Positions 1 through 64,000 of a DNA stretch of 64,000 nt are shown here, piece after piece (within the stretch, counting starts at the first letter, position 1; each line of letters opens with the position of its first letter). A model generated the notes under the pieces. The model was not told the origin of the DNA and made no database searches. It was given only the letters and a program-made list of their open reading frames with translations. This DNA comes from Chloroflexota bacterium (GTDB lineage Bacteria > Chloroflexota > Limnocylindria > P2-11E). A program made the translations under genes and the position numbers. The stretch is from the NCBI GenBank assembly GCA_005887995.1, contig VBJD01000030.1, positions 2,025-66,024 on the forward strand, read 5' to 3'.

Positions 1-788
1 GCGAGCGCGGTGCCGAGCCCGACGTAGAGCAGCCCGGTCGACGACTGCGTGTTCATGCGCGCCGTCCACCATCCAGCGAGCGCGACCGCGAACGTCATGG
101 CGATCCCGACGCCGATGCGCAGCCCCGCCGCGACCATCAGGCCGACCTGGTCCGCGGCGCCGACGAGCTCGCCCCGCGCGATCGTCGCCGCGACGACCGC
201 TCCCTGCAGCGCCACGGCTGCGACGACGATGAGCGCGGCGTTCTGCAGCGGCGCCGGGCTGAGCTTCGGCGTCACGAGGTACCAGTGCCCGAGGAGCATT
301 GCCGCGTCGCTCCCGCCGAGCGCGAGCGCGCCGAGCGGCAGAACGGCGTAGGCGAGGACGTCGAATGCGGGCAGGGGTTGCAGCGAGATCGTTGCGATCT
401 CGAGCGTGCCGACGCCGACGAGCACCGTGAGCGCGCCGGCGACCGCGCGCAGGTCGCGCGACGGGAAGAACGTCGCCATGAGCTGGATGACCGCGAGCAC
501 AAGTAGGACGGCCAGCGCCTGACCGAACGAGCCAAGCGGCGCCGCGTCGAGCCCGACGTTCGACGCGAGCTCGCGGGGGATGATCGTCGGGATGAGCCCG
601 ACGGCCGCCGCCACGCAGACCGCATCGACGCCCGCCGTCAGCTTCAGGAAACCGCCGGGCGCGATCCCGCGGCGATCGAGGAACCACAGGACGAACGCGC
701 CGCCGGTCGCGATCTCGACGAGGACGACGGCGAGCACGAGCGGCAGCGTCACGATCGGATTTCCCTGCGCGGCGATCGGCGCGGTCAC
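1..788 (-). CDS. Polytopic membrane protein of unknown function; 3' end runs off the left edge
   Basis: Own translation from GTG at 788..786: VTAPIAAQGNPIVTLPLVLAVVLVEIATGGAFVLWFLD...GHWYLVTPKLSPAPLQ. Open to position 1 and very hydrophobic. Absent from the ORF track because there is no stop in the window. Confidence 0.5.
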   Translation of the reverse strand, partial: MTAPIAAQGNPIVTLPLVLAVVLVEIATGGAFVLWFLDRRGIAPGGFLKLTAGVDAVCVAAAVGLIPTIIPRELASNVGLDAAPLGSFGQALAVLLVLAVIQLMATFFPSRDLRAVAGALTVLVGVGTLEIATISLQPLPAFDVLAYAVLPLGALALGGSDAAMLLGHWYLVTPKLSPAPLQNAALIVVAAVALQGAVVAATIARGELVGAADQVGLMVAAGLRIGVGIAMTFAVALAGWWTARMNTQSSTGLLYVGLGTAL

Positions 789-813
789 GCGGTCACGTTA
801 GCGTCTAGATGCC

Positions 814-1536
814 GTGAGTCCAGACGACGCGCCACGCGTCGAGCACGATGCGCAGATCGAGGCGATGTTCGACCGCGTCGCGCCACGCTACGACTTCCTC
901 AACCGTGTGCTCTCGCTCGGCAACGACATCGGCTGGCGTCGCCGCGCCGTCGCGAGCGCTCGCCTGGGTGACGGCGAGCGCGCACTCGACATCGGCACCG
1001 GCACCGGCGATCTCGCGTTCGATCTGCTCGGCGCGTCAGACCCCACGTCCCGCGTGGCCGGCGTCGACCTCTCGACGGCGATGCTCGAACGGGCGCGACA
1101 CCGCGCGGCGCGTCGGGGGCTCGCGGCGCGGTACGAGACCGCGCGCGCCGACGGTCAACGGTTGCCGTACCCCAATGCGTCGTTCGACCGTGTCGTCGCG
1201 AGCTTCACCGTCCGAAACTTCGGAGATCTCGGCGCAGGGCTGCGCGAGATGCGACGGGTGCTCCGTCCCGGCGGGCGTGCGGTGATCCTCGAACTCTCGA
1301 CGCCTCGGAACCCGCTCGTACGCGCCACTTACCGCGCGTACTTCGGTGGGCTCGTCCCGCGTCTTGCGGTGCTCCTGGGCGGAGACCGCGACGCGTATCG
1401 CTACCTCCCGCGATCCGTCGCCGCGTTCCCGTCGCCCGAGCGCCTCGCGGCACTGCTGCGCGAGGCCGGTTTCGCCCGAGTCCGCTTCGAGCGGCTCACG
1501 CTCGGAGCGGCGACCTTACACGTCGCTGAGACGTGA
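814..1536 (+). CDS. ubiE: Demethylmenaquinone/ubiquinone C-methyltransferase (UbiE/MenG family)
   Basis: GTG start. FDRVAPRYDFLNRVLSLGNDIGWRR signature and SAM motif LDIGTGTGD. Confidence 0.9.
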   Translation: MSPDDAPRVEHDAQIEAMFDRVAPRYDFLNRVLSLGNDIGWRRRAVASARLGDGERALDIGTGTGDLAFDLLGASDPTSRVAGVDLSTAMLERARHRAARRGLAARYETARADGQRLPYPNASFDRVVASFTVRNFGDLGAGLREMRRVLRPGGRAVILELSTPRNPLVRATYRAYFGGLVPRLAVLLGGDRDAYRYLPRSVAAFPSPERLAALLREAGFARVRFERLTLGAATLHVAET

Positions 1537-1580
1537 CGGCGGCATATCCTCTGCCTAGGGACCGGGCAAGGAGTAGTGCG

Positions 1581-3326
1581 ATGGCCAAGCGGCTGAAGGT
1601 CGTAGCGAAAGACACGGCGCCGATGCCGGGCCGTCCTTGGACGCGCCACTACGACCCCGGCGTCCCGGCGACGCTCACCTATCCCGACGTGACGCTGCAC
1701 GCCTTCCTCGACGACGCGGTCGAGTCGTATCCGAACTCGACGGCGACGATCTTCTTCAACGCGAAACGGACGTACCGGTCCATCTCGGACGACGCGTGGC
1801 GCTTCGCGAATGGTCTGAAGCGGCTCGGGGTGAAGAAGGGCGACCGCGTCGGCGTGATGCTGCCGAACACGCCACAGTTCGTGATCGCCTTCTACGGCGC
1901 GCTCCGTGCGGGCGCGATCGTCGTCCCTTGCAATCCGCTGTACACGATCCCCGAGCTGCGGCACCAGCTGCAGGACTCGGGCGCCGAGACGCTCGTCGTC
2001 CTCTCGCGCCTGTACCCCGTCGCGAAAGCGGCACGCGAGGGCACGAACGTCAAGCACGTGATCGTCACGAACATCAAAGAGGAGATGCCGCCCCTCCTCC
2101 GCACGCTCTTCACGGTCGCGAAGGAGAAGAAGGACGGCCATCGGCAGCACTTCGAGAACGATCCTGGCGCGGTCGCCTTCCGAGAGCTGCTGAAAGCGCC
2201 GGCCACGCCGTTCGACGCCGGAGTGAAGAAGGACGACATCGCGGTCCTGCAGTACACCGGCGGGACGACCGGCGTGTCGAAGGGAGCGATGCTGTCGCAC
2301 CGCGCGCTCGTTGCCAACACGCTGCAGTCTCGCGCGTGGCACGTGAACACGACAGACGGCGAGGGGATAGCCATGGGGATCATGCCGTTGTTCCACGTCT
2401 ACGGGCTCACTGTCGTGATGGGCCAGGCGATCCAGTCCGCGAGCGCGATGCTGCTCGAGCCGCAGTTCGAGCTCGAGCGAGTCCTGAAGGACATGCAGAA
2501 ATACAAGCCGCGTACGTTCCCCGGCGCACCGCGGATCTACAACGCGATCATCAACTCGCCGCTCGCGACGAAGTACGACCTCAAGGGCGTCGAGGCGTGT
2601 CTCAGCGGCTCGGCGCCGCTCATGGTCGAGACGCACAAGAAGTTCACGGAGCTCACCGGCGCGAAGCTCGTCGAGGGCTACGGACTCACCGAGGCCGCGC
2701 CGGTCACCCATGTCAACCCGCTCTACGGCCAGGGGAAACAGAAGATCGGGACGATCGGCATCCCGTATCCCGACACGGAGTCGAAGCTCGTCGACATCGA
2801 GACCGGCGACCGTGAAGTGCCCCAGGGCGAACCCGGCGAACTCATCCTCCGCGGGCCGCAGCTCATGGACGGCTACTGGAACCGACCTGATGAGACCGCG
2901 ATTGCGCTTCGGAACGGCTGGCTCTACACCGGCGACATCGCGACCGTCGACGCAGACGGCTATTACTCGATCGTCGACCGCAAGAAGGAGATGATCATCG
3001 TCTCCGGCTTCAACGTGTATCCGCGCGAGGTCGAGGAAGCGCTTGCGACGCATCCGGCGGTCATGGACAGCGCGGCGATCGGCAAACCGCACCCGATCAA
3101 GGGCGAAGAGGTGAAGGCCTTCGTCGTGCTGAAGCCGGGGCAGACCGCGACGGCGGAGGAGCTCATCGCGCACACCCGCACGCAGCTCGCGCCGTTCAAG
3201 GTGCCGCACGAGATCGAGTTCCGTCAGGCACTGCCGAAGACATTGATCGGCAAGACGCTGAGACGTCAGCTGGCGGATGAGGACAAGAAGAAGCGAGAGT
3301 CAGAGAAGGTCGCGACGCCCGCGTGA
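1581..3326 (+). CDS. fadD: Long-chain fatty-acid--CoA ligase
   Basis: AMP-binding motifs LQYTGGTTGVSKGAMLSH and GYGLTEA, plus GWLYTGD. ATG at 1581 follows AAGGAG; the track ORF begins earlier at 1533. Confidence 0.9.
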   Translation: MAKRLKVVAKDTAPMPGRPWTRHYDPGVPATLTYPDVTLHAFLDDAVESYPNSTATIFFNAKRTYRSISDDAWRFANGLKRLGVKKGDRVGVMLPNTPQFVIAFYGALRAGAIVVPCNPLYTIPELRHQLQDSGAETLVVLSRLYPVAKAAREGTNVKHVIVTNIKEEMPPLLRTLFTVAKEKKDGHRQHFENDPGAVAFRELLKAPATPFDAGVKKDDIAVLQYTGGTTGVSKGAMLSHRALVANTLQSRAWHVNTTDGEGIAMGIMPLFHVYGLTVVMGQAIQSASAMLLEPQFELERVLKDMQKYKPRTFPGAPRIYNAIINSPLATKYDLKGVEACLSGSAPLMVETHKKFTELTGAKLVEGYGLTEAAPVTHVNPLYGQGKQKIGTIGIPYPDTESKLVDIETGDREVPQGEPGELILRGPQLMDGYWNRPDETAIALRNGWLYTGDIATVDADGYYSIVDRKKEMIIVSGFNVYPREVEEALATHPAVMDSAAIGKPHPIKGEEVKAFVVLKPGQTATAEELIAHTRTQLAPFKVPHEIEFRQALPKTLIGKTLRRQLADEDKKKRESEKVATPA

Positions 3327-3333
3327 CCGCCGT

Positions 3334-3606
3334 CTAGGAGAGACGCGCTCCCGCGTTCACGGCGTCCTGCTGCTCGAACAGCGCGGCGCAGATCTCCTCG
3401 AGCGACCGGTACGAGACCCGCAGGAGCACGGTCACGTTCGCGTCCGCCGCGGGGGCGATCACTTGTGCTGACCAGACCATCGGTCGGATGTCGTCGATGC
3501 GCATGTCGTCCATGCGCGGAACTTTGTTCTTCTTGAGCGCTCGTGCCATCGCGCTGCGAGGGGAAGTCGACTCGCGCGGAATGGTGAAACTCGATGCACG
3601 CTTCAT
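3334..3606 (-). CDS. Small hypothetical protein (71-90 aa depending on start)
   Basis: Only an ORF with GC-rich third positions; no recognisable motif. Confidence 0.3.
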   Translation of the reverse strand: MKRASSFTIPRESTSPRSAMARALKKNKVPRMDDMRIDDIRPMVWSAQVIAPAADANVTVLLRVSYRSLEEICAALFEQQDAVNAGARLS

Positions 3607-3615
3607 GGGGGAGTC

Positions 3616-4296
3616 TTGTCACCCGCTCAGGCGACACGCAGCCGCCGCGTATACATTCCGGACGTGCCCGTCGCTTCGCGCCCAGGGGCCCCTCCCCCTG
3701 AGCCGGACGTCGTGGTGATCGCCGCCGGCGACGCCCTCCTCGAAGATCCGCCGCGCACGCATCACGTGAATGTCTTCGCCATTGCCAAGCGTCCCGTCAC
3801 CAATAGCGAGTTCGCCGAGTTCGTGAAAGTGACATCGCATCGCGCGGAGCGCTGGACCGAGGGACCCGCGGATCACCCGGCCGAGGGGATCTCGTGGCCG
3901 GACGCCGTCGTCTATTGCCGCTGGCTCTCGACCGCGACCGCGCGCATCTACCGCCTGCCTGACGAGCGTGAGTGGGAGAAGGCCGCGCGCGGAGGGAAGG
4001 GACAACGCTGGCCGTGGGGCGACTCGGAGGACCCGACGCGGGCGAACACGCGCGAATCGGGCCTCCGTGGGACGTCGCCCGTCGGTGCGTATCCGGCCGG
4101 CGCGTCCGCGGATGGTGTGCTCGACCTCATCGGCAACGTGCGCGAGTGGACGAACACCTGGGCCGACGGTCGCGTCATGCGTGGCGGGTCGTACCTCGAC
4201 CCGATGGCGGAGTGCATCCCCTCGCGGCGCATGCGGCTGAGCGCGGATCTTCGCGGGCACGGCTTTCGCGTCGTGCGCAGCATGACTGGAAGATGA
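3616..4296 (+). CDS. Formylglycine-generating-enzyme (SUMF1/EgtB-like, FGE-sulfatase) domain protein
   Basis: KRPVTNSEFAEFV, ISWPDAVVYCRWLS, RLPDEREWEKAARGG, GNVREWT, RGGSY, GFRVVR. TTG start is uncertain. The last 4 codons plus stop lie in a repeated junction sequence. Confidence 0.8.
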   Translation: MSPAQATRSRRVYIPDVPVASRPGAPPPEPDVVVIAAGDALLEDPPRTHHVNVFAIAKRPVTNSEFAEFVKVTSHRAERWTEGPADHPAEGISWPDAVVYCRWLSTATARIYRLPDEREWEKAARGGKGQRWPWGDSEDPTRANTRESGLRGTSPVGAYPAGASADGVLDLIGNVREWTNTWADGRVMRGGSYLDPMAECIPSRRMRLSADLRGHGFRVVRSMTGR

Positions 4297-4345
4297 GCGA
4301 GGAGTGGCTCTGCCACCCAAGACGAGTCCGCGCGCGCGAGTGACG
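4282..4345 (+). repeat. Partial junction element copy D (FGE-like|asparaginase-like)
   Basis: ATGACTGGAAGATGAGCGAGGAGTGGCTC (4282..4310) matches 57058..57086 at 28/29 positions. The downstream GACGAGTCCGCGCG resembles AGCGAGTCCGCTCG of copy A. The GC-palindrome core is absent. Confidence 0.55.
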
Positions 4346-5242
4346 CCGATCATCGTCGCGAGCGGGAACGGGGCGAAGGCGCTGCCGGATGGCATCCGCA
4401 TCCTCAGGCGCGGCGGCAGCGCCCTCGATGCGGTCGAGGCGTGCGCGCGCTACGTCGAGGCGGACGTGAGTGATGTGAGCGTCGGTCGCGGCGGCCTCCC
4501 GAACATCCTCGGGGTCGTCGAGCTCGACGCCTCGATCGTCGACGGGACGACGCATCGCGCTGGTGCGGTCGCGGCGCTCGTCGGCTTCCACCACCCGATC
4601 TCGGTCGCGCGCCGAGTCATGGACACGCCGCACATGCTGCTCGTCGGCGACGGCGCCGCGCGCTTCGCGGCGGAGATCGGCGCCGAGAAGATACAGAACC
4701 TCACGCCGTCGACACGCAAGCTGTGGATCGAGGCGCTCGCGGCGGTTGGCGCGACGCCGGCGAGCGTCCGGCGCGCGAAGAAGCTGCTGCCCATCGTGAA
4801 GCGCGTGATCGCGAAGCGGCTCGGCACGGTGAACTTCATCGCGCTCGATCGGAAGGGGAACATCGCGTCGGCGGTGACGACGAGCGGCTGGGGCTACAAG
4901 TACCCGGGCCGCGTCGGCGACTCGCCGATCGTCGGGGCGGGCAACTACTGCGACACGATCGCCGGCGGAGCGTGCTGCACCGGCTATGGCGAGCTCGCGA
5001 TGCGCAACCTCACCGCGAAGACCGCCGTCGACCGGCTCGCCGAGGGGATGCGCCCGGCGAGCGTCGCGCGCGAGGCGATCATGGATGCGAACGCGCTCGA
5101 TCCGGCGCCGTTCAACATCGTCGTACTCGCCGCCGATGGGACGCACGCGTCGGCTACGAATCGCGCCGGCCGTCAGTACGCGTTCATGGATACGTCGATG
5201 ACGGAAACCGCGACCAAGGCGCGGCTCGTCGCGCGCGAGTGA
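4304..5242 (+). CDS. Ntn-hydrolase of the asparaginase-2 family (isoaspartyl peptidase / glycosylasparaginase-like)
   Basis: GGSALDAVEA, LDASIVDG, GTVNFIALD (Thr nucleophile context), GRVGDSPIVGAGNY. Start is either GTG 4304 or GTG near 4340. Confidence 0.85.
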   Translation: MALPPKTSPRARVTPIIVASGNGAKALPDGIRILRRGGSALDAVEACARYVEADVSDVSVGRGGLPNILGVVELDASIVDGTTHRAGAVAALVGFHHPISVARRVMDTPHMLLVGDGAARFAAEIGAEKIQNLTPSTRKLWIEALAAVGATPASVRRAKKLLPIVKRVIAKRLGTVNFIALDRKGNIASAVTTSGWGYKYPGRVGDSPIVGAGNYCDTIAGGACCTGYGELAMRNLTAKTAVDRLAEGMRPASVAREAIMDANALDPAPFNIVVLAADGTHASATNRAGRQYAFMDTSMTETATKARLVARE

Positions 5243-5258
5243 CGCGCGTCAACGTCAC

Positions 5259-5909
5259 GTGACGCCCCAGCGCCGCTTCGCCGCCGGCGAGGTGGTGGCG
5301 TGGCGAAACTGCCCGCGCGACGCGAGCGGCAGGCATGGACCGTCTTTCGCGATCGGCATGCGCGTCGTGCGTGACGAGCCAGGTGAGCTCGTCCTCTACC
5401 GCGGGCAGGGCTACCCGATGCGCCGCCGTAACTCGGAGCGCGGCACGGTCCCCGGGTTCCGGCATCAACCGGTGCGAAGGCTCCTCGATGGCTGGGCCGT
5501 TGTCCCGGAATGGAGTCGCTCGCACGTGCTGTTGGTCATGGATCCGAACGGCAAGCACGCCACGTCGCTCTTCAGCAATGCGACGACCGGCGCGCCGGAG
5601 TTCTGGTACGTCGACCTCATCGGACCGGTGGCGCGGCGCGGCGCGTGTCTGGACTTCCTCGAGCACGGCCTGGACGTCGTCATCGAGCTGGATCTGCGTC
5701 GCTGGAAGTTCAAGGACGCGGACGAGCTGGAATGGAACGTCACCAACGGCGTGTACAACCGTGCGGAAGCCGATGCGCTCTACGCGGAGGGCGAGGCTGC
5801 TGTCGCCGAGCTCATCCGCAGCCGCGCACGCTTCGAACAGTGGCTCGCATGGACGCCAGATCCGTCGTGGGAGCCGCCGCAAATGCCGGCCGGCTGGGAC
5901 GCCGTCTAA
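5259..5909 (+). CDS. DUF402-family protein (FomD-like nucleoside-diphosphatase fold)
   Basis: FWYVDLIGP and LDFLEHGLDVVIELDL pattern typical of DUF402. Confidence 0.65.
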   Translation: MTPQRRFAAGEVVAWRNCPRDASGRHGPSFAIGMRVVRDEPGELVLYRGQGYPMRRRNSERGTVPGFRHQPVRRLLDGWAVVPEWSRSHVLLVMDPNGKHATSLFSNATTGAPEFWYVDLIGPVARRGACLDFLEHGLDVVIELDLRRWKFKDADELEWNVTNGVYNRAEADALYAEGEAAVAELIRSRARFEQWLAWTPDPSWEPPQMPAGWDAV

Positions 5910-8444
5910 CTAGAGCGCCGCGACCGCCGCCTGCAGTTTCGCGGTCGCTTCGGCCGGTGATGTGCCGGCCGCAAAGTACAGAGGATCGCCAAAGACGACC
6001 TCGACGTGGCCGCGCCAGCCGTTGACGCGGAACGGCTCCCACTTGCGGTCGATGTGGTCGAGGATCGAGACGTTGCCGATCTTCAGTTTCATCGGCACGA
6101 CGGGAGTCCGACCTTCGACCGCGATCAATCCCGTGCCGGACTTGAACGGCTGCATCGGCCCGCCGATGGTGAGCTTGCCCTCGGGGTAGATGAGCACCGA
6201 GAACTTGCGATCGAGCCGAGCGCCGAGGAGCTCGAGGCTGCGACGGATCGCGCCCTCGCGCGCGAGTGGGAACGCGTTCGCGAGGATCGCCGAGAAGATG
6301 CCGTTGAGCTTGTTGCCGAACACGTCATCGGCGGCGGCCGCGACGGCGAGCTTCCATCGCCACGCCACCGGGATCGACGTGAGGATGATCCCGTTGTCCC
6401 AGTGCAGGCAGTGGTTCGGCGCGAACATCACCGGTCCGCGAAGACCCTCCAGCTTCTCGGTACCGGTGATCTTCACGCGATAGAAAAGGTGCACGAGCGG
6501 CCACAGCAGGAACTGCTGAAGGATGATGCCGATCGATCGCACGAACGGTGAGAGCGGCCAGCCGAAGATGCCGGTGTCGGGCTTGTTGTCGCGCGCCGCG
6601 GCGACCATCGTCTCGAGCTCCTTCACGGTGGCGCTCGGCGCGAGCGCGGCGTCGTCGATGTACACGCCGAGCTCCTCCTCGATGACCCCGAGGAGATCGA
6701 CGCGGCCGAGCGAATCGAGACCGACGTCCGCCGAGAGCTGCGCCTCGGGGAAGATCCTCTCGGGGCCGACGTTCGCGACGCGCGCGACGATCGCCTCGAC
6801 CTCGGTGAGCTCGCGTTGGGCCGCCGCCGCTGGCCGCGTGACCGGCTCGTCCTTGCCCATGGTGAGGATGCGGTCGATGACCTCGCGCTTCTTCACCTTC
6901 TGCGTCGGCGTCGTCGGGAACTGCTCGTCGGGCCAGATCGTCCAGCCGCGGATCTGCTGCGCGCCGGAGAGCTTCTCGTTGCTCGCGCGCACGATCGACG
7001 CGACCTCCTCCGGATCCTTCGGCTCGACGAAGACCGCATGGACGTGCATGTTCTCGCCGGGCCGTTCGAGTCCGACCACGACAGCGACGGTCGGCCGCTG
7101 CGCGGTCGCGATCTCCTGGATCTTCGGATGCGCGGCGATGACGTTCTCCACGTCCTCGGGGTAGACCTTCTGCCCGTCGGGCAGCGCGATCATGTCCTTC
7201 TTCCGGCCATGCAGCCAGAGGAACCCATCGTCGTCGAACTTCCCGAGGTCGCCGGTGTGGAACCACTCGCCGTCGAGCGCGGCGCGCGTGGCCTCGTCGT
7301 TCTCCCAGTAGCCGATGAAGACGTTCGGCCCCTTCGCGAGCACCTCGCCGTCGTCGGCGATCTTGATCTGGACGCCCGGCACGGGCACGCCGACCGAGCC
7401 GAAGCGGTTGCGGTCGAGGCGGTTGAATGTGAGCGCCGGCGCGGTCTCGCTGAGGCCGTAGCCCTGGAGCACATCGACGCCGAGCTCGCGCCACGCCTCG
7501 CCGATCGCGGGGTCGAGCGCGGCGCCACCCGAGACGATGTAGCGGAAGCGCCCGCCGAACTGGCTGTGGACGCTCGTGAAGAGGATGCGTCGAAGTCCGA
7601 GCGGTAGACGTCGCGCGACGCGGCGGAGCTTCGCGAAGAGCTCGCCCTTGCCGTCCTGCTCCGCCTTGCGCTCGATCGCGATGAACAGCGAACGCACCGC
7701 GGCCGGCGTGATGAGGATCATCGAGACCTTGCGCTCCTTGAACGTCCGCCGCACGACCGCGGGCTGACGGCTGGTCGGATAGACGACGGATGCGCCGGCG
7801 ACGAGCACGCAGAGGAAGCCGGGGCCCTGCTCGAAGATATGCGAGAGCGGAATAAAGGAGAGCAGCCGCTGCGACGGGCCGATCGGGAAGATCTGCGTCG
7901 CGGCGATCGCGCTCGCGAGAAGGTTGCGGTGCGTGAGCATCGTGCCCTTCGGCTCGCCCGTCGTGCCCGAGGTGAACATCACCTCGGCGAGATCGCCAGG
8001 GTCGACGTCGGGCTTCGGCAGCGGCTGCTTGTCGCGTGCTTTGTCCGGCAGGAGCTCCATCTCGTGGATCGGCAGCCCCAGCGCTGCGGCGCGCTCCTTC
8101 GTCTGCGCGGTGACGAGCACCGCCGACGCACGCGTGCGCTGCGCGATCTTCTTCACGAAATCGACGGTCGAATTCACGTCGAGCGGCACGATCACCGCGC
8201 CGGCGCGGAGCGCCGCGAGGACCGCGATCCCGTACTCGGGCCGGTTCACGCCGAACGTGATGACGCGGTCTTCCTTCTTGATGCCCGACTCGGCGAGATG
8301 GCGCGCGATGCGCGGCACGATGTCGGCGAGGTCGCGATAAGTCCAGGCGCGTGTGCGGAAGCCCGGCTTGATGATGAGCGCGTCCTTGTCGCCGAACTTC
8401 GCGGCGGACTCCTCGATGATGTCGTTCAGCGTGTCGAGGCTCAT
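5910..8444 (-). CDS. Tri-domain fusion: acyl-AMP/CoA ligase + carrier protein (PP-binding) + PlsC/LPLAT-type acyltransferase
   Basis: N-terminal MFTSGTTGEPKGTMLTH, GYGLSETAP and WFHTGDLG. Middle LGLDSLGRVDLLGVIEEELG (DSL phosphopantetheine site). C-terminal NHCLHWDNG (HX4D) and IYPEGKLT. Confidence 0.9.
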   Translation of the reverse strand: MSLDTLNDIIEESAAKFGDKDALIIKPGFRTRAWTYRDLADIVPRIARHLAESGIKKEDRVITFGVNRPEYGIAVLAALRAGAVIVPLDVNSTVDFVKKIAQRTRASAVLVTAQTKERAAALGLPIHEMELLPDKARDKQPLPKPDVDPGDLAEVMFTSGTTGEPKGTMLTHRNLLASAIAATQIFPIGPSQRLLSFIPLSHIFEQGPGFLCVLVAGASVVYPTSRQPAVVRRTFKERKVSMILITPAAVRSLFIAIERKAEQDGKGELFAKLRRVARRLPLGLRRILFTSVHSQFGGRFRYIVSGGAALDPAIGEAWRELGVDVLQGYGLSETAPALTFNRLDRNRFGSVGVPVPGVQIKIADDGEVLAKGPNVFIGYWENDEATRAALDGEWFHTGDLGKFDDDGFLWLHGRKKDMIALPDGQKVYPEDVENVIAAHPKIQEIATAQRPTVAVVVGLERPGENMHVHAVFVEPKDPEEVASIVRASNEKLSGAQQIRGWTIWPDEQFPTTPTQKVKKREVIDRILTMGKDEPVTRPAAAAQRELTEVEAIVARVANVGPERIFPEAQLSADVGLDSLGRVDLLGVIEEELGVYIDDAALAPSATVKELETMVAAARDNKPDTGIFGWPLSPFVRSIGIILQQFLLWPLVHLFYRVKITGTEKLEGLRGPVMFAPNHCLHWDNGIILTSIPVAWRWKLAVAAAADDVFGNKLNGIFSAILANAFPLAREGAIRRSLELLGARLDRKFSVLIYPEGKLTIGGPMQPFKSGTGLIAVEGRTPVVPMKLKIGNVSILDHIDRKWEPFRVNGWRGHVEVVFGDPLYFAAGTSPAEATAKLQAAVAAL

Positions 8445-9100
8445 GCGCAGAGCCTCCGGAGCGCGTCGCGCGCGCCCTCACGCAGGGCGGGGTAGTGCGA
8501 GAAGAGGATCGTGTCGATGTCGAGATCCGCGAGACGGGCGATCGAGCGGCGCGCCGCACTCATGTCGTCGGTGAAGACGTAGTTCGGCAACGTCACGACG
8601 CCGCGCATGCGCTGAAGGATGTCCCCGACGATCACGAGCCGGCGTGTCGGCGAATACAAACAGATGCTGCCCGGCGTGTGCCCTGGCGTGTGGATGACGC
8701 GGAGCCCGCCGAGCACCGGCAGCTCGTCGCCGTCCGCCAGCGGGTCGGCCGATTCGGGTGCCTGGGTGAGGTAGGCGATGATCGCGCCGGGCATCGGCCG
8801 ACCGCTGAACACCTCGCGGAAGCGGATGCGCAGTCGCTCCATGTCCGCTGGGTGCATGAGGACGCGCGCACCGGATGCGCGGGCGATCTCGTGCACGCCG
8901 CCGATGTGATCGGGGTGGCCGTGCGTGCAGACGATGCGCGTGATGTCGCGCACGTCGCGGCCGATGCTCTCGAGGTAGCGGCGCAGGATGCGTATCGAGC
9001 CGCGATGGCCCGCGTCGACCAGCGTGAGCTCGTCCTCCGCGACGAGGAACGCGTTGGCGCCGATGAGCCGCACGGCGTGCAGCCCTTCCCCGACCTCCAC
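8441..9100 (-). CDS. MBL-fold metallo-hydrolase
   Basis: THGHPDHIGG motif and HTPGHTPGS. Start taken at GTG 9100 (VEVGEGLH). The upstream part of track ORF 8441..9505 overlaps the next gene and is Arg-rich. Its stop overlaps the ligase-fusion start (ATGA). Confidence 0.85.
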   Translation of the reverse strand: MEVGEGLHAVRLIGANAFLVAEDELTLVDAGHRGSIRILRRYLESIGRDVRDITRIVCTHGHPDHIGGVHEIARASGARVLMHPADMERLRIRFREVFSGRPMPGAIIAYLTQAPESADPLADGDELPVLGGLRVIHTPGHTPGSICLYSPTRRLVIVGDILQRMRGVVTLPNYVFTDDMSAARRSIARLADLDIDTILFSHYPALREGARDALRRLCA

Positions 9101-9159
9101 CGGTCCAATCCTACGAGCGGTGTCATGCTGCCAGGCGTGGCGGCGGAGGTGGAACGTCC

Positions 9160-9906
9160 CTAGTTCGCGATGAACGAACGCCAGATCAGGTTGGCCACCG
9201 AGAGCACGAGGAGCACCACGATCAGCCGCCGAAAGAGCGCCGCGTCGAGCCGGCCGCGAAAGAAGATGCCCGCCAGCAAGCCGAGCAGCGTTGGCACGAG
9301 GCCGATGACGCCGATCGCGACGATCTCCGGCGTGTACAGGTGCTGCAGCGAGTACCCGATGAGCTGCACGACGCTGTTCAGCTCGAAGATCGCGGCGAGC
9401 ACGAAGACGAAGTCGGCAGGTGACAGGCGCCGCGCGTGGAAGTACGAGCCGACGAGCGGACTCGCGATGGAGGTCGTGCCCTGGAGCACGCCGCCGACGA
9501 AGCACACGAGCGGACCGAGGATGCGCGCGCGAAGCGCCGCGGGATCGTCGCCGAGCAGCCGATCGCCGCGCGCGAGGAAGAGCGCGACCATCCCGGAGAT
9601 GAGGAGCGCGAACGTGCGCTGATCGAGCTGCGCGAGCAGCAGTGTGCCGATGGCCGTGCCGACGATCGACGCCGCGATGAGCGAGCCGAGACCGCGCAGT
9701 AGGTCGCGTCGTCGGAAACCTTGCGTGAGCAGGAGCGAGTTCGCCGCGAAGACGGGGATCGTGGCGATCGCCACCGCCGTGCGCGGGCCGAACACGCCGG
9801 CGAGGATCGGCGTCATGATGAGCGGCAGTCCCATTCCCGCGAGCCCTTTGGCGAGCCCCGCGATGGCGAGGCCCACGATGAGGATCGCTAGCTCGAGCGG
9901 ACCCAA
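9160..9906 (-). CDS. TSUP (TauE/SafE, DUF81) family anion exporter/permease
   Basis: 248 aa and polytopic. GLAKGLAGMGLPLIMTPIL, typical of TSUP. Confidence 0.8.
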   Translation of the reverse strand: MGPLELAILIVGLAIAGLAKGLAGMGLPLIMTPILAGVFGPRTAVAIATIPVFAANSLLLTQGFRRRDLLRGLGSLIAASIVGTAIGTLLLAQLDQRTFALLISGMVALFLARGDRLLGDDPAALRARILGPLVCFVGGVLQGTTSIASPLVGSYFHARRLSPADFVFVLAAIFELNSVVQLIGYSLQHLYTPEIVAIGVIGLVPTLLGLLAGIFFRGRLDAALFRRLIVVLLVLSVANLIWRSFIAN

Positions 9907-11234
9907 TCCCCGTCCGGCACGAGCGCTCGCCAGTCGACGACGTGTAGCCGCTCGCTCTTCGTGTAGCGGCGGCCGGTCTTCGCGAGCGGCTTGCCGTTCA
10001 CGCGAACGATGTCCGCGGTGTGGTCGAATCCCGATCCTGAGACGAGCGCGGATCCCACGCCGTACACGTCGACCGGAACGCCGAGCTCCTCGAAGCGGCG
10101 GATCTTCGCGGCGTCGAAGCCGCCCGACGCGACGACACGTACGTGTCCGTAGCCCGCGTCGTCCAGCGCACGGCGCAGGAGGAAGACGAGGCGTGGCGTG
10201 ACGCCGCGTACGCCACCGTCGCGCACGAGACCGTCCGCGGCCTGGATCTCCGCGAGCACCGACTTGTCGATGAGCGTCTCACTCGTGTCGACGCGCACGC
10301 CCCAGAGGCGCTGTCCGAGCGCGTGCGCGAGGCCGAGCGACGTGTTCACGACGTCGTTGCGGAAGTCGACGAGCGCGGTGACGTTCACGTGTCCCTCAGG
10401 TGTGCCCTTCGCGGTGAGATGTCCGACCGCGTCGCGCGCGCGGTTGATGAACTCGTCGAACTTCAGCGTCGCCACGGTCGTGTCGCCGCCGTACACGGCG
10501 ATCAGCGCGTGGGGCACCGTGCCGAGCCCGGTCGAGCCCCACCACTCGCCCTGCTCGTCGGTGGACACACCGACCGCGCCGCCGACGTAGGCGGCGTAGC
10601 CCGATCCCGCCTGCGCCTCGTGGCCCTGATGGCGCGCCCCGAACATGATCACCGGCTTGGCGCGCGCCGCGGCGACGACATCGCGCGTATTCGTCGCGAC
10701 GCGTGTACCCTCCGAGAGCGCGCCGAGATAGAGCGTCTCAAGGTGCGCGAACGCGGCGTAGTCGCCCTCGATGTGCATGACCGGCTCGCGCGGTGCCGCG
10801 ATCTCACCGTCGTACAGCGACGAGACCGCGAGGTCCTGCCACGCCGGCTCCCACAGCGTCGCAAGCTCGTTCGAGAGCTCGTAGACCTCGCGCGCGACCG
10901 GCTCGTACGTCTCCCATGAGCCGCGCGGCAGCGCGAGCCAGTGCGCGTACAGGCGTCGCTCGGCGTCGAGATAGCGCGCGAAGAGCGTCTCCGACTTCGC
11001 ACGATCGTGGTAGGCGCCCGCCCCGACGTGGAGGAGCGCGAGCGTCTGGTCCGTACCGACGATGACCGCGTCGGGATGCTTTTGGAAGACCTGCATGGTG
11101 ACGCGGTCATGCCGCTGGTCCCGCTCGAGGATCAGCTTGGTTCGCGCGAAGTAGATGTCCGACTTGTAGCCCGCACGGATCTTCTCGATCGGCAGGCGGA
11201 AGACCTGCGGACGCAGCCGCTCGCTGACGATCAT
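9888..11234 (-). CDS. Nicotinate phosphoribosyltransferase family protein
   Basis: GYKSDIYFARTKLIL N-terminus, GTVPHALIAVYGGD, GVRVDTSE. Overlaps the TSUP start by 19 nt. Confidence 0.75.
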   Translation of the reverse strand: MIVSERLRPQVFRLPIEKIRAGYKSDIYFARTKLILERDQRHDRVTMQVFQKHPDAVIVGTDQTLALLHVGAGAYHDRAKSETLFARYLDAERRLYAHWLALPRGSWETYEPVAREVYELSNELATLWEPAWQDLAVSSLYDGEIAAPREPVMHIEGDYAAFAHLETLYLGALSEGTRVATNTRDVVAAARAKPVIMFGARHQGHEAQAGSGYAAYVGGAVGVSTDEQGEWWGSTGLGTVPHALIAVYGGDTTVATLKFDEFINRARDAVGHLTAKGTPEGHVNVTALVDFRNDVVNTSLGLAHALGQRLWGVRVDTSETLIDKSVLAEIQAADGLVRDGGVRGVTPRLVFLLRRALDDAGYGHVRVVASGGFDAAKIRRFEELGVPVDVYGVGSALVSGSGFDHTADIVRVNGKPLAKTGRRYTKSERLHVVDWRALVPDGDWVRSS

Positions 11235-11284
11235 CGGTATCGCTGATGGAAGCGGTGCATGCGACTAGAGTGCCACGCCTTCCA

Positions 11285-12043
11285 TCAGTGGAAAGTGGAC
11301 CGGAGAGCGATGATGCGGTCGAGCACGTCCGGGAGCTGCCGCATCCGTGAGCGTCCGACCGTGAGGCCGATGCGGTCGCCATCGACGACCAGCCTTCCGT
11401 TCTTCGCGTGCTCGAGCATCCACTCGCGCGTGCGTAATGGCAACGCGGCCCTTGCTGCGTCGGTGTCCGGCGCGTAGATCTGGAACCGTCGGTCGAACGC
11501 GCTGAGATTCGTCTCGCCTAGCCGCCGTCGCAGGTATTCCTTCGCCCCGAGCGGCTCGATGAGCATCGACGGCAGCGCCCGGTCGATCGTGGTTGTCGCG
11601 CACGTGATCTCGATGATGGCGGGGTCTTCGCTGATGTCCGCGTAGCGGTAGGTGAACGCAGCGACGCGTATGCCGCGCCAGGTGCCCGAGACGACGTTGA
11701 CGCAGCGTCCGCGATCGTCGGCCAGCCTCGACCCGAGACCCGCATAGGTCTGGTCGTCTTTCGAGAAGCACAGGCCGAGCTCGCCGGCGAAGCGCTCAAG
11801 CCGGTCGCAATGATCGCGGTACAGGCGCAACGACCGCAGTCCGAAAACGAGCCCACCAGTGACGAGCCCAGCCAGAGCTGCGCGCGCGATGGCCTCATTT
11901 ATCGCGATGTAGGCCGCGAACATTCCGAGCAACGCCACGGGCAGCAGCCAGTTGAGATAGATCTCGTCCCGCGCGAACCACAGGTGCAGCATGCCGACGA
12001 CCGCGAACGCGATCGCCGCTGCGAGCAGGACGTCCGTACTCAC
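11285..12043 (-). CDS. Membrane-anchored hypothetical protein
   Basis: Two or three N-terminal TM helices followed by a soluble domain. GTG 12043 overlaps the uppP stop (GTGA). Confidence 0.5.
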   Translation of the reverse strand: MSTDVLLAAAIAFAVVGMLHLWFARDEIYLNWLLPVALLGMFAAYIAINEAIARAALAGLVTGGLVFGLRSLRLYRDHCDRLERFAGELGLCFSKDDQTYAGLGSRLADDRGRCVNVVSGTWRGIRVAAFTYRYADISEDPAIIEITCATTTIDRALPSMLIEPLGAKEYLRRRLGETNLSAFDRRFQIYAPDTDAARAALPLRTREWMLEHAKNGRLVVDGDRIGLTVGRSRMRQLPDVLDRIIALRSTFH

Positions 12044-12837
12044 GGACGTGGGAAGGCGAGAATTAGGAATACGGCCAACGCCAGCGCGAGGCGGTACGCC
12101 ACGAACCAATTGAGCGAATGCGTCCGCACGAACCGCACGAGGAACGCGACCGCGGCGAGCCCCGATAGGAAGGAGACGACGAATCCCGCCGCGAGCACGT
12201 CAGGCGTCGCGAACAGCTCCGAGGCCTTCCTCGCGTCGAGCAGCGTCTTCAGGCCGGCGCCGAGGATGACCGGCGTCGCGAGCAGGAAGGAGAAGCGCGT
12301 CGCGTCCTCGCGCGTGACACCGCGAAGGAGCCCCGCGGAGATCGTGATGCCGGAGCGGCTGATGCCAGGAAGCAGCGCGATCGCCTGCGCCGCGCCCATG
12401 ACGATCGAGTCCGCGAACGAGAGCTGCGGCATCTGCTGACGCTGCGTCGCGAGCCGCTCGGCGACGACGAAGACGATCGAGCCCGCGATAAGGCCGACCA
12501 CGATCCAGATCGGCGCGCGCAGCGTTCGCTCGACGGTGCTCTCGAGCAGGAGGCCCGCGACAGCCGCGGGGAGCGTGCCGACGACGACGAGCGCGGGCAT
12601 GTGCCACCGACCGCGGAGAAGGTCGACGACAATGCCGATCCACGTGCGCGCGAAGTAGAGGAGCACCGCGAGCGCGGTGCCCAGATGCAGCGCGACGTCA
12701 AAGGACAGCCCGAACTTTTCGGGATCGAGTCCGAGCGCGCCGGAGACCAGGATGAGGTGCGCCGTCGAGCTCACGGGGAGGAACTCGGTGAGGCCCTGGA
12801 CGAGTCCGAGGATGACCGCCGCCGCCAGGTCGCTCAC
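12040..12837 (-). CDS. uppP: Undecaprenyl-diphosphate phosphatase
   Basis: GLVQGLTEFLPVSSTAHL and PGISRSGITI motifs. Start taken at GTG 12837, directly after the upstream stop. Confidence 0.9.
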   Translation of the reverse strand: MSDLAAAVILGLVQGLTEFLPVSSTAHLILVSGALGLDPEKFGLSFDVALHLGTALAVLLYFARTWIGIVVDLLRGRWHMPALVVVGTLPAAVAGLLLESTVERTLRAPIWIVVGLIAGSIVFVVAERLATQRQQMPQLSFADSIVMGAAQAIALLPGISRSGITISAGLLRGVTREDATRFSFLLATPVILGAGLKTLLDARKASELFATPDVLAAGFVVSFLSGLAAVAFLVRFVRTHSLNWFVAYRLALALAVFLILAFPRP

Positions 12838-12839
12838 GC

Positions 12840-13793
12840 TCAATGGAGCGCGTCTTTCGCCGCGGCGAGCGCCGCGTGCGCTTCGCGTTCCAGCCCGATG
12901 ATGGCGTCGAGCTGCTTCGCCCACGCACGGCGACTGCCAACGTCAAGGAAGCGCATCGCGACCGAACCGTCGAACGGACCGGTGCCGACCTTCGCGCACG
13001 CGTCGGCGACGTAGCCGTACGACTCGGCAGCGCGCAGGATGTCGGCGCCGGGCGACGACGAGAAGATGCTGCGCACGCTGCGCAAGAACCGCGCCGCGCC
13101 GCGGCGCTTGTCTGCGAGGATCGTGCGCATCGCGTGATCGCCGAACGCCGCTGCGCCGGCGTGTTTCGTGTCCGACCAGCGCGCGTCGTCGCGCAGTCCC
13201 TCGAGCCAATTGCGTAGCGCGTCCTCGTTGTCGCGCGCGGTCGCCACGGCATGTCCGATCGCCTCGCCCGCGACCTTCGCACGATCTGGCGCCGCGCCCC
13301 GATCGAGGAACGCGACCAGCCCGTGCTCCGCGTCGGCAAATGCGCTCCAGCCGATCTTCGTGGGCTTGTCCGTCTTGTCGAAGTAGGTCCGCGCGAGGAA
13401 CGTCGGCCCCTCCTCGTCGTAGCCGACGATGAGGCCGTACTCGGGCGGGCCCGCGATCCCCTTTACGAGGGGCGGCATCTTGGCGTCGATCGCTTCCGCG
13501 ACGCGATCGAGCACGAGCGCGCGCATCTCATCGTCGAAGGGCGGGCCGACGACGTCCGGCTTCGTCCCCGTCGCCTGCGCGGCGCGCGACAGTGTCGCGT
13601 CGTCGAGCGGCGCGGCGGCGAGCGGATCCCACGTCGCGGCGTCGATCGTCGACGTGAACGCCGCGCCCGATACGCCCATCACCCAGTCGTACTCGCTGCC
13701 CGTCGCCAGTGCGAGACATGCGGGGAGCGTGCAGTCGCGTCCTTCGCCGAACCGCAGTGGGGGAATGTCCTTCAGGACACGGCTTCGCGCCAT
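12840..13793 (-). CDS. Hypothetical protein, possibly BtrH_N/DUF4872-like (papain-fold)
   Basis: 317-aa ORF with coding-like composition. DCTLPACLALATGSEYDWVMGVSGAAF resembles the BtrH N-terminal Cys region. The family assignment is tentative. Confidence 0.45.
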   Translation of the reverse strand: MARSRVLKDIPPLRFGEGRDCTLPACLALATGSEYDWVMGVSGAAFTSTIDAATWDPLAAAPLDDATLSRAAQATGTKPDVVGPPFDDEMRALVLDRVAEAIDAKMPPLVKGIAGPPEYGLIVGYDEEGPTFLARTYFDKTDKPTKIGWSAFADAEHGLVAFLDRGAAPDRAKVAGEAIGHAVATARDNEDALRNWLEGLRDDARWSDTKHAGAAAFGDHAMRTILADKRRGAARFLRSVRSIFSSSPGADILRAAESYGYVADACAKVGTGPFDGSVAMRFLDVGSRRAWAKQLDAIIGLEREAHAALAAAKDALH

Positions 13794-14215
13794 CAGGCGT
13801 CGGCGGGAAGGATCACGAACGATCCGCCGCCGCGCAGGGGCCGCACGACGCGAAAGTGGCGCTCGTCAAGGGTCAGGAGGCGGGTCGTCCCTGCGCGCGC
13901 CGCGATCACGACCACGGCGGCATCGGCAAGACCGAGGCCGAGATCTCGGTACCGCTCGATGATGTCCGTCGCAACTCCGATGTCCTCACCCGCCAGACTC
14001 TCCAATTGATATGCGTCGGTCGCGACATCACGAAGCAGCTTTATTTCGGCGTCGACGCCGACGCGCGTCGAGATCATGTAGTCGACCTCGCTGAGGATGA
14101 TCTCGGGGAGAATGAAGGGTCCCTTATCGCTGTCCACCGTGGCGCGGACGCGCTCGTGCTGCGGCTGGTTATTGTCGATCAGCGCGAGCACGCCACTCGT
14201 GTCGAGGACGATCAA
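13793..14215 (-). CDS. vapC: PIN-domain toxin VapC
   Basis: MIVLDTSGVLAL, ILSEVDY, LGLADAAVV, TLDERHF (acidic PIN residues). Overlaps vapB by 4 nt. Confidence 0.85.
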   Translation of the reverse strand: MIVLDTSGVLALIDNNQPQHERVRATVDSDKGPFILPEIILSEVDYMISTRVGVDAEIKLLRDVATDAYQLESLAGEDIGVATDIIERYRDLGLGLADAAVVVIAARAGTTRLLTLDERHFRVVRPLRGGGSFVILPADA

Positions 14216-14439
14216 CGAAGGCCGAAGCCCTTACGCAGCTCCTCGTCTATCCGAGCGGGATCGGACAGGGTGGGATCGCCACTGCTGAAGAGCGGGAATG
14301 TAGGCCGCTTCGCCGTGCCCGCGACTACCCGCTCAATGCCATCGCGAATGAGCTCGGCCTCGGAGACGCCGAGCTCCTTTGCTCTGCGCGCGAGACGACG
14401 CTTTGTGGACTCATGAAGGTAGACCGTCGTCTTGATCAT
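14212..14439 (-). CDS. vapB: Ribbon-helix-helix (CopG-type) antitoxin VapB
   Basis: KTTVYLHESTKRRLARRAKELGVSEAELIRDGIE, 75 aa. Confidence 0.8.
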   Translation of the reverse strand: MIKTTVYLHESTKRRLARRAKELGVSEAELIRDGIERVVAGTAKRPTFPLFSSGDPTLSDPARIDEELRKGFGLR

Positions 14440-14483
14440 CCGTGTATGGTAGCACGTATGGTACGGCGGGCAGGTCCGCCGGG

Positions 14484-15440
14484 CTAGCTGCCATTCTCAT
14501 CCGGGGAGAAGGCGTGCTTGAGGATCGTGAGCACCTGCAGTGTGACCCACTTCGACGCATCGACGCGCGAGGCCATGCGGTCGGCGTACGGCGCGCGACC
14601 CGCCCACCGGCCGCGCGAATCCTGCCGCGCCAGTAGCCACGCGATCGCGGGCTGTGCGCGCGGGTCGTCGATCTCGCCGGCCGCGTCGATCGCGCGCAGC
14701 ACGAACAGCACGTCCGCCTGGTAGAAGAGCGGGAACGAGAGCTGGCGCCAGAGGTAGCTCGGCTCGCTCGCCGTCGGATAGCGGCCGCGCTCGAGCTTGT
14801 ACGAGAGCAAGAACTCGACGCCGCGGCGCAGCGTGCGCTCGACATCGCGCGTGCGCGCTGGCTCGGGCAGCGCCGCAAGGCCCCAGATGAGCCGCGAGTA
14901 GCCCCAGGCGCACGGGTCGTCGCCGTTGATGACGCACGCCGCGTCGTACTTCTTCGATTCACGCACGAGCCGCTGGACGAGCGGTTCGAGTCTCGCGTCC
15001 CCCCCGTATCCGGCCATTGACACGTAGCGCACGACGTTGCCGACGAAGCACGACACGCCGTGATCGCGCTCGAACACCCAGCCCATGCCGGCGTGATCAG
15101 GTTGCGAGACGTCCTCGAGGACCCGTCGCGCCGCGCGGCGCACGCGCGGATCGCCGGGGTCGGCCCCGTACTCGATGAGCAGCAGGTTCGACCAATGCGT
15201 GCCCTGGTACTTCGGGCCGTACATGTTCGGACCGGGCCAGCTGCCGTCGGTGCGCTGACGCTTGAGCAGCGTCGAGATCGGCGGTGAGGACATCGCGCGT
15301 TGCTGCGTCTCGCGCAGGTCGGCATCGCGCGGCCCGCGGTCGAGAAGCTGGCGCAGCGTGAGCGTGCGCACCGCGGGATCGGACTTCTCGAGCAGCCACG
15401 GCAGCGGATCGCCGTGCAGCAGCGTCTGCCAGAGCATCAA
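14484..15440 (-). CDS. Prenyltransferase/squalene-oxidase-repeat (alpha/alpha-toroid) protein
   Basis: QxxDGSW-type repeats (KRQRTDGSWPG, ARQDSRGRWAG). ATGA overlap with the pmbA stop. Confidence 0.6.
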   Translation of the reverse strand: MMLWQTLLHGDPLPWLLEKSDPAVRTLTLRQLLDRGPRDADLRETQQRAMSSPPISTLLKRQRTDGSWPGPNMYGPKYQGTHWSNLLLIEYGADPGDPRVRRAARRVLEDVSQPDHAGMGWVFERDHGVSCFVGNVVRYVSMAGYGGDARLEPLVQRLVRESKKYDAACVINGDDPCAWGYSRLIWGLAALPEPARTRDVERTLRRGVEFLLSYKLERGRYPTASEPSYLWRQLSFPLFYQADVLFVLRAIDAAGEIDDPRAQPAIAWLLARQDSRGRWAGRAPYADRMASRVDASKWVTLQVLTILKHAFSPDENGS

Positions 15441-16789
15441 GTGCCGCCGATCGAGAGCTCGGAGATGAGCAAGGTCGGACTACCGAGGCCGCTTGGTCCG
15501 AAGACGAGATCGGTCCCCACACTGACAACCGACGAGAGCAGATCCGTGAGGTTGCCCGCGATGGTGATGCCCTGCACCGGATGCACCGGCGCGCCTTTCT
15601 CGAGGAACGTGCCCGTCGCGCCGAGCGAGAACTCCCCGGAGACGGGGTCGATCGTGTGGAGGTTCAGCAGACTGGTGACGGCGAGCGCGCGATCGAGGCG
15701 GGCGACCATCGTCTTCGGATCGTCGACGCCCGCCTGAATGTAGAAATTGGACGGTCCGATGCGACTCGGTGATGCGTACGATCCGCGCCGCGCGTTTCCG
15801 CTGGACGACGTGCTCATCTTGTTCGCCGTCTTCATGTTCGTCAGGTAGCCGCGCAGCACGCCTTTGTCCACGAGCGTTCGTGTCGTCGTCGGCGTGCCCT
15901 CACCATCGAACGGTGCGCTGCGCAGGCCGCCCTTGCGACGCGCGTCGTCGACGATCGTGACGCGCTCGTTCGCCACCTTGCTCCCGACCTTGTTCGCGAA
16001 GAGGCTCCGGCCCTTCAGCACGTTGTCCGCGGAGAAGAGGGGCGCGATCGCGCCGAGGAGACTCTGCGCCATCCACGGGTCCAGCACGACCGGTAGCTTC
16101 TGCGTCGCGAACGGCTTCGCCCCCAGCTTGTCCGTCGCGCGCTTCGCGGCGCGCGCGCCGATCGCGGCCGGATCGAGGTCCTCGAGCCGTCGCGCGCCTT
16201 CGCCGTGGTAGCCGATCTGACGCTCGCCGTTGCTCGTCGCGACCGGGCTCGTCATCGCACCGCAGGTGGTCTCGCGATACGACGCGCGCACGCCCGTCGT
16301 CGTCGCGATGATCGTCGTCACCTCGGCGTCGAGGTACGAAGTCTTTCGGAAATGCGTGATCCGCGGATCCGCGCCGCGCGCGGCCTTCTCGACGGCGAGC
16401 GCGATCGCGCCGCGGTCCGCGAGCGCCCGCCGCTCGAGACCGGCGTGGTAGATCGCGAGGTCAGCGACGTCGAGCGCGCGGCTCGCGATGCGCAGATCAG
16501 CGTCCGGCTCGGTGATGCGCGACATGCGACGCGATTGCTCGACGCACGCCTCGATGCCCGCTGCCGCGAGGTCGGAGGAATGCGCGAAGCCCATCCGTTC
16601 GCCATCGAGCACGCGCACGCCAAGTCCGCGTTCGCCGCGAGCGATGACGACCTCGATCTCCCCGTCCTTCGTCTCGACCGTGCCCGACTGCGCCTCACGG
16701 AGGAAGACCTCCGCGGTGCGCGCGCCGGCGGAGCGCAGTGCGCTGAGCGCGCGATCGATGACTTCATCATTGCTGAGCCGCTGCGTCAC
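15437..16789 (-). CDS. pmbA: PmbA/TldE metalloprotease subunit
   Basis: TldD/PmbA family features (GLGVRVLDGERMGFAHS, C-terminal GEFSLGATG). GTG 16789 overlaps the tldD stop (GTGA). The track ORF extends to 17002 inside tldD. Confidence 0.85.
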   Translation of the reverse strand: MTQRLSNDEVIDRALSALRSAGARTAEVFLREAQSGTVETKDGEIEVVIARGERGLGVRVLDGERMGFAHSSDLAAAGIEACVEQSRRMSRITEPDADLRIASRALDVADLAIYHAGLERRALADRGAIALAVEKAARGADPRITHFRKTSYLDAEVTTIIATTTGVRASYRETTCGAMTSPVATSNGERQIGYHGEGARRLEDLDPAAIGARAAKRATDKLGAKPFATQKLPVVLDPWMAQSLLGAIAPLFSADNVLKGRSLFANKVGSKVANERVTIVDDARRKGGLRSAPFDGEGTPTTTRTLVDKGVLRGYLTNMKTANKMSTSSSGNARRGSYASPSRIGPSNFYIQAGVDDPKTMVARLDRALAVTSLLNLHTIDPVSGEFSLGATGTFLEKGAPVHPVQGITIAGNLTDLLSSVVSVGTDLVFGPSGLGSPTLLISELSIGGT

Positions 16790-18171
16790 TTGAGCTTGCC
16801 GCCCACGACGACCTTCGGGATCCGGAGCGTGGGCTGTGCATCGGCGACCGGCGCGCCCTGGCCATCCTTGCCGCACGTGCCTGTCGAGTAGCCGAGGTCC
16901 CAGCCGACCATGTCGATCTCGCTCATGAGCTTCGGTCCCTGACCAACGAGCGTCGCCCCACGCAGCGGCTCGGCGAGCTTGCCGTCGCGGATGCGGAAGC
17001 ACTCGGTGATCTCGAACGCGAAGTTGCCCGACACCACGTCGACCTGGCCACCGCCCATCTTCTTCACGAAGACGCCGTCCTTCACCGAACTGAGGATCTG
17101 GTCGGGGTCGGACTCGCCGCGCTCGATCATCGTGTTCGTCATTCGGCAGATCGGCAGATAGCGGAACGATTCGCGGCGCGCGTTGCCACTCCGTTTGATG
17201 CCGAGCTTCTCGGAGTGCCTGCGGTCCGAGAGGTACGTCCTCAGCACGCCCTTTTCGATGAGCACGGTGCGCTGGGTCGGCGTGCCCTCGTCATCCATGG
17301 CCGCCGTGCCGCGCTGACCCGGATCGCGCCCATCGTCGACGACCGTGATGAGCTCGCTTGCGACCTTTTCGCCGATCCGGCCGGAATAGACCGACAGGCC
17401 CTTTAGGTTCAGGTCGGCCTCGAGGCCGTGCCCTACGGACTCGTGGATGAGGGTGCCGCCGGCCTCGCTCGAGAGGACGACCGTGTACGTGCCCGCCGGC
17501 GCCGGCTCCGCGCCCACGTTCTGCACGGCGCGGTGGGCCGCGGTCGTCGCGGCCTCGACGATGACGTCCTCGCCGAGCATCTCGAAGCCGCGCGTCCCGC
17601 GCACCGCCTCGAAGCCGGATTCGAGCACCTCGCCCCGCTTCGCGACGACGTTCACCGCGAAGTTCACGCGCACGCGCAGGTCGGTGCGATGCGTGCCGTC
17701 CGAGTTCGAGACGAGCACGTCCTGGCAGCTTTCGGCGTACGAGACGGTCGCCTGGATGACACGCGGATCGAACGCCCGTGCGACCTCGTTGGCCTTCTTG
17801 AGGAGTGCGACCTTGCGCTCGACGGGCACGCTGCGCGGGTCGATCGCCACGGGGTGCGTGCGCTCGAGCTCGTCGGGCGCGAGGCGCGCAGCCTCGTGGA
17901 GCTCTCCGCCGTCCGAGACGCTCCCGGCCGCCCGGCCAGCGAGCGACATGATGTCGTCGACGTCGGTGACGTTCCCGTTCGCGTACGTCGTCCGCTCGCC
18001 GTTCGTGACGCGGATCCCGGCGCCCTGGTCGACACCGGTGATCGCGTCCTCGATGCGACCGTCGTCGAGAACGAGCTGCAGCGTTTCGTGTCGTTCCCAG
18101 AAGAGCTCTGCGAAGTCACCGCCACGTGAGAGCGCGGTCCGCAGCGCTCGCTCTGCATCGCGCGCGGACAA
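16786..18171 (-). CDS. tldD: TldD metalloprotease
   Basis: HESVGHGLEAD zinc motif and GAGIRVTNGERTTYA. TTG start. Confidence 0.9.
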   Translation of the reverse strand: MSARDAERALRTALSRGGDFAELFWERHETLQLVLDDGRIEDAITGVDQGAGIRVTNGERTTYANGNVTDVDDIMSLAGRAAGSVSDGGELHEAARLAPDELERTHPVAIDPRSVPVERKVALLKKANEVARAFDPRVIQATVSYAESCQDVLVSNSDGTHRTDLRVRVNFAVNVVAKRGEVLESGFEAVRGTRGFEMLGEDVIVEAATTAAHRAVQNVGAEPAPAGTYTVVLSSEAGGTLIHESVGHGLEADLNLKGLSVYSGRIGEKVASELITVVDDGRDPGQRGTAAMDDEGTPTQRTVLIEKGVLRTYLSDRRHSEKLGIKRSGNARRESFRYLPICRMTNTMIERGESDPDQILSSVKDGVFVKKMGGGQVDVVSGNFAFEITECFRIRDGKLAEPLRGATLVGQGPKLMSEIDMVGWDLGYSTGTCGKDGQGAPVADAQPTLRIPKVVVGGKLK

Positions 18172-18291
18172 AGTTGGAGTACGCGTGATGGTCAGCGTGC
18201 TGGCGATGCCCTCTCTCCCCTTGCCGCTGTACGCGCGCTTCGCGCGCTAGAGAGGCCCCAGCCCCTCCGGCGACGATGAGGATACGACTCG

Positions 18292-18699
18292 CTAGTCGCC
18301 GATGACAGTAACGATGGCGTGGCGCTCGCGCGGTCCATCGAAATCAGCGAAGTAAACGCCCTGCCATCTCCCGAGCACGAGTTCACCATCACGGATCGCG
18401 AGACTCACATCGTTCCCGGTCAACACACTCTTGATGTGCGCGTCCGCATTTCCTTCAGCGTGCGCGAACTCCTCATCACGTGGCACGAGCTTTCCGAGAT
18501 GTGAGAGCAGGTCCTTCTGCACGGCGGGATCGGCGTTCTCGTTTACGAACACTCCGGCGGTCGTGTGCTGTACGGCGACGACGCAGATCCCGTTCGTCAC
18601 CTTCGAACGCGTGACCGCGGCTCGCAAACGCGCGGTGATGTCGATGGTCGAGACCTTCGTCCTCGTCTCGACCGTGAGTGTCTCGTGATGGACCGCCAT
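18292..18699 (-). CDS. YjbQ/UPF0047 family protein (secondary thiamine-phosphate synthase fold)
   Basis: VQHTTAGVFVNENADP, NADAHIKS, LGRWQGVYF. Confidence 0.85.
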   Translation of the reverse strand: MAVHHETLTVETRTKVSTIDITARLRAAVTRSKVTNGICVVAVQHTTAGVFVNENADPAVQKDLLSHLGKLVPRDEEFAHAEGNADAHIKSVLTGNDVSLAIRDGELVLGRWQGVYFADFDGPRERHAIVTVIGD

Positions 18700-18738
18700 G
18701 TCCGCGCTGACGATAGGGTCCGCCTAGGCTTCGCGCCG

Positions 18739-19605
18739 ATGCGCACCTGGGGTGAGGCGCGGAGCTGGGGCATCGCGCGCCTCGTGACGGGCGCTGATCC
18801 CGCGACCGCGGCGCTCGACGCCGACGTCCTGCTGGCCTTCACGCTCGGCGGGACGAAGGAGGAGGTCTTCGCGCACCCCGAGCGCCGGCTCTCCGCCGCC
18901 GACGACGCCCGTTTCGTATCGCTCGTGGAGCGCCGCCACGCGGGTGAGCCGGTCGCGTACCTGCGCGGATTCAAGGAATTCTTCGGAGTCTCCTTGATGG
19001 TCGATTCGCGCGTGCTCATCCCGCGTCCGGAAACGGAAACCCTCGTGGAAGAGGCCCTCCGCTTCATCCGGACTCTCAGGCAGGCGATCGTTGTCGATGT
19101 TGGGACTGGTTCCGGTGCGATCGCATGCGCGATCGCAGTTCGCGCGCCGCACGCCCGCGTCATCGCGACCGACGCGTCGGCGGATGCGCTCGCGGTCGCT
19201 GAGTCGAACGCACGAGCGCTCGGCGTCGCCGCGCGCGTCGAGCTCCGTCAAGGGGATCTGTTCGCGCCGATCGGCGAACGCGTGGATGTCGTCTGCGCGA
19301 ACCTTCCGTACCTGCGCGCGGACGACCTCGCATCGCTCGTCGGTGAACGCACCTCGCTCGCGTATGAGCCACGCATCGCCGTCGTCGCCGGAAGTGACGG
19401 TCTCGACGTGATCCGTCGCGCGGTCAGCGACACGAATCGCGTGCTCGCGCCCGGCGGCGCGGCGTTCTTCGAGTGCGATCCACCCCAGGCGAAGGCGATC
19501 TCGGCCCTTCTCGAGGCGGCGGGGCTGCGGACGCGTGTCGTCCGCGATCTCGCAGGCGCGGAGCGCGTCGTCGCGGGCCGGTCTAGCGGTGAAGGAAGGC
19601 GCTGA
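18739..19605 (+). CDS. prmC: Release-factor glutamine N5-methyltransferase
   Basis: EPVAYLRGFKEFFG, LIPRPETE, VDVGTGSGAI, ANLPY (NPPY variant). ATG 18739 lies inside the longer track ORF. Confidence 0.9.
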   Translation: MRTWGEARSWGIARLVTGADPATAALDADVLLAFTLGGTKEEVFAHPERRLSAADDARFVSLVERRHAGEPVAYLRGFKEFFGVSLMVDSRVLIPRPETETLVEEALRFIRTLRQAIVVDVGTGSGAIACAIAVRAPHARVIATDASADALAVAESNARALGVAARVELRQGDLFAPIGERVDVVCANLPYLRADDLASLVGERTSLAYEPRIAVVAGSDGLDVIRRAVSDTNRVLAPGGAAFFECDPPQAKAISALLEAAGLRTRVVRDLAGAERVVAGRSSGEGRR

Positions 19606-20203
19606 CGCCCGCGGCCTCGATGCTCGCGGTCCAGGCGAGGAGCACGAGCGCACCGGCGAAGCAGGCGAGTTCGCTCGAGCGCAGGCGCAGGTCGGTCCAC
19701 CCGCGCACTCGTGAGAGCGTGAGGTCGTACCAGCGCCGTGGCTTCCAGAAGTGGATGTTCGCGAGCGCGGCCGCGACGAGGAGGTACGCGAGGATCTCGC
19801 GCGCGCCGATGTGCTGCCACATGACGTCGAGGCGCGGCGCGAGCTTCCCGGGGACGGTGAGCACGAATGAGTTCGTGCCGAGCGCGACGCCGTACCCGAT
19901 GGCCCACCACCACGGCGCGACGTAGCCGAGGGACAGCCGGCCGACCGCGAAGAGGCTGCCGACGACGATCGCACCTACGCCGAAGATCACGTTCCACTGG
20001 AAGATCGCCGCGCCGAGCGACGGCCCGGCGAAGAGGACCTGGTCGGGGACGCGGATCGTGAGGATGTCTCGGAAGGACCCCTCGCTGAGGAAGGAGTAGC
20101 TCAGCGTCCATGCGGCGAGCCACAGGCCGACAGCGATGAGGCTCGCGGTGATCGTGCGGCGGATCGGACTCTTGTGCGTGAGCGAGCGGAGGATGCTCCC
20201 CAT
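19583..20203 (-). CDS. Hypothetical polytopic membrane protein
   Basis: ATG 20203 preceded by GGAAGG. Five or six hydrophobic segments. 3' end overlaps prmC by 23 nt (convergent). Confidence 0.5.
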   Translation of the reverse strand: MGSILRSLTHKSPIRRTITASLIAVGLWLAAWTLSYSFLSEGSFRDILTIRVPDQVLFAGPSLGAAIFQWNVIFGVGAIVVGSLFAVGRLSLGYVAPWWWAIGYGVALGTNSFVLTVPGKLAPRLDVMWQHIGAREILAYLLVAAALANIHFWKPRRWYDLTLSRVRGWTDLRLRSSELACFAGALVLLAWTASIEAAGVSAFLHR

Positions 20204-20308
20204 AGAAACCCTTCCAACACGGATCGCGAGCTTGTGATGTATTCCAGCACGGCCCGTACGCCGTTCCGCTATCGGGCCGGTAGCGATATCGCGCCTATCA
20301 TCGGCTCG

Positions 20309-20908
20309 ATGAAGACGCGCCTCCTCCCGGCGGATTCGCCCGGGGCGGTGGAGGACGCGGCGGCGGCGCTGGGGCGTGGCGAGCTCGTCGCCTTTCCCAC
20401 TGACACCGTGTACGGACTTGGGGCAGGGCATGACCATCTGCGCAAGCTCTACGTCGCGAAGGACCGGCCGAAGGAGAAGCGGATCCCGGTCCTGCTCTCC
20501 GACGCCGCGAACCTCGAGGCAAGCGCACAGGTGACGCCGGCGGCACGCGCGCTCGCTGCCGCGTTCTGGCCGGGGCCGCTGACGCTCATCCTCGTCGCGC
20601 CTCGGCGGGGCACGATCGCGTTCCGCGTCCCGGACAATCCCGTGGCGCGCCGTCTCATCGCCGCGAGCGGTGGCGGCCTCCCGGTCACGAGCGCGAATCG
20701 TTCAGGTCATCCGGACTGCCGCACCGCGGACGAGGTGCTCGAGCAGCTCGACGGACGCGTCGCACTCATTCTCGACGGCGGCCGGACCGCCGGCGACAAG
20801 CCATCGACGATCGTCGACTGCACGACGGAGCATCCCGTCATCAAGCGCGAGGGCATGATCTCGGCGGACGAGATCGAGCGCGTGCTGCGCCAGGTGCAGG
20901 TCGCATGA
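20309..20908 (+). CDS. tsaC: L-threonylcarbamoyladenylate synthase (TsaC/YwlC, Sua5-YciO-YrdC domain)
   Basis: GELVAFPTDTVYGLGA, KDRPKEKRIPVL, SANRSGHP. Confidence 0.85.
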   Translation: MKTRLLPADSPGAVEDAAAALGRGELVAFPTDTVYGLGAGHDHLRKLYVAKDRPKEKRIPVLLSDAANLEASAQVTPAARALAAAFWPGPLTLILVAPRRGTIAFRVPDNPVARRLIAASGGGLPVTSANRSGHPDCRTADEVLEQLDGRVALILDGGRTAGDKPSTIVDCTTEHPVIKREGMISADEIERVLRQVQVA

Positions 20909-21393
20909 GGATCGGCGTCGCGGCCGATCACGCGGGCCAGCGGCTGAAGGACATGCTCGTCGCGCACCTTCGATCGAGGGGCCACGACGTGCGGACATAC
21001 GGACCACTGTCCGAACCAGAGGATGATTACCCGCTCATCGCGCGCGTGCTGGGGGAAGCGGTGCAGCGCGGCGAGGTGGAGCGCGCGGTCTTCTGCTGCG
21101 GCTCGGGCATCGGCCCGGCCGTTGCGCTCAACAAGATGAGCGGCATCCGCGCGGCGGTCGTCGACAACGAGTGGAGCGCGCGCGACGCGGTGAGGCACGT
21201 CGACGTGAACGTCCTCACGCTCGGCGAGCGCGTGATCGGCGAAGAGCTCGCGAAGAGCCTCGTGGACGCGTACCTTGGAGCCCAACCCGAAGGCGGACGC
21301 CACGACAGACGCCGGAAGCAAATTTCCGAACTGGAACGAGCGACGAGCAGTTCAGGGGCAGGGGCCCCTGTTCAGCGAGCGCAGCGAGCGTGA
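20905..21393 (+). CDS. rpiB: Ribose-5-phosphate isomerase B
   Basis: MRIGVAADHAG, FCCGSGIGPAVALNK, EGGRHDRR. ATGA overlap with tsaC. The last ~20 codons lie inside repeat copy A. Confidence 0.9.
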   Translation: MRIGVAADHAGQRLKDMLVAHLRSRGHDVRTYGPLSEPEDDYPLIARVLGEAVQRGEVERAVFCCGSGIGPAVALNKMSGIRAAVVDNEWSARDAVRHVDVNVLTLGERVIGEELAKSLVDAYLGAQPEGGRHDRRRKQISELERATSSSGAGAPVQRAQRA

Positions 21394-21449
21394 GCGAGGA
21401 GCGAGTCCGCTCGTGGCAGTGACAACGAGCGGTTGAACAGGAGGGGCGT
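21328..21449 (+). repeat. Junction element copy A (rpiB|glyA)
   Basis: Contains the 26-mer CAGGGGCAGGGGCCCCTGTTCAGCGA (21353..21378), identical to 57086..57111, then GCGTGAGCGAGGAGCGAGTCCGC...ACGAGCGGTTGAACAGGAGG. Confidence 0.7.
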
Positions 21450-23018
21450 ATGAGCTTGTTGTCGCAGTACCTCGAGCGCGTCGGTGACCGGTCGCCGGAT
21501 CCCGCACCCGCCGCGCTGTACGCGATGCTCGATCACATCGCCACCGTCTCGCCGAGCGTGGCAGCCGCCATCGTGCATGAGTTCAGCGATCAGCGGACGA
21601 ATCTCAAGCTCATCGCCAGCGAGAACTATTGCTCGCTCGCGACCCAGTTCGCGCAGGGCACGTTGTTCACCGACAAGTACGCCGAGGGCTATCCGGCCCA
21701 TCGCTTCTACGCGGGTTGCGACAACGTGGACGACGTCGAGAGCGAAGCGGCGCGGCTCGCGTGCGAGCTCTTCGGCGCGGAGCACGCGTACGTGCAACCC
21801 CACTCGGGTGCGGATGCGAACCTGCTCGCGTACCTCGCGATCCTCGCAACGCGCGTCGAGGAGCCGCTGCTCGAGAAGATCGGCGTCGAGGATCCCACGA
21901 AGGTGTCCAGCGCCGACTGGGCGCGCGTCCGCGAGGCGACGCACAACCAGCGGATGCTCGGACTCGACTACTACTCGGGTGGACACTTGACGCACGGCTA
22001 CCGCCACAACTATTCGAGCCAGCTCTTCGACGCGTATACGTACACCGTCGATCGCTCGACGATGCTGCTCGACCTGGACGAGATCCGGCGGCAGGCGCGT
22101 GAGATCAAGCCACTTGTGCTGCTCGCCGGCTACAGCGCCTACTCGCGGAAGATCGACTTCGCGAAGATGCGAGAGATCGCTGATGAAGTCGGCGCCGTCC
22201 TCATGGTCGACATGGCCCACTTCGCGGGCCTGGTCGCGGGTGGGGTCTTCGAAGGGAACTACAACCCTGTGCCATTCGCACACGTCGTCACGACGACGAC
22301 GCATAAGACGCTGCGCGGTCCGCGCGGCGGCATGATCCTGTGCACGTCCGAGTTCGCGGAGGCCGTGGACAAGGGTTGCCCGATCATCCTGGGCGGACCG
22401 TTGCCACACGTGCTCGCGGCGAAAGCGGTCGCGCTGCGGGAGGCGAGCCAGCCGAGCTTCCGCGACTACGCGCGTCGCATCGTCGAGAACGCGCGGGCGC
22501 TCGCCGAGGCGTGCGTCTCAGAGGGCATGGACGTCCTCACCGGCGGTACCGACAACCATCTGCTGCTCATCGACGTCCATCGGAGCTTCGGGCTCACCGG
22601 ACGGCAGGCGGAGTCCGCGATCCGTTCGTGCCACATGACGCTGAACCGCAACGCGCTGCCGTTCGACGCGAATGGGCCCTGGTACACGAGCGGGCTACGC
22701 GTGGGGACGCCGGCGGCGACGACGCTCGGGATGACCCCCGCCGACATGCGCGAGATCGCCGCGGTGTTCAAGCTCGTCCTCGCGAACGCGAAGGCCGCGA
22801 CCGTGCAAAAGGGAGCCGACGCCGGACAACAGAGCCGCGCGCGCTTCGAGCTCGCACCTCGCGCCGCGGAGGCGGCTCGCGAGCGCGTCGCCGCGCTGCT
22901 CGGTCGTTATCCCGTCTATCCGGAGATCGATCTCGACCTGCTCGGCGCCGCGGCACGCGACTGGGGCGATACCGCGAGACCGGCGTCTGCGATGAAGGCG
23001 GCCGCGGCAGTCCGCTGA
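21450..23018 (+). CDS. glyA: Serine hydroxymethyltransferase (long form, 522 aa)
   Basis: LIASENY, TDKYAEGYP, TTTTHKTLRGPRGGMIL (PLP lysine). Confidence 0.95.
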   Translation: MSLLSQYLERVGDRSPDPAPAALYAMLDHIATVSPSVAAAIVHEFSDQRTNLKLIASENYCSLATQFAQGTLFTDKYAEGYPAHRFYAGCDNVDDVESEAARLACELFGAEHAYVQPHSGADANLLAYLAILATRVEEPLLEKIGVEDPTKVSSADWARVREATHNQRMLGLDYYSGGHLTHGYRHNYSSQLFDAYTYTVDRSTMLLDLDEIRRQAREIKPLVLLAGYSAYSRKIDFAKMREIADEVGAVLMVDMAHFAGLVAGGVFEGNYNPVPFAHVVTTTTHKTLRGPRGGMILCTSEFAEAVDKGCPIILGGPLPHVLAAKAVALREASQPSFRDYARRIVENARALAEACVSEGMDVLTGGTDNHLLLIDVHRSFGLTGRQAESAIRSCHMTLNRNALPFDANGPWYTSGLRVGTPAATTLGMTPADMREIAAVFKLVLANAKAATVQKGADAGQQSRARFELAPRAAEAARERVAALLGRYPVYPEIDLDLLGAAARDWGDTARPASAMKAAAAVR

Positions 23019-23647
23019 GCGCACCGCAGCTCCACGTCTCGACGCACCCGCTGCTGCGGGAGAAGTTGACTCGTCTCCGTGATGAAAAGACCGCGCCGCG
23101 TCTCTTCCGCCAGCTCGTCGGAGAGATCGCGACGCTCCTCCTCTATGAGGCGACCGCGGACCTGCCCGTGCAGGAGACGACGGTGAAGACGCCGCTCGCG
23201 GATGCGAAGGGCGCGAAACTCGCCGAACCGGTCGGCCTCGTGCCGGTCCTGCGTGCGGGCATCGGCATGGTCGAGGCCGCGCTCGAGCTCATGCCCGACG
23301 CGCAGGTCTGGCACATCGGCCTCTTCCGCGACGAGCGCACGCTCCGACCGATCGAGTACTACAACAAGCTGCCCTCATCGGCCACAGTCGCGGTGTGCCT
23401 GGTCCTCGATCCGATGCTCGCCACCGGAGGATCGGCCGTCGCGACGATCGACATCCTGAAGAAGTGGGGCGCGAAGCGCGTGAAGTATGTCGGGATCATC
23501 GCCGCGCCTGAGGGGGTACGAGCCCTCTCCAGCGCGCACCCTGATGTCCCGATCCACGTCGGCGCGCTCGACGAGCGCCTCAACGAGAAGGGCTACATCG
23601 TCCCCGGCCTCGGCGACGCCGGCGACCGGCAGTTCGGGACCGGCTAG
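23015..23647 (+). CDS. upp: Uracil phosphoribosyltransferase
   Basis: HPLLREKLTRLRDE, VPVLRAGIGM, VLDPMLATGGS, YIVPGLGDAGDR. There is no in-frame ATG/GTG/TTG near the N-terminus, so CTG at 23015 (CTGA overlap with the glyA stop) is my best guess. Confidence 0.85.
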   Translation: MSAPQLHVSTHPLLREKLTRLRDEKTAPRLFRQLVGEIATLLLYEATADLPVQETTVKTPLADAKGAKLAEPVGLVPVLRAGIGMVEAALELMPDAQVWHIGLFRDERTLRPIEYYNKLPSSATVAVCLVLDPMLATGGSAVATIDILKKWGAKRVKYVGIIAAPEGVRALSSAHPDVPIHVGALDERLNEKGYIVPGLGDAGDRQFGTG

Positions 23648-23658
23648 ATGGGTCGGCC

Positions 23659-23910
23659 CTAGCCCTGAACGACCGGATGGATCTCGTCCGCGGTGAGCCC
23701 GTGCGCCTCTTTGTGCACGCGGTTGGCCGTTTCGGCGTTCGGCGCGTCGACGAGGCAGAAGATCTGGCCGGACTTCTCGTCGAACCAGTAGTTGATGTAC
23801 TTGACGCCGTATTTCTCCTGCGTCTTCACGTCGGCTATGTGCGCGGCTGCCACGTCCTTCGCCTTCGTCCCCTCCGGCGCCTTCTTGTGAACGTCCATGA
23901 ATAGCGGCAT
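23659..23910 (-). CDS. DUF4242 (SCO4226-like) small protein
   Basis: MPLFMDVHK...YINYWFDEKSGQIFCLVDAPNAE pattern. Confidence 0.65.
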   Translation of the reverse strand: MPLFMDVHKKAPEGTKAKDVAAAHIADVKTQEKYGVKYINYWFDEKSGQIFCLVDAPNAETANRVHKEAHGLTADEIHPVVQG

Positions 23911-23980
23911 CTCTCGCTCCTCTCGTTCGGGGTTGCCCCGTGATAGGGCGGTTATAAGCGCGATCGCGTAAGTCCGCTGG

Positions 23981-24601
23981 CTACGGCCCGAAGTACTGGA
24001 AAAAACCGAACGACGCGTAGCGCCCCGAGTGGTCGTAGCTCACCTCGCCGGTGTTCAGCGTGAAACGCTTTGAGCCGACGAGCGCGACCTCCTTCACGAG
24101 CAGTCCCTCAGGGAGCGCGAGCCGCGGATGCGTCGTCTCCTTCGTGACGGGGTTGCGGATGTACTCGGTCTCGATCGTCAGCGTGTCCCCACCGCGGACG
24201 CGCGGCAGCCGCGTCTCGATATCGACCTCGTACTTCACGACGTGCGGGCCGTGCAGCTCTTTGAACGTCTTACGGAATATCGCAAACGGGCCGCCGGAAG
24301 TCCCTCGCACGAGCGAAGCAAGCGCCTCGCGCTGTGCGCCAGCCGCCTTCTCGTCGAGCAGATACGTTGCGACGCCGTTGCCCTCGTGGATCGCTGCCGG
24401 CCAATTCGCGTAGAGCCCGAAACACAGGCCATCGAGACTCTCATCGCCGTACTTGCCCTGCTCGATCTGCCAGGTCCACCCGCCTTCGCACTTTCCCGTC
24501 GTCGGTCGCCCGTTGACGTTGCACGGACAGCCGTACTCGCAGTTGCAGGCGATGATGAGCGTCCCTTTGATCATCCAAACCGGCGGCTTCGTCTCAGCCA
24601 T
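23981..24601 (-). CDS. DUF1326 domain protein
   Basis: WMIKGTLIIACNCEYGCPCNVNG Cys motif. Confidence 0.75.
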   Translation of the reverse strand: MAETKPPVWMIKGTLIIACNCEYGCPCNVNGRPTTGKCEGGWTWQIEQGKYGDESLDGLCFGLYANWPAAIHEGNGVATYLLDEKAAGAQREALASLVRGTSGGPFAIFRKTFKELHGPHVVKYEVDIETRLPRVRGGDTLTIETEYIRNPVTKETTHPRLALPEGLLVKEVALVGSKRFTLNTGEVSYDHSGRYASFGFFQYFGP

Positions 24602-24613
24602 GTGTTTCTCCTC

Positions 24614-25225
24614 TCACATCCGCGTGCCGACGCCGACGACGAGGTCGGGACGCACGAACACCACGAATGATGCGGCCACGAGTATCGCGCCAATGACGCG
24701 ACCGAACGCGACGCCGCGCGGGAACAGTTTCTCGATCAGCACCACGACGGCGATCGCGGCGGCCCACGCGATGCTCATCGCGCCGATGCCGACGAAGATC
24801 GCCATCAACGCCCAGCAGCAGCCGACGCAGTAGAGACCGTGCTCGATGCCGAGGCGCAGTTGCCCGCCCAGTCCGCGGTACCAGTGCGTCATGAGGAAGT
24901 CGGCCGGCGTTCGGCACGCCCGAAGGCATGCTGACTTCAGCGGCGTGAACTGATAGCCGCCCGCGATGAGCAGGAGCACGGCAACGGAGATCGCGCGCTG
25001 CTCCTCCGCCATGACCATCTCGCTGATGAACGCCGCCGCCCACACGACGATGCCGACGGCGCCCCAAACAAGCAGATATCCCGCGATGAACGTGCCGGAC
25101 CAGAGCTGTCGTCGCATGCCACCGTCCGCGCCGAGCCGATGAAGGCGAATCATCGGCATCGCCGACGGCAACATCATCGCGGCCATCATCACCGTCCACG
25201 ACCCAATGAACGCGGGCATATCCAT
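24614..25225 (-). CDS. DUF2182 putative metal-binding membrane protein
   Basis: WTVMMAAMMLPSAMP motif, polytopic. This family is the usual partner of DUF1326. Confidence 0.75.
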   Translation of the reverse strand: MDMPAFIGSWTVMMAAMMLPSAMPMIRLHRLGADGGMRRQLWSGTFIAGYLLVWGAVGIVVWAAAFISEMVMAEEQRAISVAVLLLIAGGYQFTPLKSACLRACRTPADFLMTHWYRGLGGQLRLGIEHGLYCVGCCWALMAIFVGIGAMSIAWAAAIAVVVLIEKLFPRGVAFGRVIGAILVAASFVVFVRPDLVVGVGTRM

Positions 25226-25296
25226 CGACGGCGCGACAGTCTATTCGTTGTGAACCCACAGACCGTGGAACGCAGGCTGCAACGGGCGGCGCTATC

Positions 25297-26418
25297 GTGA
25301 CGGAGCTGGTGGTCTCCGAGGCATTTCCTATGACGGTCGTCCTGTATGTGCTGTCGACGTTCGTGGCGTTCGCGACGGCGGCCGGGCTCACGCCACTCAT
25401 CGCGCACCTCGCGGGGAGACTCAACATGCTCGACATGCCGGGGGGCAGGCGACAGCACCCCTGGCCGATCCCGCGACCGGGCGGCCTCGCGATCGCACTC
25501 GCATTCGGTCTGACGATCTTCCTGTTCTGGGCGATCGACCGCTACATGGGCCGACCGTTCCTCATCCCTGAAGAGGTCCGCACCCCGCGATTCGCGCTCA
25601 CCGCGCTCGCCGCGTTCCTCGGCATGACGGTCGGGTTCATCGACGACACGTTCGACCTCCGCGCGCGCTGGCAGTTCCTCGGCAACGCGATCGTCGCGTT
25701 CATCGTCATCGCCGCAGGCATTCACATCGACTTCGTCGACGACCCGCTCGGCAGCGGACTCATCCAGCTCGCGTTCCCCGTCGCCGTCGCGTTCACGTTC
25801 TTCTGGATCGTCGGCATGAACGTCGCGCTGAACTTCATCGACGGTCTCGATGGCCTCGCGGCCGGTGTCTCGGCGATCGCCGCGGCAACGCTCGGGGCGA
25901 TCGCGCTCTTGCCGCAGGTATCCGAGCCGTTCGTCGCGTGGATGGCGTTCTCGCTCGCCGGCGCGTCGCTCGGCTTCCTCTTGTTCAACTTCCATCCCGC
26001 GCGCCTCTTCATGGGCACGAGCGGTGTCGTCTTCGTGGGCACGATGCTCGCCGTCCTCTCGATCTTCGGGACCGCGAAGGTCGCGGCGGCGCTTCTCGTG
26101 CTGGGCGTGCCGATCATCGACACCTTCTATGTGCTCGTGCGGCGGCTCCTCCAAAGGCAGCCGCCCTTCGCGCCCGATCGCGGCCACTTCCACCACCGCC
26201 TGCTGGACGTCGGCCTCTCCCATTCACAGGCGGTGCTGCTCATCTACGCGCTCACCCTTGGTTTCGGCGCGCTCGCGCTGCTCACCAACGGACGCACCCA
26301 GGTCATCGCGTTCGTCGGTGCGTTCGTCGTGTTCGGCGTCGTCGTGCTCGCGCTCGCGCAGCGCGCGCCGAAGGCGACGCACGTCGAGCCCGCGGTCTAT
26401 GCCGAGGACGGCGACTAA
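25297..26418 (+). CDS. Polyprenyl-phosphate HexNAc-1-phosphate transferase (GT4 MraY/WecA/TagO family)
   Basis: MLDMPGGRRQHP, FIDDTFDL, NFIDGLDGLAAG, HFHHRLL. Confidence 0.85.
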   Translation: MTELVVSEAFPMTVVLYVLSTFVAFATAAGLTPLIAHLAGRLNMLDMPGGRRQHPWPIPRPGGLAIALAFGLTIFLFWAIDRYMGRPFLIPEEVRTPRFALTALAAFLGMTVGFIDDTFDLRARWQFLGNAIVAFIVIAAGIHIDFVDDPLGSGLIQLAFPVAVAFTFFWIVGMNVALNFIDGLDGLAAGVSAIAAATLGAIALLPQVSEPFVAWMAFSLAGASLGFLLFNFHPARLFMGTSGVVFVGTMLAVLSIFGTAKVAAALLVLGVPIIDTFYVLVRRLLQRQPPFAPDRGHFHHRLLDVGLSHSQAVLLIYALTLGFGALALLTNGRTQVIAFVGAFVVFGVVVLALAQRAPKATHVEPAVYAEDGD

Positions 26419-27340
26419 GAAGGACCGCGTCTCAGGCCGGGATAAGGTCCTCATCGGGACGTGTTCTTGGACCGATCCGACTCTCATCGCCTCCGGTTGG
26501 TATCCCGAGGACATCGCGAAGAAGCCGGACGAGCGTCTTCGCTATTACGCCGAGCGCTTCCCACTCGTCGAGAACGACGCCTCGTACTACGCGATCCCCG
26601 ACCAGAAGCAGGCGAAGCTCTGGGTCGAGCGCACCCCCGACCACTTCAAGATGAACTTCAAGGCGTTCGGCACGATCACGACGCATCCGACCGATCCGAA
26701 GCGACTGCCAAAAGAGCTGCGCGAGTCGCTCCCCGAAGACGCGCTCGAAAAGCGGCGCCTCTATCCGAAGGACTTCCCCAAGGAGGTCCTCGACGAGGTG
26801 CACGCTCGGTTCTGGGTCGGGCTCGAGCCGCTTCGCAAGAGCGGAAAGCTCGGCGCGATCCTCCTGCAGTACCCCGAATGGTTCCCGATCGGCTCCAAGA
26901 ACAAGGCGGAGATCCTCCGCGCGCGCGAGCTCCTGCCGGACGACACGCTCGCCGTCGAATTCCGCAACCGTACCTGGATGGAGGAGCGCAATCAGGAGGA
27001 GACGCTCGCGTTCCTGCGCCAGAACGGGCTTACGTACGTGTCAGTCGACGAGCCGCAGGGCTTCCCCTCGTCGATCCCGCCCGTCGCGGCGGTGACCGCG
27101 CCCCTCGCGATCGTGCGCTTCCATGGTCGCAACGCTGAGAACTGGAAGAAGCCGGGTCTCACCGCGGCGGAGCGCTTCGACTACGAGTACAGGCTGCCCG
27201 AGCTGAAGGAATGGCTACCGAAGATCAAGCGACTCGAGGAGGAGGCTGATGAGGTTCACCTGCTCATGAACAACTGCTACGGCGACAAGGCTGTGCGCAA
27301 CGCGGCCGACCTCGGGAAGCTGCTCGCCGCGCGGAACTAG
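26399..27340 (+). CDS. DUF72 (UPF0759) family protein
   Basis: IGTCSWTD, YYAERFPLVENDASYY, FKAF, ILLQYPEWF. ATG 26399 lies within the longer track ORF 25850..27340. Confidence 0.8.
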   Translation: MPRTATKKDRVSGRDKVLIGTCSWTDPTLIASGWYPEDIAKKPDERLRYYAERFPLVENDASYYAIPDQKQAKLWVERTPDHFKMNFKAFGTITTHPTDPKRLPKELRESLPEDALEKRRLYPKDFPKEVLDEVHARFWVGLEPLRKSGKLGAILLQYPEWFPIGSKNKAEILRARELLPDDTLAVEFRNRTWMEERNQEETLAFLRQNGLTYVSVDEPQGFPSSIPPVAAVTAPLAIVRFHGRNAENWKKPGLTAAERFDYEYRLPELKEWLPKIKRLEEEADEVHLLMNNCYGDKAVRNAADLGKLLAARN

Positions 27341-27861
27341 GCGGGCGGGACGGGCCGCGCCGCGGGCGCGGGGACGGCGCTGACCTTCGCCGGCGCCGGT
27401 ACGCGGAACGCGGTCCACACGGCGATGCCCCAGAACAGCAGCGTGAGTGGATCGTCCTGGATCGTGCTGACCACGAAGTCCCACGCGACGTCGAGCGGAA
27501 GGAACATCGGGATCTGCGACGCCGTCGCGCTGCCCTGTTCGACGAGGTACTCGACGACGAAGTGGCGGATGATGAAGTACTCGGCCCCCGCCATGGCCGC
27601 GAGCGTCAGAGAAACGCTCAGCAGCTGCAGCCGCACGTTGCGCTTGTTGCCGGAGCCCATGAGCACGCCGGTCCCGACGAGCGCACCGATGATCACCGCG
27701 ACGAGACCGAGCTCGCGTTCGGTGAGGACGACGATCGCGAACCAGATCGCGGCGCCGATCGCGCCGGCGACGAGACCGTAGAGGAGCGCGCGCGGCATGT
27801 TCGCGCCTTCGGCGGCCTCGCGATGCTGTTCGGCCGCGGTGGGGAAGCCTTTGTATTCCAT
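27337..27861 (-). CDS. Hypothetical membrane protein with Pro/Ala-rich tail
   Basis: Four hydrophobic segments; no known motif. Confidence 0.45.
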   Translation of the reverse strand: MEYKGFPTAAEQHREAAEGANMPRALLYGLVAGAIGAAIWFAIVVLTERELGLVAVIIGALVGTGVLMGSGNKRNVRLQLLSVSLTLAAMAGAEYFIIRHFVVEYLVEQGSATASQIPMFLPLDVAWDFVVSTIQDDPLTLLFWGIAVWTAFRVPAPAKVSAVPAPAARPVPPA

Positions 27862-27921
27862 CAGAGGCCGGTATGGGACCGCGCCGACGCGAGGTCAATA
27901 GGCGACCCGTACCATCGGGCT

Positions 27922-29751
27922 ATGGCGCGATCCCTCGTGGATTTCCAGCCGCGCGAGCGTTTGGCTGGGGTCCCGCACACGACGCGCCGTTTCGCGTGCC
28001 GGTCCGCTCTTGCGCTCAGTCCCGATGGGAGCGCGCTCGCGGTCGTGAGCGACCAGGGCGCGGGCACGTACGAGGCGTTCACGCTCCCCGCGACAGGCGG
28101 GACGCCGCAGCGGGCGATCACCGTCGAGGAGCACGCGGTACGCAGCCTCTGCTGGAGCGCGAGCGGCGAGCTCATCGCCGCGGCCGACAAAGGCGGCACG
28201 GAGCTGCACCAGCTCTACGTCCGGCACCCCGATGGTCCGTCGTCGCCGCTCTCGGTCGATCCCGCGGGACGCGTGCAGCGGCTGCTCTCGTGGAATGCCG
28301 CATCGCCGAGCGGCGATCGCGTCGCATTCTCGAGCAACGCGCGCGCGTCGACGGACATGGATGTCGTGATCGCGGATCTGCGAACGCGCACAGAGCGGCC
28401 GCTCCTCACCGCCGCGGCGTGGCACGTCGTCGGTGGCTGGTCACCCGACGGCGCGCGGCTCCTCGTGATGCGCGTGCACGACAACACGACACAGGACCTC
28501 TTCGTCGTCGATCCGGACAGCGGCGACGCGCAGGAGATCACGCAGAACTCGGAGGACGTCTCGCACGTGCCCGCGGGCTGGCTCGCCGACGGCCGCATCC
28601 TCGAGATCACCGACATCGACGAGGAGCACCTGTGGCTCGCGGCGCTCGATCCGCAGACCGGTGCGCGCGAGTCGATCGATCGCCCCGGCTGGGACATCGA
28701 GCTCGCCTGCTCCTCCGCTGACGGCCGCGTGCAGGCGTGGTCCGTCAACGAGGACGGCTATTCGAAGATCCGCTGGCGGGTCGACGGCCGGCCGATGCGC
28801 GAGCGTGACGTCAAGGGCGTGTGCGAGGACCTGATCATCTCCGCCGACGGGTCGCGTCTCGCGTTCGGCCGTCTCTCGGCCACCGAGCCGTGGCAGGTGT
28901 GGACGCTCGACACCGCGAGCGGTGACGCGCGCATCGCCCTCACCACGAAGACCAACATCGCGTCGTCGGAGCTCGTCGAGCCCGAGCTCATCCGCATTCG
29001 CGGTCCGCAGGGCGATATCCCGTGCTTCATCTATCGCCCGAAGCGTGCCCGCGCGCCCTACCCCGCGATCCTGTATCCGCACGGCGGACCCGAGGGACAG
29101 TCCCGGCCCGCGTTCACGCCGCAGGCGATGCACCAGCTCGCGCTCATCGATGCGGGCATCGCGATGGTCGTGCCGAACATCCACGGCTCGACCGGGTACG
29201 GACGGTCGTGGCAGGCGGCGATCCACAAGGACTGGGGCGGGATCGACCTGCGCGACCTCCGCGCGGTGACGGAGTGGATGACGAAGCAGAAGGAGTTCGA
29301 TCGGAAGCGGCTTGGCGTGTATGGCGGCTCCTACGGCGGCTTCGCGACGCTCCTCTGCGTCACGCAGATCCCCGACGTCTGGCGCTGCGCGGTCGACGTC
29401 TTTGGCGTCGCCAACCTCGTGACAATGCTCGAGAACGCGCAGCCGAACTGGCGTCGCTTCCTCCGGCGCTGGATCGGTGACCTCGAGACCGATCGCGCGA
29501 AGCTCGCCCTGCGCTCGCCGATCACGCACATCGAGAACGTGAAGTGCCCGATGCTCATCCTCCAGGGCAGTAACGACCCGCGCGTGCCGCAGGAGGAATC
29601 GGACCAGGTCGTCGCGAAGTTGCGTTCGCTCGGGCGTCGTGTGGAATACGTCGTGTACCCCGACGAGGGCCACGGCTTTACGAAGAAGAAGAATGCCGAC
29701 GACGCCTACGCTCGCGTCGTCGCGTTCCTCACGAGGGAGTTGAACGCGTAG
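27922..29751 (+). CDS. S9 prolyl-oligopeptidase-family serine peptidase with N-terminal beta-propeller
   Basis: GGSYGGFAT (GxSxGG), LILQGSNDPRVP, YPDEGHGF. ATG 27922 lies within the longer track ORF. Confidence 0.85.
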   Translation: MARSLVDFQPRERLAGVPHTTRRFACRSALALSPDGSALAVVSDQGAGTYEAFTLPATGGTPQRAITVEEHAVRSLCWSASGELIAAADKGGTELHQLYVRHPDGPSSPLSVDPAGRVQRLLSWNAASPSGDRVAFSSNARASTDMDVVIADLRTRTERPLLTAAAWHVVGGWSPDGARLLVMRVHDNTTQDLFVVDPDSGDAQEITQNSEDVSHVPAGWLADGRILEITDIDEEHLWLAALDPQTGARESIDRPGWDIELACSSADGRVQAWSVNEDGYSKIRWRVDGRPMRERDVKGVCEDLIISADGSRLAFGRLSATEPWQVWTLDTASGDARIALTTKTNIASSELVEPELIRIRGPQGDIPCFIYRPKRARAPYPAILYPHGGPEGQSRPAFTPQAMHQLALIDAGIAMVVPNIHGSTGYGRSWQAAIHKDWGGIDLRDLRAVTEWMTKQKEFDRKRLGVYGGSYGGFATLLCVTQIPDVWRCAVDVFGVANLVTMLENAQPNWRRFLRRWIGDLETDRAKLALRSPITHIENVKCPMLILQGSNDPRVPQEESDQVVAKLRSLGRRVEYVVYPDEGHGFTKKKNADDAYARVVAFLTRELNA

Positions 29752-30305
29752 TGCATCGCGGCGCACGCGTCTCGTTCGTCGCGAGCGCCGCGCTTGCGAT
29801 CGCGGTCCTTGGAACTTCCGCGTTCGCCGCGCTCACACCCAAACCGGTGCCCATCGGCGACCCGGCGCGTATCGCGATCGCGAAGCTGTCGACGCTCAAG
29901 GAACGCGAGCCGCAATACGTGCTGGCCTCAGGCCTGAACCGTCTCAAAGCGGAGGCGCGAAAGATACGCAGCACCGCCGGTCCGTATCCACCAATGAGCG
30001 CAGCGGTGACGCTGGAGGGCGACCTCGGCGTGTACCTCGTTCGATACGACGGCATGGTGCGGGCGTTCATCGCTGCGGATCCGCGCAACGGCTGTCGACT
30101 CAACGTCGACCATCCGGGGATGCGCCTCGCCGACGGCGGCCTCGCCTTCCATGACGTGTGCCACGGTTCGCTCTATGACGTCAACGGCGAGCACATCGGA
30201 GGGCCGTCCCCCTGGAACCTCGACGAGCTCCTCGTGAGCGTGGGCGATGGCCTCGTTTACGTCGACCGCAAGGTCGTCATCGCCGGACGTCGCGTCCTGT
30301 ACTGA
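29751..30305 (+). CDS. Secreted Rieske-fold-like protein with non-canonical cluster-ligand positions
   Basis: Signal peptide ...GTSAFA/AL. VCHGSLYDVNGEHIGGPSPWNLD resembles Rieske box II (CPCHGS..GP), but the box I and box II ligand residues appear substituted. Confidence 0.4.
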   Translation: MHRGARVSFVASAALAIAVLGTSAFAALTPKPVPIGDPARIAIAKLSTLKEREPQYVLASGLNRLKAEARKIRSTAGPYPPMSAAVTLEGDLGVYLVRYDGMVRAFIAADPRNGCRLNVDHPGMRLADGGLAFHDVCHGSLYDVNGEHIGGPSPWNLDELLVSVGDGLVYVDRKVVIAGRRVLY

Positions 30306-31204
30306 TCGCCCTGGCGCAGAGTGCTCTTCAACACGATCCCGTTCGCCCAGTAGGAGGCGGTGGCGCCGGCGGGCAGTACATCGAAGGTGAATCCGGCCGT
30401 GTAGGGAACTCGGCCTGCCTGCACGACACGTGTTCCGTCAAGCTCGTCGCCAATACGCAGGTCGCCGATCGATCGGCCGTCAGCGGTCGGGTGACCCGGT
30501 GAGGCTCGTACCGCACGCCCATCGGCGAGTGCGAGCAGGACGACCTCGTGCGTGTTCGGCACGGGTGTCTTCCCGACCTCGATGAGCGGCGCGGCGACGC
30601 GCTCGCCGGACGCCTCGAGCGTCCACACCACGTCGCCGACGCGCAGATCCTGAACGAGTACGTCGCCACGGGGCGTCGCGATCCGCGTGTCCATTGCGAG
30701 GCAGATCGGGCATGGGACCGCGCCGGCGGTCACGTTCTTGGTGATGTCGACCTTGCCATTCACATTGACGGAGCCTTCGACCTGGAAGAACGGACCTTGC
30801 TTCGGAGCCGGCGACGGACCGGCGTTCTTGCCCGTGGACCGGTAGGCGAAGCTCCAGGATGCCGGCGCGGTCGTGGACAGCGGGGTAAGCCGCAGCGCGT
30901 TCAGCGCCTTCCATTCGCGATAGACCGTGAGCACATCGGTGCCGACGCGCGCGGTGATCGCCGCGTACGTCTCGGCATCCTTTTGAATGTCGCCGATGCG
31001 GGCCTTCGCGAGCTGATCCTCGTCGGCGCGCGCGATCGGGTAGTAATCCGGGTCGCAGAACTCGACCCGCCCGCCGGCGTCCATCACGCGGTACTTCAGC
31101 TCGGCCGCCGGCAGCGGCGACGGCGCGGGCGTCGGGCTCGCGAGGGCATTCCCGCCGCACGCGGCGGCGACCAGCAACAAGCAGAGGAACGCGCGAGCGC
31201 TCAT
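30257..31204 (-). CDS. Lipoprotein with C-terminal Hint (Hedgehog/intein-like, BIL-type) domain
   Basis: Lipobox LLVAAAC after ATG 31204. CLAMDTRIATPRGDVLVQDLRVGDVV (Cys1 block), ASPGHPT (TxxH-like), WANGIVLKS. Confidence 0.65.
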   Translation of the reverse strand: MSARAFLCLLLVAAACGGNALASPTPAPSPLPAAELKYRVMDAGGRVEFCDPDYYPIARADEDQLAKARIGDIQKDAETYAAITARVGTDVLTVYREWKALNALRLTPLSTTAPASWSFAYRSTGKNAGPSPAPKQGPFFQVEGSVNVNGKVDITKNVTAGAVPCPICLAMDTRIATPRGDVLVQDLRVGDVVWTLEASGERVAAPLIEVGKTPVPNTHEVVLLALADGRAVRASPGHPTADGRSIGDLRIGDELDGTRVVQAGRVPYTAGFTFDVLPAGATASYWANGIVLKSTLRQGDQYRTRRPAMTTLRST

Positions 31205-31342
31205 ATCCCGTACGACGATAGGAAGCCGCGCGATGTTCCCCGCGTCAGACCGGTATGACCTCCGGACCAATCCGTCGTTTCCGATCGGATACAGACGAGC
31301 GGCCGTCAGCCGGTCCGGTATGACCCTTGCTTTACCTGGGTC

Positions 31343-31711
31343 ATGGCACGCCAGCCTGATCCGCGGCCCGTCCTCGTCGTCGACGACGACGAGGCGACGC
31401 GCCGCGCCGAGCGCGAAGTCCTACACGAGAACGGCTTCCGCGTCGTCGAGGCACGCGACGGTGCCGAGGCGCTCTGGTACATGCAGCACGATCCGCCCGC
31501 GGTCGTCATCCTCGATGTGCAGATGCCCGGAATCGACGGACCGTCGTTCGCGCGCGAGCTGCGCATGTCACTGCGCCACGTCCCGCTCGTGCTCCTCACC
31601 GGCGCGCCCGATCCGCGACACGAGGCCGACCGCTGCAACGCCGAGGCGTACCTCGCGAAGCCGTTCGATTCGCGCGAGCTCGTGACCGTCGTTCGCCGCT
31701 TCGCTTCCTAG
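31343..31711 (+). CDS. Stand-alone response-regulator receiver (CheY-like)
   Basis: VLVVDDDE, ILDVQMPGIDG (phospho-Asp), YLAKPF. Confidence 0.85.
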   Translation: MARQPDPRPVLVVDDDEATRRAEREVLHENGFRVVEARDGAEALWYMQHDPPAVVILDVQMPGIDGPSFARELRMSLRHVPLVLLTGAPDPRHEADRCNAEAYLAKPFDSRELVTVVRRFAS

Positions 31712-31732
31712 CTCCGCGCGTATCCTCGGCCC

Positions 31733-32689
31733 ATGCCTGCGCGCCTTCTCGTCAAAGAGCCGCACGCGGTCACGGATCAGCCGCCGGACCAGCTGTCCGA
31801 GATGCGCGGGGAGCATCCGTGCTGGCTCGACATCTCCGATCCGCGCAGCGAGGAGTTCGAGCTCGCCGCGACGGAGCTGAACCTCCATCCGCTCGCCGTC
31901 GAGGACGCCCAGAACCGCCACCAGCGCCCGAAGATCGACGAGTACGACGACCATTACTTCATCGTCGTGTACGCGCTCGAAGAGCCGAGCCCCGACGTCA
32001 TCAACCAGGTGGAGCTCAGCATCTTCTTCAAGCACAACGCGATCGTCACGGTCCACGAGGGTTCGCTTGCCGCGCTCCAGAAGGTCGAGAAGCGCTTCCG
32101 TGACGGAAAGATCGGGAGCGCGGGCCTGCTGCTGCACGCGATCCTCGACACGATCGTCGACACCTACTTCGACATCCTCGACGGGCTCGGTGACCGCGTC
32201 GAACTCATCGAGGCGATGGTCATCGACGGCGACCCGCGCGACTCGCACACCTCGATCCGCGAGCTCTTCCGGCTCAAGCGCGACCTGCTCGCGATCCGCC
32301 GGGTCATCGCGCCGGAACGCGACGTCGCGGCCGCGCTCGTCCGCGGCGACATCCGCGATCTCCGCGAGCCGGGACGTCGCGCGTACTTCCAGGATCTCTA
32401 CGACCACATCATCCGCGTGACCGACGAGGTGGATACGTTCCGCGATCTCGTGTCGAACGTCGTCGACGCGCACCTCGCCGCGGTGTCGAACCGGCTCAAC
32501 GAGGTGATGAAGGTCCTGACGAGCGTCGCGACCGTCCTGCTCATCTTGAACGTGGTGACCGGCTTCTTCGGCCAGAACTGGGACTTCATCCCGTATGGAT
32601 CCCAGGGGCTCTTCTGGCTCTCGATGGTCGTGATGATCGTCGGCACGGTCGGCGCCGCGTGGTACTTCAAGCGCAAGGGCTGGCTCTAG
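31733..32689 (+). CDS. corA: CorA-family divalent cation transporter with a GQN signature in place of GMN
   Basis: HPLAVEDA, CorA cytoplasmic domain, two C-terminal TM helices. Signature is FFGQNWDF at 32570..32578. Confidence 0.8.
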   Translation: MPARLLVKEPHAVTDQPPDQLSEMRGEHPCWLDISDPRSEEFELAATELNLHPLAVEDAQNRHQRPKIDEYDDHYFIVVYALEEPSPDVINQVELSIFFKHNAIVTVHEGSLAALQKVEKRFRDGKIGSAGLLLHAILDTIVDTYFDILDGLGDRVELIEAMVIDGDPRDSHTSIRELFRLKRDLLAIRRVIAPERDVAAALVRGDIRDLREPGRRAYFQDLYDHIIRVTDEVDTFRDLVSNVVDAHLAAVSNRLNEVMKVLTSVATVLLILNVVTGFFGQNWDFIPYGSQGLFWLSMVVMIVGTVGAAWYFKRKGWL

Positions 32690-32737
32690 CACCGCGATTC
32701 GCGGGAGGCTCGTTTTGCCAATAGACTTCGCCTCGCC

Positions 32738-33070
32738 TTGGCCGCATCCCATCCCCCGGGTGGAGCGCGCTCGAACGCGGCGATCCTGGGCCAGGTCGGA
32801 TTCATCATCGCGGTCCCGATCGCCGTAGGCGCGTGGCTCGGTCTGCAGATCGACGGAGCCGCGGGCACCTCGCCGATCGGGCTGCTGGGTCTGATCTTCG
32901 TGGGCATGGTCATCGCGGGGGTCGGAGTGGGCGTGCTGATCAAGCGCTACGCAGACGAGAATCCGATCGAGCCTTCGACGGAGCGCGCGCGCGAGGCAGG
33001 CAGACGCTGGGAGGCGGAGATCCGCGAGAAAGAGCGGCGAAAGGAGGCCGGCGAGGATGAGGACCGCTAG
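32738..33070 (+). CDS. AtpZ/AtpI-like small membrane protein preceding atpB
   Basis: LGQVGFIIAVPIAVGAWLGLQIDGAAGTSPIGLLGLIFVG pattern, position upstream of atpB, charged C-terminal tail. Confidence 0.55.
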   Translation: MAASHPPGGARSNAAILGQVGFIIAVPIAVGAWLGLQIDGAAGTSPIGLLGLIFVGMVIAGVGVGVLIKRYADENPIEPSTERAREAGRRWEAEIREKERRKEAGEDEDR

Positions 33071-33086
33071 GGGACGAAGCTCGTAG

Positions 33087-33929
33087 ATGGACTTCCTCTT
33101 CCCGCACGGCTTCAAGTACCCGCCGGATTTCCACATCCCGACGCCGACCGGCGAGGAGCTCTTCCGCATCGGCCCCGTCGGCTACACCAACGCTCATCTC
33201 ACCATGGCGATCGTCATCGTGTTGCTCGCCGGGATCTCGTTCCTCGCGACGCGCAACATGCGCGAGCGTCCGGCAGGACTCCAGAACGCCGTCGAGCTCC
33301 TCGCGCAGGGACTCGCGGACTTCGTCGCCTCGATCGGCGGCCAGAACGCGCTCAAGTACCTTCCGCTCTTTGGCACGCTCTTCCTCTTCATCGTGACGTC
33401 GAACTGGCTCTCCGTCGTCCCACTCATCGGCCAGGTGAAGTTCCTGCACTCGCCGACCGCCGACTACCACACCAACTTCGCGATGGCGGTGCTCGCGTTC
33501 TTCGCCTACCAGACCGAGGGGTTCCGGCACCTGCGCCTCGCCTATCCGAAGCGGTGGTTCAACTTCTCGGGCTTTAAGGACGGCCCGGCCATCGGCGTGA
33601 TCTTCGTCCTCGTGGGGTTCATCGAGCTCTTCAGCGAGCTCTTTCGCATGCTCACGCTCACGCTCCGTCTCTGGGGCAATGTCTTCGGCGGCGAGATCAT
33701 GCTCGTCGTGATGAGCGGGCTACTCCTGCTCCCGGGCCTTGCACTCCCGTTCGTCGGTCTCGAGGTCTTCATCGGGCTCGTGCAGGGCCTCGTCTTCGCG
33801 CTCCTGGTGCTGATGTACTTCATCCTCGCGATCGAATCACACGACGAAGAACATGAGGAGGGATCCCAGGCAGACACCGACCGCGTCCCTTCCCCCGAGA
33901 TGCATCCGCGCCCCGCGGCCTCGACCTGA
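33087..33929 (+). CDS. atpB: F-type ATP synthase subunit a
   Basis: LTLRLWGNVFGGEIM (essential Arg), polytopic. Acidic/His-rich C-terminal extension. Confidence 0.9.
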   Translation: MDFLFPHGFKYPPDFHIPTPTGEELFRIGPVGYTNAHLTMAIVIVLLAGISFLATRNMRERPAGLQNAVELLAQGLADFVASIGGQNALKYLPLFGTLFLFIVTSNWLSVVPLIGQVKFLHSPTADYHTNFAMAVLAFFAYQTEGFRHLRLAYPKRWFNFSGFKDGPAIGVIFVLVGFIELFSELFRMLTLTLRLWGNVFGGEIMLVVMSGLLLLPGLALPFVGLEVFIGLVQGLVFALLVLMYFILAIESHDEEHEEGSQADTDRVPSPEMHPRPAAST

Positions 33930-33946
33930 CCGCAAAACATCGATAG

Positions 33947-34177
<231 letters not shown>

Positions 34178-34180
34178 TCG

Positions 34181-34714
34181 ATGTTCGGCAGTCCGCTCGC
34201 CGCGGAGCCCGCGTTCTCACTCACGGTGGATCCGTATTGGATCCTCGTCTCGCTCGTCCAGTTCCTCATCCTTTATTGGCTTCTGCGCCGGTTCCTCTGG
34301 GTGCCGGTCACGAAAGCGCTCGAGACGCGCGCCGCGAAGATCCGTGAAGGCCTCGAGCTGGCCGAAGAGGCGAGGCTCGATCGCGAGCGGCTGAAGCAGG
34401 AGGTCGAAACGCTACTGGCCCAGGCGCGTGCGGAAGCAAACGCGATCGCCGACCGCACAGCGCAGGCGGCCGAGGCGGCTGCGGCCGCGACGCGCGCCGA
34501 GGCGAAGACCGAGGCCGATCGCCTGCGCGAGCGCGGGAGGCTCGACGCGCGACAGCTCCACGATCAGGCGCTCGCGCAGCTCCGCGGCGAGCTCGCGTCG
34601 ATGGTCGTCCTCGCGGCGAGTCGGCTCCTCGGGCGAGAGATCAGCGCCGAGCAACATCGCGCGCTGATCGAACAGTCGCTCAGCGAGGCGGGATCGGAGC
34701 TGCGGAAGAACTAA
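34181..34714 (+). CDS. atpF: F-type ATP synthase subunit b
   Basis: N-terminal TM helix followed by a long Ala/Glu/Arg coiled coil; operon position. Confidence 0.85.
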   Translation: MFGSPLAAEPAFSLTVDPYWILVSLVQFLILYWLLRRFLWVPVTKALETRAAKIREGLELAEEARLDRERLKQEVETLLAQARAEANAIADRTAQAAEAAAAATRAEAKTEADRLRERGRLDARQLHDQALAQLRGELASMVVLAASRLLGREISAEQHRALIEQSLSEAGSELRKN

Positions 34715-34825
34715 CGTGAGCGACGAGCGATTCATTCGCGAGGAGCGAACTCCACGAGCGGTGTCGAGGCGGCGAGGCGCAAGCCGCCGCAGGCAGGCCA
34801 AGCCGAGCGCGAGGAAGAAGAACTA
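34705..34825 (+). repeat. Related junction insert copy E (atpF|atpH), bounded by exact 9-nt direct repeats
   Basis: GAAGAACTA at 34705..34713 and 34817..34825. Internal GTGAGCGACGAGCGA and ACGAGCGGT resemble copy A. The hairpin is different (GGCGGC...GCCGCC). Confidence 0.5.
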
Positions 34826-34826
34826 G

Positions 34827-35357
34827 ATGGCAGCCGGCTCGGGCGCGCGGCGTTACGCGGAGGCGCTCCTCGACATCGCGACCGAGGAGCGTGCTGTGGC
34901 GGCGTATCGCGAGTCGCTCGATGCGTTCGCGACGGGTCTCGACCCCGAGAACATCCGCGGACTGCGTGACCAGCGCGTGCCTTTCGACCGGCGCCGCGCG
35001 GCGCTGGATGCCGCGACCGCGCGCGAACCGAAGGCGATACGCGCCCTCATGGCGATCCTGCTGGAACGCGATCGGATCGAGATCGTGCCCGGGATCGCGC
35101 GCGCATTCGGTGAGCTCGTCGACCGCCGCGAGGGCATCGTCAAGGCGAAGATCACGACGCCGGTCGAGATCGCCGCGTCAGAGCGTGACGAGCTGGTGCG
35201 CCGCCTCGAGCAGGCCAGCGGGAAGAAGATCCGCGCGACGTTCCAGGTGGATCCCGCGCTCATCGGCGGCGCAAGAGTGCAGCTGGGGGATCGGCTCATC
35301 GACGCGTCCCTTCAAACGCGGCTTGAGCACCTCGCGCGCGAGATGGCGAGCAGCTAG
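34827..35357 (+). CDS. atpH: F-type ATP synthase subunit delta (OSCP)
   Basis: [13 protein letters not shown]-terminus, [20 protein letters not shown]. Confidence 0.85.
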
Positions 35358-35367
35358 GAGAGAACGC

Positions 35368-36927
35368 ATGGCAGGAAGATCGTCCGAGATCACGGACATC
35401 ATCAAGGCGCAGATCAAGAAGTTCGAAGGCAAGGCGGAGTCCGTCGACGTCGGCACCGTCGTCGAGATCGGTGACGGCATCGCGCGGATCCACGGTCTCG
35501 CCGGCTGTCTCGCCTCCGAGCTGCTCGACTTCGGCCACGACACGTTCGGCCTCGCGTTCAACCTCGAGGAGGACACCGTCTCGGCGATCATCCTCGGTGA
35601 CTACCAGCAGATCAAAGAGGGCGATGAGGTCAAGACGACCGGTCGCATCATCGAGACGCCGGCGGGTCCGGAGCTCATCGGCCGCGTCGTCGACCCGCTC
35701 GGGCGGCCGCTCGATGGCAAGGGTCCGATCAACGCGAAGCACTTCCAGCGCGTCGACGTCGTCGCGCCGGGTGTGATCGCGCGGCAGAACGTCGACACGC
35801 CGGTGCAGACGGGCATCAAGTCGATCGACGCGATGTTCCCGATCGGCCGCGGTCAGCGTGAGCTGATCATCGGCGACCGCGCGACCGGGAAGACCGCGAT
35901 CGCTGTCGACACGATCATCAACCAGAAGGGCCAGGACCTCGTCTGCATCTACGTCGCGATCGGCCAGAAGGAGTCGACGGTCGCGAAGATCGTGGCCACG
36001 CTCGAGGAGCACGGCGCGATGGAGCACACCATCGTCGTGATCGCGGGCGCATCCGACTCCGCCACGCTCCAGTACCTCGCGCCGTTCGGTGGCTGCGCGA
36101 TGGGCGAGTACTTCCGTGACAAGGGCGAGGACGCGCTCGTCGTCTACGACGACCTCACGAAGCACGCCTGGGCATATCGCCAGGTCTCGCTCCTAGTGCG
36201 CAGACCTCCGGGACGCGAGGCATATCCCGGCGATGTCTTCTACCTGCACAGCCGCCTGCTCGAGCGCGCGGCCCGCATGAACAAAGCCCAAGGCGGCGGC
36301 TCGCTCACGGCGCTTCCGGTGATCGAGACGCAGGCGAACGACATCTCGGCCTACATCCCGACGAACGTCATCTCGATCACCGACGGCCAGCTCTTCATGG
36401 AGCCGGACCTCTTTAACGCGGGCTTCCGCCCCGCGATCAACCCGGGCCTCTCAGTCTCCCGCGTCGGCGGCGACGCGCAGCGGAAGATCATGAGCCGCGC
36501 GACACGCGGCATGAAACTCCAGCTCCAGCAGTACCGCGAGCTCGCCGCCTTCACGCAGTTCGGCGCGTCGGACCTCGACAAGGCGACGCTGCAGCTGCTG
36601 CGGCGCGGCGAGCGCATCAGCGAGGTGCTGAAGCAACCGCAGTACTCACCGATCCGTCTCGACCACGAGGTCGCGATCCTCTTCGCCGCGAACCGTGGCT
36701 ATCTCGACGATGTGCCGAAGGAGAAGTGCGCGGATTTCGAGCGCGATCTTCGCCGCTACATGGACGGGCAGGGCAAGCAGCTGTCGGAACAGCTCCTCGC
36801 GAAGCCGAACGAATGGAACGACGACATCGAGAACGCGCTGAAGAAGGTCATCGAGGACTTCAAGAAGGCGCATTCGTACGGCGAGCAGCCGAAGCCTGCG
36901 CAGCCCGTGGCCGCGGGAGCGCGCTAG
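35368..36927 (+). CDS. atpA: F-type ATP synthase subunit alpha
   Basis: [10 protein letters not shown] Walker A, VGGDAQ. ATG 35368 lies inside the longer track ORF. Confidence 0.95.
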
Positions 36928-36953
36928 CTCATGCGCGCTGAGGCGAGGGTCTA

Positions 36954-39300
<2,347 letters not shown>

Positions 39301-39301
<1 letters not shown>

Positions 39302-39720
39302 TGCCCCTTCATCTCGAGGTCATCACGCCCGAGCGCAAGGTCTACGAGGACGACGTGGACATGGTCATCGCACCCGGCAGCGAGGGCTACCTCGGGATCC
39401 TGCCGCATCACGCGCCGCTCCTCACGGCGCTCGGGCCGGGCGAATTCCGCGTGAAGAAGGGCGGCGTCGAAGAGGTGCTGGCCGTCTTCGGCGGGTTCAT
39501 GGAGGTGCGGCCCGATCGCGTCGTCGTGCTCACCGAGGCGGCCGAGCCGGCCGAGGAGATCGATACGGCCCGCGCCCAGGCCGCTCGGGCGCGTGCGCAG
39601 GAGACGCTTTCACAGGCCGCAACGCTCTCGGCGGCCGACGAGGCGCGCGCTCGCGCGGAGCTCCAGCGCGCGCTGGTGCGGCTCCGCGTCAGCGAGCGGA
39701 GGCGTCCGCGGCGCACCTAG
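39301..39720 (+). CDS. atpC: F-type ATP synthase subunit epsilon
   Basis: LEVITPERKVYEDDVDMVIAPGSEGYLGILPHHAP. Confidence 0.9.
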
Positions 39721-39725
39721 CAGAC

Positions 39726-39821
39726 AAGGGAGCGCAGGGCTAGAGTTGTCGCGCGAACAGGGGCGGGGATCCCTGTTCAGCGAGCGGAGCGAACGTCAAG
39801 ACGCGACGCTCGGCATGGCGG
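39726..39821 (+). repeat. Junction element copy B (atpC|YVTN gene)
   Basis: CAGGGGCGGGGATCCCTGTTCAGCGA (39758..39783) matches the A/C 26-mer at 23/26 positions. Hairpin GAACAGGG...CCCTGTTC at 39755..39778. Confidence 0.6.
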
Positions 39822-40964
39822 GTGGAGAGTGTGAGTCGACCGGGGGTACTGCTTGCGGGCGCGATCCTCCTCGCCGCATGCGCGCGTCCCGGCCTTGCCC
39901 CAGCCGCCTCGTCCGAGTTTCCGGTCCCCGAAGCACTCGCCGCGGCCACGCCTGCGGCGACGACCGCACCGTTAGCCGCGCCCTCCGCGACACCCGAGAT
40001 TCGCCTCTACGAGAAGCTTCGCGTCTTCGTCGCGTCCGAGTCGACCGATCAGGTCTGGGTCATGGAGGCCGCCCCCGGCAAGGAATACACGACGATCGCG
40101 AAGATCCCCGTCGGACGCATGCCACACCAGATGGCGGTGTCGCCTGACGGCCGCTTCGTCGCGGTGAACAACCGCATGGCGAACACGACGTCGATCATCG
40201 ATCCGATCTCGCTGAAGGAGATCGTGCGCATTCCGGTAGGGAAGCAGCCGCACGGCATCACGTTCTCGGCGGATAGCAAGACGCTCTACGTCGGGCATGA
40301 GCGCGACACGTACATCGCAGTCATCGACACGGCGACGTGGACGACGCAGCGGCCGTTCATGGTCATGGTCCCGCAGCACGTGCTCACGATCAACCCGGGC
40401 CACCCCAACGAGCTGTGGTTCACCCTGACGAACTCGAGCGAGGGCGATGTGCTCCGCGTCGTCGACACGCAGACGCGCGAGGTCACGCGCATCAAGGTCG
40501 GCGACGTGCACGATGCGTACTTCACGCCGGACGGCAGCGAGGTGTGGTCGAGCAGCAGCGGATTCCTCGACAAGCCATCCGACCGGATGGTCATCTACGA
40601 CCCGGACACGAAGAAGGTGAAGCAGGAGATCCACTTCGCGGGCCGCTACCCGTTCCACACGCTGAAGCCGATGCAGGACGGTATGTACCGTCCCGAGGAC
40701 ACCAGCATCATGGTGCTGTCAGATCATCTCGGCCCGTCGTTGCTGTGGGTCGACTGGCGAGAGCGTCACATCGTCGGCGAGACCAAGCTGGGCAAGCAAC
40801 CGTTCCACTCGACGTACGACCCCGAAGGCGGTCGGCTCCTCGTGACGACGAACGTCGACGGCATGGTCAACGTCATCAGCATGACGACGCGCCAGGTCAT
40901 TCAGCAGGTGCCGGTGACGAAAGCGCACGGCATCGTGAGCGTGGGGATCAGAGCCGCCCAGTAA
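39822..40964 (+). CDS. YVTN-type beta-propeller lipoprotein
   Basis: Lipobox ILLAAC. Repeats of the type PHQMAVSPDGRFVAV and PHGITFSADSKTLYV. Start is GTG 39822 or 39831. Confidence 0.7.
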   Translation: MESVSRPGVLLAGAILLAACARPGLAPAASSEFPVPEALAAATPAATTAPLAAPSATPEIRLYEKLRVFVASESTDQVWVMEAAPGKEYTTIAKIPVGRMPHQMAVSPDGRFVAVNNRMANTTSIIDPISLKEIVRIPVGKQPHGITFSADSKTLYVGHERDTYIAVIDTATWTTQRPFMVMVPQHVLTINPGHPNELWFTLTNSSEGDVLRVVDTQTREVTRIKVGDVHDAYFTPDGSEVWSSSSGFLDKPSDRMVIYDPDTKKVKQEIHFAGRYPFHTLKPMQDGMYRPEDTSIMVLSDHLGPSLLWVDWRERHIVGETKLGKQPFHSTYDPEGGRLLVTTNVDGMVNVISMTTRQVIQQVPVTKAHGIVSVGIRAAQ

Positions 40965-40979
40965 AGTCCGGTCTCGCGG

Positions 40980-43900
40980 CTACTCCACCAGCTGTGGCGA
41001 TGCGGTGGCTGCCGCGAGCTTTGGCACCTGTGCGATCAATACGCCGCGGTCGGTGCCCAGCCGTATGAGCGCGAGACCCGGGCGCGAGATCCGGTGCTCG
41101 CCGGCGCTTCCCTTCACCTTGATCTCGGTCGTGTCGCTGCGCGCGTCGAACCGCGCATCGACCTCCTGACGATCGGGCCCGACGCCCGTGGCGATGCGCT
41201 GCTCCAGGCTGCGCAGCGTCGCATCCGCCGCCAGCGCCCACTCGAACGCGAGATCGCTCCGCGGCGGGGCGAGGCTCTCCCCGCCGTTGTAGCGAAGCGC
41301 GATGACCGTCGCGTGGACCTCGTGCCCGTCGCGCTCGACGCCGATGACGATCTCGAGCGTGTTCCCGGCGTTGTCCAGGACGCGATAGGTGCGCCGCTCG
41401 CGCCCTGGGCCGACGCCGACCGTGGGCACGACCGGCGCGGCGCTCGTGCCGGATCCAGCGTCCGTGCCGAACACGGCCAGGTCACGCGTCTCCGCGTCGA
41501 ACTCGATGCGCGCTTCCGGTGGCGTCGCGTCATACGCGACGAGGAACGGCGAGAGCGATGAGACGATGGCACACACCTCGTGCAGGAGCGGGTCGAACGA
41601 GACGGTGTGGTCGGCCCACACACCGTTCTCCAGATGGAAGAGGTGCGGGGAGCCGACGAAGGTGAGCGGAGTCACATCGATGCATACCGTGATCGGCCCC
41701 GCATAGGTCGCGGTTGTCGAGATGTCGAAGTACCGCAGCGGCGTCGCGGGATCGAAGCCGGTCGGCGCCGGCAAGCCGGTCAGGCTGGCGGTGAGCGTGG
41801 TGTTACCGCTGCTCGTGACCGTCGAGAAGGTGAGCGATGCCGCGGAATCCGTGTTGAATGCGTGGAGGATCACGTGGACGAGCGATCCGACGCTCGTGTT
41901 CCCGATGGTCGGCGCGTCAGACAGCGCGATCGTCTCCGACACCGACACGATCACCGAGGGCAGCACCGCCGCAGCGTCGGTGACGGTCACGCTCTCGCCG
42001 ATCGAGATCTGCGCCGGCGGCAGCACGGCGACGGCGTCGGAGACGCCCACGATTTCCGAGACCGTGATGACCGCAGCCGGCAAGACCGCGGGTTGGTCAC
42101 TGACCGCGACCGTCTCGGTGACGGCGACGACCACCGCCGAGGGTTGCACGGTGAGCGTCACCGCGGCGGCTGTGCTTCCCTCAAAGTCACGGTCGCCCGC
42201 GTACTGCGCGGTGATCGTGTGTGTTCCGGTGGAAAGCACCACTTCGATCGTCGCCAGCCGCGCTTCGAGCACGCTCGAGCCGAGCGCGGTCGCGCCATCG
42301 AAGAAAGTGACGGAGCCCGTCGGTATCCCCGCGCCGGGATCGACCACGGATACGGAGGCCCTCAGCGTCACGGGTGCGCCGTCGGATGCCGGATCGGGCG
42401 CGGCCTTGACCGCGAGCTCCGTCGATGCCCTGTTGATGGTCAGCGCGAGCGGATCGGCGGCGCTCGGTGCGAAGCCGGTGATGCCTTCGTACGTCGCGAC
42501 GAACGTATGCGTCCCAACCGAAGGAGTCAGTGTGGTCATCGCGACGCCGCTCGCCAGCGCGACCGTCGCCAGCGTCGTCGTGCCCTCGCTGAATCGAACC
42601 GAACCCGTCGGCGTACCGCTCGCCGCGGTGACCGCGGCGGCGAGTGTCACGACCTGGCCGAACACGGCCGGGTTCGCGGACGCGGCGAGCGTGGTGCTCG
42701 TGGCCTGCGTTGCGACGCGCACGATGCCCCAGCTCGGTGCGCTGTCCGCCGTCGCGCTGTTGCTGATGTTCGTCTGACCCGTGCCGTCCGCGTTCATGAC
42801 CATGATCTGCGCTGTGCTGACCGTCCGGTCGAATGCGATACGCAGACCGTCTGGCGACCATGACGGGTGATCGTCATTCGAGCCGCCGGTGAGCCGCGTC
42901 ACGTTCGTGCCGTCTGCGTTCATCGCGAAGATCGCGAGCTCGCTGGCCGCGTTTGGATCGTGCTGCCGTGCCGCGATCCTTGTCCCATCAGGCGACCACG
43001 CCGGTGAGCGCCAGGTGACGAACTGCGGCGACAGCATCGTGCGGCCGGTCCCGTCGGCATTCACGACGCCCACGCGGCCATCGCCTTCCGTCGTCGAGAA
43101 CGCGATACGCGTCCCGTCCGGTGACCATGCGGGCTCGTCGTCGTAGTAGGGATACGCATTGGTGAGGCGCGTCTCGTTCGTGCCATCGGCATTCGCGACG
43201 TAGACCGAGCGGATCAGGCCGTCGCGCAGCGCGACGTACGCGATCTTCGTCCCATCCGGCGACCAGGTCGGTTCCTTGGCGTTGAGCACGATCGTCGTGA
43301 GACCGGTGCCATCAATGTTGACGATCGCGATGTTCGACGGCCCCGTCGTAAAGGCGATCTTCTTTCCGTCGGGGGACAAGGACGGACCCGAGTCGCCGTT
43401 CGGCTGGGTCACCACGGCTGTCGCATCAGTGCCGTCCGCGTTCATGGTCCAGATCTCAAACGTCCGAACGAACGCGATCCTGCTGCTCGGCGGCGGCGCC
43501 GTTGACGATGCGGGGCGCCACGTCGGCGCGCTGTCCGACGTCGCGTTGCTGCTGATATTGGTCTGGACCGTGCCGTTCACGTGCATCACGAAGAGCTGCA
43601 GGTGGCCCGAGACATTGCGGTCGAAGGCGATGCGTTGACCGTCGGGCGACCACGCCGGATGGTCATCCGCGAATGCGCCGTCAGTCAGTCGTGTCGCGCC
43701 GGTGCCGTCGGCGTTCACGACGAACAGCGCCGTGTCGACGGCGATGGGATTCGAGCGGACGGCCACGATCTTTGTCGCGTCGGGCGACCACGCGGGTGCC
43801 CGCCAGTTCGCACCCGCGGGATCGAACAGCGACCGACCGGTCCCGTCCGCGTTCACGATCCCGATCGCCAGTCCGCTCGCGCCCTCGTTCGTCCAGAACG

Positions 43901-44489
43901 CGATCCGCGTGCCGTCGGGTGACCACGCCGGCTGGTCGTCGCTCGCGGGAAACGCGTTCGTGACGCGTGTCTCGTTCGTGCCGTCGGCATTCGCGACGTA
44001 GATCGAGCCGATGAGCCCGTCGCGGTTCGCGACGTAGGCGATCTTCGTGCCGTCGGGCGACCAGGTGGGCTCGCGCGCGTTCTGGACGACCTTCACGAGT
44101 CCCGTGCCGTCGGCGTTCACGACGGCGATGTCAGGAGAGCCGCCGCTGAAGCGCGCGGTCTCGAACGCGATCTTCGTCCCGTTCGCTGAGTAGGACGGTG
44201 CCGCATCGTTGTTGCCGACCGTCGCGAGGAGTGGCGCGGCGCCGCTTCCGTCCGGGCTCATTGTCCAGAGCGTGCTGTTACGGATGAACGCGATCGCGCT
44301 GCTCGTCGCTGAGGTGACTTGGGCCGTTTCAGGCGTCGCGGAGTTCACGCCGTCGACGCTCGCCGCCGATCGAGTCGGCAACGCGCTTCCCGCGAACGCG
44401 GTCGCGGGTCCCCCCAAGATGAGACAGATCAGCGTCGTGACGGCGGCACGCCACGAAGTCATGCCACGACGATCGCTTCTGCGACCCAT
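40980..44489 (-). CDS. 1169-aa secreted protein: two PD40/TolB-type beta-propellers, two Ig-like domains, a 4x ~20-aa tandem repeat and a C-terminal region of unknown function
   Basis: Signal peptide ...PATAFA. Repeated P(A/T)WSPDG(T)(K/R)IAF blades. Ig-like blocks with GSVRFSEGTTTLATV and GSVTFFDGATALGSS. Confidence 0.8.
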   Translation of the reverse strand: MGRRSDRRGMTSWRAAVTTLICLILGGPATAFAGSALPTRSAASVDGVNSATPETAQVTSATSSAIAFIRNSTLWTMSPDGSGAAPLLATVGNNDAAPSYSANGTKIAFETARFSGGSPDIAVVNADGTGLVKVVQNAREPTWSPDGTKIAYVANRDGLIGSIYVANADGTNETRVTNAFPASDDQPAWSPDGTRIAFWTNEGASGLAIGIVNADGTGRSLFDPAGANWRAPAWSPDATKIVAVRSNPIAVDTALFVVNADGTGATRLTDGAFADDHPAWSPDGQRIAFDRNVSGHLQLFVMHVNGTVQTNISSNATSDSAPTWRPASSTAPPPSSRIAFVRTFEIWTMNADGTDATAVVTQPNGDSGPSLSPDGKKIAFTTGPSNIAIVNIDGTGLTTIVLNAKEPTWSPDGTKIAYVALRDGLIRSVYVANADGTNETRLTNAYPYYDDEPAWSPDGTRIAFSTTEGDGRVGVVNADGTGRTMLSPQFVTWRSPAWSPDGTRIAARQHDPNAASELAIFAMNADGTNVTRLTGGSNDDHPSWSPDGLRIAFDRTVSTAQIMVMNADGTGQTNISNSATADSAPSWGIVRVATQATSTTLAASANPAVFGQVVTLAAAVTAASGTPTGSVRFSEGTTTLATVALASGVAMTTLTPSVGTHTFVATYEGITGFAPSAADPLALTINRASTELAVKAAPDPASDGAPVTLRASVSVVDPGAGIPTGSVTFFDGATALGSSVLEARLATIEVVLSTGTHTITAQYAGDRDFEGSTAAAVTLTVQPSAVVVAVTETVAVSDQPAVLPAAVITVSEIVGVSDAVAVLPPAQISIGESVTVTDAAAVLPSVIVSVSETIALSDAPTIGNTSVGSLVHVILHAFNTDSAASLTFSTVTSSGNTTLTASLTGLPAPTGFDPATPLRYFDISTTATYAGPITVCIDVTPLTFVGSPHLFHLENGVWADHTVSFDPLLHEVCAIVSSLSPFLVAYDATPPEARIEFDAETRDLAVFGTDAGSGTSAAPVVPTVGVGPGRERRTYRVLDNAGNTLEIVIGVERDGHEVHATVIALRYNGGESLAPPRSDLAFEWALAADATLRSLEQRIATGVGPDRQEVDARFDARSDTTEIKVKGSAGEHRISRPGLALIRLGTDRGVLIAQVPKLAAATASPQLVE
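41904..42143 (-). repeat. Four tandem ~20-aa repeats (consensus approx. xVIxVSExVxVSDAxAVLP)
   Basis: VVVAVTETVAVSDQPAVLP / AAVITVSEIVGVSDAVAVLP / PAQISIGESVTVTDAAAVLP / SVIVSVSETIALSDAPTIG. Confidence 0.7.
42720..44300 (-). repeat. Internal tandem duplication of a whole PD40 propeller (aa ~64-325 versus ~336-590)
   Basis: For example, aa 139-199 versus 406-466 are identical at 51 of 61 positions in my by-eye alignment. Confidence 0.75.
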
Positions 44490-44519
44490 CTGATTACACC
44501 GCCGCTCCTCCGCGATCCT

Positions 44520-45212
44520 CTACGAGAAGCTGAGTACGACCGTAACCTGCGCCTGCTGACCTGCCTGCACGGCGATCGGTGTGGTGAGGACCTTCGACGT
44601 AAAGACTCCGTTCACGCAGGTGGAGGCAGGCGTCGCAGTCGGGCATTCGCCCACCCAGGTCTCTACCCCGGTGATGGAACCGGTATTTGCGATCGTCGCC
44701 GAACCCGCCAATCGAACGGTCCCAGCAGACGATGTCATCTGAAGGTTCGCGAAGAAAATGCCGCCCGTTGTGATCCCTGTGGCCGGCTCCACGATGATGC
44801 ATTTATTGGGTGTCGGCGGTGTCGATTGAGACGAGCAGGGCTGCTGTGGACTTCCATCGAGGAACACCGACCAGAAGCCGACGTGGGTCGATCGCGCCAA
44901 GAAGCCGGTGATCGCGTCCGAACCGAAGAAGCCATTTTCGAAGTCGCGACGCTCGACGACGGTTCCATCCGGGTCCTGAACCACGATCGTCCAAGCCCCA
45001 TGGATCTTGATGCCCTCACTCGGTGTGTCCGAATTGGCGGACGCTACTGGCTGCGCGAGCCCGGACGGAGGAAGCGCCCCCATTGACGAGTCGCTCCCAG
45101 ATGCTTTCGTCTCGCTCGCGCTGTTCGCTGGTTGCAAGGTCAGAAACGCGAGAGCTGCTAGTACGGCGACGGTCGCACCGGCGACCAGATTCTTCGTTTT
45201 GAGACCGGTCAT
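44520..45212 (-). CDS. Secreted beta-rich hypothetical protein (230 aa, 4 Cys)
   Basis: ATG 45212 preceded by GGGAGGA. Signal/anchor LVAGATVAVLAALAFL. No known motif. Confidence 0.55.
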   Translation of the reverse strand: MTGLKTKNLVAGATVAVLAALAFLTLQPANSASETKASGSDSSMGALPPSGLAQPVASANSDTPSEGIKIHGAWTIVVQDPDGTVVERRDFENGFFGSDAITGFLARSTHVGFWSVFLDGSPQQPCSSQSTPPTPNKCIIVEPATGITTGGIFFANLQMTSSAGTVRLAGSATIANTGSITGVETWVGECPTATPASTCVNGVFTSKVLTTPIAVQAGQQAQVTVVLSFS

Positions 45213-45532
45213 CTCGTGTCCTCCCTTTTTCTTTCGTAGATCTCGACGCAGGCTGGACAACGAGCGCGTCCGCCGTTGTCGACCGACCCGCTTCCGCAAG
45301 GGCAGCAAGTAGGACCGCGAGCTCCGTGCGTGATGCGACGCCTAGCTTTTCGGCAGACTTCAACCACCGCCATCTCCACCGATGGAGCGCTCAGCGCGAA
45401 GGCGTTCGCGATCTCCGCATTCGTATTCCCGGAGACGACCGCGGCGGCAAGCCGCACTTCGTTAGCGCTTAGCAGATGGACGTCGAGCGGCGCCTCGCCG
45501 CCCTCATGGGAGTCACCCAGTTCCTTCCCCAA
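45209..45532 (-). CDS. LuxR/GerE-type HTH protein, copy 1; C-terminus frame-shifted relative to paralog 47834..48133 (possibly decaying)
   Basis: LSANEVRLAAAVVSGNTNAEIANAFALSAPSVEMAVVEVCRK matches copy 2. The expected LGVASRTELAVLL continues in another frame (track ORF 45016..45363) because of an extra A in CGAAAAG versus CGCAAG. TTG start is conserved in both copies. Confidence 0.55.
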   Translation of the reverse strand: MGKELGDSHEGGEAPLDVHLLSANEVRLAAAVVSGNTNAEIANAFALSAPSVEMAVVEVCRKARRRITHGARGPTCCPCGSGSVDNGGRARCPACVEIYERKREDTR

Positions 45533-45555
45533 CGGACGGCACGCTGCATCACGCC

Positions 45556-45584
45556 GCTATCGCGGCGCTAACGTCAGGCTAACG
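45556..45584 (-). promoter_or_regulatory. Three 11-bp-phased heptamers CGTTAGC-n4-CGTTAGC-n4-CGATAGC (copy 1), a candidate SARP operator
   Basis: Read on the minus strand; identical heptamers and phasing to 48157..48185. Confidence 0.45.
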
Positions 45585-45745
45585 CGCGCTCGCGCGACGA
45601 AGCGTCGCGTCTGGCTCGCGCCCGGTCGACGGCGGCGATGAGCGCCGTCGCCTTCATCGCCAGGGAAAATCTCGCGAAGTTCATCGAGTGCCTTGTTCGC
45701 ATCGCTCGTGCGGTCCCATGTGGATCGACTGGCGCGAGGGGCACA
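45557..45745 (-). pseudogene. Remnant of the 3' end of a second SARP/STAND regulator gene
   Basis: DRTSDANKALDELREIF aligns with DRANDANKALDEAREIF of the 48180..52163 product. A 1-nt indel then shifts the frame (MKATALIAAVDRARARRDA versus MKANALVAAVDRSRAGRDA). Homology fades upstream of about 45745. Confidence 0.6.
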
Positions 45746-45859
45746 TCGTGAGGTCACATCATCGACATGAAGACGCGCCAGGTCGTCCTGAAGTACCGGT
45801 CACGCAAGCGCTCGCCGTCGTAGGGTCGGGATACAAGCCGGCCAGTGGCGAAACGCCGA

Positions 45860-45885
45860 GGACGACGGGGTGTCTCCCGTCGTCC
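45860..45885 (-). terminator. Perfect 10-bp stem hairpin (GGACGACGGG-gtgtct-CCCGTCGTCC)
   Basis: Seen directly in a non-coding-looking gap. No strong U-tract. Confidence 0.25.
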
Positions 45886-45971
45886 GTTCTCGTGCCGAAC
45901 ATCCAGGTGTCACCGCTCCGAGGATGGTGAGCGTGCCGGAGCGGCGCACCGTTGATCGTCGATGCGTGGAG

Positions 45972-46330
45972 TTAGTGGATCGACTCGACCTGCATCGCGC
46001 TCAGCTCTGCGATGAGCAACTCGTTGGGAATCAGTGCACCGACCGCGCCGCTGCATTGCGCCGTCACGCTGCCAGTCGCAACGAGCTCGACGACGGCCAT
46101 CATCGGCATGCTCACGTAGAGGGTCGATGTCGTGACTGCGCCTGCTGCCGAGACCGAGTGCGGGCACGGAGAAACGTGTCGTCTCGGGCCCAGAGGCGTG
46201 TCAACGGTAGTCGGCAGTGCGCGATTGATCGTGAAGCGAAGGGTGATCGTGCAGGGATTCGCCGTTCTCGCGCACCCCGCCTTACAAACCGCCGACCCGG
46301 GCAAGAAGCAGAGACGAGATAAGGCCCGAC
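45972..46330 (-). other. Possible truncated, divergent paralog of the 44520..45212 secreted protein
   Basis: The C-terminal ~110 codons of track ORF 45972..46484 align weakly by eye (CPHSVSAAGAVTTSTLYVSMPMM versus CIIVEPATGITTGGIFFANLQMT). There is no signal peptide or convincing start. Confidence 0.2.
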
Positions 46331-46341
46331 GCCGAGGGAGC

Positions 46342-46371
46342 GCGTGGGCGGCGTTCGCGCGCCGCCCACGC
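46342..46371 (-). terminator. Strong GC hairpin 7 nt downstream of the collagen-like gene stop
   Basis: GCGTGGGCGGCG-ttcgcg-CGCCGCCCACGC, a perfect 12-bp stem, followed on the minus strand by a moderately T-rich stretch. Confidence 0.45.
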
Positions 46372-46378
46372 TCTCGCG

Positions 46379-47764
46379 TCAGCTCATGTGGACGATCACG
46401 AGAATAGGAGGTATGGGCGCGCCGTTGAGCGTCGCCGGAGGGGTGCTGATCTGACAAGTCGCGGTCGCGGCGGTGCCGGTGCATGCGCCGTCCCAGCTAT
46501 CGAGCCTGTCGAGTGTGTCTGACTTGAAAAGGACGATCGTTGTGCTCGGGCTGATGACATACCTGCAGCGATAGGTCCGCGTGGGCAATGAGTTATCCAG
46601 TGGTGCCTGCTCGAATGGGGAGACGCACGTGAACAGGTGCTGCCCGGAGGTCAGGCTCGTCCAGCCCTGGACACCCTCCGACGGATAGGAGATACACGGA
46701 CCGCATGCCGTCGAGACGTGCGGCGTTATCACGAGGTCTATCGCAAGCGTCGCCGCCAGGAAGCCCGCATCGACGGTCGCATTACCGCTCAGTGTGAACG
46801 TGCATGCCGTCGATGCGCCGGTGCAGCCACCGGTCCAGGACCCGAATACGGATGTCGAATCGGGCGCGGCAGTGAGGGTCACGCTGGCACCCTGCAGGAA
46901 CTTGTTGGAGCAGATCGTCGGGCAGGCAATCTCGTTGGCGCCGGTCGACACTGTCCCGCCGCCCGCACCTGATCGCGTCACGGTGAGCGTGTAGTTCGGG
47001 AGCTCGGTAAAGGTCGCGGTGACCGTGGTGTCGGCGTTGATCGTGAATGTGCATGTCGTGGCCGTTCCGGTGCAGCCCCCGCCGCTCCACGAAGTGAACG
47101 CGCTGATCCTGTCCGGCGTCGCTGCGAGCGTGATGCTCGTCCCAGGCGCGTAGCTCTTCGTGCAGACGGTCCCGCAGACGATGTCGGTCGTGCTCTGCGT
47201 CGCCACGGAACCACCGCCCGTCCCTGAGCGCATCACAGTCAGCTTCACCTTGCCGATGTCGCACAGGAGTTTCACGTTGCCAGCGAGGTCATAGCTCACC
47301 TCGAGGCTTCCGGGATTGTTGAGGGCGGTGTTGCACGGCTTTCCATCGAGAGCATCGATGCCCGCGAGATTCCCGGCGGGGCCCTGAGCACCGGTGTCGC
47401 CCCTCGGTCCCGTCGCGCCGACAGGACCTATCGAACCCTGGGCACCCGAGTCGCCTTTCGGACCGGCTGCTCCGGTGGGGCCGGTCGGTCCGGTGGGTCC
47501 GGTCGGACCTTGGCCACCCGTCGGCCCCGTCTGGCTCCAGGTAATTCGTTCCTCTTGCAACAGCGGCGCTCTTGTGAGGATCGGGTTACCGGCGATGATG
47601 CACGGCGCGGTGGTCGTCTCCACCCTGAGCACGCCGGTCGAGAGGTTGTAGCAAGCGGTGATCACGCCGCCCACGACACCCGCACCCACGACGACGCTCG
47701 TCGTCAGAAGGACTCCGATGACACCGATCGCGAAATAGCCGAGCCTTAGCCGAGGCACTCTCAC
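46379..47764 (-). CDS. Membrane-anchored collagen-like (G-X-Y) protein with two divergent InlB B-repeat-type domains and a Cys-containing C-terminal domain
   Basis: GTG 47764 preceded by GAGGAGG. TM anchor. 18 uninterrupted G-X-Y triplets. Two blocks of the type SGTGGGSV...CG..C...Y..GTSITLTA.P...S.F..W.GGCTG....CTFT. Confidence 0.8.
47366..47527 (-). repeat. Collagen-like G-X-Y triplet run (18 triplets)
   Basis: [54 protein letters not shown]. Confidence 0.85.
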
Positions 47765-47833
47765 TCTGTCCTCCTCATGAGTGCCACATGCACTCCAATT
47801 TGTCGCGCACCTTCTGGCAAGGCATCGATTCGC

Positions 47834-48133
47834 TTAGTCGCTGCGACCAACGGATTTCGCGTCTGCGGCGCGGCCACTGGCTTCCAAGCCCGCCTCGGCG
47901 AGAGCGCCGAGCAGCACCGCGAGCTCGGTCCGCGACGCCACACCGAGCTTGCGGCAGACCTCAGTCACGGCGCTCTCTACCGCTGGCGCGGTCAGCGCGA
48001 ACGCGCTTGCGATCTCGGCATTCGTCTTCCCCGCGACGACCGCAGCGGCCAGCCGCACTTCGGCCGCGGTCAGCAGACGGACGTCAAGCGGTGCGCCCCC
48101 GTCCTCAGAGGTCCCATCCACTTCCTTCGCCAA
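47834..48133 (-). CDS. Stand-alone LuxR/GerE-type HTH protein, copy 2 (99 aa, intact)
   Basis: LTAAEVRLAAAVVAGKTNAEIASAFALTAPAVESAVTEVCRKLGVASRTELAVLL. TTG start. Confidence 0.75.
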   Translation of the reverse strand: MAKEVDGTSEDGGAPLDVRLLTAAEVRLAAAVVAGKTNAEIASAFALTAPAVESAVTEVCRKLGVASRTELAVLLGALAEAGLEASGRAADAKSVGRSD

Positions 48134-48156
48134 CGGATCGCACGCTGCATCACGCC

Positions 48157-48185
48157 GCTATCGCGGCGCTAACGTCGGGCTAACG
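48157..48185 (-). promoter_or_regulatory. Three 11-bp-phased heptamers CGTTAGC-n4-CGTTAGC-n4-CGATAGC (copy 2), a candidate SARP operator
   Basis: Heptamers at 48185..48179, 48174..48168 and 48163..48157. The first contains the regulator TAG stop (48182..48180). The array ends 23 nt upstream of the LuxR TTG. Confidence 0.5.
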
Positions 48186-51100
48186 CGCCGTCGCGCGCGG
48201 GAAAGCGTCGCGTCCGGCTCGCGAGCGGTCGACAGCCGCGACGAGAGCGTTTGCCTTCATCGCGGAAAAGATCTCGCGAGCTTCATCGAGCGCCTTGTTG
48301 GCATCGTTCGCGCGGTCGAGCCGGACCGAACACCGGCCGTGCCCCAGCAGCGCGTGCCCGAGCTCCACCCGATGGCCGAATGCGCGCCAGCGCGTCGCGG
48401 CGTCCGCGTACAGCTCGGTCGCCGCGCTCACGTCGCCCTGCGCTTCTGCCAACGCCGCGCGCGCTGACGCGACGGCCGCTTGCGCGCGAGGCACCGTGGT
48501 GTCCACGTTCGAAAGGAGCGCGATCGCGAGAGCGAGGTCGTCACATTCGAGCGCCGTGCGCACGCAGTCGGCGATGCGATGACTGCGCCACGCCGGGTTC
48601 GCGCTGCTGGCCTCGCGCGCTCCCTCGATGAGGTCGCGCGCCGCCGCGACATTCCCACGCGCGCGCTCGAGACGCGCGACCGCCGGCAGCGCCTCCATCA
48701 GCGCCTGCACGTCGCCGGTGCGCCGCGCCATCGGAAGAAGCTCATCGGCGAGCGGCGCGGCGCGGTCGAGCTCATCCCGGTCGACGTAGATCTCCACCTC
48801 GAGCGCGAGGATGATCCGCGTGATCTGCGTCGTCCCGCGCGCGCGATCCCACGTCAGGATCGCCGTGCCGCGCTCGAGCACCTCGTCCCACGCCCCGGTC
48901 TCGAAGAGGAGCAACGGCTCCGTGGCGCGCATCCACATCGCCGCGAACACCAAGCCGCGCCGTTCCGCGAACTCGATGCCCTCCCGGAGGATCGGCAGGC
49001 CGTGCGCCGGTCCGTCCCGGCGCGCCACGACCTCGGCGAGGTTCGAGTAGCACATGGCCGTCTCGAAGCCGACGCCGCCCTCTCGTCCCAGACGCAGCGC
49101 CTCCTCGAGATCGGCGACGCCGGCGCGCTGGTCGCCGAGCTCCCAGTGCGAGAGGCCGCGGAACTGCATGCTCCGGACCTTCACCGCGAGCTCGCCGACC
49201 TGCTCCGCTCCTCGGATTGCGCGCTCCATCCATTCCAAACAGGCGCGTGCGTCGCCGCCCTGCATGAGGAGGTCGCGCCCCTTGAGAAGCCACGCTCGCG
49301 CGAGATCGGGAACGACCGGCCGGCGCTCGAGGCGTTCGATCGCTTCGTCGACGAGCTCACGGTGACGCTTCGTCTGTCCGACGTTCCAGAGCGCGCGCGC
49401 GAGCTCGAGGCGCGCATGCGCCGCGATCTCGTCCGCGCCCTCGGCGTCGAGCCCGCGGATCGCCTCCTCGTACAGCGGCAGGCTCTCGTGCACGAGGCCC
49501 GACTCCTGCACCGCGGTCGCGAGACCAGCGAGGATGGCGGGGCGGAGCGGCTCGTCCGCGCTCGCGACGTCGAGCGCTCGGCGATACAGCCGTTCGGCCG
49601 CGTCGACGTCGAAGTGGATCGCGCGGTCGGCGGCCATGCGCAGGAACTGCGCAGTCTTCTTCCGGAGCCGGGTCGCGCGGTCGTCGTCCGCATCGGCGAA
49701 ACCCAGCGCGGCTCCGTAATGGTGTGCGATGAACTCGGCGCGGTCGGCCACGCGGCCGGCGGCGAGCACCTCGATCCACGTGGCCGCCCTCTCGTGCTTC
49801 TCCGATAAGTTGCGGCGCGGGATGCGGTCGTACGCGACATCCCGAACGAGCGCGTGTGTGAACGCGTACTCGTCCTGTCCGCGCACGCTCGAGCTGCGGT
49901 GACGCCGGACGAAATCGCCGGCGATGAGCCGCCGCATCCGTTCGACGACCTCGGCCTCCGCGATGCCTCCGACCGCGGCGACGGCGCCCGGCCAGAAGAC
50001 CTCGCCCACGACCGCGGCATCGGTCGCGGCGGCTCGCACCTCCGGCGAGAGCGTGTCAAGACGAGCCGCGATCACGGCATCGATCGACTCTGGGACGCGT
50101 TCGTGTCCCGACGCGTCCACGATCCGCGCGAGCTCGAGCGCGAAGAGCGGATTGCCCCCCGCTCGGCGAACGAGCTGCGGCGGGATCCGAGCGTCGGTCA
50201 GGACCGCGCTGATCACCTTCCGTGTGTCGTCGTCCGCCAGTGGCGGGAGCGTGACGATCGTGGCGTTTCGCCGACCGCCGCTCCAAGTCGGTCGCGACTC
50301 CAGCAGCTCCGGCCTGGCAGTGCAGATCACGAGCAGTGCCGCTCCGCTCACCCGATCGGTCAGCCGCTCGACGAAATCCAGGAGTGCGGGATCGGCCCAG
50401 TGGAGGTCCTCGAACACGAGGACGAGGGGCGAGCGCCAGGCCTTTCCTTCGATGAACCGCTGCGCCGCGGCGAACAGTTGATCGCGGTCGCCTTCGGTGG
50501 ATCCGCGGGCGCCGACGAGCGAGGCGAGGCTCGATCCGATCCAGGTGCGGTCGTCTCCATCGACGATCGACTCGAGCGCAGCCGACAGCTTCGAAAGAGA
50601 GGCATCGGGATCGTCCGACTCGGTGATCCCCGCTTCCTGTTTGACGATCTCGCCGAGCGCCCACAGCGTGATGCCGCTCCCGTACGGCAGACAGCGGCCC
50701 TCGCGCCATGTCGCGCCGTCGGATCGGCGGTCGCGGAACTCGCGCACCAGACGTGTTTTCCCCGCTCCAGGCTCGCCGACGATCGTGACAAGCTGCGCGA
50801 CACGGCCGCCGGCGCGTTCACGGGCCCGCTCGAGGAGTGAGAGCTCTTCGGCGCGACCGACGAACGGGACCTCGTGATAATCCGCGTGTCGCGTGGGCCT
50901 GGTCTCGCGTGGGACACGGGCCAGCCACGACGTGTCGTCTCGCGGCTCGAACTCGATGACTCGTGACGCGGCGCGGCGCACGTCGGCGCTCACGACGATC
51001 GCGCCGAAAGGAGCCGCGGCGGCGAGCCGTGATGCCTCGGTCAGCACAGCGCCCGCGACATCGACCCGCTCCGCCTTGATCGTGACGAGGGCGCGGCCGC

Positions 51101-52163
51101 TGTCGATGCCGATGCGCGCACGCACCGAGGTGTCGCCCACGCCGTCGCGGATCGCGAACGCCGCACGCACCGACCGTTCGGCGTCGTCCTCATACGCGCG
51201 TCGTGCGCCGAAGATCCCGACGAGCGAGCTCGAGAAGAGCGGCTCGACCGATGCGCCGTGGCTTTCCATGAGCGCACGCGCTCGCAAGAGCAGGGGCCCG
51301 AGCCGCTCGGCGTCCTCGGGGTCGGACAAGGGGGTCGTGAACTCGGCGACGACGACGGTGACGTGCTTCCGCGCTTGCTCCGGCAGGGAGGGGGTGGACG
51401 AACGAAGATCGAGTGCCGGATCGCGCGCGAGGATCTGACGCTCGAGGAGCTGCAGTGGCGCGCCGGGATCGAGGCCGAGCTCCTCGCTCGCGACCTTGCG
51501 TCCATCCTGGTAGGCGTTCAGCGCGTCCGCCTCCCGACCCGACCGATAGAGCGCGAGCATGAGCTGACCCCGCAGTCGCTCGCGAAGGGGCTGCGCGCGT
51601 ACCCGGCGCTCGAGTTCGGCGATGAGCTCGGCGTGGTGCCCTAGGTCGAGCTCCGCCTGGATCCGCTCCTCGGTCGCAGCGGCGCCCAGCTCTTCCATAT
51701 CTTCGATCGCCGCCCGCGCGAATGTCCGGTCCCGGAACTCGGCGAGCGGATCACCGCGCCACAGTCCGAGCGCTCCGCGGAGCAGCTCCGCGCGTTCGGC
51801 CGGGGCACGTATCGCGCGCGCCATCGCGAGCGCGCTCTCGAGACGCTCAGCATCGACCTCGGTCGCGCTCACTCGCAGGGAGTAGCCGGGCGCGCGAGTC
51901 TCGATGCGCCGCGGCCCGAGCGCCTTGCGGAGAGCCGAGATGTGACCCTGGACCGCGGTCGCCGCGCTCTCCGGCGGATCGTCGCCCCACAGCGCCTCGA
52001 CCAGATCGTCGTCGGCGACGATGGCGTTGCGCCGCACGAGCAGCATCGCGAGCACCACGCGTTGCTGCGCGCGTCGCGGCGTTACATCTAGACCATCCAC
52101 GATGACCGCGAGTGGCCCGAGCATCCGAAACTCCACCGCTGACAGTCTCCCATCAGTCCACAC
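48180..52163 (-). CDS. AfsR-like large regulator: OmpR-type wHTH + BTAD (SARP), class-III-cyclase-like domain, P-loop STAND ATPase, TPR region
   Basis: FRMLGPLAV...LWGDDPP...LWRGDPLAEF (SARP/BTAD). VTVVVAEF...IGIDSGRALV (cyclase-like). VGEPGAGKTRL with LVLVFEDLHWAD (Walker A/B). Long helical repeat tail. The true start may be GTG at 52136 (VEFRMLGPL). Confidence 0.85.
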   Translation of the reverse strand: MWTDGRLSAVEFRMLGPLAVIVDGLDVTPRRAQQRVVLAMLLVRRNAIVADDDLVEALWGDDPPESAATAVQGHISALRKALGPRRIETRAPGYSLRVSATEVDAERLESALAMARAIRAPAERAELLRGALGLWRGDPLAEFRDRTFARAAIEDMEELGAAATEERIQAELDLGHHAELIAELERRVRAQPLRERLRGQLMLALYRSGREADALNAYQDGRKVASEELGLDPGAPLQLLERQILARDPALDLRSSTPSLPEQARKHVTVVVAEFTTPLSDPEDAERLGPLLLRARALMESHGASVEPLFSSSLVGIFGARRAYEDDAERSVRAAFAIRDGVGDTSVRARIGIDSGRALVTIKAERVDVAGAVLTEASRLAAAAPFGAIVVSADVRRAASRVIEFEPRDDTSWLARVPRETRPTRHADYHEVPFVGRAEELSLLERARERAGGRVAQLVTIVGEPGAGKTRLVREFRDRRSDGATWREGRCLPYGSGITLWALGEIVKQEAGITESDDPDASLSKLSAALESIVDGDDRTWIGSSLASLVGARGSTEGDRDQLFAAAQRFIEGKAWRSPLVLVFEDLHWADPALLDFVERLTDRVSGAALLVICTARPELLESRPTWSGGRRNATIVTLPPLADDDTRKVISAVLTDARIPPQLVRRAGGNPLFALELARIVDASGHERVPESIDAVIAARLDTLSPEVRAAATDAAVVGEVFWPGAVAAVGGIAEAEVVERMRRLIAGDFVRRHRSSSVRGQDEYAFTHALVRDVAYDRIPRRNLSEKHERAATWIEVLAAGRVADRAEFIAHHYGAALGFADADDDRATRLRKKTAQFLRMAADRAIHFDVDAAERLYRRALDVASADEPLRPAILAGLATAVQESGLVHESLPLYEEAIRGLDAEGADEIAAHARLELARALWNVGQTKRHRELVDEAIERLERRPVVPDLARAWLLKGRDLLMQGGDARACLEWMERAIRGAEQVGELAVKVRSMQFRGLSHWELGDQRAGVADLEEALRLGREGGVGFETAMCYSNLAEVVARRDGPAHGLPILREGIEFAERRGLVFAAMWMRATEPLLLFETGAWDEVLERGTAILTWDRARGTTQITRIILALEVEIYVDRDELDRAAPLADELLPMARRTGDVQALMEALPAVARLERARGNVAAARDLIEGAREASSANPAWRSHRIADCVRTALECDDLALAIALLSNVDTTVPRAQAAVASARAALAEAQGDVSAATELYADAATRWRAFGHRVELGHALLGHGRCSVRLDRANDANKALDEAREIFSAMKANALVAAVDRSRAGRDAFPRATAR

Positions 52164-52180
52164 TCGCCTAGAGTTTCGCG

Positions 52181-52657
52181 ATGCTCATGCGCGCGCTCGC
52201 GATCGTCTTCAACGCGTTCCCCGTCCGCTGGCAGCGGCGATTCCTCACCGCCGCGCACGACCGCTTCCTCGTCGGCGTCGTCGGGATTGGCATCGATCCC
52301 CAGGGTCGCGTGCTCCTGGCGCGGCACCGCTTCGGCGCCCCGGAGTGGCGATTCCTCGGCGGTTTTCTCGAGAAGCGTGAGCGGGTGCAGGACGCGCTCG
52401 CGCGCGAGGTCCGCGAGGAGACGGGGCTGGAGATCGAGGTTGGGCCGCTCCTCGAGGTCGTGACCGGTTACCGCTGGCAGCGGGTCGAGCTCATCTTCGC
52501 CTATCGCATCGTCGGCGGCCGCGAGGCGCTCTCCGACGAGCTTCTGGAGCTGCGGGCGTTCGATCCCACCGACCTGCCGAACGTGCGCGCGGACCAGCGC
52601 GGGCTCGTCGAGCGGCATGCGGCCGCCGCCGCGGCATGGGCGCGCGCTCGCGGATGA
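52181..52657 (+). CDS. NUDIX hydrolase
   Basis: Nudix box GGFLEKRERVQDALAREVREETGLE. Confidence 0.85.
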   Translation: MLMRALAIVFNAFPVRWQRRFLTAAHDRFLVGVVGIGIDPQGRVLLARHRFGAPEWRFLGGFLEKRERVQDALAREVREETGLEIEVGPLLEVVTGYRWQRVELIFAYRIVGGREALSDELLELRAFDPTDLPNVRADQRGLVERHAAAAAAWARARG

Positions 52658-53040
52658 GGGTCACCGCGATCGATCACGTTGTCCTCACGGTCCGCGACAT
52701 CGATCGCACCATCGCCTTTTACGAACGCGCACTGGGGATGCGCGCGGTCACCTTTGCGGAGGGCCGGCGCGCCCTCGCCTTCGCTGATGCGAAGCTCAAC
52801 CTCCATCAAGCCGGCCGCGAGTTCCAGCCGAACGCGCGCGTCGCGACGCCGGGAGCGATCGATCTCTGCTTCCGCACGGACATTCCGCTCGATGACGTCA
52901 TCGGACATCTGCGACGTGAAGGCATCGCCATCGAGCTCGGCCCCGTTCCGAAGACCGGCGCGCGCGGCCCGCTGCGCTCGGTGTACTTCCGCGATCCCGA
53001 CGGCAACCTCATCGAGGTCGCGAACGAGACGGCCTCGTGA
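52654..53040 (+). CDS. VOC/glyoxalase-family protein
   Basis: IDHVVLTVRDIDRTIAFYERALGM and FRDPDGNLIEV. ATGA overlap with the Nudix stop. Confidence 0.85.
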   Translation: MRVTAIDHVVLTVRDIDRTIAFYERALGMRAVTFAEGRRALAFADAKLNLHQAGREFQPNARVATPGAIDLCFRTDIPLDDVIGHLRREGIAIELGPVPKTGARGPLRSVYFRDPDGNLIEVANETAS

Positions 53041-53729
53041 TGCTGTCGGTCGTCGTGCCCGCATACAACGAGGAGCAGACCGTCGCCGGAGTACTGCGCG
53101 CGCACGTCGACATCGGACGCCGTCTCGCGGGCGACGTCGAGGTCGTGGTGTGCGACGACGGCAGCACCGACGGTACGCCCGCGGCGATCGCCGCGGCCGC
53201 GGCGGACCGTCCGGAGATCCGCATCCTCCACAACCGGACGAACGCCGGCATCCCCGCGACGATGAAACGGCTGTACGCGGAGGCACGTGGCGAGTGGGTC
53301 TACTTCACGCCCGCGGACGGCCAGGTCCCGGTCGGCGCGCTCGAGACGATGTGGAACGCGCGCGACGACATGGCGCTCGTTGTCGGCCGTCGCGTACCGC
53401 GACGCGATCCTTTGAGTCGCGTGCTCATCGCGGAGCTGTACTCGGCGGGACTGCGCTTCATGTTCAAGCTGCCGGTCAGGGACATCGACAGCGTGAAGCT
53501 CTACCGGGCCGCGGACCTGCGTTCGCTCGAGATACGAAGTAGGAGCAACTTCTTCGAGGCCGAGATGCTCATCACGCTCTGCCGGCGCAGGCGGCCGGTG
53601 ACCGAGGTGGTCGTCGAGCATCGCCCGCGCATCGCGGGTGCGGCGAAAGGAGTCACGCCCGCGAATGCCGCGCTCGCGGCCTGGGAGCTCCTGCGCTTTA
53701 CCCTTTCGGACTTCGTCCGAGGGCGGTAA
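53037..53729 (+). CDS. Family-2 glycosyltransferase (polyprenyl-phosphate glycosyltransferase-like)
   Basis: LSVVVPAYNEE, VVVCDDGSTDGT. Confidence 0.85.
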   Translation: MMLSVVVPAYNEEQTVAGVLRAHVDIGRRLAGDVEVVVCDDGSTDGTPAAIAAAAADRPEIRILHNRTNAGIPATMKRLYAEARGEWVYFTPADGQVPVGALETMWNARDDMALVVGRRVPRRDPLSRVLIAELYSAGLRFMFKLPVRDIDSVKLYRAADLRSLEIRSRSNFFEAEMLITLCRRRRPVTEVVVEHRPRIAGAAKGVTPANAALAAWELLRFTLSDFVRGR

Positions 53730-54366
53730 TGATCTCCTTCACGTGGCCGTAGTGCTCCCACTCATGCTCGAGGATGCGTCGCATCACGCGTCGCACCGTC
53801 CATGGTCGGCCGCGGATCGTCCTCACCGCCATCGTCTCGGCGGGCTCCATCACCGTGAAGCGCTGAAAGACCACACGGTGGATCGATTGAAGGGTGTTGA
53901 ACGGATCCTTCGGCCATTGCTCGAGCCGTGAGAGCAGCGCGGCCTGTGTCGTCATCATGTGCTCGAGGGCCTCGCGCACGCTCCACGTGTCCGCGTCGGG
54001 CTTGCGCTCCATGTCCTCGACCGAGAGCTCGCTGACGAGGGCGATGAGCGCGGCCTGCTGGACCTCGAAGACATGGAGGAAGTCGCGCAGGTCGTGCTCC
54101 TCGAGCGGCGCCTTGTCCTCCGGGTAGAACGGGCCCTCCGGCGGGTTCTCCGCGACCGCGAATCGCTCGGAGTCGAGTCCTTTCCAGTGCTCGACCGCCA
54201 CCCCGCGCGCGTCGAGCAGCTCCAGGTAGGCGCGGAACGCTCGGCGGACGTTCGCGATCGCCTCGTCACGCGTCTTCCCGGAGGCGTTACATCCCATGAC
54301 CCCCGGGATCGTCGCGAGCCAGTAGTTCGGCTGCGCTTCGGTCGCATAGATCACCGGGTTCGTCAA
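53698..54366 (-). CDS. Fusion of a HicB-like (UPF0150) N-terminal domain with a DinB/YfiT-like four-helix domain
   Basis: YWLATIPGVMGCNASGKTRDEAIANVRRAFRAYLE (HicB-like). WSVREALEHM...ILEHEWEHYGH (DinB His triad-like). Confidence 0.6.
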   Translation of the reverse strand: MTNPVIYATEAQPNYWLATIPGVMGCNASGKTRDEAIANVRRAFRAYLELLDARGVAVEHWKGLDSERFAVAENPPEGPFYPEDKAPLEEHDLRDFLHVFEVQQAALIALVSELSVEDMERKPDADTWSVREALEHMMTTQAALLSRLEQWPKDPFNTLQSIHRVVFQRFTVMEPAETMAVRTIRGRPWTVRRVMRRILEHEWEHYGHVKEIITALGRSPKG

Positions 54367-54371
54367 TTGTT

Positions 54372-54384
54372 GACCTCCGAGGTC
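54372..54384. promoter_or_regulatory. 13-bp perfect palindrome GACCTCcGAGGTC in the divergent intergenic region upstream of the FTR1 permease
   Basis: Seen directly, 43 nt upstream of TTG 54427. Resembles no operator consensus that I know. Confidence 0.2.
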
Positions 54385-54426
54385 GGAATTCCGTAGCCTC
54401 GTCGTATCCCAGCAGGAGGTGCGTCG

Positions 54427-55269
54427 TTGAGCCCAGGCGACATCAGTGCCCTGCTCCTCACCCTACGCGAAGGCACCGAGATGGCGCTCATCGTCGGCAT
54501 CGTCCTCGCCTACCTCACCCAGGTCCGCGCGTACGCAGCACGCCGTTGGGCCTGGTTCGGCGTCGCGGCGGCCGTCGCCGTCTCGCTGCTCTTTCTCGGA
54601 ACGCTCATCGCCCTCGACAAGGAGTTCGAGGGCGCGACGGAGCAGGTCTTCGAGGGTTCGACCATGCTCCTCGCGACCGCCTTCCTCACCTGGATGATCC
54701 TCTGGATGGCCCGCAACTCCCGCTCGCTGAAGGGCGAGCTGCAGCGTGGCATGGCCGCCGCGCTCGACCGCGGCGGCGCCGCCTGGGGCATCCTCCTCCT
54801 CGTCTTCTTCGCCGTCGTCCGCGAGGGCGTCGAGCTCGCGCTCCTGCTATTCGCGGCGCCCGGGGAGGGGAAGCTGCTCGGATCGCTCATCGGGCTCGCC
54901 GGCGCCGTCGGCATCGGCGTGCTCATCTACGCCTTCGGCCGTCGCATCGATCTGCGCAGCTTCTTCAAGGTAACGACCGCGCTCCTCATCCTCTTCGCCG
55001 CGGGTCTGTTCTCGCACGCGGCACGCGAGCTCGTCGAGGCGGGCCTGTTGGAGCCGGTCGAGGGGCCGGTGGTGTGGAGCACGAAGGCGTTGCTGTCTCA
55101 GGACGAGGGTCTTGGATCGATCCTGCGCGCGCTCTTTGGCTACGCCGATACACCGCACGTCATCGAGGTCGTCACGTACGCGGGCTACTTCGTCATCGCG
55201 TGGCTGCTCTCGCGCACGCGACTGGCGCGCGCTCCGATCACCGCTCCGCGCCCGGCCGCGTCGTCATAA
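54427..55269 (+). CDS. FTR1/EfeU-family high-affinity iron permease
   Basis: Two REGxE motifs (LREGTEMAL, VREGVELAL), polytopic. TTG start. Confidence 0.85.
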   Translation: MSPGDISALLLTLREGTEMALIVGIVLAYLTQVRAYAARRWAWFGVAAAVAVSLLFLGTLIALDKEFEGATEQVFEGSTMLLATAFLTWMILWMARNSRSLKGELQRGMAAALDRGGAAWGILLLVFFAVVREGVELALLLFAAPGEGKLLGSLIGLAGAVGIGVLIYAFGRRIDLRSFFKVTTALLILFAAGLFSHAARELVEAGLLEPVEGPVVWSTKALLSQDEGLGSILRALFGYADTPHVIEVVTYAGYFVIAWLLSRTRLARAPITAPRPAASS

Positions 55270-55320
55270 CTCGGCTCCGCGCAACGTCGAGTCAATCAGC
55301 GCCGTTTAGGCTGTGAGCGG

Positions 55321-56340
55321 ATGTTCAACAAGCAGATCGGCATCGACCTGGGCACGGCGAACGTCATCGTGTACGTCAAGGGGAAGGGCATCGTCCTCAC
55401 CGAGCCGTCCGTCGTGGCGCTCGCGCGCGAGGACGGTTCGAGCCGTCCTCGCATCGTCGCCGTCGGCGAGGACGCGCGGCTCATGCTCGGGCGCACACCC
55501 GGCAACATCACCGCGCAGAAGCCGATGCGTGACGGAGTCATCGCCGACTACGTCATCACCCAGTACATGCTCGAGCACTTCATCAACAAGGTGTGCGGCC
55601 GCATCCGCGTGTTTCACCCCGAGCTCATGATCTCCGTGCCGTCCGGCGTGACGAGCGTCGAGCGGCGCGCGGTCAAGGACGCGGCTGTGCGCGCAGGCGC
55701 GCGCGGCGCGCACCTCATCGAGGAACCACTCGCCGCGGCGATCGGCGCGAACATCCCGATCAGCGGACCATCGGGCAATCTCATCATCGGCATCGGCGGC
55801 GGCACCGCCGAGATCGCGGTCATCTCGCTCGGCGGCATCGTCGTGTCGCGCAGCGTTCGCGCCGCCGGAAACAAGCTCGACGAGGCGATCGCGAACTTCG
55901 TGCGCAAGCGATACAACCTCATGATCGGCGAGCGCACCGCCGAGGACGTGAAGATCCAGATCGGTTCGGCGATGCCGATGGATCCCGAGCTCACCATGGA
56001 GGTGCGCGGCCGCGACCTCATCGCGGGCCTGCCGCGAACGATCACCATCGGCAGCAACGAGATCACCGAGGCGATGGATCCCGTGCTCCAGCAGATCATC
56101 GGCGCGGTGAAGGGCGTGCTCGAGGAGACGCCGCCGGAGCTCGCCTCCGACGTCATCGACAAGGGCATGGTGCTCACGGGTGGCGGCGCGCTGCTGCGCA
56201 ACATGGACAAGCTCATGACCCAGGTGACCGGCGTCGCGTGCTACGTCGCGGAGAACCCGCTGTACTGCGTCGCGAAGGGCACCGGCCTCGCACTCGAGCA
56301 CCTCGACTTCTTCAAGCGGAGCCTCGTCAGCGTTCACTAG
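55321..56340 (+). CDS. mreB: Rod-shape-determining actin homolog MreB
   Basis: IGIDLGTANVIVYVKGKGIVLTEPSVVA, GGGTAEIAVISLGG, VLTGGGALL. Confidence 0.95.
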   Translation: MFNKQIGIDLGTANVIVYVKGKGIVLTEPSVVALAREDGSSRPRIVAVGEDARLMLGRTPGNITAQKPMRDGVIADYVITQYMLEHFINKVCGRIRVFHPELMISVPSGVTSVERRAVKDAAVRAGARGAHLIEEPLAAAIGANIPISGPSGNLIIGIGGGTAEIAVISLGGIVVSRSVRAAGNKLDEAIANFVRKRYNLMIGERTAEDVKIQIGSAMPMDPELTMEVRGRDLIAGLPRTITIGSNEITEAMDPVLQQIIGAVKGVLEETPPELASDVIDKGMVLTGGGALLRNMDKLMTQVTGVACYVAENPLYCVAKGTGLALEHLDFFKRSLVSVH

Positions 56341-56349
56341 GCTTCCTCC

Positions 56350-57072
56350 ATGCGCGTCGATGTGCTCGGCGTCGGGTTCGACGATCTCGATCTGACCGCG
56401 GCCGTCGACCGGATCCTCGAACGTCTCGATCGCGGCGAGCGCACCTTCCTCATCACCGCGAACCCCGAGTTCGTGATGCTCGCGCGTCGGGACGACGAGC
56501 TCGCGCACATCGCGCGCGAGGCCGACCTCGTCGTGCCGGACGGCACCGGGGTCGCCGTCGCGTCGTCGCTGCTCGGCTCCGCGATCCCCCGTGTGCCAGG
56601 CCGACTGCTGGTCGACGCGCTCGTTCCACTTCTGGCGGAGCGCGGCGCGACGCTCTTCCTGCTGGGCGCGGCGCCCGGCGTCGCCGAGCGCGCCGCGGAG
56701 ACGCTCCGTCGTCGCGTTCCCGACGTGCGCATCGCGGGCAGCTACGCCGGATCGGCGGACGATCACGGCGACACGGCGTCGCGCGTGCGCGCCGCTGCGC
56801 CGTCGGTCGTGCTCGTCGCGTTCGGCATGCCGAAGCAGGAGCAGTGGATCGCGCGCAATCTGGATGCGCTCCCTAGCGTTCGTCTGGCGATCGGCGTCGG
56901 CGGCGTCTTCGATCAGCTCGCCGGCGTCCGCAAGGTGCCGCCGGCGCTCGTGCATCGCCTCGGCCTCGAGTGGCTGTGGCGTCTGATCCGCGAGCCGTGG
57001 CGCTGGCGCAGGCAGCGCGTTCTGCCGCTCTTCGTCGCGCTGGTGCTGCGCAAGCGGATGACAGGAAGATGA
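56350..57072 (+). CDS. WecG/TagA/CpsF-family (GT26) glycosyltransferase
   Basis: ITANPEFVM, LVVPDGTGV, FGMPKQEQW, EWLWRL. The last 4 codons plus stop lie in a repeated junction sequence. Confidence 0.9.
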   Translation: MRVDVLGVGFDDLDLTAAVDRILERLDRGERTFLITANPEFVMLARRDDELAHIAREADLVVPDGTGVAVASSLLGSAIPRVPGRLLVDALVPLLAERGATLFLLGAAPGVAERAAETLRRRVPDVRIAGSYAGSADDHGDTASRVRAAAPSVVLVAFGMPKQEQWIARNLDALPSVRLAIGVGGVFDQLAGVRKVPPALVHRLGLEWLWRLIREPWRWRRQRVLPLFVALVLRKRMTGR

Positions 57073-57198
57073 GCGAGGAGTGGCTCAGGGGCAGGGGCCC
57101 CTGTTCAGCGACCGAAGGGAGCGTGCACGACGAGTGAATCCACCAGCCTTGAGCGGTCTCGCGGCGGAGCCGCGAGATTGGGCATGACAGGAAGATGA
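57058..57198 (+). repeat. Junction element copy C (wecG-like|GT4), bounded by exact 15-nt direct repeats
   Basis: ATGACAGGAAGATGA at 57058..57072 and 57184..57198. Core 26-mer at 57086..57111. Confidence 0.75.
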
Positions 57199-58295
57199 AG
57201 ATCGCGCTCGCGCACGAGTACTTCTCCGCGCGGGGCGGTGCGGAGGCCGTCGCTCACGTGTTCCACGAGATGTGGCCGGACGCTCCCGTGTACACCTTCT
57301 TCCACGATCGCGCGCGGTACGGACCGCTCGATGGCTGGCGCATCGTCACGAGCTCGCTCCAGTCGTTCCCCATCGGCGGCGGTCGACATCGACTCTTGCT
57401 CCCGCTCTACCCCTCCGCGGCGCGCCGCCTGCGCGTGCCCGACGACGTCAACGTCGTGCTCGTCTCCACGAGCGCGTTCATCAAGGGACTCGCGCTCGGT
57501 GACGACACCGCCGAGGTCGCCTACTGCCACTCGCCGACGCGCTACCTCTGGGATTGGAGCGAGGAGTACCTGCGCGAGGAGGTCCCCGCGGTGCTGCACG
57601 CGCCGGTGCGCGAGCTGCTCGCGCGCCTGCGCGAGACAGACCTAGAGATGGCGAGGCGCGTCGATCGATGGATCGCGAACTCGTCGGTCGTCGCGCGGCG
57701 CATCCGCGAGTACTACGGACGCGAGAGCGAGGTCGTGCACCCGCCGGTCGACGTCGACGCGTACGACGCGCGCGCCGACCGCGGCGACCACTGGCTCTTC
57801 ATCGGACGTCTCTCGGCGTACAAGCGCGCCGACCTCGCGGTGCGTGCGTTCGCGCGCACTGGACGGCGGCTCATCGTGGTGGGCGAGGGCCGCGAGCGCG
57901 AGTCGCTCGAGAAAGACGCGTCGCAGAACGTCGTGTTCACCGGCCGCGTCGATGAGCGCACGAAGCGCGAGCTCCTCGCGACGGCCCGTGGCCTCGTCTT
58001 CCCGGCGGAGGACGACTTCGGCATCGTGTGCGTCGAGGCCCTGGCCGCGGGCGCGCCGGTCGTCGCGCTGCGTGCCGGTGGCGCGCCGGAGATCGTGCGC
58101 GACGGGATCGACGGCGTGCTGTTCGATGCACCAGACCCCGCCCTCGTCGAAGCCGCGGTGCAGCGCGCGGAGTCCACGCGCTGGGATCCGCGCGCACTCA
58201 AGCAGTCGGCGCGGCGCTTCGATCTCCCGCGCTTCCAGGAGCGGATCCGTGAGCTCGTGAACGACGCCGCGCGCGTCGGGCGCGCCATCGCGTAG
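57195..58295 (+). CDS. GT4-family (GT-B) glycosyltransferase
   Basis: MKIALAHEYF..GGAE, EDDFGIVCVEALAAGAPVVA (EX7E region). Confidence 0.85.
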   Translation: MKIALAHEYFSARGGAEAVAHVFHEMWPDAPVYTFFHDRARYGPLDGWRIVTSSLQSFPIGGGRHRLLLPLYPSAARRLRVPDDVNVVLVSTSAFIKGLALGDDTAEVAYCHSPTRYLWDWSEEYLREEVPAVLHAPVRELLARLRETDLEMARRVDRWIANSSVVARRIREYYGRESEVVHPPVDVDAYDARADRGDHWLFIGRLSAYKRADLAVRAFARTGRRLIVVGEGRERESLEKDASQNVVFTGRVDERTKRELLATARGLVFPAEDDFGIVCVEALAAGAPVVALRAGGAPEIVRDGIDGVLFDAPDPALVEAAVQRAESTRWDPRALKQSARRFDLPRFQERIRELVNDAARVGRAIA

Positions 58296-58298
58296 CGG

Positions 58299-59507
58299 CT
58301 ACGCCGGCGGGTCGTCGGTGACGCGGGTCGCGAGCGAGGCTCCCGCCCAGAGGCCGAGCAGCGGCAAGCCCGTCGCCGCGGTCCATGGATAGTTGTCGAG
58401 CGCGAGGTACGGGAGGAGCGCGAGGAACGCCATCATCCGCTCCGGACCGAGCCGCCACGCGCGCAGCCCGATGAGCACGAGGAGCGCGGACGCGACGAGA
58501 CCGCCCGGTATCCCGGTCTCGAGGGCGATGAGATACGGGACGTCGTGCGGCGGCTGGATGAGGTCGACGCTGCCGGGCTCTCGAGCCTTGCGCTCGCGCA
58601 GTTCCGCGACGGTGTTACCGGGACCGATGCCGAGCAGCGGATCGCGCGCGAGTAGCGGCAGCGTCTGGACGATGAGCTCGAGACGCCGGTCGGCAGACGC
58701 GAGCGCGGGGTACTCGTCGGAGCGCGCGAGCCATCCTTCCCGTGTGACGAGCGCCGGCAGCCCGACGCCGATGAGGAACGCCGCGAGCACGATCCGCTGC
58801 GCGCGCGCCCCGCGGAGCGCACCCGGTGCGAGCGGCGCGGCCGCGAGGGCCGCGCCGAGGGCAGCGGCGCGCGAGAACGACAGACCGACGGGCGCCGCGG
58901 CGAGCGCGACGAGCACGCTGCGGACGGCGCCAGCGCCGCTCGCGATCGCCGGGGCCGCGAGCAGCGCGGAGGTCACGAGCGCATAGCCCGCGAGCACGAA
59001 GCCGTTGGGGAGGCTTCCGGCCGGCCGGATGAACGGCCCGGCCTTGATCACCGGCGGGTGCTCGTACGCGACGAGCAGGTCGCCGACGGCGACCTGCGCG
59101 ATGGCGAGCAAGGTCTGCGTGACCGCGGTGATCGCGACGGCGAAGAGCAGGAGCCGCCGCTCGCGCGCGCCTTGCACGTCGAGGATCGCGATCGCGATCG
59201 CGACCGCGCTGGCCAGGCGAAAGAGCGTCTGGGCACCCTGCGGGCTCGGGTGCAGGGCGAACGAAAGGAGCGCGATCGCGCCGAACGCGAGCGCCGTCGT
59301 GCCGAGGGCGTCGATGCGACGCTCGGCGATCCGCCTCGCCACCGCGGGGATGGCGAACGCCAGCAGGACGGCAGCGGCCACGTCGGCGAGGCCGATGCCG
59401 ACGCTGTAATAAGGGTGCTCGTCGGCGACGAGGCTCAGTCGCGCCAGCGAGGGCAGCAGGACGATCGCGAGCACGAGCGCGAGGGATCGGATCCGGCGCG
59501 ATCGCAC
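58299..59507 (-). CDS. O-antigen ligase/polymerase-like (Wzy_C) membrane protein
   Basis: About 10 TM segments, periplasmic loop with LLGIGPGN, PHDVPYLIALETG. Start taken at GTG 59507. Confidence 0.65.
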   Translation of the reverse strand: MRSRRIRSLALVLAIVLLPSLARLSLVADEHPYYSVGIGLADVAAAVLLAFAIPAVARRIAERRIDALGTTALAFGAIALLSFALHPSPQGAQTLFRLASAVAIAIAILDVQGARERRLLLFAVAITAVTQTLLAIAQVAVGDLLVAYEHPPVIKAGPFIRPAGSLPNGFVLAGYALVTSALLAAPAIASGAGAVRSVLVALAAAPVGLSFSRAAALGAALAAAPLAPGALRGARAQRIVLAAFLIGVGLPALVTREGWLARSDEYPALASADRRLELIVQTLPLLARDPLLGIGPGNTVAELRERKAREPGSVDLIQPPHDVPYLIALETGIPGGLVASALLVLIGLRAWRLGPERMMAFLALLPYLALDNYPWTAATGLPLLGLWAGASLATRVTDDPPA

Positions 59508-59551
59508 TGCCGAAGGGTACGTTCCGACCAGCGGCGCTGCTAACGTCGCCG

Positions 59552-61396
59552 GTGATGAAGGGATGGACCCTCGCGCGCATCGCGCGAGGCATCCGCAAGC
59601 ACGCGCTCGAGGGACTCGTCGATGCCCTGCTCGTCGCCGTCTGCTACATCCTCGTGACCGGCGTTCGCCTCGGTGGACGCATCGACGCGCCGGAGCACAC
59701 CGCACTCGCCGCCGTCGCGCTCGGCGCCGGCGCGGCGCAGGTGCTCATGAACATCGTGCTCGACGTCTACTGGCGCGATTGGTCCGTGGCCGCGCTGGAG
59801 GATCTCGTCGCCATCGTGAAGGCGAGCGCCGTCGTCGCGCTCGGGCTGTTCGTGTTCGACCTCGTCGGGCCCGACCATCCGATCCCGTTCTCGGCGATCC
59901 TGCCGGGCTTCGGGCTCGTCGTCCTCGCCGAAGGCACGCTCAAGATCCGTCCGCGCTGGCGGCAGATCGCCGGCGCGGCGTTCGGCGCGCGCGGCAAGGA
60001 AGGCGCGATCATCGTCGGCGCCGGCCGCACCGGCGCGTTGCTGGCGCGTGACCTCTCGGACGGGAGTCGTGGCACGCGCGTGATCTGCTTCGTCGACGAC
60101 GATCCCCGCAAGCAGGGCACATACGTGCGCGGCGCGCGCGTCTCAGGAACGGTCGATGACCTCCGCTCGCTCATCGAGACGCACACGCCCGCGGTCGTCG
60201 TCATCGCCGTCTCCGACGCGCCGAGCCCGCTGGTGCGACGCGTGCTCGCCGCGACGCGCAACACGAGCGTGCGCGTCCGCGCCGTGGGTGGCTTCCGGCT
60301 CGGCCCGTCCGACAGAGGTCCGCTCCGGCCGATCGACATCGACGAGCTGCTGCAGCGCGAACCGGTGCGCCTCGATGCGCCGGAGACGCGCTCGTTCCTC
60401 GAGGGAAAGCGCGTGCTCATCACCGGCGCCGCGGGCTCGATCGGCAGCGAGCTCGTGCGTCGTGTCCTCGAGGTCGCACCCTCCGCTGTCTCACTGCTCG
60501 ACACGAACGAGAGCGGACTGCATGACGTGGTCGCGGCGCTCCCGGCCGGCGCGCCGGCGCGCCTGCTCCTCGGCGACGTGCGCGATCCATCCGAGCTCGC
60601 GCGCGCGATCGCGGAGAGCCGGCCGGACGTGGTGTTCCACGCCGCCGCGTACAAGCACGTCCCGATCCTCGAGCGCTCGCCGCTGCCCGGCATCACGACC
60701 AACGTGCTCGGCACGGCGCGGCTCCTCGCGGCGCTCGAGGACGCGGACGTCGACGCGTTCGTGTTCATCTCCTCCGACAAGGCGGTCGCGCCGGCGAGCG
60801 TGCTCGGCCTCACGAAGCGCTTCGGCGAGCTGCTCACCTTCGCGTACGCCCGCGCGCACGGACGGCGGTGGTCGGTGGTCCGCTTCGGCAATGTGCTCGG
60901 CTCGTCGGGCAGCGTCGTCCCGATCTTCACCCGTCAGATCGACGCCGGCGGCCCAGTGACAGTGACCGCGCCGGAGGTCACCCGGTATTTCATGACCATC
61001 CCCGAGGCCGTGGGCCTCGTCATCCGCGCGGCCTCGGCCGCGCGCTCGGGCGACCTTCTGCTCCTAGATATGGGCGAGCCGGTGCGCATCGTCGACCTCG
61101 CGAAGCAGATGATCTGGTTGCGCGGTCTGCGCACCCCCGAGGACGTGGCCATCACGTTCACCGGCCTACGTCCTGGCGAGAAGATGCACGAGGAGCTGTG
61201 GCTTCCCGACGAGCTCCCCGTGGCGACCGCGCACGCGCGCGTCCTTCGCGCGTCCGCCCGCGCCGAAGTGCCGCCGCTCGACGTGCTGCTCCGCGTCACC
61301 GAGCGTGTGGCGAGCGCCGTGAGCGCCGGCGACGAGCGTTCGGCCGTTGCGCTCGTCCGCGAGGCCGTCGACGCACGCGCTCGAGCGGCCGTATGA
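59552..61396 (+). CDS. CapD/PglF/WbpM-type membrane-bound NDP-sugar 4,6-dehydratase
   Basis: N-terminal TM helices, IVGAGRTG, VLITGAAGSIGSEL, YKHVP, SSDKAV. Confidence 0.9.
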   Translation: MMKGWTLARIARGIRKHALEGLVDALLVAVCYILVTGVRLGGRIDAPEHTALAAVALGAGAAQVLMNIVLDVYWRDWSVAALEDLVAIVKASAVVALGLFVFDLVGPDHPIPFSAILPGFGLVVLAEGTLKIRPRWRQIAGAAFGARGKEGAIIVGAGRTGALLARDLSDGSRGTRVICFVDDDPRKQGTYVRGARVSGTVDDLRSLIETHTPAVVVIAVSDAPSPLVRRVLAATRNTSVRVRAVGGFRLGPSDRGPLRPIDIDELLQREPVRLDAPETRSFLEGKRVLITGAAGSIGSELVRRVLEVAPSAVSLLDTNESGLHDVVAALPAGAPARLLLGDVRDPSELARAIAESRPDVVFHAAAYKHVPILERSPLPGITTNVLGTARLLAALEDADVDAFVFISSDKAVAPASVLGLTKRFGELLTFAYARAHGRRWSVVRFGNVLGSSGSVVPIFTRQIDAGGPVTVTAPEVTRYFMTIPEAVGLVIRAASAARSGDLLLLDMGEPVRIVDLAKQMIWLRGLRTPEDVAITFTGLRPGEKMHEELWLPDELPVATAHARVLRASARAEVPPLDVLLRVTERVASAVSAGDERSAVALVREAVDARARAAV

Positions 61397-61563
61397 CGGA
61401 CACGCTGCCTGAGCTCGTGTGCCCAGTCGATCGCGCACAGCTGCGCCAAGACCACGAATCGCTCGTATGCAGTCGGTGCGGGCGGAGGTTCCCGATCCGG
61501 GACGGTATCCCGGTTCTGCTGGAGGACGAGGCGCTGGCACCTCAGTCGAGCAGCGACCGGTAG
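61393..61563 (+). CDS. Trm112/UPF0434-like zinc-ribbon small protein
   Basis: LVCPVDRAQL...LVCSRCGRRFPIRDGIPVLLEDEA. ATGA overlap with the upstream stop. Confidence 0.7.
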   Translation: MTDTLPELVCPVDRAQLRQDHESLVCSRCGRRFPIRDGIPVLLEDEALAPQSSSDR

Positions 61564-62501
61564 AGGGCCCTCACTTGCAACGCTACGACGCGCGAGTCGT
61601 GGTGCCGTTCGACCCACGCGCGCGCCCGCGCACCCCAGTCGCGGCGAAGCATCTCGTCGGCGACCAGACGCTCGAGGTCTCGCAGCGCCAGCACCGGGGG
61701 GGCCTCGGGATATACGCCGGGGAACGCGAACTCGGCAACGACCGGTCTTCCGCAGGCCATGGCCTCGAGCTCGTTGTTGCCGAGGCTGCCGAGGCCGAAG
61801 CGGCCGACGACGACGTCATGCGCCGCAATGAGCTCGGGCATGCGCTCGTGCGGGACCGCGGGGATGAAATCACGTACGCCGAGCGCCTCGTACCGAGCGC
61901 GATCCGCAGAACCCCGATCGATCGCGCGAACCAGCGCGCCGCGGTCTCGGAGGGCGAGGGCGGCGGGCACGGTGCGCGCGAGACCCTTCAGTGGATGAGC
62001 GTCACTTACGAGCAGCACTCGGGGCGGCCCGTCCGCGCGCGGCGCTTGTCGGAAGAGCGTCGTATCGATAGGGTTCGGCAGAAACGTGGCGTCGCGCCGG
62101 ACGGCGCGCACGAGCGCGATCAGGTCAGGCGTGGAGACCAGCACCGCACGCGCGTGGCGCAGCGCGGTCAGGGCGAGCGGTCGTCGCAACAGATCGCGGA
62201 GCCCTTCGCGTACGTCGGTGCCATGGCAGTGAACGACCGCACGATGTCGTCCCAGCGCGGCGATGACGCCGAGATAGGCGTAGTGGATGTGCAGCAGGTC
62301 GTACGCTCCGGCGCGAGCCTCGAGATCGACCCTCACAAGCTCGGCGATCCGAAGCGGCAGCGAAGCGATCTTGAGCGCTGTGCTCGAGCCCGCCGCTGGA
62401 AGCCTGAGGCGTCGAAGGTGAGCGTCAACACCTTCTGCGCGAAGCGCGGCGACGAGCGTCGTCCCCACGTTCGCGACGTCGTTCACGTGGAGCACCCTCA
62501 T
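61542..62501 (-). CDS. GT4-family glycosyltransferase
   Basis: MRVLHVND, GT-B fold pattern, GSLGNNELEAMACGRPVV. Confidence 0.7.
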   Translation of the reverse strand: MRVLHVNDVANVGTTLVAALRAEGVDAHLRRLRLPAAGSSTALKIASLPLRIAELVRVDLEARAGAYDLLHIHYAYLGVIAALGRHRAVVHCHGTDVREGLRDLLRRPLALTALRHARAVLVSTPDLIALVRAVRRDATFLPNPIDTTLFRQAPRADGPPRVLLVSDAHPLKGLARTVPAALALRDRGALVRAIDRGSADRARYEALGVRDFIPAVPHERMPELIAAHDVVVGRFGLGSLGNNELEAMACGRPVVAEFAFPGVYPEAPPVLALRDLERLVADEMLRRDWGARARAWVERHHDSRVVALQVRALYRSLLD

Positions 62502-63283
62502 GCGCGCGTCGCGACGCAGACCAGATTCGCGCTTCTGGGGACGCGGGCGACGAGGTACCCGCGTTCGCGCAGCCAGGACTCGAGTTCTGCGGGTCCGTAA
62601 CCGAATGCCCGAGCGTTGGCGGCGCTCGCCTCGACGATGAGCGCCGGTCGGTAGCGCGTGATCGTCCCCTCGGCCCCACGCAGCGCAGGCAGCTCGGCCC
62701 CTTCGACGTCGAGCTTCAGGATGTCGAGGCGGTCCAATCCAAGCGTGGGAAAAAGCGCGTCAAGCCGCGCGACGATGATCTCCCGCGTTCCGTGTGTGGT
62801 GATGCGGCCCATGCCGCGATTCCCGGGCGGCGAGGGCTGGAAGCGCGACCGCCCGTCGCGGTCGGACAGCGCTATCGCGAGCGCGCGGACGTTCGTGAAC
62901 CCGTTGCGTTCCGCGTTCGCGCTGAGTCGCGCGCGCAAGTCGTCCTCGGGTTCGAAAGCGACGACGGTGCCCGACGGACCGACCGCGGCCGCCGCGAGCA
63001 TCGAGTACTGGCCGACGTGCGCTCCCACATCGAGCACCACCTGACCTGGTCGAAGGAGCGCGCGGAAGCGCCGCACAGTCCCGTGCTCGTACACACCGCG
63101 ATAGAAGATGCTGCGCTGAACGTAGTCGTCGAGGTCCAACTCGATGGAGGCGCCACCGGGTAGCGCGCTGATCTCCTCGCCGCCGAGCCTCAACACGCGG
63201 TGGACGAAGGTGATGACGCGATCTTTGCCCTGATCGATCGGGAAGTAGCGTCCGTAGAGGCGCAGCACACGCCGTGCTTTCAT
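62498..63283 (-). CDS. FkbM-family methyltransferase
   Basis: VLDVGAHVGQYS, VVAFEP, LDILKLDVEGAE. Confidence 0.85.
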   Translation of the reverse strand: MKARRVLRLYGRYFPIDQGKDRVITFVHRVLRLGGEEISALPGGASIELDLDDYVQRSIFYRGVYEHGTVRRFRALLRPGQVVLDVGAHVGQYSMLAAAAVGPSGTVVAFEPEDDLRARLSANAERNGFTNVRALAIALSDRDGRSRFQPSPPGNRGMGRITTHGTREIIVARLDALFPTLGLDRLDILKLDVEGAELPALRGAEGTITRYRPALIVEASAANARAFGYGPAELESWLRERGYLVARVPRSANLVCVATRA

Positions 63284-64000
63284 GTGCGCGTTGAACTATG
63301 CGACCGCCACCGCCGTGACGCTCGCAGCGCGGGGCGGCGCGTTGCTCCTCGGCGCGATCACGGCCGTGGTGCTCGCGCGTGGCCTCGGGCCTGAAGCGCG
63401 CGGGGAGTACGCGATCGTCACGCTGCTCCCGTTGGCGATCGTCACGTTCGCGAACGTCGGGCTCGGACTCGCGACCGTCCGGCGGGTCGGCAGAGATCCA
63501 ACGGGGGCGCGTGTGGCGGCGACGAGCGTCGTCGTTTTCACGCTCGTCGCGAGCATCGTGAGCGCCGCGGCCCTTTGGTCGCTCGCCGCGCCGATCAGGC
63601 GCGTCTATCCCGCGGTCTCAGACGCATTCCTTCTGATCGTGATACTCGCCGTTCCACAGTCGCTCGCTTACCTATTGTTCCAAGCGCTCCTGCAGGCGAC
63701 ACGCGCGTTCGTCCTGTCGGCGACGCTCGTGATCCTCTCCTATGTCTTCCAGTTCGCGCTGCTCGGGATCCTCATGCTCTCGGGGCGTCTCGACCTCACC
63801 ACCGCTATCGGAGCATGGTTCATCGCGCATCTGCTCATCGTCGTCGCGACCGCGGCGGCGATCGCGCGGCGCACCGGCTTCGGGAGGCTCGATGCGGCCT
63901 CGCTCCTTGGTGACGTTCGCGCCGGGTCCGTGAGCTGGGCGGGCAACCTCTCGGTGCTCTTTACGACACGCGCCGCGCTCTTCATCGCCGGTGCCATCGC
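63282..64000 (+). CDS. Wzx-like (MOP superfamily) polysaccharide flippase, 5' part; continues past the right edge
   Basis: Own translation: MCALNYATATAVTLAARGGALLLGAITAVVLARGLGPEARGEYAIVTLLPLAIVTF..., open to 64000. Start is uncertain (ATG 63282, TTG 63291 or GTG 63315). Confidence 0.55.
   Translation, partial: MCALNYATATAVTLAARGGALLLGAITAVVLARGLGPEARGEYAIVTLLPLAIVTFANVGLGLATVRRVGRDPTGARVAATSVVVFTLVASIVSAAALWSLAAPIRRVYPAVSDAFLLIVILAVPQSLAYLLFQALLQATRAFVLSATLVILSYVFQFALLGILMLSGRLDLTTAIGAWFIAHLLIVVATAAAIARRTGFGRLDAASLLGDVRAGSVSWAGNLSVLFTTRAALFIAGAI

Follow-up and report, generated by a model that had tools for sequence, protein, structure and literature searches.

The Rickettsia palindromic elements (RPEs; Ogata et al. 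2000) lie between genes and also, in frame, within unrelated housekeeping genes, and the summary of them in PMC10969869 assigns them no known transposase. On that summary, they share with the repeat described here a restriction to one lineage, a palindromic build and the addition of a tolerated peptide to host proteins whose open reading frames (ORFs) stay intact, and they differ in being ∼100–150 bp long, AT-rich and found in obligate intracellular Alphaproteobacteria. The repeat studied here, which we call the core, is 40 nt long (net gain, 36 nt) and ∼70% GC, has no stop codon in five of its six frames, is nested in a second repeat family and belongs to free-living soil Chloroflexota. The small dispersed repeats (SDRs) of cyanobacteria, which Elhai and colleagues are said to have described in 2008, are reportedly 21–27 nt long with hairpin-forming parts, nest in other repeats and in genes, and are said to be mobile without a dedicated enzyme, by a mechanism that is reportedly not established. 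The core resembles SDRs as a dispersed repeat of under 50 nt with hairpins, nesting and no dedicated enzyme, and differs in sequence, size and phylum. We know of no SDR for which a GNA mini-hairpin, a helix with tandem G·A pairs or the replacement of 4 nt by 40 nt has been described. In function, the core is comparable to RPEs, which insert in frame without a transposase, and to SDRs, for which the 2008 paper (Genome Res 18:1484) is cited in PMC3116915.

The BIMEs of Escherichia coli, the BOX elements of pneumococci, ERIC sequences and the Correia elements of Neisseria are modular hairpin mosaics that are co-transcribed with their flanking genes, and Correia elements, like MITEs, have inverted terminal repeats and target duplications. 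The elements described below also consist of interchangeable hairpin modules, but they are unrelated to these mosaics in sequence and have no inverted terminal repeats or target duplications. MIRUs, which Supply and colleagues are said to have described in 1997, are reportedly tandem direct repeats without hairpins that lie in operon junctions. The longer element in which the core is nested (the long, or host, element) likewise lies in operon junctions, mostly in sense orientation and abutting stop and start codons, and some of its copies keep a stop/start chain; it differs from MIRUs in its hairpins and in the near-random frequency of that chain (7 observed against 4.6 in shuffled spacers). 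The modular hairpin build of BOX and ERIC repeats is documented in PMC10969869. REPs and REPINs associated with RAYT proteins (PMC3116915) are, like the core, short, GC-rich, mostly extragenic hairpins that multiply in bursts within genomes and probably form their structure in single-stranded DNA (ssDNA), whereas the core lacks a RAYT (26 genomes), a GTAG head and inverted doublets and has in-frame intragenic copies. Finally, the mini-hairpin DNA studied by Hirao and colleagues, GCGNAGC (with CCGAAGG as a known variant), is extraordinarily stable and nuclease-resistant as DNA but far less stable as RNA, and it occurs at ssDNA priming sites, among them the phage G4 origin, RSF1010 ssiA (CCGAAGG) and the phage N4 promoters (PMC13037366). 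The second hairpin of the core is likewise GCGNAGC or CCGNAGG; those occurrences, however, are individual functional sites within the ssDNA of phages or plasmids, whereas the core is a dispersed chromosomal repeat. Our search of the published literature found no work on repeats of Limnocylindria.

The window, that is, the whole stretch of DNA analysed here, comprises 64,000 nt (C124:2025-66024) of a metagenome-assembled genome (MAG) of an uncultured soil Chloroflexota, Ca. Limnocylindria (3.02 Mb in 231 contigs, 68% GC, 87% completeness), and was compared with 25 congeners (26 genomes in the genus). A preliminary description of the window had singled out a 26-mer, CAGGGGCAGGGGCCCCTGTTCAGCGA, with a hairpin and shared flanks, at three loci and in one orientation. 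We reproduced exact copies at 21353-21378 and 57086-57111 and a copy with three mismatches at 39758-39783, all on the + strand; no match arose in 100 dinucleotide shuffles. The 26-mer proved to be the 5′ part of the 40-nt core, which contains the hairpin already noted and a second one, both with compensatory changes, and the shared flank blocks are real as well, being the arms of the larger, modular long element.

An alignment of 41 cores (A1) defines the order of parts as hairpin 1, NNGGGG-NAGG-GGCCCCNN (across the alignment, NNGGGG(N)AGGG(G)CCCCNN), the spacer TTCAGCGA, and hairpin 2, GC-GA-[GCGNAGC]-GA-GC, with TG after it. Hairpin 1 closes a loop of the AGGG type with a GC stem, and four versions of its outer pairs are seen: CA/TG, GA/TC, CG/CG and GG/CC. 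In hairpin 2, where tandem G·A pairs flank the mini-hairpin, the positions closing the triloop always pair, as G-C in 27 copies and as C-G in nine, while all four bases are observed at the loop position N; by sequence, this hairpin fits the definition of mini-hairpin DNA (GCGNAGC, or C-G-closed variants such as CCGAAGG). Over the whole structure 97% of cells are paired, and double changes occupy 27 cells compared with 5.4 in shuffles (0/500), a signal that is lost when the pairing partner is slid; since the covariation is partly borne by two or three subfamilies, the independent compensatory events in the core are few. No terminal inverted repeats were found in the cores of this alignment. In copy 1 (21353..21392, + strand; 71.3 bits with R1, a covariance model of the core), hairpin 1 spans 21353-21370 with a CAGGGG/CCCCTG stem, the spacer 21371-21378 and the hairpin 2 region 21374-21389, with the mini-hairpin GCGCAGC at 21379-21385. 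Variant-B copies, for example C159:1742-1844 and C38:1852-1953, are nested double cores with four GGGG tracts, and their pattern GGGG-CA-GGGG-CCCGA-GGGG-NN-GGGG is a canonical G-quadruplex-forming pattern on the element strand.

Searches of the whole genome identified nine exact cores, 27 within two mismatches and ∼43 within five. R1 gave ∼54 matches in the MAG and 0–29 in each of 24 congeners, 23 of which had matches, so that the family extends well beyond the three loci first noted. Within the taxonomic family, the core is common in its own genus, sparse (1–4 copies) in one sister genus and sporadic elsewhere, and R1 found no convincing match in other families of the class. When 185,579 species genomes were scanned for GGGGNAGGGGCCCCNNTTCAGCGA, the 25 loci found were all in Chloroflexota / Candidatus Limnocylindria soil MAGs. 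The copies are mostly single; the one inverted pair, on contig C99, is ∼380 nt apart. For three of 43 cores, a contig end is no more than 300 nt away. Rfam had no match on the window at gathering thresholds and none at E<=1 on the two elements; the motif thus does not belong to a known structured RNA, which the preliminary description would have counted against its reading.

The window holds three more cores besides the two at which the 26-mer is exact. The third copy of the 26-mer belongs to a solitary core without long-element arms in the spacer between atpC and the next gene (39755..39797, + strand; 49.7 bits with R1), whose hairpin 1 is extended (GAACAGGGG/CCCTGTTC); this copy has no alignable counterpart, the spacers of congeners being unrelated. 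On the − strand, a degenerate intergenic core (GAGGGGCTGGGGCCTCTC..GCGCGAAGCGCGC) lies at 18224..18270 (36.7 bits, E 2.6e-6), and a truncated one at 3661..3703 (30.5 bits) has an intact hairpin 1 and retains GCGAAGC while TTCAGCGA is absent.

A simple codon-usage method called 2,938 genes covering 90% of the genome. Of 43 cores placed on this gene map, 26 fall between genes and 17 within predicted ORFs (9 antisense, 8 sense), ∼10 of them deep within long genes for prolyl-tRNA synthetase (ProS), isoleucyl-tRNA synthetase (IleS), CarA, FtsK, an endonuclease/exonuclease/phosphatase (EEP) protein, a xanthine-dehydrogenase FAD subunit (XDH) and others; the share of cores in ORFs is put at about 31% to 17/43, compared with a 90% coding genome. 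Thus, the earlier statement that all copies are located between genes of the same strand is true of the three window copies but not genome-wide, and the operon-junction preference ascribed to the 26-mer is not its own: it belongs to the second, older host element, while the core also occurs in frame inside genes in both orientations.

In order to compare filled and empty sites, congeners were searched with queries from which the element had been excised, and the orthologues retrieved were aligned. Empty sites in relatives, which the preliminary description had proposed to look for, are present in these alignments. The insert is exactly 36 nt in ProS, IleS, EEP and FtsK and 39 nt in CarA, most congeners having none; the host frames of ProS, IleS, CarA, FtsK, EEP and XDH are intact, and orthologues without the insert exist. 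The net gain of 36 nt, or 12 codons, therefore keeps the reading frame. Two other species have a core at the IleS site as well, and a third has an independent insertion nearby in the opposite orientation; the FtsK site is also filled in one other species, and the XDH site holds zero, one and two cores across three species. Compared with the Pseudomonas aeruginosa ProRS (PDB 5UCM), the ProRS insert forms a clean gap. Antisense cores add peptides of the type ..TLA(S/T)LAEQGPLPLG.. and sense cores ..QGQGPLFSERSER...

One recent event could be resolved to the base. One locus is present as two alleles, at the end of contig C205 and at the start of C220; they are 98% identical, with four SNPs in ∼190 nt, and differ as GGGGCCC-CTGT-TCAGCG versus GGGGCCC-[40-nt core]-TCAGCG: 40 nt came in, 4 nt (CTGT) went out, and no target-site duplication is present. 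The same arithmetic fits the insertions in genes and those in the host element, where TCAC, TCAT or TCGC was replaced. Boundaries are exact for this event only; elsewhere they were drawn across orthologues of 70–88% identity and carry an ambiguity of 0–4 nt, offsets of 0 to +4 scoring equally. CC lies directly 5′ of the insertion point in six of six empty sites outside the host element, a count that depends on the alignment chosen. The first 110 nt of C205 and the first 210 nt of C220 share this locus, indicating strain heterogeneity in the MAG, and the repeat probably broke the assembly here.

In the long element, a small hairpin X stands between a left arm, CGAGCGA[C/G]GAGCG, and a right arm, CGA[G/C]GAGCGAGTCC (in a longer form, CGCGA[G/C]GAGCGAGTCC); after the latter comes one of three or more right-arm types, every one of which has a hairpin of its own. 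Of 54 long elements, ∼33 are core-less, and in 21, across all right-arm types, a core replaces the 4-nt loop of hairpin X. In an alignment of 28 core-less copies (A2), the arms pair in the order C-G, GA/AG, G-C, C-G, GA/AG, C-G, GA/AG, then stem X. Every G and A position of the three tandem G·A pairs is invariant, whereas seven of the nine Watson–Crick pairs show double changes (30 cells compared with 8.0 in shuffles, 0/500), for example a C-G to G-C swap that turns GACGAG..GAGGAG into GAGGAG..GACGAG. The covariance model of the head, R2, matched all 40 genomes of the taxonomic family that were tested (seven genera, 1–42 copies each), and outside the family gave marginal matches only, in five of 81 genomes from other families of the class. 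The family-wide presence of R2 indicates that the host element is older and more widespread than the core.

Two core-bearing long elements lie in the window. Copy 1 (21337..21436, + strand), at the junction of rpiB with an SHMT-like gene, comprises a left arm (21337-21352), the core, a right helix arm (21393-21408) and a type a right arm with a GAGTGACAACGAGCGGTTGA-like end (21409-21436). Copy 2 (57073..57183, + strand), between a wecG-like gene and a GT4 gene, comprises a left arm (57073-57085), the core (57086-57125), a right helix arm (57126-57141) and a type b right arm (57142-57183) with the hairpin TCTCGCGGC-GGA-GCCGCGAGA. Two stretches earlier listed as partial relatives are real relatives and resolve into core-less long elements, both on the + strand. 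The first (4297..4339, GCGAGGAGTGGC-TCT-GCCAC..GACGAGTCC..) has a head that is the sibling of that of copy 2 and occupies a junction that is empty in congeners; the second (34715..34826; 60.7 bits with R2) lies within the atp operon and has its head helix at 34715-34753 and a type c right arm that reaches the ATG at 34827. The ATP synthase operon (34181-39720) thus has a core-less long element between two of its genes and the solitary core right after atpC. Short tandem duplications of long elements or of the right-arm motif (GAGTGACAACGAG..GGTTG), with a period of ∼74–85 nt or 20–25 nt, were seen at C117:16779-16890, C221:44074-44198, C71:31461-31547 and C215:25704-25790, indicating that the long-element family also varies in a VNTR-like manner.

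The junction of copy 1 is bare in many congeners, the rpiB stop overlapping the next ATG, and is occupied by different variants in others (a core-bearing element in G011, a core-less one in G020 and other variants in G013 and G014). In the window, the rpiB frame runs into the element and stops at the TGA at 21391-21393; the last ∼18 rpiB codons (..RATSSSGAGAPVQRAQRA*, 21337-21393) are therefore element-encoded, while the native tail of congeners is ..AMEATKV* or longer. The syntenic slot after rpiB holds two different SHMT-type genes. The one in the window (21450-23018) is an SHMT-like gene of 519–522 aa with a ∼45-residue N-terminal extension (MSLLSQYLERVG...NLKLIASENYCS), a form seen in four species (our own, G002, G017 and G023; loci L002-L004), and in most congeners (loci L011-L025) that position is taken by a canonical glyA start (MSHLEREDPEIY...IELIASENYTS).

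At the wecG/GT4 junction, simulated excision of copy 2 aligned colinearly in 25 of 25 congeners, all of which are empty. Copy 2 is flanked by a 15-mer, ATGACAGGAAGATGA, whose left copy (57058..57072, + strand) makes up the final four codons and the stop codon of the wecG-like gene, where congeners have a CTGCTCGGCCGATGA-like sequence, and whose right copy (57184..57198, + strand) provides the ATG of the GT4 gene. A 15-bp target duplication was considered and rejected: the 15-mer is foreign to this site and matches, at 14 of 15 positions, a native 15-mer, ATGACTGGAAGATGA, at 4282-4296 (+ strand). In all congeners that sequence is conserved as the 3′ end of gene 3712-4296, and in the window it directly precedes the core-less element at 4297..4339, so that it is joined to the same element head. 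Copy 2 thus moved with host flank, which argues for a recombinational or copy-choice component and against a precise transposase cut.

Three further ideas were set aside. At copy 1, an overlapping NTGA stop/start chain that links rpiB to the next gene and for which the R2 motif GAGTGACAACGAGCGGTTGA seemed designed had suggested a translational-coupling ‘frame funnel’. Such a chain works at nine of 29 element junctions compared with 59 of 693 others and, by eye, in four of five variants at the rpiB junction, but it is present in seven of 24 junctions when 4.6 are expected from dinucleotide shuffles of the spacers; being near the shuffle expectation, it appears not to be special to the elements. 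An integron attC was considered as a structured site at gene 3′ ends, but inspection by eye found no GTTRRRY/RYYYAAC ends and housekeeping neighbours. GC skew as a guide to replication orientation was uninformative (skew ∼0.01, uncorrelated; 19 of 43 cores on the G-rich strand).

We conclude, with a probability of roughly 70%, that the core is a recently active, non-autonomous 40-nt mini mobile DNA element whose hairpins act in ssDNA and which falls outside known families. On this reading, the core would have multiplied recently in one soil Ca. Limnocylindria genus and more sparsely in a sister genus, each insertion adding 40 nt and removing ∼4 nt, for a net 36 nt that keeps the frame in genes. 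Its commonest site is the loop at the tip of the older junction element; that element is family-wide and fills the space from one gene's stop codon to the next gene's start, mostly in sense orientation. The strand on which the GNA mini-hairpins and the G·A helix lie may fold as ssDNA, for example during replication, and insertion may be aimed at exposed loops or CC-flanked sites. The idea of loop targets rests on the hairpin X alignments and on three of six gene sites; a test for direct complementarity of the bases flanking the core, as expected of a hairpin-loop target, gave no excess over random at zero offset and was set aside. Copying could be performed by a trans-acting enzyme or by host replication, recombination and repair, such as template switching at hairpins, which would explain why copy 2 carries 15 nt of host flank. 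Purifying selection would then leave copies in non-coding DNA and in tolerant protein loops, as suggested by the small number of cores in ORFs despite a 90% coding genome.

A bolder version, which we put forward tentatively, is that the core is ultra-small mobile DNA of a new kind, able to do without its own transposase and copied as an ssDNA cassette by template switching during replication; the junction element would be both its landing pad and a second parasite of the same type. The cassette, held by its GC hairpin and by a GCGNAGC mini-hairpin resistant to nucleases and SSB, would replace ∼4 nt at exposed hairpin loops or CC-flanked sites, and the tandem G·A helix would structure the landing pad. 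With its net gain of 12 codons, such a core could colonise essential genes and write a Gly/Pro-rich loop into their proteins.

The rival that survives best, although we consider it doubtful, is that the elements are functional RNA modules of operon mRNAs, serving processing, stability or the docking of RNA-binding proteins, that were spread by recombination and left the gene copies as by-products. Of the long elements, 50 of 54 lie between genes; where the two neighbours are co-directional, the count is 25 sense to nine antisense (11:0 for those with a core). Sense elements start 0–9 nt past the upstream stop and end a few nt short of the next start codon. The junction preference is therefore a trait of the host element and a bias rather than a rule. 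This tight fit and sense bias, the family-wide conservation of the tandem G·A helix with covariation, and the stable predicted RNA folds are all in keeping with RNA modules, but the z-scores of those folds reach only −1.8 to −2.5, congeners have the same junction either empty or filled by other variants, and cores inside ORFs have no orientation bias. Rfam recognises no such module, and the RNA form of GCGNAGC hairpins is far less stable than the DNA form (PMC13037366). Nor do the hairpins act as intrinsic terminators, as had been proposed, since they lack a following U tract; neither terminator-like nor promoter-like sites were found at the three window copies. A role or constraint at the RNA level would account equally well for the sense bias of the long elements, and such a role of the long element could coexist with the core being mobile DNA.

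It is improbable that the core is an ordinary MITE, that is, a deletion derivative of an insertion sequence (with a DDE or other transposase) that is present in the population and missing from the bins. MAGs often lose mobile genes, insertion sequences among them, and our enzyme screen covered the Y1 transposase and RVT_1 families; the core is also non-autonomous, polymorphic and multicopy, and short direct repeats, including the ATGA stop/start overlap, flank some long elements. Against a MITE, the core has no terminal inverted repeats, loses 4 nt in place of gaining a target duplication and, at 40 nt, is far under the usual MITE size, and the 15-bp repeat at 57058/57184 is flank carried from another locus, not a duplicated target. 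Of the earlier suggestion of a REP/MITE-like family, what stands is a dispersed, hairpin-bearing family of ∼54 copies; a strict REP does not, for want of a RAYT in the 26 genomes of the genus. A classical REP/REPIN family moved by a RAYT (Y1 HUH), or a palindrome-associated element derived from IS200/IS605, is indeed largely refuted and in our estimate highly improbable: the elements are short, GC-rich, hairpin-forming and mostly extragenic, with a conserved single-stranded motif (TTCAGCGA, 3′ of hairpin 1) beside the hairpin, but the RAYT/Y1 HUH transposase (PF01797) scored in none of the 26 genomes and in six of 14 control genomes, there is no GTAG-type 5′ head, the copies are single rather than inverted doublets, and 4 nt are removed in place of insertion 3′ of a fixed tetranucleotide. 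Least probable, and very unlikely indeed, is RNA-mediated (retro) insertion of structured mRNA pieces, to which the host flank co-mobilised upstream of one element and the sense bias of long elements might point, but which is opposed by 0/26 genomes of the genus with an RVT_1 reverse transcriptase, by the lack of poly-A or variable target duplications and by cores in genes in both orientations.

We rate the core as a new family in an uncultured class, unusually small, with a defined 40-in/4-out signature and unusual G·A-rich structures. In its host element, three tandem G·A pairs form the basis of a conserved nucleic-acid helix. For the annotation of Limnocylindria MAGs, the finding means that 12-residue inserts, altered C-termini (as in rpiB) and contig breaks stem from the repeat. 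Beside RPEs and SDRs, the core offers a third, independent case of tiny repeats that enter essential proteins without a recognisable transposase. It is a case that is easy to read, with 40 nt, covarying hairpins, filled and empty sites between species and between strains and one base-resolved event, so that the old question of how such mini-elements move becomes testable.
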